Below are positions 1 to 32,000 of a DNA stretch of 32,000 nucleotides, piece after piece (the first letter of the stretch is position 1; the number at the start of each line of letters is the position of its first letter). Below the pieces are notes generated by a model that saw only the letters and a list, made by a program, of their open reading frames with translations, made no database searches and was not told the origin of the DNA. The stretch is taken from assembly GCF_000981785.2 (NCBI RefSeq), contig NZ_CP011304.1, forward strand, positions 660,001 to 692,000. Reading direction: 5' to 3'. Source of the stretch: Microcystis aeruginosa NIES-2549 (GTDB lineage: Bacteria > Cyanobacteriota > Cyanobacteriia > Cyanobacteriales > Microcystaceae). Both the position numbers and the translations under genes were made by a program.

Positions 1-55
1 TGCCTATCTTCACTAGAAAATTTATTTTGCACGACTACTTACATAATTTTTCTCT

Positions 56-2299
56 CTAAAGCCAGAATTGACAATCATCTTCTAATAAACTAGGATAAAT
101 TCCTTGTAAGCGTCGATAAGCAATAATATCCGCTCCATACAAAGGGATAGGTAAACGGGGATCTTTGAGAGAACCATAGTGAAGTAAAGTTAATTTTAAC
201 GTGGTGTCAACTAACTGTTTTAAATTTACTTGCTCTCCTAATTCATGAACTTTTAAGCGCAAGGGACGAGGAACACCAATTTTTTCAGAAACTTGGGACG
301 TTATCAGGATAACTTCCCGATTTGATAAAGCTAAAGCTAATCCTTTGGAGGGAGCATTTATCTGTTTTTGCTGAAGATTATAAAGTCTAGGAATGCCAGT
401 CTTATAACATTCTACGAGAATAAATTTAGCATTAATTGCTCTAGCTCTTGCCAGTAAATTTTCAACCTCCTTTCCTTGAAATTTACCATCTCTGTAAATG
501 AGAACTGTCTGATTTTTTAGTTCAGCTTGCGGTAAACAATTTTCCAGAATCCGTTGAGGAATTTCTTCTCCCTCGGTTAAACTATCTTCTACCCGACAGC
601 GAACAAATTCTCCCTGTTTGCCATATAGTCGCACACTTGCACAAACATTGAGACTCCCCGGCAGATTTTTTTTAGGCATCCTTCCCACATCTAAACCAAT
701 AAAATAATCGGCAATTTCTAGAGGTTCAGCAAGGACATAGGGTAAATTTCCTAATTTGGCTAGGATCCCTGGGACAACTTGATGGAGAATATTATTATAG
801 TTGCTCTTATTATTTAAAGTTTTCTCATAAATCATTTGAGTTATAACTCCACGATCCAGAAACTTTTTTTTAATCCAGGAATATAAACTCCCTTCTTCAG
901 TATTATCCGCATTGCGATCAGACTGGGGAAGAAATACTAAGGCAATATCTACAGGAATTTCTCCTCGAATTAATTGATCAACTGCTTCTTCCAGTCTAGC
1001 TCTTTTTTCGGATCCTACACCTTCGACAGAAAAATTTATTTGATTCTCTGGTGGCAAAATAGTCTCAAATTTATAAAGTTCTAATCGCTTTTCTAATTGT
1101 TCTCTAAAATCTCCTACTTTAAAACTATCTGGTTTGAGAATAGCTAAACGAATTTTACGAGCAGGATCCTCATATTCTCGATGACGTTTATATACACCAC
1201 CCTTCGATAATCCTTTGAGAGTTTCTCTTTTTTCTCCCCTTTCTCCCTTACCAAATAAGATGGGAGTTTGCTCAAGAGAAATAGAAGGAGTCCAAAAGAC
1301 TTCGGGGTATTCTTGGCTGTTAATACTTCTTTCTCTTAACTGAAAACCAAAGTTATTCAAAGTCTTTTGTGCTTCCTGTTTATACAACTTTAATAGTTTT
1401 TGTCGTTCAGCATAGAAAATTTTTGTTTTCTTTAATAAGTCTCCGTAATTAACTTGAAAAAAACTCTCATCCTTATCTGTCATACAGGGTTTTAAAGCTG
1501 CCAATGGATAAATATAATCCTGGGGATTTTTTCCAAATTGTACCGCAACTACTGGTTGATCCCGATGAGCTTCTTCTAATTTTCTTCGACTAATTGAACC
1601 CGTAGCTTTTGTTAATAGATACTCTCTTTTTTCCCCAATTGTACCCGCTATTCTAATAATTTTAGCTGTCCCATTAGTTTCTATAGTTTTAACCTTTAAA
1701 CCTACTAATAATTTAGCAGCATCTTGTCTATAGGGGTGATTTTCATAAAATTGTTCTAAATCTCCACTATAGACAATACTACTGTCAACAGTTAAACAAA
1801 TAGCCGGATCGGTGTCATTGATGATTTCTGCCCAAAAATCAACTTCTCTCCTTACCTGTACTTGGTTTTCACTTATCTCACTATCTTTAGGAAAAACTAT
1901 TGGATAGGAAAATTTACCAAATATTTTCAGAATTCTAACTGCTAATTGTGCTGTAACTAAAGCTGTTATCTGAAAGTCTTTTAGCCAATGAATAGAATAA
2001 TAGTGATCGCCAATATCTTCTCGTAAAACCTCTTGAATATCTGATAAAGCTTCTTTCCACTGTTGTAGAGAAGGAATAGATTTTTCATCTTTAGCTAATA
2101 CCCAAAAACAATTATCTTCAAAAATAACCACCACAGCAGGAAACTTATGACTGAATTGCCAACTAAAACGATTGCCTATTTTTTTAGTAACTTGATGATT
2201 AAACTTAAAACAATTCAAACAACTATTGTTGAGAGTTAAGGAACTAATTTCACTCAAAAATATTGGAGAGTTGGCTGTGTTAGCTACTGTGTAATTCAT
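56..2299 (-). CDS. Long prokaryotic Argonaute (pAgo) with PIWI catalytic tetrad apparently intact (DEDD)
   Basis: 747-aa ORF of full-length (N-PAZ-MID-PIWI) size. PIWI RNase-H motifs occur in canonical order: YFIGLDVGR (Asp1), TEGEEIPQ (Glu finger), VLIYRDGKF (Asp2), PIPLYGADIIAYR (4th position = Asp). MID-like 5'-end pocket pattern: LYSWIKKKF ... ITQMI ... ILAKLGN (Y-K-Q-K type). AAGGAGG lies 8 nt upstream of ATG 2299, inside the end of the upstream ORF. Confidence 0.85.
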   Translation of the reverse strand: MNYTVANTANSPIFLSEISSLTLNNSCLNCFKFNHQVTKKIGNRFSWQFSHKFPAVVVIFEDNCFWVLAKDEKSIPSLQQWKEALSDIQEVLREDIGDHYYSIHWLKDFQITALVTAQLAVRILKIFGKFSYPIVFPKDSEISENQVQVRREVDFWAEIINDTDPAICLTVDSSIVYSGDLEQFYENHPYRQDAAKLLVGLKVKTIETNGTAKIIRIAGTIGEKREYLLTKATGSISRRKLEEAHRDQPVVAVQFGKNPQDYIYPLAALKPCMTDKDESFFQVNYGDLLKKTKIFYAERQKLLKLYKQEAQKTLNNFGFQLRERSINSQEYPEVFWTPSISLEQTPILFGKGERGEKRETLKGLSKGGVYKRHREYEDPARKIRLAILKPDSFKVGDFREQLEKRLELYKFETILPPENQINFSVEGVGSEKRARLEEAVDQLIRGEIPVDIALVFLPQSDRNADNTEEGSLYSWIKKKFLDRGVITQMIYEKTLNNKSNYNNILHQVVPGILAKLGNLPYVLAEPLEIADYFIGLDVGRMPKKNLPGSLNVCASVRLYGKQGEFVRCRVEDSLTEGEEIPQRILENCLPQAELKNQTVLIYRDGKFQGKEVENLLARARAINAKFILVECYKTGIPRLYNLQQKQINAPSKGLALALSNREVILITSQVSEKIGVPRPLRLKVHELGEQVNLKQLVDTTLKLTLLHYGSLKDPRLPIPLYGADIIAYRRLQGIYPSLLEDDCQFWL

Positions 2300-2302
2300 G
2301 AT

Positions 2303-3133
2303 CTAAACCTCCTTATTTGCATAATCACAAATCGATGTAAAAGGACAATAACGACAGGCATAGCCACTTTGGGGCGGGAAAATATGATAAAAATCTTCGG
2401 GGTGATTTTTATATTTTTTTAGTTGTTGCTGATGTTTTTTGGACAGGAAAGCTAGTTCGATTTTAACTGCTTCTATTGCCTCGGAAGACAGGGAGATATT
2501 TTCTGAGCTTGTTTGGGTTTCTAAATTGTAAAAAGAAGCGACAATTTTTTCCTGAGGATAAAGGTAACTAGCCGCCAGTAAATAAACATGAGCCTGACGA
2601 CGATCAAAATTAGATTGACCAGTTTTCAAATCTAAAATATGTATAGTGTCATCAGCTTCTCTAAAAATACAATCAAAGGCAGCGGACAAATTAAACCGAT
2701 AGTTACCCTGCTCGATAACAATAGGTTCTGGATAACCTTCATCGCCTCTAGATAAATTAATAATCTCTTTATTCAATAAAATTGGTTGTTGATAGTAATT
2801 GTTTAAAATTACTAAAACCCTGGCTTGAATTTCTGGAGATTCTTGATTTAATTGCAGGATTTCTGCCACTTGTTCCACCCCATCAGAACCGGATAATCTC
2901 GCCGGCTCTTGATGAAACTCAAAAACTCCTCGTTGTGCCAACTTACCAATTTTTTGCGACTGATTATCTTGCGATAGTAATCTTTGAACTTCTGGTTCTT
3001 TGTTTCGCGCTTTTTCAAACCCCCGTTTTGTCTGACAATGCCAATTCTCATAGCCAATCGCTGGTTTAAGCGATCGCCAAAGACTATAGCTCATTGGAGG
3101 ATGCCAAGGCTTTTTGGGAAACTGACAGGACAC
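2303..3133 (-). CDS. Cas4-like PD-(D/E)XK nuclease with predicted 4Fe-4S cluster (RecB/Cas4 family)
   Basis: 276-aa ORF with GTG start at 3133 and GAGGGG upstream. Nuclease motifs: AAFDCIF (Asp), HILDLKTGQ (D-x-K), QAHVYLLAASY (QxxxY). Cys signature: N-terminal Cys (SC or HC) plus C-terminal CRYCPFTSIC (C-x2-C-x5-C), as in Cas4/AddB-type Fe-S nucleases. The stop is 3 nt before the pAgo ATG. Confidence 0.8.
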   Translation of the reverse strand: MSCQFPKKPWHPPMSYSLWRSLKPAIGYENWHCQTKRGFEKARNKEPEVQRLLSQDNQSQKIGKLAQRGVFEFHQEPARLSGSDGVEQVAEILQLNQESPEIQARVLVILNNYYQQPILLNKEIINLSRGDEGYPEPIVIEQGNYRFNLSAAFDCIFREADDTIHILDLKTGQSNFDRRQAHVYLLAASYLYPQEKIVASFYNLETQTSSENISLSSEAIEAVKIELAFLSKKHQQQLKKYKNHPEDFYHIFPPQSGYACRYCPFTSICDYANKEV

Positions 3134-3189
3134 AATTTTTCCCCTCGGTCAGGATAATGCTAGGATGACACGGCAGTGTTTGCTCTGGT

Positions 3190-3208
3190 GTTGACTAAAA
3201 TAATCAAC
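3190..3208. promoter_or_regulatory. Imperfect palindrome O1 (GTTGAcTAAAATAaTCAAC), candidate XRE operator over the early transcribed region of the Cas4-like/pAgo operon
   Basis: 7 of 9 arm positions are self-complementary. It shares the GTTGAC half-site with O2, with a 43-bp centre-to-centre distance (about four helical turns). It lies between the predicted leftward -10 (3221-3226) and the GTG at 3133. Confidence 0.5.
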
Positions 3209-3220
3209 ACCAATAAACTA

Positions 3221-3250
3221 ACTCTAGCCTATGTTGACTGAAATAGTCAA
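3221..3250 (-). promoter_or_regulatory. Candidate promoter of the Cas4-like/pAgo operon: TTGACT - 18 nt - TAGAGT (read on minus strand)
   Basis: The reverse complement of 3245-3250 is TTGACT and the reverse complement of 3221-3226 is TAGAGT, with an 18-nt spacer. The -35 is the right arm of palindrome O2. Confidence 0.4.
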
Positions 3251-3251
3251 C
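3233..3251. promoter_or_regulatory. Palindrome O2 (GTTGACT-N5-AGTCAAC), candidate XRE operator overlapping both divergent -35 boxes
   Basis: Perfect 7-bp arms. Each arm reads TTGACT toward one of the two divergent operons. Confidence 0.55.
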
Positions 3252-3263
3252 CCTTGATATAAT
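3234..3263 (+). promoter_or_regulatory. Candidate promoter of the XRE/ImmA operon: TTGACT - 18 nt - TATAAT
   Basis: TTGACT at 3234-3239 and TATAAT at 3258-3263. The GTG start at 3291 is 28 nt downstream of the -10. Confidence 0.5.
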
Positions 3264-3290
3264 TTTTTTTGAGCGATTGAGAGAAAAGCA

Positions 3291-3647
3291 GTGTCAGAAA
3301 CATTTGGACAGGTTATCCGCAAAGCTCGTCGAGAGGAAGAATATAGTCAGAGAGAACTAGCTAAGTTGATTGGGGTGGACTATACCTATCTATCGAAGCT
3401 AGAAAATGATCATGCGGGTTATCCTCCTAGTCAGCAAGTTATTGAGTCCTTAGCGACTCATTTAAAATTAAATGCTCAAACCTTAGGGGAATTGGCGGGA
3501 CGAATTAGTTCAGATGATCAAAAAGTCTTCAAAGAATTAGTTCAAAAATACCAACAAATGCCGATTTTATTGCGTCGCATGAAAGACAATCCTAATTTTG
3601 CTAAAAAAGTCATTTCTGAGGCGACAAAATTAGAACCAGAGGAGTAG
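3291..3647 (+). CDS. XRE-family helix-turn-helix transcriptional regulator (ImmR/CapH-like position)
   Basis: 118 aa. The N-terminal HTH_3 pattern is QVIRKARREEEYSQRELAKLIGVDYTYLSKLEND. It sits directly upstream of, and is co-oriented with, an ImmA/IrrE peptidase gene. Confidence 0.85.
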   Translation: MSETFGQVIRKARREEEYSQRELAKLIGVDYTYLSKLENDHAGYPPSQQVIESLATHLKLNAQTLGELAGRISSDDQKVFKELVQKYQQMPILLRRMKDNPNFAKKVISEATKLEPEE

Positions 3648-3652
3648 ATATC

Positions 3653-4318
3653 TTGGATATTATTAAACCCTATAGTTTTATTCCCAAAACAGAGATTGAA
3701 GCTCAGGCAGACAATATTCTGAAGAAAGTAAAAGCTCATCGTCGTCGTCCCTTAAAAAATTGCGATATTGCGGAAGCAGCGGCCGATCATTTTGATTTGG
3801 CTATTGAATGGACGGATATAAAGCCAGATAAAGAGGGAGAAATCGCCGCAATGATTATTCCCATAGAAAAGAAAATTATTCTCAATGAAGATGTAAAATT
3901 CTTAAAAGATTCCCAAAATTCATCCCTAGCAAAAGAAGGTTTTAAAAATTCGAGTTTAGCCCATGAAATTGGTCATTTTGTTCTTCATATTAATCAAACG
4001 GCCGTCTCTAACTTTTTCGAGCGAATCAATCAGGGAGATTCCTTAGGGACAATTCAACCTTTTCTGTGTCGGACAGTTGATTCTAGCCAAAGAATTGAAT
4101 GGCAAGCTCAATATTTTGCCAGTTGTTTACTAATGCCGATGAGTGAGTTAGAGAAAGCCATCAAGGGACGTGACTTGACCAAATGGGGTCTTCTGTATGC
4201 GATCGCCGACGAGTTGGGAGTAACTATTACTAATCTTAGAAGTCGTTTAGAAAGTCTCCATTGGATTAAAGTCGATAAAAAAGTAATTTATCGGGGCAGT
4301 AATTTTCCTAAGAGATAG
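3653..4318 (+). CDS. ImmA/IrrE-family (M78, COG2856-like) zinc metallopeptidase
   Basis: 221 aa. It has the HEIGHFVLH (HExxH) motif and a downstream EWQAQYFASCLLMP (third-ligand Glu plus the LLMP motif typical of the family). TTG start 5 nt after the XRE stop, with GAGGAG 8 nt upstream. Confidence 0.85.
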   Translation: MDIIKPYSFIPKTEIEAQADNILKKVKAHRRRPLKNCDIAEAAADHFDLAIEWTDIKPDKEGEIAAMIIPIEKKIILNEDVKFLKDSQNSSLAKEGFKNSSLAHEIGHFVLHINQTAVSNFFERINQGDSLGTIQPFLCRTVDSSQRIEWQAQYFASCLLMPMSELEKAIKGRDLTKWGLLYAIADELGVTITNLRSRLESLHWIKVDKKVIYRGSNFPKR

Positions 4319-4358
4319 CTTCAATGTTCCGAGGGAGATTTTGCCCATCTTGATCGAC

Positions 4359-5354
4359 TTATTTACTAATAATTTCGGCGGTTTGCGAGTTAGGAATCGG
4401 TTCAAAGTTGTGGTCGTCAGCCAGATATTCTGGATAGGTGGAGAATTGGGGTAGTATTTCTAGGGTAAAAGCTTCGGCAGCTTTTGATCGATAACGATTC
4501 GGGTTAATAATTACCGACAAAGTGCGTCGTATTTCCACGTCTTTAATTCGGGTAGCGTGGATAACTCCCATTTGTAGTTCTTTTTCGATCGCTGTCACCG
4601 AGACAAAAGCCGCCCCTAAACCCGATTGTACGGCATTTTTAATCGCCTCGATCGAGTTAAGTTCCATCTCCACTTTTAAGCGTTTGGTATCGATCTCGCA
4701 ACGAGTTAAAACCTTGTCGATGACTTTGCGAATCGTCGATTGGGAATCGAGGGTGATAAATTTTAGTCGATATAAATCCTCTTTTTGAATCATTTCTACC
4801 TTAGACAGAGGATGAAAAATAGGCAGGACTAAAGCCAGTTCATCTTCTGCGTAGGGGATAATCCGCAGGGTTTCTTGTAATTCGGCGGGAACTTCCCCCC
4901 CGATAATGGCTAAATCCACTTGACCGTTAGCAACGCTCCAAGAGGTGCGACGGGTGGAATGAACTTGTAGCTGTACGGATACTTCTGGATATTTTTGCCG
5001 AAAAAGCCCGATCATGCGCGGAAGAAGATAGGTTCCCGTGGTTTGGGAAGCACCGACGATCAGGGTTCCCCCTTGCAGATTTTGTAGATCTTCGATCGCC
5101 CGACAGGTTTCTTGACAGAGAGTGATAATTTTTTCGCCGTAGCTTAAGAGTAGGTGTCCCGCTTCTGTTAATTGAGCTTTCCGACCGCCTCGGTCAAATA
5201 AAGGCACATTTAGCTGTTTTTCGAGGTTTTGTACCTGAAGACTGACCGCCGGTTGGGATACATACAGGGTATCTGCCGCCCGTTTAAAGCTTCCTTCGGC
5301 AGCGATCGCTTTGAGAATTCTCAGTTGGTCTAGGGTGAAAGGAATGTCGGTCAT
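4359..5354 (-). CDS. rbcR: LysR-family transcriptional regulator, RbcR/Ycf30 type
   Basis: [48 protein letters not shown] is the highly conserved Ycf30/RbcR N-terminal HTH. I place the start at ATG 5354. The 31 upstream codons in the ORF track look like a read-through extension. Confidence 0.8.
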
Positions 5355-5510
5355 AGAAAGCCTCAAAAAGAGCGACAGGAGAAGGGGAGGGCAATAGCGA
5401 CAAATCTTAAGCCAGTGCAGATAAATACACTGAATTGACAGTACCACACCACGGGGATCAATGCTTCAGCTAGTTCGATGATCGGTTATTTTAGCTGTCA
5501 GCCTTGAATT

Positions 5511-5556
5511 AGTTATCAGTTATCAGTTATCAGTTATCAGATGCGAGTTATCAGTT
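5511..5556. repeat. Heptanucleotide microsatellite (AGTTATC/TCAGTTA)n, about 4 perfect units plus degenerate units
   Basis: Direct reading: agttatcagttatcagttatcagttatcag atgcg agttatcagttca. The same unit occurs at 12611-12645 and 23208-23256. Confidence 0.9.
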
Positions 5557-5947
5557 CACTGATTAAGCTGTTGACTATAGCGCTTTTCACGTTACTGAGG
5601 TATCGACAAGTTTTGCCAACAAAGGGTTTAAGCCCCTTGCCCATGCCTCATTCTGATGAAAACTGCTATATCTAAATTACTCGTTAAGATTGCAGGGGAG
5701 CAGGGAGCAGGGAGAGGCAGTTTGAGCATTTGTACTAAAATTTTTAATACGCAGTTTAAATTCAGTACAGCTTACTAGAACTCTTGCAAATTAATTAGGG
5801 CTTGCTGAATAAATCTAAAAACCTTGTTGGATAAGAATTTTAGACTTTTTTCCCATCAAAAAGTGCCAGACATTGGGGTGATCGGGGGGAAGTTTAGGCA
5901 CTTTTTCCCTGAAAATTAGGTAATTGACCCCCTGAAAATCGCTAAAA

Positions 5948-5986
5948 CCCTACACCCTACACCCTACACCCCACACCCTGCCCCCA
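5948..5986. repeat. C-rich heptanucleotide microsatellite (CCCTACA/CCCCACA)n
   Basis: ccctacaccctacaccctacaccccacaccctgccccca. The same family occurs at 12721-12750 and, as the complement, at 23026-23153. Confidence 0.9.
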
Positions 5987-6230
5987 CGAAAAACTTTTTG
6001 CCGCAAACCCTAATTATATGTTATAATTATAGACTAACTAATTTTCCCCAAAAAATAGCCAATCAGTACATTAGTTCTGAATAAAAATTTGAAGTTTAAC
6101 TTTTAACTCAAAACTCTTTAGAGATGCTTTAATTTGGTTATCAAAACCTCTTTATTTAAGCAGCACAAACCATCTCAATTATAAAAATTGAGAATAAATT
6201 ATCCTTGACTTGATTAATGTTTGGCAACTT

Positions 6231-6655
6231 TTAAGAAGCCTCTGTACTTATCCCTAACTCATAATTATAAATAGCCGCTAACAAGTTAACTATTAAACCA
6301 TATCTTAGACGACTATTTCGATATTTACAGGATAATATTTTCAAGATTTTGAGTTTACTGTTTATAGGTTCAATGATAATTTTTTTTGGGGCTAAAGCCT
6401 TGTTATACTACTTTTCTAAGCCTGTGAATTTCTATTTTTCGGTGTATAAATATTACTATGATATTGAGATATTCCCTGGTAACTACTGTCTTCTATGCTG
6501 GTAGCTAAAGGATGAAAACGAACTCGACTTTTTTTAAATAAACTAAAATCATGACCGCTGCCTTTGATCCGGAAGACACAGATCATTTCCTCCGTATTTT
6601 GATCAGCGTATATGTTTTTTGAAAAGCAGAGAGGAGGCAATCGGGGCATCCCCAC
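6231..6655 (-). pseudogene. Degenerate IS4/IS5-type (DDE) transposase remnant, frameshifted and truncated
   Basis: My minus-strand translation of 6231-6398 gives KALAPKKIIIEPINSKLKILKILSCKYRNSRLRYGLIVNLLAAIYNYELG*. This resembles the C-terminal ...IE..N..LK.F..L..(R/K)Y(E/R)... block of DDE_Tnp_1 transposases. It is out of frame with the 79-aa ORF 6416-6655 (...IYTPKNRN...). I saw no intact N-terminus or terminal inverted repeats. Confidence 0.4.
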
Positions 6656-6791
6656 TGCGCTAGGCTGAGAGTGGGGAATTCCCGTGCCATATTTTCGTTA
6701 AGGTCTTTATCTCGGCTGACCTCATTTCAAATCATCTATAGTATTTTCTACTTTTCGCCATTTACCTCTATACTTAAGTATTTTTTAATAT

Positions 6792-7346
6792 TTACTTTTG
6801 TGAGGATTGGTCAGGTTTTATGAAGTAATGCTGCGGATGGAGGGAAACGCCGAGAATTTGTGATATCCACACCTCAAAATCGTGGATTGGATAAGCTGCC
6901 CCCCCCGTCAAGGGATTTACCATTGGTTTCACCAGAATGGTAAACATTCCCAGACGATTTCCCGCTAAAACATCGGTAAACAAGCGATCGCCAACCATAG
7001 CAATTTGTTGGGGGGGGAGACTCATGGCTGCCATCGCTTGCCGGAGTTTGCGTCGAGAGGGTTTCACCGCACCGAGAAGGTAGGGAAGTTGTAAATTATC
7101 AGCGATCGCACCGATGCGATTTTCACTCAGATTATTGCTGACCAACCAAATCGGTAGATAAAGACGCAAGGAATCGACCCAACGCTGTAAATCGTCAGAA
7201 ACCGTCGTTTCCTGGAGGGGAACAAGGGTATCGTCCACATCGAGAATCAATCCCTTAATCTGATGCTGACTCAAAATCTCCAGAGTGAGACCGAGAATCG
7301 TATCCCCTAAAATTAAATCGGGTTGTAGAATTTTTGCTCTAGTCAT
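6792..7346 (-). CDS. YqeG-type HAD superfamily (subfamily IIIA) phosphatase
   Basis: Motifs LILDVDDTLVP (DxDxT) and VGDRLFTDVLAGNRLGMFTILVKPM. I prefer ATG 7346 (MTRAKILQPD...) over the TTG at 7397 used by the ORF track. Confidence 0.75.
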   Translation of the reverse strand: MTRAKILQPDLILGDTILGLTLEILSQHQIKGLILDVDDTLVPLQETTVSDDLQRWVDSLRLYLPIWLVSNNLSENRIGAIADNLQLPYLLGAVKPSRRKLRQAMAAMSLPPQQIAMVGDRLFTDVLAGNRLGMFTILVKPMVNPLTGGAAYPIHDFEVWISQILGVSLHPQHYFIKPDQSSQK

Positions 7347-7462
7347 TAACTTCTCAAAAATAACTGGCAGCGAGTTGATCGAACTCAGCTTGCTCAAAAA
7401 ACCGTTGCCCTATTTAGTATAATTGACCGACTGCCTCTGAAAATACTGCCCGGCCCATCCCT

Positions 7463-8092
7463 TCACTTGGCCGCTTGAATCACCTGTAAACTTCCACCAG
7501 CGTATAATTTTTGTTGACAATCACGAAAACCGATCGCCTGTAAAGATCGGATCAGGTCCCTATCGATAAACTGCCAAGCGGTATCGGTTTCAAATAATTG
7601 CAAAAATAGGGCTAAAGAAGGCCAAAAAAGCGGGTTAGTGGGTCGATGAAAATCCACGAGAGCAAAAATTCCCCCCGGTCTGAGAACTCGATACACTTCT
7701 TTAAGGATTTCCTGTAACTGCTCTGGTTCCATTTCGTGGAGAGCGGCGCTAGTATGCACAAGGGCAAATTCTCCAGCATTAAAGGGCATTTTTTCGGCTA
7801 ATCCCTCCACATAATGCGCTTGCGGCACCGCTAAACTAGCTCGCTCCAGGGCCCGGGGAGAGACATCTAAACCGGTACAGCGATCGGATAGGGGGACTAA
7901 ATAACGGGTGGTTTGACCTGCACCACAACAGAGATCGAGGATAGGGTCATTTTTAGCGATTTTTAAACCTTCTAGGGCCAATTGCCGAAAACGAGACTCC
8001 CCACCCACCGCTAGGGCAGCCAGACGGGAGATACCATCGTAAAGCCATTGATATTGATAACTGAGGGGACGTAAAATTGTAGCCAAGATCAA
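7463..8092 (-). CDS. Class I SAM-dependent methyltransferase
   Basis: 209 aa. Motif I is ILDLCCGAGQTT, and the post-I/II pattern is LRPGGIFALVDF. Confidence 0.75.
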   Translation of the reverse strand: MILATILRPLSYQYQWLYDGISRLAALAVGGESRFRQLALEGLKIAKNDPILDLCCGAGQTTRYLVPLSDRCTGLDVSPRALERASLAVPQAHYVEGLAEKMPFNAGEFALVHTSAALHEMEPEQLQEILKEVYRVLRPGGIFALVDFHRPTNPLFWPSLALFLQLFETDTAWQFIDRDLIRSLQAIGFRDCQQKLYAGGSLQVIQAAK

Positions 8093-8205
8093 CCTCCAAG
8101 ATTTGATTAAGTTCTCTGTAGCCTGTAATTTGTTTTAACGGTTCCACCGATATATTGTTAAACTTGGTAAAGAATCTGAAAATTTAAAAATTATCTGTTA
8201 ACACT

Positions 8206-9369
8206 ATGGGTCGCGTTGGCGTTTTATTATTAAATTTGGGTGGGCCGGAGCGGTTAGAGGATGTGCGTCCTTTTCTATTTAACCTTTTTTCTGACCCAGA
8301 GATCATCCGTTTACCGATCAAAGGATTACAAAAACCGTTAGCTTGGTTAATATCGACGCTAAGAGCGAGTAAATCCCAAGAAAATTACCGTCAGATCGGC
8401 GGTGGCTCCCCTTTACTCAAGATTACGGAAGCACAGGCCACGGCACTGCAACAACGTCTCGCGGAAATGGGCCGCGAGGTGAGCGTTTATATCGGGATGC
8501 GTTACTGGAATCCCTTCACCGAAGAAGCGATCGAGCGGATTAAACGGGATCATATCAAAAAATTAGTTATTCTTCCTCTTTATCCCCAATTTTCCATCAG
8601 CACCAGTGGTTCCAGTTTTCGTGTGCTGGAGGAAATGTGGCAGCAGGATCCCTATCTGCGTTTGACGGAATATACTCTCATCCCCTCTTGGTACGATCAT
8701 CCCACCTATCTGAGCGCTATGGCGGATCTGATTGCGCGAGAATTAGAGCAGTGTCCTAATCCTGACCAAGTACATATCTTTTTTAGCGCCCATGGTGTCC
8801 CCCAAAGTTATGTGGAGGAAGCGGGAGATCCCTATCAAAGGGAAATTGAAGAATGCACTAGGGCGATCATGCGTACGCTCAACCGACCCAATCAGTACAC
8901 TTTAGCCTATCAAAGTCGCGTCGGTCCGGTGGAATGGCTAAAACCCTATACTGAAGATGCTTTAAAAGGGTTGGGAGAGCAGGGAATTAAGAATTTATTG
9001 GTCGTGCCGATTAGCTTTGTCTCGGAACACATCGAAACCCTGCAAGAAATCGATATAGAGTACCGAGAAGTGGCGGAAGAAGCGGGAATTGAACATTTTC
9101 AGCGAGTACCGGCTCTTAACACTCACCCGATGTTTATCGAATCTCTCTCCCAGTTAGTGGTCAAATCCCTAGAGGAAAACCCCACCACTTTCGAGCAAAT
9201 TACCCATCCGAAAGCGAATATGAAAATGTATCCCCAGGAACGTTGGGAATGGGGAATGACAACGGCAGCCGAGGTGTGGAATGGTCGATTAGCGATGATC
9301 GGTTTTCTGGCAATTATTATCGAATTAATTACCGGTCAAGGACCGTTACATTTTGTTGGTTTATTATAA
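8206..9369 (+). CDS. hemH: Ferrochelatase with C-terminal CAB/Hlip-type transmembrane helix
   Basis: 387 aa. The N-terminus is [30 protein letters not shown] and a [16 protein letters not shown] motif is present. The C-terminal [24 protein letters not shown] is the chlorophyll a/b-binding-like motif typical of cyanobacterial and plastid ferrochelatases. Confidence 0.95.
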
Positions 9370-9415
9370 CCTCGATCTTCGCTGCCATTGCTTTTGACGG
9401 TAACTACCAAAATAA

Positions 9416-9444
9416 GGTTGGGTTTAACTATATTTAACCCAACC
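9416..9444. terminator. Hairpin between convergent hemH and orf83 (possible bidirectional terminator)
   Basis: GGTTGGGTT - 11 nt - AACCCAACC, a 9-bp perfect stem. The T-tract is only weak (attggcgatttt on plus). Confidence 0.35.
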
Positions 9445-9459
9445 ATTGGCGATTTTATC

Positions 9460-9711
9460 TTAGGACATCATATTAGCAGAACGAACATTAACGTTAACTT
9501 CTAGCCTGCCATTGCCGAGCATATCTAACCCAGTGACGCTAAACAGATTAGCTTTAATCCCCCTTTCCTGAAAATTAGCTTGTAATTCTTTGATGAGAAC
9601 CTCTTCCACTTTCCCCTCATCATCTGCTAGAGCTTGGACGATTTTAGCGGCAAAAGAGCCAATTTTTGCGCTTAATATTTCTTCCACATTGGTAATCTCG
9701 ATAATAACCAT
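9460..9711 (-). CDS. Hypothetical small acidic protein (83 aa)
   Basis: Clean ATG-initiated ORF with non-repetitive composition. I recognised no motif. Confidence 0.45.
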   Translation of the reverse strand: MVIIEITNVEEILSAKIGSFAAKIVQALADDEGKVEEVLIKELQANFQERGIKANLFSVTGLDMLGNGRLEVNVNVRSANMMS

Positions 9712-9810
9712 TGATTTTTCTTCTTAGTAGAGGACAAATAGCTTCACCAGCCAATAAGAACAGAATTTGCGAGAAAATAGAACTGCTCTCATCTTAGGAA
9801 TCAGTATAAC

Positions 9811-9837
9811 CTGCACTGTTCCCCCCCAAACGTAAAT
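9811..9837. repeat. Left copy of the direct repeat bracketing the AlbA_2 cassette (CTGCAC tgtt c CCCCCCAAACGTAAAT); displaced duplicate of the prfB 3' end
   Basis: 16-nt perfect match CCCCCCAAACGTAAAT (9822-9837 = 11509-11524), plus CTGCAC upstream in both copies. The reverse complement reads ..NLRLGGNSAGYTDS*, against the RF2 C-terminus ..AYLRLGGAV*. Confidence 0.6.
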
Positions 9838-9861
9838 TCCCACCCAGAAGGAGATTACTGC

Positions 9862-11280
9862 ATGATAAACCTAGAGACCCTAGAAGGTTGGTTAAATGCT
9901 CCAGTGGAAAATGAGCGACTAGAATTTAAACAGGCTAAAAATCAATTTGATACAATCAAACTGTTAAAATATTGCGTCGCCCTTGCTAATGAAGGAGGTG
10001 GCCATTTTATCTTAGGTGTTACCGATAAACGTCCCCGTAAAATTGTTGGTTCACAAGCCTTTCCTACACCCGAAGAAATTAACAGCATTAAATCGCTAAT
10101 CGTTCAAAAACTTCGCTTGCGCGTGGAAATCACCGAATTGGCCCACCCTGATGGTCGTGTCTTGGTTTTTGAAGTGCCAACCCGTCCCACAGGACAACCT
10201 ATCGCCTTTGAAGGTGCTTATCTAATGCGAGCAGGGGAAGACTTAGTATTCATGACACCTGATCGGCTTAAGCTCATCTTTGCTGAAGATCAACAAGATT
10301 GGTTTTGTCAATCCGCTCGCTCTCATGCCAGTCCAGATGAGGTTATTGACCTACTCGACACCCAAACCTACTTTAAATTGCTCAAGCTTCCCTATCCTAG
10401 CCATCGTGATGCTGTTTTAGAAAGATTACAAAGCGATCAACTCCTTGACAAAACATCAAAAGGTTGGACAATTCCTAATTTATCTGCCATCCTTCTGGCC
10501 AGACAACTTGAGAGCTTTTCCCCTACCTTAGCGCGTAAAGCACCACGAGTGATTATCTATGAGGGAACAGGTAAAATTAAAACTCGACTGGAACAGACAG
10601 GAACTAAGGGATATGCTGTGGGTTTTGATGGTTTAGTTAATTTTGTCCACGATTTAGCCCCTCAAAATCGCGTCATCGAGGAGGTTCTTAGGGAAGAAGT
10701 GAAAATGTTTCCTCCACAAGCTTTGCGAGAACTGATCGCCAATGCTTTGATTCATCAGGACTTTCTCGCTACAGGCGCTTCGGTGATGATTGAAATGTAT
10801 GATGATCGAGTAGAAATCTCTAACCCTGGTATTCCTTTTATCAAAGTAGAACGCTTTATAGACGAATATCGCTCCCGTAATGAGCAATTAGCTGACATAA
10901 TGCGTCGTTTTGGCATTTGTGAAGAAAAGGGCAGTGGTATTGATAAAGTTATTTCCGCTGCCGAGAAATTTCAACTTCCCGCACCAGATTTTAGAGTAGG
11001 TGAGATCCGAACAACTTCTATCCTATTCGCTCATCAGGATTTTGGCAAAATGAGTCAATCTGACCGTATTCGCGCTTGTTATCAGCACTGTTGTCTCCTC
11101 TATGTCGATAATCAACGGATGTCTAACCAAACCTTACGAAATCGCTTTTGTTTAAATGAATCAAAAAACAATACTGTTTCTCAAGTGATTGGGGCAACTA
11201 AAGAAGCAGGACTGATTAAACTTGACGAATCTGAATCTAAATCAACTCGTTATGCTCGTTATCTCCCCTTTTGGGCCTAG
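9862..11280 (+). CDS. AlbA_2 (Schlafen-like divergent AAA) + HATPase_c_4 + C-terminal wHTH protein; putative ATP-binding regulator
   Basis: 472 aa. The N-terminal ENERLEFKQAKNQF...ALANEGGGHFILGV matches the AlbA_2/Schlafen box pattern. The central ALRELIANALIHQDF...IEISNPG...ICEEKGSGIDKV matches the RecG-C-terminal-like HATPase_c_4 pattern. The tail is MSNQTLRNRF...VSQVIGATKEAGLI. AAGGAG lies 8 nt upstream of the ATG. Confidence 0.7.
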   Translation: MINLETLEGWLNAPVENERLEFKQAKNQFDTIKLLKYCVALANEGGGHFILGVTDKRPRKIVGSQAFPTPEEINSIKSLIVQKLRLRVEITELAHPDGRVLVFEVPTRPTGQPIAFEGAYLMRAGEDLVFMTPDRLKLIFAEDQQDWFCQSARSHASPDEVIDLLDTQTYFKLLKLPYPSHRDAVLERLQSDQLLDKTSKGWTIPNLSAILLARQLESFSPTLARKAPRVIIYEGTGKIKTRLEQTGTKGYAVGFDGLVNFVHDLAPQNRVIEEVLREEVKMFPPQALRELIANALIHQDFLATGASVMIEMYDDRVEISNPGIPFIKVERFIDEYRSRNEQLADIMRRFGICEEKGSGIDKVISAAEKFQLPAPDFRVGEIRTTSILFAHQDFGKMSQSDRIRACYQHCCLLYVDNQRMSNQTLRNRFCLNESKNNTVSQVIGATKEAGLIKLDESESKSTRYARYLPFWA

Positions 11281-11331
11281 ACTAGCCTTGAGCGAAGTGT
11301 ACACTGAGCTTAGTCGAAGTGTGGAAATGCT

Positions 11332-11419
11332 AAAAAGTGCTTCAACGCAAATCCATTTTAGGGATGTCAAATCGGCGAAACCCTTATACAGCGAGCAAAA
11401 AAGTGCTTCAACGCAAATC
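11332..11419. repeat. 22-bp direct repeat AAAAAGTGCTTCAACGCAAATC, two copies with 66-bp period
   Basis: Copies at 11332-11353 and 11398-11419, identical by direct reading. Confidence 0.8.
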
Positions 11420-11498
11420 GACATTTTTCCAAGAGGAGATTTTATCATCGCGTCCACACGGGAGTGGGACTTGTGGACGACAACGGCGATACATTTCT

Positions 11499-12606
11499 TT
11501 AAACTGCACCCCCCAAACGTAAATAGGCTTCAATAAAGCTATCTAAATCCCCATTCATTACCCGGGTAACATCGGTGGTTTCCACATTACTGCGGAGATC
11601 CTTAACTAATTGATAGGGATGAAAAACATAGTTACGGATTTGATTGCCCCAAGCGGCCTCCACCATATCGCCGCGAATTTCGGCGATCGCTTGAGCCTGT
11701 TGTTCCCGAGCGATAATTAACAATTTCGCTTTTAATAAAGCTAGGGCTTTTTCTTTATTTTGTAATTGCGATCGCTCTTGGGTACAACGTACAGCGATAC
11801 CTGTGGGAAGATGAACCACACGCACGGCAGTTTCCACTTTATTAACATTTTGTCCACCTTTTCCCCCCGATCTAGTGGTGGTAATTTCTAAATCTTTATC
11901 GGGAATTTCTACCCTCACCGCATCATCGCCCAAAATTGGCATCACTTCCACCCCGGCGAAACTGGTTTGACGTTTACCATTAGCATTAAAAGGGGAAATT
12001 CTGACTAACCGATGGGTGCCTTTTTCTCCTTTCAGATAACCGTAAGCATAAGTTCCGGCAATCTCAATTGTCACCGATTTAATTCCCGCCTCATCTCCTT
12101 CTGATATTTCCGCTAAAGTGACTTTATATCCCTGTTTCTCGGCCCAGCGAGAATACATTCTCAGGAGCATTTCTGTCCAATCTTGGGCATCGGTTCCCCC
12201 GGCCCCCGCATTAATCGTTAAAACTGCTCCTTTTGCGTCGTAGGGACCATTTAAAAGCTGTTGCAATTCCCAGCGATCGAGGTCATGCTGTAAATGAGTT
12301 AAATTGTCCGTCGCTTCTTCTAGTAAAGTTCGATCGGATTCTAATTCTAATAACTCGATAATTGCCTTAGTATCTTCTAATTGTTCACACCAACCCTGAT
12401 AGGTTTCTAAAGAAGATTTACATTCGTTTAGTTCTTGCAGGGTTTTTTGAGCAGTATCGGGATTATCCCAAAAAGTGGGGACGGCTGCCACCTGTTCTAA
12501 GTCTTTAATTTTAGCCCTTAAAGTGGGTAAGTCAAAGATAGTCCTGGGTTTTACCCAGGCGCAATCCTACTATCTCGATACCTTTTTTTAGTTCTGATAT
12601 TTCCAT
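11499..12606 (-). CDS. prfB: Peptide chain release factor 2, expressed via programmed +1 ribosomal frameshift
   Basis: The main ORF (11499-12491 in the track) carries the RF2 SPF motif ([16 protein letters not shown]) and the GGQ motif ([11 protein letters not shown]). The upstream frame runs from ATG 12606: [24 protein letters not shown] then TGA. It rejoins the main frame by +1 at CTT TGA C, giving ..[27 protein letters not shown]. Confidence 0.9.
11504..11524. repeat. Right copy of the direct repeat bracketing the AlbA_2 cassette; overlaps the last codons of prfB
   Basis: CTGCA CCCCCCAAACGTAAAT. The reverse complement encodes YLRLGGA of RF2. Confidence 0.6.
12531..12540 (-). other. prfB +1 frameshift site TAT CTT TGA C
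   Basis: Minus strand reads tat ctt tga c (12540->12531), the canonical CUU UGA C autoregulatory shift site. An SD-like AGGA sits a few nt upstream (cccaggac). Confidence 0.85.
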
Positions 12607-12610
12607 GTTT

Positions 12611-12760
12611 TCAGTTATCAGTTATCAGTTATCAGTTATCAGTTACTCTAGAAGTCAGGAGTCAGGGGAGTCAGTCCCGATGAAAAAATTTTCACCCCCA
12701 CAGAGGAAAGAGGTTTCCTTCCCTACACCCCACACCCTACACCCTCTTTCAAGTCAGGAG
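12611..12760 (+). repeat. Composite repeat element, copy A: (TCAGTTA)5 - conserved ~54-bp core with ATG - (CCCTACA/CCCCACA)n
   Basis: The core at 12669-12722 (agtcagtcccgATGaaaaaattttcacc...gaaagaggtttccttcc) matches the reverse complement of 23152-23205, with only a few differences in the middle. Confidence 0.85.
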
Positions 12761-12773
12761 GCCGGAGTTGAGA

Positions 12774-12831
12774 GTTAGGGTTTTAGGGTTTTGGGGTTTT
12801 AGTTGAAATTCCCCCATTTTCCCATTTCCCC
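12774..12831 (-). repeat. 3'-flank repeat element, copy 1 (G-run block - AATTTCAACTAA - AACCCYAAAA block, read in the direction of the upstream gene)
   Basis: gttagggttttagggttttggggttttagttgaaattcccccattttcccatttcccc is about three-quarters identical by eye to the reverse complement of 15518-15577. Confidence 0.7.
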
Positions 12832-12871
12832 TATCGACTCTCTGTTGCCCGTTCCGCAGTTCCAGCGTTCC

Positions 12872-14008
12872 CTAAAATGGTACGATCGATCCGCGCAGGG
12901 GAGCAAGACTTTGTAAAGCGTTTTCAGCCTTATCACGACTACTAAACGCGCCTATTTGCCAGACGCGACGACCTTGGTGGGAAGTGGGGAAAGCGTCGGG
13001 ATAGAGAGAACGAACTTTGCTGCGATCGCTCTCGTTTTTAGCTTCAATTACTACTTTAAAGCCTTTGCGGCCACTATTGCTAGTATTGCCACTACTGGGA
13101 TTAGCAGCGGGTCGATTAAAAGTGATTACATCTGATAAACTTCTCTGATTGCCTAGGTTGCGCGGTGGCGGTGGTGGTACAATTGCATTATTATTCTGAG
13201 CATTGGCTTGCCCTGAGCCAAGTCGAAGGGGAGGAGTCAGGGGAGGTAAATTAGAGGTAACTGGGGGTGCTGGGGTAGAATTTTGCTCTGGTACTGGATT
13301 AGTGACCACTGGCTCAGGATTGCTCTGTACTGCTGTTTCTGCAGCGGTAAAGGTATATTCTCGCACTTCGGGATCACCGGGAGGGTTAACGGGTGTTTCT
13401 GCTTTGACGGATTCTCTGGGGAGGGAATAACTATTACCCGCGAGTAATTCCGGGGGAGGATTGAAATTGGGACTATCGGCAGTTAGATAGATATGACTGA
13501 GATTTTGACCGGCTAGACTGCGTTTAGTAAAGCGCCAGCCATCGATGAGATAAATTTGGATTAAACCGGTCCCTAAACCTTTAGTCCGTCCAATAATTAC
13601 CTCCGATTGCCTGGGATTGCGGGGGGTTCCTACGAGGACTAATTCCCCGTTGCGTTGTACGATACGCAGCAGGTATTCTAAACCGTAATCTTTGCCCTGA
13701 ATGCGAAGGGAATAACCGTTACTGTCGGTGGCCCGTTCACAACTGCCGGTAAAATCGAAATCGAGCAGCAGAGGCTGAACAATGGTCGGTTCTGTGCCAT
13801 TTACCGCCCAACATTGGCGTTTTCCCTGGATTTGTTGCAAAATCAGTAAATCGTATTTACCGTTACCGTAGGGTCGGGCAATAGCGATAAAATCCTCTTG
13901 ATTAACTTCTCGTTGTTCAAAGAGAGTTGCTTGACTGGGTGTCGTCAGGAGACAACCCCCCAGAAGTGAAAACAGTAGGGTAAATTTTAAGGATGATTTT
14001 AGATTCAT
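12872..14008 (-). CDS. Exported DUF3747-like protein with Pro-rich linker and C-terminal SPOR-like domain
   Basis: Signal peptide MNLKSSLKFTLLFSLLGGCLLTTPSQA. A conserved cyanobacterial N-domain is present (FIAIARPYGNGKYDLLILQQI...CWAV...DFDFTGSCE). The C-terminus is FKVVIEA...RVWQIGAFSSRDKAENALQSL (SPOR-like). Confidence 0.65.
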   Translation of the reverse strand: MNLKSSLKFTLLFSLLGGCLLTTPSQATLFEQREVNQEDFIAIARPYGNGKYDLLILQQIQGKRQCWAVNGTEPTIVQPLLLDFDFTGSCERATDSNGYSLRIQGKDYGLEYLLRIVQRNGELVLVGTPRNPRQSEVIIGRTKGLGTGLIQIYLIDGWRFTKRSLAGQNLSHIYLTADSPNFNPPPELLAGNSYSLPRESVKAETPVNPPGDPEVREYTFTAAETAVQSNPEPVVTNPVPEQNSTPAPPVTSNLPPLTPPLRLGSGQANAQNNNAIVPPPPPRNLGNQRSLSDVITFNRPAANPSSGNTSNSGRKGFKVVIEAKNESDRSKVRSLYPDAFPTSHQGRRVWQIGAFSSRDKAENALQSLAPLRGSIVPF

Positions 14009-14168
14009 AAATAGGGAGCGTTGTTATAGAGATTGTACTTGCATTTATTTTATCGATCTAGACGTAAGCGAGAGAATTTTGTTTTCTTGGAAGATAGCTA
14101 TTACTCGACCTAATCCACAGTAGGATAGAGATTGCTAAAAATTGACTCTTGAGTAGAGTGGCAACAAG

Positions 14169-15518
14169 ATGGCGAAAGCGGCGATTATTGGATTGGGAAG
14201 ATCGGGAATAGCGGCGGCAAGATGCTTAAAACGGGATGGTTGGCAGGTGACATTAAGCGATCGCTCCGATTCTCCCAGTTTACAGGCAACCAAAACCAAT
14301 CTGGAAAGCGAAGGAATTATTGTCAATCTTGGTCAAAATCTCAGTCTAGGGGCTTCGGACTTGCCCGATCTTATCGTGGTTAGCCCCGGGGTGCCTTGGG
14401 ATGCCCCGATTTTAATTACTGCCAGAGAAAAAGGCATCGATACGATCGGAGAATTAGAATTAGCTTGGCGTTATCTGCAATCTTCCCCCTGGTTGGGTGT
14501 TACGGGAACTAACGGCAAAACCACCACCACGGCCCTCTGTGCCGCTATTTTTCAAAAAGCGGGGTTAAATGCTCCTTCCTGCGGTAATATCGGCTATGCT
14601 GCCTGTGAATTGGCTTTAAAAGCCGATAAATACGATTGGATTATTGCAGAGATTAGTAGTTATCAGATCGAGTCCAGTAGGGATTTATCGCCGAAAATCG
14701 GCATCTGGACAACTTTTACCCCCGATCACCTCAGTCGTCATCAAACCCTGGAAAATTATTATCAGATTAAAGCCTCTTTACTGCAAAGAAGCGATCGCCA
14801 AATCCTCAATGGTGATGATCCCTATCTGCGTCAAATCGGTGTTAGTCAATGGCAACAAGCTTACTGGACTTCTGTTCAGGGCAAAGAGGCGCTTTTGGGC
14901 GATCCTAGTCGTGGTGTTTATCTGCAAGATAACTGGATCGTGGCTTTTGGGGAGTTAATTGCCCCGGTTAATCTCCTGAAAATGGTGGGTAGTCACAATC
15001 AGCAGAATTTGCTTATGGCTGTGGCCGCCGCTAGATTGGCAGGAATCGAGAAAAAAGCCATTACCGAAGCGATCGCTACTTTCCCCGGGGTTGCCCATCG
15101 CCTAGAGTATGTTTGTACTTATAAAGGACTAGACTTTATTAATGATAGTAAAGCAACTAACTACGATGCCGCCGCAGTGGGCTTAAAATCTGTCCCTAGT
15201 CCGGCGATTTTAATCGCGGGGGGAGAAGCGAAAGCCGGGGATGATCGGGCTTGGATCGCTGAAATTAAGGCAAAAGTCGCCACTGTGCTGCTTATTGGTG
15301 ACGCTGCCGCCGATTTTGCCCGTCGTTTACAGTCGGCAGGTTATCAAGATTATGAATGTGTAGAAACGATGGACAGGGCAGTTCAACGCGCAGCCGAACT
15401 AGGACTAGCAAAAGCCGCTAAAGTGGTGTTATTATCGCCCGCTTGCGCTAGTTTTGACCAATACCAAAGTTTTGAACATCGCGGCGATCATTTTCGGCAA
15501 TTGTCTTTACAGTTGTAG
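14169..15518 (+). CDS. murD: UDP-N-acetylmuramoyl-L-alanine--D-glutamate ligase
   Basis: N-terminus [17 protein letters not shown]-loop [14 protein letters not shown], and a Mur ligase C-terminal pattern. Confidence 0.9.
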
Positions 15519-15577
15519 GGAGATGGGGGAAGTGGGAAGTGGGGAAGTGGGGAAATTCAACTAATACCCTAAAACCC
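15518..15577 (+). repeat. 3'-flank repeat element, copy 2; strongly G-quadruplex-prone
   Basis: It starts in the murD stop codon: taGGGaGatGGGGGaagtGGGaagtGGGGaagtGGGGaaattcaactaataccctaaaaccc. There are five G3-5 runs with 4-nt loops. Confidence 0.75.
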
Positions 15578-15682
15578 TGTTGCCGACGACTAAGACGCAA
15601 TTTTTGTTCCCCAAGATACTATTTTTTGGCTAAGTTGGGTAAGATCAGGAGGAGTTAACCAAAAAAATTAAGAGAAAAAAAC

Positions 15683-18310
15683 GTGCTGGGATCGTCTTTC
15701 CGTCTTGATCATCTTTTTAAAAAGCGCCTCATTACCTGCCTTTTCTCCTGTGTTGCTGTCTTGCTACCGATCCCAGTTTTAGCGACACCGGTGGCAGTGT
15801 TAAAAAGTCAGGAAAATGCCAATCAATGGACAGCTATCACTGATCGTTTGCAAAATGTCGGGGTTAATTACTGCATTCTCCAGAGTAATCAGTGGCAAAG
15901 CGACGCGGATTTAAATAAAATTAAGGTTCTAATCATCCCCAACGTCGAGACTATTTCCGGTTTACAAGCTAGTGTCTTGAGTCGTTGGCTGAATCGCGGT
16001 GGTAAAATTATTGTCACAGGTCCGGCGGGAAATCTTTCGGAACCTGCGGTGCGTGATCAATTGCGATCGCTATTTGGGGCTTACTGGGCCTATCCTCACT
16101 CCCAAGCTTACACCCTGCGACCGACTAATTTAGGTGAAGTGAAAAACCAAAAACCCTTAGCCAGCAGTCTCCTCGGTGGTGTGGTTATCCCGACGGGAGT
16201 TAATAGCCAAACCGTCGCCGTTTGGGGAGCGCGCAACAATCCCCCCGCCGTTGTCCTCAATAATAACTCGATCTTTCTCGGTTGGCGCTGGGGCAGCGAT
16301 GCCGTCGCTAATCTCGCCCTCGATAGCGCTTGGCTAGAAACCGCCCTGCAACGCTACGGCATTAATCGCAGTTCTTCTCTTAACACAATTGCGCCCTATT
16401 GTCAAGGAAACTCAACAATAGTTAATAATATTAATAATACACCAACAGCGACCGCGCCCCGTCCCCCTCTACCCCAGATTTCAGAAAATCCCCCCAGTGA
16501 AACGGCGAGATTAAGTCCGAATACCGAGGCAATTCCCCCCAGAGCGAGCCTAACTCCTCAACAAATTAGCCAAATGACGGCGGAATTACAGGGATTAATC
16601 GGGCGTTATGGAGCGACTCTCTTAGCTTTAGAGGCCAGTAATAGTAATATATCCAATACTGATAAATCCTTAGCACAAGCATTTCATAATCGTGCGAAAA
16701 ACTCCCCCACCACAGATACAGCCAGACGATTCCGTTTAGCCCTAGAAAATGCCCAAGGAGCCTTAAATAATTTTCAGAATTTAATCGCTCAGGGGGACTA
16801 TACCCAAGCGCGGGAATTTTGGTTACAAGCGCGGCGAAATCTTTGGGATCATTATCCCACTAATCGACAATTTGCCCAACCAGAAATACGGGCAATGTGG
16901 TTAGATCGAGGCACGATCGTAGAAGCTAAAAATGAGGAGGATTTAGCTAAAGTATTCGATCGCATGGCGGCAGCGGGTATTAATGTGGTCTTTTTCGAGA
17001 CAGTTAATGCTAGTTATACTATTTATCCCAGTCAAGTTGCCCCCGAACAAAATCCTTTAACTAGAGGTTGGGATCCCCTCAAAGTTGCCGTTAAATTAGC
17101 CCATGAACGCAATATGGAAATCCACGCTTGGGTGTGGGTTTTTGCGGCGGCTAATCAAGCTCATAATAAGGTATTAGAGCAACCGTTAGATTATCTCGGT
17201 CCAGTTTTATCGCGTAATCCCGATTGGGGAGCAACTAATAAAAGTGGTGGTTCTTTTGATTATAGTCAAGGCACGAAAAAGGCCTTTTTTGATCCTGCTA
17301 ATCCCGACGTACAAAACTATCTTTTATCTCTTTACGAGGAAATTGTCAAGAATTACGACGTGGATGGCTTGCAGTTAGATTATATTCGCTATCCCTTCCA
17401 GAATCAAAATTCTAATCAAACCTATGGTTATGGTAAATCCAGCCGTTGGTTATTTAAACAAATGACGGGAGTTGATCCCATTACTTTAAATCACCGGGGT
17501 GCTTTATGGGAACAATGGACTAGCTTTAAAATCCGTCATGTTGATACTTTTGTCTCGCAGGTTTCTACTCGCTTAAAACAGATTCGCCCCCACTTAAAAA
17601 TATCGGCGGCGGTGTTTCCCATAGAACAAAAAGAACGATTATATCGTATTCAACAAAACTGGGAAGAATGGGGACAAAATCAATGGATAGACCTGATCTT
17701 TTTAATGACTTACGCTCTTGATACAGGGACTTTAGAAGAGAAAACCCAGTCTTTATTTGATCGCAAAATTGCAGGAAATGCTCTGATTGTACCCGGTATC
17801 CGTCTGTTAAAAGTACCCGATCAAGTCACCATCGATCAACTACAATTTATTCGCAATCTTCCCACTTCGGGATTCGCTCTTTTTGCCACAGAAAATCTCA
17901 ATCCCAACCTACAAACAATTCTTAATCGCATTCAGGGATCGATAATTACGAAAAAAGCTGAACCTTTACCCCACCGTCAACCCTTTAAAACGGCAGCGGC
18001 GCGGTTTAATTCTCTGCGTCAAGAGTGGAGTTTTTTAATAGTGAATAATCTATGGGCAATGGAGGAGCGAACCTTAAAAGCTTGGGGTCAAGAAGTGGAC
18101 GAAATGGCTAATCTATTAGAACAATTAGCTACTAATCCCAGCCCTCGCAATTTGACTTTAACTCAAAATGCTTTAAAGCGATTTAGCTATCAATTTAAAT
18201 CTGTGATGTCCAGACAAAAAGATTTATCTGCCTATCAAATACAAGTCTGGGAAAATCGCCTCGCAACCCTACAAAGTCTCCTAAGTTATGGTCAAAGGGT
18301 TGAGTTTTAA
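15683..18310 (+). CDS. Glycoside-hydrolase-like family 10 (GHL10/DUF187, YngK-like) exported protein with long N-terminal region
   Basis: 875 aa with a GTG start and a signal-like N-terminus. The core is MWLDRGTIV...GINVVFFETVN...HAWVWVF...FFDPANPDVQNYLLSLYEEIVKNYDVDGLQLDYIRYP. Confidence 0.7.
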   Translation: MLGSSFRLDHLFKKRLITCLFSCVAVLLPIPVLATPVAVLKSQENANQWTAITDRLQNVGVNYCILQSNQWQSDADLNKIKVLIIPNVETISGLQASVLSRWLNRGGKIIVTGPAGNLSEPAVRDQLRSLFGAYWAYPHSQAYTLRPTNLGEVKNQKPLASSLLGGVVIPTGVNSQTVAVWGARNNPPAVVLNNNSIFLGWRWGSDAVANLALDSAWLETALQRYGINRSSSLNTIAPYCQGNSTIVNNINNTPTATAPRPPLPQISENPPSETARLSPNTEAIPPRASLTPQQISQMTAELQGLIGRYGATLLALEASNSNISNTDKSLAQAFHNRAKNSPTTDTARRFRLALENAQGALNNFQNLIAQGDYTQAREFWLQARRNLWDHYPTNRQFAQPEIRAMWLDRGTIVEAKNEEDLAKVFDRMAAAGINVVFFETVNASYTIYPSQVAPEQNPLTRGWDPLKVAVKLAHERNMEIHAWVWVFAAANQAHNKVLEQPLDYLGPVLSRNPDWGATNKSGGSFDYSQGTKKAFFDPANPDVQNYLLSLYEEIVKNYDVDGLQLDYIRYPFQNQNSNQTYGYGKSSRWLFKQMTGVDPITLNHRGALWEQWTSFKIRHVDTFVSQVSTRLKQIRPHLKISAAVFPIEQKERLYRIQQNWEEWGQNQWIDLIFLMTYALDTGTLEEKTQSLFDRKIAGNALIVPGIRLLKVPDQVTIDQLQFIRNLPTSGFALFATENLNPNLQTILNRIQGSIITKKAEPLPHRQPFKTAAARFNSLRQEWSFLIVNNLWAMEERTLKAWGQEVDEMANLLEQLATNPSPRNLTLTQNALKRFSYQFKSVMSRQKDLSAYQIQVWENRLATLQSLLSYGQRVEF

Positions 18311-18430
18311 GTAGTCGTGCAGAATTAATTTCCCAGTCGAGATAGGCACTCTGGCAAGAGACAGCTGAGGGCTGTTTTATCCCTACTCCCCTGGTCCCTA
18401 ATCTGTTTCCCAGCCACCAAAACCCGATCA

Positions 18431-18471
18431 AAATAAAAGACAGCCAGAAGCCTTTATTCAGCTTCTGACTG
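18431..18471 (-). terminator. Rho-independent terminator of rpsU (also closes the convergent GHL10 gene)
   Basis: Stem CAGtCAGAAGC / GCTTCTGgCTG (11 bp, one mismatch) with a 9-nt loop. On the minus strand it is followed by TCTTTTATTTT. Confidence 0.6.
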
Positions 18472-18478
18472 GTGGAAT

Positions 18479-18661
18479 TTAACGACGACGGGTTCTTTGT
18501 CGTCTTCGGGCTACTGCTTTACGCTTTCTCTTTTCTTGAGGGGTTTCAAAAAATTGATGCTTTTTGATATCCGCATAAATTCCCGCTTTCGCTACCTGTC
18601 GCTTAAAACGACGTAGGGCTGATTCGATCGCCTCGTTCTGACCAACTACCACTTGGGTCAT
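18479..18661 (-). CDS. rpsU: 30S ribosomal protein S21
   Basis: 60 aa. The sequence is [28 protein letters not shown]...[23 protein letters not shown] lies upstream. Confidence 0.9.
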
Positions 18662-18833
18662 TAACCTAATTCACCTCCTGTAATTGCTCTCTGCCTAAAA
18701 AATGCCAACTTCTCATTATAGCACAATCTAGCGTAAAAAGCGATCAAGGCGGCCTTTAATTAAGGAGAAATTTAACGGGAGTCCTCTTGCTCCATTTAGA
18801 TAGCTAATTTGTTGCTGTTAGCAATTATAGCTC

Positions 18834-20339
18834 TCAAAAGGGAGTGGGAATGATTAGATCAAGTTTAGTTTCGGTCTGAGGATGACGAAAAGATAATTGT
18901 TTAGCGTGCAGGTATAAACGGTCAGACTGCTTACCATTGTACAAAAGATCGCCTAAAATTCCTATACCTAATCCCGCTTGACTATGAACACGAATTTGAT
19001 GGGTTCTTCCCGTGTAGGGAATAAATTCGAGGCGAGAATAATTGCCTTCTTTACCGATAACTTTAAAATAGGTTTGACTAGCTTTTCCCCGTTGCCAATC
19101 CACAGTTTGATAGGGTCGATTTTGCGGATTTCCCCAGAGAGGTAGGTCAATTATGCCCGATTCTCGCTCAACAACTTCTGATAATATAGCTTCGTAGATT
19201 TTCTCCACTTCTCGCCGTTGAAATTGTTGGGATAAACAACGATAAATATCTAAACTTTTAGCTAGTAATAATATACCAGAAGTTTCTCGGTCTAAACGAT
19301 GAACTGGAATGACATTTTTTCCCTGACGACGAAACCGATTGACCACAGCATCTTGACTATCTTGATAACGTCCTGCTACCGATAATAATCCTGCGGGTTT
19401 ATTAATAGCAATTATTCCCTCGTCTTCGTAGATAATTTCTAGGGATGAACGTAAACCAGAGAGTAAAAAACCCATGAGAGGTTGACATCTTTCTTGACAA
19501 GCGCCATAAAATTCTCCCTGTTTTCTATCTCGATTCGATTCTCCCCACCAAAATTCGGCCATGGCGACAGGTTTTAATCCTTTCATGGCGGCATAATTTA
19601 ATAATTTCGGGGCGCAACATTCCCCTGTTCCCGTCGGTAACAAATTACTGCCCATCAATTTAGCTAAGGAGAGAGATTGTCCAGAAAAGTTATTTAAACA
19701 GTAGGATTGATACAGCAATTCCTGTAACTGTTTGGAGAGTTTCCTACGCTGTTGCTTAAGTTCAATAATTCTCTGATTGGCTACGTTTATTTTATCAATT
19801 AAGGGGTCTAAAACTTGTTTTTGTTCCTGTTTTAATTGCTTTCTTGCTCTTTTTTCCTGACGACTGATATTATTTAATTTTTCTAATTCTTCTGGCTTTA
19901 AATTTCCTAAATTTCTTAATCTATTTCGTTCCTGTTTATGGTTTTGATGTTGTTGCTGTAAAGCTTGTATTTTGCACTCAAAATTTGCTTGATTGAGTCG
20001 ATATAAATTATGTTCGGGAATTGATTGTAGGGTGATAATTTCCTGTTTAATTGTTTCTAAAAGTTGCAAAACTCGCTTTTCTTCCAGCATAATTTTTTCT
20101 CTCCCCACTAGGGACGGAACCCAGCCAGCAGCTTCTCCCTGTCCAGAAAAAGCTTTTAAAATTTCTATTTCGCCAGCGGCATTTTCTCCTAACAAAATCC
20201 CATACATTTTACCTTGAGGATTGGTGATAGTTGTCATCAAATCTTGGGCGATTTTTTCAGCCAAAAGAGTGCGGGGCAAGCGCAATAACTCGCCCGTTTC
20301 GGGACAAATTCCTTGATAATAATAAGTAACTTCCTTCAC
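18834..20339 (-). CDS. RluA-family pseudouridine synthase with ~300-aa N-terminal extension
   Basis: The C-terminal ~200 aa contain IIAINKPAGLLSV and the catalytic HRLDRETSGILLLAK. The N-terminal part has a long Q/K/E-rich predicted coiled coil and Cys motifs (ECCAPK, ACQERCQP). Confidence 0.8.
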   Translation of the reverse strand: MKEVTYYYQGICPETGELLRLPRTLLAEKIAQDLMTTITNPQGKMYGILLGENAAGEIEILKAFSGQGEAAGWVPSLVGREKIMLEEKRVLQLLETIKQEIITLQSIPEHNLYRLNQANFECKIQALQQQHQNHKQERNRLRNLGNLKPEELEKLNNISRQEKRARKQLKQEQKQVLDPLIDKINVANQRIIELKQQRRKLSKQLQELLYQSYCLNNFSGQSLSLAKLMGSNLLPTGTGECCAPKLLNYAAMKGLKPVAMAEFWWGESNRDRKQGEFYGACQERCQPLMGFLLSGLRSSLEIIYEDEGIIAINKPAGLLSVAGRYQDSQDAVVNRFRRQGKNVIPVHRLDRETSGILLLAKSLDIYRCLSQQFQRREVEKIYEAILSEVVERESGIIDLPLWGNPQNRPYQTVDWQRGKASQTYFKVIGKEGNYSRLEFIPYTGRTHQIRVHSQAGLGIGILGDLLYNGKQSDRLYLHAKQLSFRHPQTETKLDLIIPTPF

Positions 20340-20373
20340 TCTTTAAGAACAGGAAAAGGGGCTAGAGATACCC

Positions 20374-21636
20374 CTAAGAAAAACAATTGGCAAAGAAATC
20401 AATAGTTTCCTGTAAAGCGACAATAAAGCTATCAATTTCTTCGCGGGTATTATAAAAATATAGACTTGCCCGCGCGCTGCCAGAAGCATCAAAAAGGCGG
20501 TGTAGAGGTTGGGTACAGTGATGACCAGAACGAATAGCGATTCCTTCGTGGTCTAATAAAGTAGCTAAATCACTAGCATGAATCCCTTCCACATTAAAGG
20601 CGGCTAAACTAGCCCGACCTTGGCCCGTTAAACTAGGTGGCGGCCCGTAAATTCTTAAACCCTCAATTTCTCCTAATTTTTTGAACAAATAGGCGGTTAA
20701 CTCTTCTTCGTAGGCATGAATATTATCCATCCCTAAACCCATTAAATATTCTACCGCAGCACCGAGGGCAATCGCTTCGCCAATAGCGGGGGTTCCGGCT
20801 TCAAATTTGTGGGGCAGTTCCGCACAGGTAAAATGGTCTAAATAGACTTCCGCAATCATTTCGCCACCACCAAAAAAGGGCGGCATTGCCTCTAAAATCG
20901 CCTCTTTGCCATACAAAAATCCAATACCGGTGGGGGCGCACATTTTATGACCACTAGCCACCAACCAATCACAATCTATGGACTGCACATCAATGGCTAA
21001 ATGGGGGACACTTTGACAGGCATCAATTAATACTTTCGCACCGACTTGATGGGCAAGGCTGACTATTTCGGCAACCGGATTAATACAGCCTAATGTATTA
21101 GAAACATGGAGGACAGCAACTAATTTAGTTTTGTCAGATAACAAGGATTTATATTGTTCTAAATCAAAGCTTTCTTCGCTGGTTAACTGCACATATTTAA
21201 TCACTGCCCCCGTCTTTTGGCAGACGATTTGCCAGGGGATTAAATTACTGTGGTGTTCCATAACCGAGAGAATAATTTCATCCCCTGCTTTCAGGGTATT
21301 TAATGCCCAACTGTAGGCGACTAAATTAATCGCTTCCGTGGCGTTGCGAGTATAGACAATTTCCTGACGAGAAGCGGCATTAATAAACCTAGCCACCTTA
21401 TCTCTGGCCCCTTCGTAGGCTTCCGTTGCCCGGACACTTAAAGTATGCGCCCCCCGATGCACATTGGCGTTATCTTTTTCGTAATAGTTTCGCAGGGTTT
21501 CTAATACTTGAATGGGTTTTTGGGAAGTGGCGGCACTATCGAGGTAGATAAGGGGTTTATCGTGTACGGTTTGATGGAGGATAGGGAAATCGGCGCGGAC
21601 TTTTTGGGCGAGGGTTTTTTCTTGGATAATTGTCAT
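20374..21636 (-). CDS. sufS: Cysteine desulfurase SufS (group II)
   Basis: 420 aa. PLP-lysine context [16 protein letters not shown] and active-site [10 protein letters not shown]. It is the last gene of the suf operon. Confidence 0.9.
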
Positions 21637-21691
21637 TTTAGTCAGGAGTCAGAGGGGTACTTTGGGCGGGTTGACACCCACCCCGGTAGAG

Positions 21692-23017
21692 TTATTCCAC
21701 ACTGCGACAGGCGACGCATTGCCCCAATCTTTGGCGGAGGGATTCTAGAGGAATTTTAGCTAAAATCTCGGCCGAGAAAGCATCAATTAACAAACTGCGG
21801 GCGGTGTCGGCGCTTAAGCCCCGGCTTTGCAGATAGAATAAATCATCGGCTTCCAGTTGGCTAACGGTTGCCCCGTGGGAACATTTGACGTTATCGGCGG
21901 TAATTTGTAATTCCGGTTTGGTGTTGACTCGTGCCTTGTTAGAAATTAACAAATTCCGATTTAACTGGGAGGCGTTGGTTAATTGGGCGGGTTTGGGAAC
22001 AAACACTTTACCATTAAAGATGGCGTGAGCGCTACCATCAACGATACATTTATGCAGTTGCTTGGTGATGCCGTGGGGATGGTTGAGATAGATGGCGCTG
22101 TGGGTATCGGCGGTTTGTTGTCCGGTAATCATGGCTAATCCGTGCAGATTTGTCTCGGTTTGTTCGCCTTTTTGCAGGACATCGAGGTTATGACGGCAGA
22201 GTTTAGCTCCTAGATTTATCTCGTTGAGAGTGTAACGGCTATCGTGCGCTTGTTCAATTATCGTGCGTCCGATGTGAAAACCATCTCCCGATTCCCGTTG
22301 TACTCTGGTATGGATGACCTCGGCGTTGGCTTCGAGGTAAATTTCCGTGACAGCGTTGGTGAAATAAGAGTAATTTACAGGTAAATCGGAGCAATGTTCG
22401 GCTAAAGCTCCGTAATTCTCGATAATATTGACACTAGCTCCTGTTTCCGCCACGATTAGGCTATGGGGCTGATAAAAGCGGGGAATTTCCTCCACAACGG
22501 TGATAAATAGGAGATGTATCGGGGTTGTGACGACGGTGTTAGCGGTGACGTGAATTACTGCCCCATCGCTTAGTCCAGCTTGGTTGAGTGCGGTAAAAAA
22601 TTCGGGTGTTTTTTCTTTCCCTAGATAGTTGACAAGAACATCTTTTTGTGCATTGGCGAGATTGCCGACGCTGACACCGGGGGGTAAAGCGGAAATATCG
22701 GACAATTCGGGCTGATAAATGCCGTTAACGAAGACTAGGTGGCTGTTTTTGGCTTCGGGCAGTAAAAAAACAGCTAGGGCATTTTTATCGATTGTAACGG
22801 TTTGGGGGGCGCGAAAATCGATCGCCCAGAGTTGACTTAAATCGGTAAATTGCCATTCTTCATCTTTTCTGCCAGGGATGGCTAATTCTTGAGCTTTACT
22901 GGCTCCCGATTCTCTTAATTCGAGAATTTTACCGTTATCGATAGTGGGAACCGTTTCTCGCGACAATTTTAACAATAATTCTCCTGATTGTTCAGGTTTC
23001 GTGATTATGGCTGTCAT
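21692..23017 (-). CDS. sufD: Fe-S cluster assembly protein SufD
   Basis: I place the start at ATG 23017 (MTAIITKPEQ...). The C-terminus is typical of SufD (ELQITADNVKCSHGATVSQLEADDLFYLQSRGL). The 59 N-terminal residues in the ORF track (MKKFSPP..PHTPHPTPHYPTTPLP..) are a translation of microsatellites. Confidence 0.85.
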   Translation of the reverse strand: MTAIITKPEQSGELLLKLSRETVPTIDNGKILELRESGASKAQELAIPGRKDEEWQFTDLSQLWAIDFRAPQTVTIDKNALAVFLLPEAKNSHLVFVNGIYQPELSDISALPPGVSVGNLANAQKDVLVNYLGKEKTPEFFTALNQAGLSDGAVIHVTANTVVTTPIHLLFITVVEEIPRFYQPHSLIVAETGASVNIIENYGALAEHCSDLPVNYSYFTNAVTEIYLEANAEVIHTRVQRESGDGFHIGRTIIEQAHDSRYTLNEINLGAKLCRHNLDVLQKGEQTETNLHGLAMITGQQTADTHSAIYLNHPHGITKQLHKCIVDGSAHAIFNGKVFVPKPAQLTNASQLNRNLLISNKARVNTKPELQITADNVKCSHGATVSQLEADDLFYLQSRGLSADTARSLLIDAFSAEILAKIPLESLRQRLGQCVACRSVE

Positions 23018-23260
23018 TGGTAAGAGGGGGTGGGGTTTGGGGGTTGGGGTGTAGGGTGTAGGGTGTGGGGTGTGGGGTAGTGGGGTAGTGGGGTAGTGGG
23101 GTAGTGGGGTAGTGGGGTAGTGGGGTGTGGGGTGTGGGGTGTGGGGTGTGGGGAAGGAAACCTCTTTCATCTCTGGTGGTGAAAATTTTTTCATCGGGAC
23201 TGACTACTGATAACTGATAACTGATAACTGATAACTGATAACTGATAACTGATAACTAGA
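23018..23260 (-). repeat. Composite repeat element, copy B, filling the entire sufC-sufD intergenic region
   Basis: Reading the minus strand: (TCAGTTA-phase heptamer)7 at 23208-23256, the core at 23152-23205, then (ACACCCC)4 at 23122-23149, (ACTACCCC)6 at 23074-23121 and further C-rich units to 23026. Confidence 0.9.
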
Positions 23261-24031
23261 TTATTTAACGGCTAATACTTGTTCGTCGAGGAAATCGTAG
23301 CCAGTTCTTTCTAATTCGAGGGCTAATTCTTTACCGCCACTGGTGACAATGCGCCCATCGTACATAACATGAATAACATCGGGTTCAATGTAGTTGAGCA
23401 GACGCTGATAGTGAGTGATAAGTAAAAAAGCGTTATCGGGAGTAGCTAAGTGATTGACTCCCTGGGCAACAATTCGCAAAGCATCGATGTCTAAACCGGA
23501 GTCAATTTCATCGAGAATTCCTAAAGTAGGTTCTAATAAAGCCATTTGTAGGATTTCATTACGTTTTTTCTCACCACCGGAGAAACCTTCGTTTAAACTT
23601 CTGCCAAGAAAGCTAGGATTCATCTGGACAACTTCTAGTTTTTTCTCGACTAATTCCTCAAAGTCAAAACTATCTAATTCTTCCGAGCCTAGATGTTTTT
23701 GTCTGGCATTATAGGCAACGCGAAGAAAATCAAGGTTACTAACGCCGGGGATTTCTAGGGGATATTGAAAAGCGAGAAAGATCCCCATGAGCGCTCGTTC
23801 ATCAGGTTCTTTTTCTAAAAGGTTTTCGCCTTTATAAATTATTTCTCCCCCAGTTACTTCATAATCGGGATGTCCAGCGATTACTTTGGAAAAGGTGCTT
23901 TTTCCTGAGCCATTGCGCCCCATAATTGCGTGGGTTTCACCTGCTTTAATTTCGAGGTTAACTCCTTTAAGAATCTGGTTTCCGTCAATACTAGCGGTCA
24001 GATTTTTTACCGATAAAATTACTTCACTCAT
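23261..24031 (-). CDS. sufC: Fe-S cluster assembly ATPase SufC
   Basis: 256 aa. Walker A is GRNGSGKST, the ABC signature is [13 protein letters not shown], and Walker B is [12 protein letters not shown]. Confidence 0.95.
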
Positions 24032-24103
24032 GGGATGTTTTTCTAGAACAAAAATATTAGTTTTGGTGGTTGACGGCGAATCATCAATTGATGGATAAAT
24101 TGT

Positions 24104-24226
24104 CTTAGCTTTTGGTGGGTTACGGCTATCGCCTAACCCACCCTACTTTACTACTTTACTTAACCCGCCCTACATTACTTAGCTTTTGGTGGGTTACGGC
24201 TATCGCCTAACCCACCCTACTTTACT
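24104..24226. repeat. Two perfect 49-bp direct repeats, each a GGTGGGTTA/TAACCCACC hairpin, between sufB and sufC
   Basis: cttagcttttggtgggttacggctatcgcctaacccaccctactttact occurs at 24104-24152 and 24178-24226. A 25-bp spacer holds a degenerate half-copy (taacccgccctac). Copy 2 ends 2 nt from the sufB stop. Confidence 0.9.
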
Positions 24227-24228
24227 GA

Positions 24229-25671
24229 TTATCCGACGGTTCCTTCTAGCTTGAGACTGAGGAGTTTATCGGCTTCGGCGGCGAATTCCATCGGTAATTT
24301 ACTGAGGACATCCTTACAGAAACCACTGACTAACATAGAGACAGCATCTTCCTCGGAAATACCCCGTTGTGCGAAGTAGAATAATTGGTCTTCACCGATT
24401 TTAGAGGTAGAAGCTTCGTGTTCTACTTTAGCACTGTTGTTATCCACCTGAATATAGGGAAAAGTGTTAGCTTCGGCATTATCTCCAATCAGCATAGAAT
24501 CACACTGGGAGTAATTTCTTGCTCCCTTGGCTTTCGGTCCCATTTTCACTAACCCGCGATAGCTATTTTGGGAGTTACCCGCCGAAATTCCCTTAGAAAT
24601 AATCGTACTCTTGGTGTTGCGGCCGATGTGAATCATTTTCGTACCTGTATCGGCCTGTTGTTTATTATTAGTTAGGGCAATTGAGTAGAATTCCCCAACG
24701 GAATTATCGCCGACTAAGACACAACTGGGATACTTCCAAGTAATTGCTGAACCGGTTTCCACCTGCGTCCAAGAAATCTTAGAATTAACTCCTTTACACA
24801 GACCCCGTTTAGTGACGAAATTGTAAATACCTCCCTTCCCATTGGCATCGCCAGCATACCAATTTTGTACCGTCGAATATTTAATATCCGCATTATCGAG
24901 GGCGACTAATTCCACAACGGCGGCATGAAGTTGATTACTATCGTACATCGGAGCGGTGCAACCCTCTAAATAACTTACCGATGCCCCTTCTTCAGCGACA
25001 ATTAAAGTTCTTTCAAATTGTCCCGTCTCACCGTTATTAATCCGAAAATAGGTGGACAATTCCATCGGACAGGCGACACCTTTGGGGATAAAAACAAAGG
25101 AACCATCGCTAAAAACGGCCGAATTAAGAGCGGCAAAATAATTATCACCCACGGGGACTACAGTACCGAGATATTTTTGTACTAATTCAGGATGTTCCTG
25201 TAAAGCTTCCGAAATAGAACAGAAAATAACCCCCTGTTCTGCTAGTTTTTCTTTAAAAGTTGTGGCGATAGAAACGCTGTCAAAGATAGCATCGACGGCC
25301 ACGTTAGAAAGGCGTTTTTGTTCCGAAAGGGGAATGCCTAATTTTTCAAAGGTTTCGATTAAAGTGGGGTCAACTTCTTCAAGACTGTTGAGTTTTGCTT
25401 TTTTCTGTTTGGGTGCAGAATAGTAGATAATATTTTGATAATCAATGGCAGGATAGGAAACGTGCGGCCAACTGGGTTCGGTCATCTTTTGCCATTGATG
25501 GTAGGCCCGGAGACGAAAATCGAGCATGAATTCCGGTTCCTTCTTTTTCGCCGAAATTAGGCGAATAATCTCCTCATTCAAACCGCGGGGGATGGTTTCC
25601 GATTCGATATCGGTGATGAAACCGTACTTGTAGGGTTGGTTAACGAGGTTTTTAACGGTGGTTGCACTCAT
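24229..25671 (-). CDS. sufB: Fe-S cluster assembly scaffold SufB
   Basis: 480 aa. Conserved SufB blocks are present ([40 protein letters not shown]). Confidence 0.95.
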
Positions 25672-25714
25672 GGGGGTTAGTGTTCTCTCTACGCGGTAGG
25701 CAGGGGAGGCAGTT

Positions 25715-25734
25715 AAACAACAATAAAGTTGTTT
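25715..25734. promoter_or_regulatory. SufR operator-type palindrome AAACAAC-AATAAA-GTTGTTT (CAAC-N6-GTTG)
   Basis: Perfect 7-bp arms in the sufB/sufR divergent region. The CAAC-N6-GTTG core corresponds to the inverted repeat I recall as reported for cyanobacterial SufR binding sites. Confidence 0.6.
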
Positions 25735-25756
25735 AAATTGATTATATAATAGATTA

Positions 25757-25772
25757 ACAACAAAGCTGTTGT
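25757..25772. promoter_or_regulatory. Second SufR operator-type palindrome ACAAC-AAAGCT-GTTGT (CAAC-N6-GTTG)
   Basis: Perfect 5-bp arms. TATAAT at 25745-25750 lies between the two palindromes. Confidence 0.6.
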
Positions 25773-25894
25773 CAAAGTCACGGAAAATTTGAGAGGATGC
25801 TGGTAAACCTCTGTTATTCAGGTTACTCTGGAAGGGTAATTGGCCGCTCCTTGACCCTCAGCAATTGTACGCTAAAGCCTCTGTTTTTGGTATC

Positions 25895-26533
25895 ATGACC
25901 ACGACTCAACCCGCCTCGACGAAAGACGATATTCTGCAATATTTGCTCAAAAACGGTCAATCTACTGCCCAAGACTTGGCTGAGGAGTTAAGTATTAGTC
26001 CGCAAGCGACGCGCCGCCATCTTAAGGATTTGGAGGAGGAAGGACTGATAGAATATTTTGCCGTACAAAATAAGATAGGACGGCCCCAGCACATTTATCG
26101 CCTCAGTCGTCAAGGTCGTGGCCGTTTTCCCCATAATTACGATAATTTCGCCGTTTCTTTCCTCAATACTCTCGTGGAGACGGTGGGAGAGCAACAGGTG
26201 GGGGAAATTCTCAAAAAACAGTGGCAACGCAAAGCGGCAGAATATCAATTGCGCCTCGGCAAGGGGTCTTTAGGGGAAAGAATGAGAAAATTGCTGGAAA
26301 TTCGCCAAGAGGAGGGTTATATGGCAGAATTAGTGGCACTGGAAGCAGAAAATAGTTATGTCCTAGCCGAGCATCATTGCGCTATTGCTGAGGTGGCTGG
26401 TTCCTATCCCAGTATCTGTGGCCATGAATTAGAAATGTTTGCCATGCTGCTTCCCGATTGTACGATCGAACGGACTCACTGGATCAACCAAGGTGAGCAA
26501 CGATGTGGTTATCTAATTAAGTGCAAGGGTTGA
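25895..26533 (+). CDS. sufR: Iron-sulfur cluster biosynthesis transcriptional repressor SufR
   Basis: Winged-helix N-terminus (DDILQYLLKNGQSTAQDLAEELSISPQATRRHLKDLEEEGLI). The C-terminal Cys ligand set is HHCAIAEVAGSYPSICGHE...C. The gene is divergent from sufBCDS. I prefer ATG 25895 over the TTG at 25865. Confidence 0.85.
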   Translation: MTTTQPASTKDDILQYLLKNGQSTAQDLAEELSISPQATRRHLKDLEEEGLIEYFAVQNKIGRPQHIYRLSRQGRGRFPHNYDNFAVSFLNTLVETVGEQQVGEILKKQWQRKAAEYQLRLGKGSLGERMRKLLEIRQEEGYMAELVALEAENSYVLAEHHCAIAEVAGSYPSICGHELEMFAMLLPDCTIERTHWINQGEQRCGYLIKCKG

Positions 26534-26579
26534 AAGGGGGAGATTAGTTATCTCTAGACTAAGAGACTTTTGACCTCAC

Positions 26580-28136
26580 CTAACCCGCACCGCTGCCCAA
26601 TAAAAATAAACTTAACAGGGTGCCACCATTCCAGAGACTATGAACCAACATCGAGGATAATAAATTTTTCGAGCGGGTGTAAACAAAGCCAAGAACACAA
26701 CCTAGGACGGTTAAAGGCAGCACTTCTGACAAATTTTGGTGAGCAAGGGCGAAAATCAAACTACTAAGCGCAATCGCACCCCAGACGGGTAGATAACGAG
26801 TCAAAGAAGCTAGTAAAAAGCCGCGAAAGACAATTTCCTCGAAAAAAGGAGCGGCAAGGGAAGCAGTAAAGGCAAAACAGAGCAAAGCGAAGGTATTCTG
26901 GGATTCTAGGGCTAAAGTCAGCAGCGGGTTACTACCCCCCTGTCCTTGCCAAATTAGTTGATTGAGCAAAGAAACGATAATAACCAGGGGTAAAGCGACA
27001 AAATAGCCAGCTAATCCCCAGAGAAACCAAGGACTAAAGAGGTTAAAACGAAACCAATCGGGAGGTAAAGGGCGAAAAGGCTTAATAGCTAGGTATAAAA
27101 CCGATAAACTGCTCACTGTTAAGGCTAAATAACTAACTACAACGTATATTGCTTTAGCTTCTAGACTGAATTTTTCGGGATTGAGACTCAAGAAACTCGA
27201 TAAAATCCCGAAAATTACCGGTAAAACAATTTGTCCGACGAAAAAGAAACCGATAATTATTCCCCACCAGAGGGTTTCTCCTCCCCACTTAGTTTGCCAA
27301 GCGAGACTATCATCTAAAAAGAGCAGCGCTCGCTGTTGGCGGAGCAGCCACTGCACTAATAAAAAGACCAACAGCACAACACCGATTAAACCGCCGATAA
27401 GAGGCAAGAAAGCCAATAAAATTAGTTTAATTAAGGCATTAGCCACCACTTCACTCTGTTCTTCCTCTAAAGCGAGTAAATCCTCTTGACGATTTTCGAG
27501 ACTATATAATTTTTCCAGAATGGTATAACGAAACCATCCTTTAAAATTGCGCTCGATTCTCGCTTCAGCATCGGCAGCAATTTCGGGGGGTTCACTGTAC
27601 AATCCCTCTAACAGCAGCGCATTTTGTAAAACAGCAGGTTTATAGTTCTCAAATTCTGATTTTTCCTTGATGTCTTGCCAGATTTGCCTTGCCGCATCCA
27701 AGTCACCTTGACTAGCTTGAATGAGACTTAATTTTAGCTCTAAATCCTTGAGGGAGTTGATGTCGCGCTCAAGGGATTTTTTTTGTTCGGGATTAACTGC
27801 TGATTTTTTTAGTTCGGTGATTGTTTTTTTGGCACTTTTCTGGGCTGATAAATACTGTTCCTCGGCGGTGCTGTATGGGTCTTGACCGATCAGGGAAGTT
27901 TGAATTAATTTAAGATTAGCAAATTCTTCGCTATTAGGGTCAGCATCGCTGCTGAGAGTCGTAGCTTGTAGGTTGAGATTGGTTTGATACAGTTGAATAT
28001 TCGATTGGATTTGGGGTTGATTAACGCTAGAAATCAAAGCTGTAACCACTGGAGTTAAAGCAATAATTGTTAAGACAAAAGTGATCGCTTGTTTGAGACT
28101 TTGCCAGGGGAGTTTTTTTGAGAAATTATCGAACAT
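26580..28136 (-). CDS. CPBP-family (CAAX/Abi-type) intramembrane glutamic protease with large N-terminal soluble/coiled region
   Basis: The C-terminal motifs are APFFEEIVFRGFLL, IFALAHQN and HSLWNGG, with multiple hydrophobic helices. Confidence 0.75.
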   Translation of the reverse strand: MFDNFSKKLPWQSLKQAITFVLTIIALTPVVTALISSVNQPQIQSNIQLYQTNLNLQATTLSSDADPNSEEFANLKLIQTSLIGQDPYSTAEEQYLSAQKSAKKTITELKKSAVNPEQKKSLERDINSLKDLELKLSLIQASQGDLDAARQIWQDIKEKSEFENYKPAVLQNALLLEGLYSEPPEIAADAEARIERNFKGWFRYTILEKLYSLENRQEDLLALEEEQSEVVANALIKLILLAFLPLIGGLIGVVLLVFLLVQWLLRQQRALLFLDDSLAWQTKWGGETLWWGIIIGFFFVGQIVLPVIFGILSSFLSLNPEKFSLEAKAIYVVVSYLALTVSSLSVLYLAIKPFRPLPPDWFRFNLFSPWFLWGLAGYFVALPLVIIVSLLNQLIWQGQGGSNPLLTLALESQNTFALLCFAFTASLAAPFFEEIVFRGFLLASLTRYLPVWGAIALSSLIFALAHQNLSEVLPLTVLGCVLGFVYTRSKNLLSSMLVHSLWNGGTLLSLFLLGSGAG

Positions 28137-28149
28137 GAAAATAGTTAAG

Positions 28150-28234
28150 TGGGAGTTAGGGGTGAGTTGATGGGGTGATGGGGGTTGGGTAATAGGTGTC
28201 GGGGAAAATTTTCCCTATCCCTAATCCCTATACC
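28150..28234. repeat. G-run block followed by C-run block (GGG-N-GGGG-N-GGGG-N-GGGGG-N-GGG ... CCCTATCCCTAATCCCTATACCC) in the GT4-CPBP intergenic region
   Basis: Direct reading of 28150-28188 (five G3-5 runs) and 28212-28234 (four CCC runs). Confidence 0.7.
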
Positions 28235-28241
28235 CTAGTTG

Positions 28242-29468
28242 TTAACTAACTACTTGAGAAAAAAGCTTTTCGTATTGATCTAAAGTCTTTTCAAAGGCAT
28301 AATTTTCCTCCGCGTATTGTCGTCCCTTTTCTCCTAGTATAGTTGCTAAATCTGGGTTTTTGTATAGCTTTAAAATAGCTGTAGCTAATGCCTCTGGATC
28401 TTCGGGATTAACCACCAAACCACCACCACTGCGCTCGATCGCCCTAGCGGCGGTTCCATCGGCGGGAACAGAAGCAATAATAGCACGGCCACTAGCTAAT
28501 AATACCTGAATTTTGGACGGCATATTAAAGGAAATAACGTTATGTTTTTGCATCACCATACCCACATCAGCAGCGGCTAACATTTCTGGTAATTTTTCCC
28601 GGGGTTGAAAGGGTAATAAAAGCACATTACTGGCCCCCTGTTGTTGGCGATACTTTTCTAGGCGCTCAAGGGCCTCTTTTTTGCCAACAATTACCACTTT
28701 AATCTCAGGAATATTAACTAATTGAACCGCAGCATCGATCAGGGTTTCTAAGGGTTGGGTTAGGGCAATATTCCCAGAATATAAAACAATAAACTTGCCC
28801 TCAAGATGATTTTCTTGGCGGAAATAATTATGGTTTTTCGGCAGAGGTTTAATAAAGCTGACATCCACCCAATTGGGAATCTCAATAATTTTCTCACTCG
28901 GCACATTTTTAGTTAGGAGATTTTTGGTAAAACCATCGGCAATAACTGAGATTTTGCTGGCAGTTTTGTAGGCAAATTTTTCAAGACTACTAAAAACCTT
29001 AATCATTTTCTGGTTAGTTAATAATCCCACATGAACTGCCGCATCGGGCAGAATATCCTGTAAATTTAGAATAATCGGCACCCCATATAATTTACTCAAT
29101 AAAGCGGCGGGAACGCAAACGGGTAATCCGGGGACAGTTAAGAAAATTAGATCGGGTTTTTCACCTTTAAGAGCCTGAAAGAAACTCAAAAAAACAAAGC
29201 TCAACTCAAATAAAATACGATTTTTTAGACTTCTTTGGGGGCGGATCCAAACGTAGGAACGTTGAATTTTAACACCATTTCGTTCTTCTTCTAGATAGAT
29301 TTTTCCTCGGTATTCGGGATCGATTTCACTATTAGGATACCAAGGAAAAGCCGTCAAAACCCTAACTTGATGACCTCTTTTAACCAATCCCTCCGCCAAT
29401 TCTGTCATTAGGGGAGCAATGCCGATCGGTTCAGGATAATAATTATAAGAATAGAGCAGAATTCGCAT
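28242..29468 (-). CDS. Family 4 glycosyltransferase (WcaI/WbuB-like)
   Basis: 408 aa. The N-terminus is MRILLYSYNYYPEPIGIAPLMTELAEGL. A GT-B C-terminal half with an E-x7-E-like region is present. Confidence 0.8.
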   Translation of the reverse strand: MRILLYSYNYYPEPIGIAPLMTELAEGLVKRGHQVRVLTAFPWYPNSEIDPEYRGKIYLEEERNGVKIQRSYVWIRPQRSLKNRILFELSFVFLSFFQALKGEKPDLIFLTVPGLPVCVPAALLSKLYGVPIILNLQDILPDAAVHVGLLTNQKMIKVFSSLEKFAYKTASKISVIADGFTKNLLTKNVPSEKIIEIPNWVDVSFIKPLPKNHNYFRQENHLEGKFIVLYSGNIALTQPLETLIDAAVQLVNIPEIKVVIVGKKEALERLEKYRQQQGASNVLLLPFQPREKLPEMLAAADVGMVMQKHNVISFNMPSKIQVLLASGRAIIASVPADGTAARAIERSGGGLVVNPEDPEALATAILKLYKNPDLATILGEKGRQYAEENYAFEKTLDQYEKLFSQVVS

Positions 29469-29676
29469 AGGGATGGTAATTTGGTTGGGCGATTCAGTTT
29501 CATGATTTTATCAATAGTTACTGGTTTTTTGACAAATCAGATTCGCCTTTGTCAGGGATTACCCTAGAAAGAGGTGAGCATTCGGTCAGAGAGGCGGAAA
29601 AAAGGGGAAATTGGCTAATAAATTAATCCTCAAAACCCCTAACTATTCCCCCTTCCCCCTGCCTCAATACTGACCC

Positions 29677-30942
29677 TTATTTTTCCCTTACCCGGTGGCC
29701 GATATCACGACGATAATAGATGCCCTCAAAGTGTATCCTGTTCACCGATTGATAGGCAAGTTCGATCGCCTGATTAAAATTAGACCCCATAGCAGTGACA
29801 CCCAAAACGCGGCCGCCATCGGTGAAGATATCGCCGTGTTTTAAAACCGTGCCAGCGTGGAAAACGATCGCTCCCTCGGTTTCAGCGGCCTTAATTCCCG
29901 TGATTAACTGGCCTTTTTCGTAGTGGTCGGGATAACCGGCAGAGGCAGCCACCACACAAACAGCACTACCGGACCGCCATTGTAAAGAGGGGAAATCAGT
30001 TAATTTTTGTTGAGCGCAAGCCAGCAGTAGGGGTGCCAGGGGAGTTTCCAGTAGGGGTAAAACCGCTTGGGTTTCGGGATCGCCAAAACGACAGTTAAAT
30101 TCGAGAACTTTTGGCTCTCCGGCGGGGGAAATCATTAAACCCGCGTAGAGGACTCCCCGATAGTCAATGCCGCGTTTTTGCAGGGTGGCGACGATGGGGG
30201 CGAGGATGTCTCTGTCCACCGCTTCGATCATGGCGGCGGTGGCGATGGGTGCGGGGGCATAAACTCCCATACCGCCGGTATTTTTGCCGGTATCGCCTTC
30301 ACCGATGCGTTTGTGATCTTGGGCGGGTAGCAGGGAACGAAAGCTGATCCCATCGGTGAGGGTGAGGATAGACACTTCTTCCCCTTCTAGGAATTCTTCC
30401 ACCACGACTTTAGTAAAGCCACTGGTAAAAAGATCATCGATCGCTTCTAGGGCCATATCTACGGTTTCGGCGACAATTACCCCTTTTCCTGCGGCTAATC
30501 CGTCGGCTTTCACCACGATGGGCGCTCCTTGCTCTTGGATATAAGTTTTTGCTAATTCTGCATCGGTAAAGGTTTCCGAGGCGGCGGTGATCACTCCGGC
30601 TTCGCTCATTAATTCTTTGGCCCAGGATTTGCTCGATTCAATTAGGGCCCCGGTTTGTGTGGGGCCAAAAACCGTTATTTCTTGGGACAGAAGATAATCG
30701 GTAATGCCGAGGGAGAGGGGATATTCTGGACCGACAACCACCAAATCGACGCTATTTTCCTGGGCAAAGCGACTAATTTCGGCAAAATCCTCCATTGTTA
30801 TCGGGATATTTTCACATTGAGGTAAAATTGCCGTTCCCCCATTACCCGGAATGCAGAACACTTGTTCAACTTCGGGTGATTGCAGCAGTTTCCAAGCCAG
30901 GGCGTGTTCTCGACCACCACTGCCGATAACGATAATTTTCAC
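29677..30942 (-). CDS. purD: Phosphoribosylamine--glycine ligase
   Basis: The N-terminus is MKIIVIGSGGREHALAWKL. ATP-grasp core (VVKADGLAAGKGV, EFNCRFGDPE). Confidence 0.95.
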   Translation of the reverse strand: MKIIVIGSGGREHALAWKLLQSPEVEQVFCIPGNGGTAILPQCENIPITMEDFAEISRFAQENSVDLVVVGPEYPLSLGITDYLLSQEITVFGPTQTGALIESSKSWAKELMSEAGVITAASETFTDAELAKTYIQEQGAPIVVKADGLAAGKGVIVAETVDMALEAIDDLFTSGFTKVVVEEFLEGEEVSILTLTDGISFRSLLPAQDHKRIGEGDTGKNTGGMGVYAPAPIATAAMIEAVDRDILAPIVATLQKRGIDYRGVLYAGLMISPAGEPKVLEFNCRFGDPETQAVLPLLETPLAPLLLACAQQKLTDFPSLQWRSGSAVCVVAASAGYPDHYEKGQLITGIKAAETEGAIVFHAGTVLKHGDIFTDGGRVLGVTAMGSNFNQAIELAYQSVNRIHFEGIYYRRDIGHRVREK

Positions 30943-31162
30943 GGATAAACGCAGCCTAAATGACGATGGTTTAATTATCCCCTAGCTCCGGGGTGTCATT
31001 GGCTAGAAGTTGAGATTACTTAACTTTTTAATCCTCGCTCCCCACCTGTTGAGCAATAACCCTGGCCCTAGTCCTACGGAGGTGATCAGATAAGGGATTT
31101 GCGTAGGAATAATATCCCAGCCAGAAAATCGCTCTGTAGAAGAACCAGACCAGCCAGATGGC

Positions 31163-31362
31163 ACATTATCAAAGCGCAAGTCCCTAACACCTCGAAGGCT
31201 CTCCCCCTACTTAGGGTGATCAGCAAACCTGAGCGATCGGAGGGCGCAAGCATTGCGCCCCTACAGTAACGGATTTTGTCCACAATGTAGGGGCGAACTG
31301 CGTTCGCCCAAAAGGTACATTATCAAAGCGCAAGTCCCTAACTGCTGTAAAGGAGTCAATTG
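31163..31362. repeat. 26-bp direct repeat ACATTATCAAAGCGCAAGTCCCTAAC (x2) bracketing two GC-rich hairpin units
   Basis: Copies at 31163-31188 and 31337-31362. Between them lie GGGCGCAAGCATTGCGCCC (a palindrome) and GGGCGAACTGCGTTCGCCC (a hairpin). Confidence 0.8.
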
Positions 31363-31640
31363 TGATTAGATAGTAGATGCGCCCTTCTTAGGCTGTTCCT
31401 ATTTTGGGTCATTCTACGCCATCGAGTTGGCTCTCTCGGACATTGGCTGAAAAATATTCACAATATTAGATTATGGGCGCAAGCAGTTCGATAAACTCAC
31501 TGACCACGTTGCGTCCTTACATTGCACCCGGTGCGATTGAGAGAGCCAAGAAACATCGATTTTATCTGCTCTAAGTCCCCGTTAAACATCAATCTATCCT
31601 CTAGATTATTCGGAATTTACTCTAAGTATTTTTATTGTCT

Positions 31641-32000
31641 ATGCCCTGTCATTTATCCCTCAATCAACTAGCTCAATTATTATCCTTTCAAGATAAAGCT
31701 GACATAAGTTTTAGTCCCGATATTTTAGTATCTGGCATTAATACTGATAGCCGTAGTATTGAGCCTGGACAAGCATTTTTAGCCTTAAAAGGTGATAATT
31801 TTAATGGTCATGATTTTATCGATATGGCTATCGAAAAAGGAGCGGCGACATTGATTGTCGATCAGCCAGTTTCGGTAAATTCCTCTAGTAATATTCCTGT
31901 ATTCCTAGTCCAGAATACCCTAGAAACCTATCAGCAATTAGGCCATTGGTGGCGGAATCAATTTACTATACCCGTGATTGCTATTACGGGATCGGTGGGG
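31641..32000 (+). CDS. murF: UDP-N-acetylmuramoyl-tripeptide--D-alanyl-D-alanine ligase, 5' part (runs off the window)
   Basis: This ORF is not in the track because it is open-ended. My translation from ATG 31641 is MPCHLSLNQLAQLLSF...GINTDSRSIEPGQAFLALKGDNFNGHDFIDMAIEKGAATLIV...IPVIAITGSVG. These are the MurF N-domain motifs and the start of the P-loop. Confidence 0.85.
   Translation, partial: MPCHLSLNQLAQLLSFQDKADISFSPDILVSGINTDSRSIEPGQAFLALKGDNFNGHDFIDMAIEKGAATLIVDQPVSVNSSSNIPVFLVQNTLETYQQLGHWWRNQFTIPVIAITGSVG

Follow-up and report, generated by a model that had tools for sequence, protein, structure and literature searches.

The four genes at positions 56 to 4318 of our window (the whole 32,000-nucleotide stretch of Microcystis aeruginosa NIES-2549 DNA analysed here) raise the question of whether two divergent operons form a single unit, in which a regulatory pair on one side controls a nuclease system on the other. 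The leftward operon consists of a Cas4-like nuclease gene, ACE1 (2303..3133, minus strand, 276 aa, GTG start), followed by a long prokaryotic Argonaute (pAgo) gene (56..2299, minus strand, 747 aa, ATG start). The rightward operon encodes an XRE-family HTH regulator (3291..3647, plus strand, 118 aa, GTG start) and an M78 peptidase (3653..4318, plus strand, 221 aa, TTG start), whose open reading frames are spaced by 5 nt, and the two operons are separated by a 157-bp intergenic control region (3134-3290). The TAG stop of ACE1 (2305-2303) is followed by 3 nt and then by the pAgo ATG at 2299, and the sequence reads as an AAGGAGG ribosome-binding site (2308..2314, minus strand) within the final ACE1 codons, a junction that suggests translational coupling. 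All of these genes, the control region, and the motifs quoted in the initial annotation are present where it had placed them, and profile searches with Pfam and PADLOC recovered the PIWI, Cas4-type, HTH, and M78 domains that it had proposed. The GC content of the four-gene module (0.34-0.38, vs 0.43-0.47 in its flanks) fits a mobile defence island; the window flanks hold housekeeping genes and lack any integrase or phage gene. As we argue below, our preferred reading, to which we assign a probability of roughly 0.6, is that the locus is a four-gene cyanobacterial defence cassette combining an APACE1 effector with an XRE-M78 derepression switch.

The effector half proved to be a known system. 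The nuclease matches PDDEXK_1 (Pfam, 2.5e-11) and Aga_Cas4-like_Nuc (PADLOC, 447 bits, 7e-135), which bears out its proposed membership of the Cas4 family, and is ~94% identical over 275 residues to MaACE1 (PDB 9IAC; E 1.9e-177). Its motifs lie at residues 153 (FDCIF), 166 (ILDLKTG), 180 (QAHVY), and 260-269 (CRYCPFTSIC), and there is an additional N-terminal cysteine, Cys33; the protein is a PD-(D/E)XK ssDNA endonuclease in which Cys33 and C260/C263/C269 make up the Fe-S "iron staple", a feature of the ACE1 family (PMC12094033). The pAgo matches Piwi (Pfam, 1.7e-15) and pAgo_II (PADLOC, 1167 bits), falls into one clade with CtAgo (PDB 9IAD; E 5.6e-261), and shares 93% identity with the main Microcystis cluster. 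Its motifs GLDVG (535-539), GEEI (577-580), YRDG (602-605), and YGADII (721-726) supply a DEDD tetrad, D537/E578/D604/D724, that aligns to D533/E574/D600/D721 of CtAgo and is invariant across 20 homologues (alignment A1), confirming the four proposed PIWI catalytic positions and supporting the view of this protein as a catalytically intact long-A slicer. The Y-K-Q-K MID pocket proposed alongside them stands in part: Y473, Q488, and K515 are invariant in the 20 relatives, but position 477, a lysine in the window, is a tyrosine in their consensus.

On the strength of the ~94% identity of the nuclease to MaACE1, the placement of the pAgo in the CtAgo clade, and the shared D537, we identify the leftward pair as the Microcystis APACE1 DNA-interference system, and its pAgo as an allele of MaAgo, a long-A, siDNA-guided DNA endonuclease. 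APACE1 has been described from M. aeruginosa PCC 7806 and Chroococcidiopsis thermalis (Bobadilla Ugarte et al., Mol Cell 2025; PMC12094033), where MaAgo and MaACE1 were studied structurally, biochemically, and in vivo; the suggestion that what a Cas4-like protein does for an active long pAgo had yet to be worked out is therefore incorrect. In that near-identical allele, the long-A pAgo cleaves DNA complementary to its small ssDNA guides and is inactivated by the mutation D537A, which affects the same residue as D537 here, while ACE1, an ssDNA endonuclease, forms a heterodimer with the pAgo and trims guides; together the pair interferes with plasmids and one phage, and pBAD-driven expression of the pair in E. 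coli is not toxic (PMC12094033). MaeAgo has also been characterised (Lisitskaya et al., NAR 2023; PMC10250240), and the association of pAgo with a Cas4-like gene in Microcystis has been on record since 2009. The window encodes the same two proteins, in the same gene order and coupled operon and in the same cyanobacterial clade, with a pAgo equal in length to MaAgo and identical in its D537 numbering. The difference lies in what surrounds them: APACE1 was treated as two genes driven from pBAD, and its published description makes no mention of an HTH protein, a peptidase, or transcriptional control (PMC12094033), whereas the native cassette adds the divergent XRE-M78 pair and its putative operators.

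That pair is consistently associated with the effector. Among 79 informative cyanobacterial loci (one per species, with pAgo identity to the window ranging from 96% down to 48%), XRE and M78 genes lie directly upstream of ACE1-pAgo and divergent from it in 72, so that the four genes behave as a conserved module; the 7 APACE1 loci that do without the pair indicate that it is dispensable. The genes flanking the module are not conserved across related loci, a neighbouring LysR gene being confined to those of Microcystis. Loci whose pAgo proteins are far apart tend to have divergent M78 proteins too (pairwise distances, r = 0.81; 0 of 999 Mantel permutations as high). When metagenome loci were recovered through the M78 protein, APACE1 was found in 29 of the 50 informative ones, including essentially all of those in which M78 identity to ours is about 44% or more. 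The XRE/M78 pair is thus a conserved, previously unreported neighbour of APACE1, and the new part of this locus: in the literature searched, we found neither a link between pAgo or APACE1 and a regulator of the HTH/M78 type nor a description of protease-gated transcriptional control of a pAgo operon.

Both proteins of the pair resemble components of established switches, and the 5-nt spacing of their genes, together with natural HTH_3-Peptidase_M78 fusions in ~10 loci, speaks for a partnership between them. The XRE protein matches HTH_3 (Pfam, 5.7e-11) and capH (PADLOC, 3.4e-9), and its predicted model (pLDDT 85.8) comprises a five-helix HTH (residues 5-68), whose fold matches include CapH-N (7T5U), DdrO, and ImmR, and two C-terminal helices (74-99 and 101-113) carrying a conserved LLRRM motif at 93-97. 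By sequence and predicted structure, its partner is an M78 (ImmA/IrrE-family) zinc metallopeptidase with a CapP/IrrE fold: it matches Peptidase_M78 (Pfam, 2.6e-9) and capP (PADLOC, 9.9e-20, spanning only positions 4-150 of the 242 in the profile), and its model (pLDDT 89.6), laid out as a peptidase domain, an HTH-like helical domain, and a terminal beta-hairpin, finds CapP (7T5T), IrrE (3DTE), and PprI (8SLN) as its best PDB fold matches. The M78 alignment (A2) shows no variation in the catalytic H104-E105-x2-H108 motif (HEIGH, 104-108) or in E149 (EWQAQ), and a scan of 80 M78 ORFs across loci found HExxH in every one. C139, within a PFLCR motif, is likewise invariant in A2 and occupies a putative switch-loop position; the pattern F-[LIVM]-C-[RK] is missing from ~11 of the 80 M78 ORFs of related loci. 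Profile search, alignment A2, and the predicted model concur that the peptidase lacks a GAF domain, and most of the residues with which CapP contacts ssDNA (K195, W196, Y264, and W280) have no counterpart in it. The label "CapP-like" therefore holds for the fold and the capP match and fails for the GAF domain and hence the ssDNA-binding groove. As that domain helps to form the groove in CapP and IrrE, an ssDNA trigger, which had been offered as an example, is unsupported and should not be assumed; the activating signal and its sensor would differ from those established for the two proteins.

The control region points to where such a repressor might act. It contains two operator-like palindromes, 43 bp apart, which are the only sites in the 32-kb window within two mismatches of GTTGAC-N7-GTCAAC: O1 (GTTGACTAAAATAATCAAC, 3190..3208, one mismatch) and O2 (GTTGACTGAAATAGTCAAC, 3233..3251, a perfect match). 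O2 carries TTGACT on both strands, and these hexamers are the -35 elements of both divergent promoter candidates. The candidate XRE-M78 promoter (3234..3263, plus strand; TTGACT, 18-nt spacer, TG-n-TATAAT) agrees with the sigma-70-type consensus at 11 of 12 positions and is, by consensus matching, the top-scoring promoter-like site in positions 1-5600. The candidate ACE1-pAgo promoter (3221..3250, minus strand; TTGACT within O2, 18-nt spacer, TAGAGT) is a weak match (9/12), and O1 lies between its -10 element and the ACE1 start. Related loci share this arrangement: a relaxed palindrome, GTTGA-N7-9-TCAAC, occurs in 69 of 71 control regions, at ~36-40 and 74-83 bp upstream of the XRE start, and the strict motif is ~800-fold denser within control regions than outside them (1.76 vs 0.0022 per kb).

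Taken with the presumed role of XRE as repressor and M78 substrate, these features lead us to infer a derepression switch of the CapH/CapP, DdrO/IrrE, and ImmR/ImmA type, by which the pair probably turns APACE1 on under stress. At rest, an XRE dimer would bind both palindromes; with both -35 hexamers covered by occupancy of O2, and O1 situated past the leftward promoter, expression of the XRE-M78 and ACE1-pAgo operons alike would be kept low. A signal of stress or invasion would then activate the peptidase, probably with displacement of Cys139 from zinc, and the active enzyme would cut XRE within its C-terminal helical dimerisation region (by analogy, we would guess near L94/R95), so that the cleaved repressor would leave the DNA and APACE1 would be transcribed. 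CapP provides the precedent: its cysteine-switch loop is placed after HExxH and before the third zinc ligand, and its cut in CapH, at F82-R83, falls within helix 1 of the CapH C-terminal domain. Because MaAPACE1 is non-toxic in E. coli, the selective reason for such tight repression is not evident.

Several known systems bear comparison. ImmA is a short M78 protein that lacks a GAF domain, as does ours; ImmR/ImmA of ICEBs1, however, resides in a mobile element and governs excision and transfer genes. IrrE of Deinococcus has a GAF domain and governs a dispersed DNA-repair regulon, whereas the operator-like palindrome is confined, within the 32-kb window, to the local control region. With both pairs our locus would share the logic of an M78 peptidase cleaving a repressor, and the fold of the window peptidase has IrrE and PprI among its top matches. 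CapH and CapP regulate CBASS and other immune operons (Lau et al. 2022, bioRxiv 10.1101/2022.04.27.489752; see also Calloji et al. 2026, bioRxiv 10.64898/2026.05.16.725639), and pairs like them always lie upstream of, and opposite to, the operon that they control. The window has the same layout beside a defence operon, as had been proposed, with conserved palindromic putative operators over candidate promoters; it also shares a small HTH protein, the presumed repressor, that ends in a helical domain, an M78 zinc peptidase whose best PADLOC, PDB-sequence, and fold matches are all CapP, and, in that peptidase, a conserved cysteine situated after HExxH and ahead of the third zinc ligand. It differs in the length of the peptidase (221 vs ~288 aa), which has neither the GAF domain nor the groove between that and the peptidase domain, in its gene order (XRE repressor, then M78 peptidase), and in adjoining a pAgo nuclease, which is outside the systems listed for CapH/CapP.

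The spacing of the operators bears on an alternative that we consider unlikely, namely that XRE/M78, though it accompanies APACE1, is an autoregulated unit in its own right and leaves APACE1 transcription alone, the peptidase perhaps acting on ACE1, the pAgo, or an invader protein, or the pair serving as a separate sensor. The palindromes keep a fixed distance to XRE and lie anywhere from 1 to ~1000 bp from ACE1, so that autoregulation is the only universally implied feature; in ~21 of the 71 loci the gap exceeds 450 bp, with extra ORFs between XRE and ACE1. The 7 APACE1 loci without the pair, and related XRE-M78 pairs that adjoin an entirely different operon, point the same way. Against this, the gap is at most 200 bp in 32 of the 71 loci (the window and 31 others), which necessarily places the operators inside the leftward promoter or leader; the intervening ORFs elsewhere share the orientation of ACE1 and could be extra first genes of its operon; and every characterised HTH/M78 pair cleaves its own repressor.

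It is less probable still that XRE acts like the controller (C) proteins of restriction-modification systems, activating and repressing according to its concentration and so timing APACE1 expression after horizontal transfer, with the M78 protein as an accessory. Two adjacent palindromes ~40 bp apart before the regulator's own gene, C.BclI and C.AhdI among the top fold matches of XRE, a PADLOC "Control_protein" match (5e-6), and the low module GC, which suggests horizontal acquisition, would all suit this role, but C proteins have no peptidase partner, whereas the M78 protein here is conserved, catalytically intact, and sometimes fused to XRE; in addition, XRE carries two further conserved helices as a C-terminal domain and matches capH more strongly than any C-protein profile. 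A toxin-antitoxin element, RosmerTA-like or other, in which HTH and M78 form the antitoxin and APACE1 or an unseen partner is toxic, seems very improbable. The fused HTH-M78 protein RmrA of RosmerTA has the same two domains, natural HTH_3-Peptidase_M78 fusions stand beside APACE1 in ~10 loci, and both window proteins weakly match RmrA (PADLOC, E ~1e-7 to 1e-2), with a further weak match to the NCBIfam spr1629 repressor/antitoxin; the capP match (9.9e-20), however, is far above any to RmrA, the domains in the window are separate genes, none of the four genes resembles the RmrT toxin, and MaAPACE1 lacks toxicity in E. coli (PMC12094033). Chance adjacency, or an ImmR/ImmA immunity module left over from a decayed prophage or ICE, is effectively refuted: HTH/M78 pairs are frequent in mobile elements, and the window peptidase is GAF-less like ImmA, but housekeeping genes flank the module here in place of integrase or phage genes, the pair is kept in 72 of the 79 species-level loci although their flanks are unrelated, and the pAgo and M78 distance matrices are correlated.

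The six-frame ORF list for the window recovers exactly the four genes laid out in the initial annotation: on the minus strand, a 747-aa long-A Argonaute gene (pAgo; 56..2299) and a 276-aa Cas4-like nuclease gene (ACE1; 2303..3133), which make up the leftward operon, and on the plus strand, a 118-aa presumed HTH repressor (XRE; 3291..3647) and a 221-aa peptidase of the ImmA/IrrE family (M78; 3653..4318), which make up the rightward one. The 157-bp separation of the two operons (3134-3290) was also right, and every motif quoted for the proteins lies where expected. Three nucleotides separate ACE1 from pAgo (minus strand; TAG stop at 2305-2303, pAgo ATG at 2299), and the pAgo ribosome binding site, AAGGAGG at 2314-2308, falls within the final ACE1 codons. 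The profile searches proposed as a check returned all four anticipated domains from Pfam above curated cut-offs (Piwi, PDDEXK_1, HTH_3, and Peptidase_M78), and PADLOC returned pAgo_II (1167 bits), Aga_Cas4-like_Nuc (447 bits), capP (9.9e-20), and capH (3.4e-9); NCBIfam gave no model for pAgo or ACE1, and just generic HTH or antitoxin matches, under cut-off, for XRE and M78. The GC content of the cassette (window 1-4318) is 0.34-0.38, versus 0.43-0.47 in its surroundings and 0.41-0.51 over most of 4319-32000, which is consistent with horizontal acquisition. The flanks are housekeeping genes (LysR, HAD phosphatase, methyltransferase, ferrochelatase, RF-2, MurD, and similar).

The leftward operon corresponds to a known system. 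ACE1 matches PDB 9IAC (MaACE1, from Microcystis aeruginosa PCC 7806) with E 1.9e-177 and ~94% identity, and pAgo, which shares 93% identity with the main Microcystis pAgo cluster, matches PDB 9IAD (CtAgo, from Chroococcidiopsis thermalis) with E 5.6e-261; both structures were published by Bobadilla Ugarte et al. (Mol Cell 2025; PMC12094033), who named the pair APACE1. The residues proposed as a DEDD tetrad do occupy the catalytic positions: D537/E578/D604/D724 align with D533/E574/D600/D721 of CtAgo and are invariant across 20 homologues (alignment A1), and the protein belongs to the long-A, intact-DEDD, ACE1-associated subclade of cyanobacteria. The ACE1 clade is defined by a length of ~278 aa, a D-DxK motif, and one N-terminal plus three C-terminal Fe-S cysteines (PMC12094033); with D154, D168-x-K170, an N-terminal C33, and C-terminal C260/C263/C269, the 276-aa window protein is a Cas4-family nuclease of that clade. 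Published work describes siDNA-guided ssDNA cleavage by CtAgo and MaAgo; ssDNA endonuclease activity of ACE1, its heterodimer with pAgo, and guide trimming; an inactive MaAgo mutant, D537A; and, for MaAPACE1 in E. coli, lowered plasmid transformation and plasmid content and prevention of culture collapse by phage Bas01 (PMC12094033). The M. aeruginosa pAgo-Cas4 association has been on record since Makarova et al. 2009, and MaeAgo was characterized as a DNA endonuclease in 2023 (PMC10250240). Because the window proteins are 93-94% identical to those of PCC 7806, heterodimer formation, siDNA-guided cleavage, and guide trimming would be expected of the window allele as well. The earlier view of the Cas4-like partner's role as unexplored was out of date, APACE1 having been solved and tested in 2025 (PMC12094033), and given these structural and literature matches (9IAD, 9IAC, PMC12094033) we dropped the partnership as an open question.

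To place the regulatory pair, XRE-M78, we used a pAgo alignment to retrieve 80 loci from as many species, and searched their ORFs with the window proteins; 79 extend far enough upstream of ACE1 to be informative. ACE1 stands ahead of pAgo in all 80, adjacent and co-oriented as in the window (a putative operon). The predicted co-occurrence is borne out: 72 of the 79 informative loci have XRE and then M78 in divergent orientation directly upstream of ACE1, and they cover Microcystis, Nostocales, Oscillatoriales, Pleurocapsales, and Chroococcidiopsidales at pAgo identities down to 48%. The other 7 APACE1 loci are directly flanked by unrelated genes, and one of them retains an XRE fragment. No other gene is conserved across the locus set, the LysR neighbor being Microcystis-specific, and XRE is the most conserved of the four cassette proteins (58-84% identity, alignment A4). 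Pairwise distance matrices correlate among the four proteins, for example between pAgo and ACE1 (r = 0.92) and between pAgo and M78 (r = 0.81; Mantel 0/999), a pattern that fits inheritance as a single unit and to which shared species phylogeny contributes. When metagenome loci were retrieved through the M78 protein instead, APACE1 was present in 29 of 50 informative loci, among them essentially every locus with an M78 sharing about 44% identity or more with the window protein; the more distant pairs at the other 21 face other genes. In about 10 APACE1 loci, a fused HTH_3+Peptidase_M78 protein accompanies a second, free M78, and such natural fusions provide "Rosetta-stone" evidence for joint function.

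The fusion loci show some features of their own. At L013 (6744-8553, minus strand), a fused XRE-M78 of ~365 aa is followed by a free M78 of ~230 aa; fusions also occur at L012, L014, L016, L028, L032, L035, L037, L043, and L066. HExxH is kept in both the fused and the free M78, and the operator variant at these loci is GTTGAA-N7-TTCAAC.

More remote XRE/M78 pairs, whose M78 has about 41-44% identity to that of the window, face not APACE1 but a recurrent divergent operon of five ORFs (~90, 234, 121, 336, and 365 aa), beyond which come an ECF sigma factor and a zf-HC2 anti-sigma factor (L139:1723-5434, minus strand; also L114, L117, L129-L131, L136, L145, L148, L159, and L160). None of the five ORFs has a match in Pfam, PADLOC, NCBIfam, or PDB sequences, and several of these pairs have a similar GTTGAC...GTCAAC operator-like site ~35-40 bp before the XRE gene. 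The operon could be an uncharacterized stress or defense system under the same kind of switch.

The window M78 is typical in size of its listed homologues, all about 200-230 aa, and contains the invariant residues H104, E105, H108, and E149 and a PFLCR motif with C139 (alignment A2); HExxH with a downstream Glu ligand marks it as an M78 zinc peptidase. Its AlphaFold2 model (pLDDT 89.6) combines a peptidase domain with an HTH-like helical domain (helices 163-201) and ends in a beta-hairpin, and its best PDB matches are CapP 7T5T, IrrE 3DTE, and the ssDNA-bound PprI 8SLN, with CapP ranking first by both sequence and fold. [quoted passage not shown] 2022, bioRxiv 10.1101/2022.04.27.489752; Calloji et al. 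2026, bioRxiv 10.64898/2026.05.16.725639). In the window M78, C139, a candidate switch cysteine, occupies the equivalent loop, after HExxH and ahead of the third zinc ligand, and D143 follows it; the F-[LIVM]-C-[RK]-type cysteine pattern is missing from 11 of 80 M78 ORFs at related loci. Because the capP profile is covered only at positions 4-150 of 242, the C-terminal GAF domain of CapP is absent from the 221-aa M78, which ends instead in HTH-like helices and the hairpin. The description of the peptidase as CapP-like holds for the catalytic core (capP 9.9e-20, CapP 7T5T as best match) but fails for the GAF domain. With a candidate switch cysteine present and the GAF absent, the protein is ImmA-like in domain content and CapP-like in its catalytic core and, probably, in being autoinhibited.

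The XRE model (pLDDT 85.8) consists of a five-helix HTH, which matches CapH-N 7T5U at TMt 0.87, and two C-terminal helices (74-99 and 101-113); this C-terminal part has invariant F80, P91, R95, P101, and F103 and a conserved LLRRM at 93-97. The capH profile matches the protein at 3.4e-9, and its two C-terminal helices may be a dimerization/cleavage domain like that of CapH. As with CapH/CapP, the pair lies upstream of a defense operon on the opposite strand. The operons listed for CapH/CapP are CBASS, DISARM, DUF2188/DUF3892, and ubiquitin-like, and the cut in CapH falls at F82-R83, where the C-terminal domain has its first helix (Lau et al. 2022; Calloji et al. 2026). CapH/CapP pairs respond to ssDNA or DNA damage with repressor cleavage and operon induction; for the window pair, repression, cleavage, and the trigger are inferred, and a cut near L94/R95 of XRE, proposed by analogy with CapH, is a guess.

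The control region holds a 19-bp palindrome twice, 43 bp apart: O1 (3190-3208; GTTGACTAAAATAATCAAC) and O2 (3233-3251; GTTGACTGAAATAGTCAAC), putative XRE-binding sites; the 32-kb window has no other match at up to 2 mismatches. TTGACT is present on both strands of O2. On the plus strand it forms the -35 of the region's best promoter-like site (TTGACT-18-TGnTATAAT, 11/12), by consensus match a rightward candidate promoter 28 nt ahead of the XRE start; on the minus strand it forms the -35 of a weaker leftward candidate, TTGACT-18-TAGAGT, with O1 downstream of that candidate's -10. At related loci, a strict operator (GTTGAC-N7-GTCAAC, up to 1 mismatch) has a density of 1.76 per kb in control regions versus 0.0022 per kb elsewhere (~800x). 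This definition missed 34 loci and was abandoned; the relaxed core GTTGA-N7-9-TCAAC is found in 69 of 71.

Taking gene identity, conservation, operators, and folds together, a derepression switch is the best-supported model. XRE dimers on O1 and O2 would keep both divergent promoters, including the putative leftward one, low; some signal would free the cysteine-blocked M78; and the freed peptidase would cut XRE, leading to APACE1 transcription. A less likely reading is that the pair regulates only itself, or that M78 has another substrate. Operator-like sites lie at a constant distance from the XRE start (about 36-40 and 74-83 bp) and a variable one from ACE1, on which grounds XRE-M78 autoregulation is implied universally. 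The operator-ACE1 gap is at most 200 bp in 32 loci, every Microcystis locus among them, 200-450 bp in 18, and > 450 bp in 21 (n = 71), and at long-gap loci extra ORFs stand in front of ACE1, co-oriented with it; control of ACE1-pAgo by the operators is strongly implied at short-gap loci, the window included, and only plausible at the others. Also less likely than derepression is that XRE acts as a timing controller in the manner of C proteins: these do appear in the fold search with the XRE model, alongside SinR, CapH-N, DdrO, and ImmR, as generic HTH matches that discriminate no subfamily. A toxin-antitoxin element resembling RosmerTA is likewise the less likely reading, since RmrA, a fused HTH-M78 protein beside RmrT, differs from the separate XRE and M78 genes of the window, RmrA matches are weak, and none of the four cassette proteins matches RmrT in PADLOC. 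Descent from a mobile-element immunity module is effectively excluded because the conservation data contradict it; ImmR/ImmA resides in an ICE or prophage, whereas the window pair lies between housekeeping genes, and neither integrase nor phage genes turned up in the 10 kb covered.

The usual picture of long-A pAgos is one of constitutive nucleases that stand alone, and the derepression switch would bear on when they act and how self DNA escapes sampling. A repressor/protease switch at > 90% of APACE1 loci would make native expression conditional, and its conservation suggests that published heterologous pBAD assays may misrepresent physiological timing or dose. The effector (APACE1) and the kind of regulatory logic are already known; the novelty lies in the pairing of effector and regulator, in a peptidase subclass without GAF, and in the defined operator. 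The text of the APACE1 paper (PMC12094033), Ryazansky 2018, and Makarova 2009 make no mention of an HTH/M78 regulator, and the literature covered, which is incomplete and does not prove absence, yielded no report tying pAgo or APACE1 to one. For the CapH/CapP field, the window M78 offers a natural GAF-less peptidase and the prospect of cysteine-switch triggering without the known ssDNA groove; Microcystis is itself a bloom-former of ecological importance. We give a probability of roughly 30% to the full reading, in which the native form of APACE1 is an Argonaute system of four genes, inducible by a signal and gated by an M78 that has a cysteine switch but no GAF domain, with a related pair controlling the five-gene operon. 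If so, a pAgo would for the first time be seen under protease-gated transcriptional control, and the peptidase would define a distinct sensor subclass among defense-associated M78 regulators. The signal detected by M78, or its mode of detection, would then differ from that of CapP and IrrE; one candidate is the ssDNA fragments or DNA ends from which ACE1/pAgo guides are also made, and with such a signal induction would be coupled to guide availability.

Related loci contain several additional elements. A conserved ORF of ~73 aa (MKKQPFNPDQLCFSIGRPLPVLLEEVQRTSRNPNLRKAAKQMLEGLRTFELANQTEVSKSVKAKTAIHEILTK; L023:8892-9110, plus strand), absent from the window, precedes ACE1 by ~30 bp on the same strand in Nostocales and Oscillatoriales, with homologues in 25 of 80 loci, including L013, L016, L020, and L064; it has no informative match in Pfam, PADLOC, NCBIfam, or PDB, and may be a third APACE1 operon gene. 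A perfect hairpin, GCCCTCTA-N3-TAGAGGGC, occurs 25 nt before the ACE1 start in about 10 loci. In six Oscillatoriales loci, an MMADHC-like ORF of ~206 aa (PF10229, 1e-15; L063:8369-9040, plus strand; also L008, L009, L049, L050, and L058) lies between XRE and ACE1, oriented with ACE1. Downstream of M78 by ~91 bp, on the same strand, 23 of 80 loci (not the window) have a Uma2-family PD-(D/E)XK "putative restriction endonuclease" of ~195 aa (L013:6048-6635, minus strand; PF05685, 3.8e-48); given the great abundance of Uma2 genes in cyanobacteria, this adjacency may be coincidental. In a Hormoscilla MAG (L046:8115-9174), the XRE-ACE1 gap is 1058 bp and holds > 12 dispersed copies of the operator palindrome, and the pAgo (9995-12208) and M78 frames are broken into pieces, which could reflect a decaying locus or assembly errors.

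Elsewhere in the window, Rfam and tRNA scans gave no matches, including over 5448-6790, a 1.3-kb stretch downstream of LysR without an ORF of at least 80 aa. This stretch contains a short heptamer repeat of ATCAGTT units (5508-5556) and several imperfect inverted repeats, and it is AT-rich in part (GC 0.35 over 6001-7000). The gene at 9862-11280 (plus strand), ~5.5 kb from the cassette, encodes a protein of 472 aa that combines Schlafen AlbA_2 and HATPase_c_4 domains. A 330-aa release-factor ORF (PCRF + RF-1; 11499-12491, minus strand) has a GTG start and enters the PCRF profile at position 13, features that may stem from the well-known programmed +1 frameshift of prfB.
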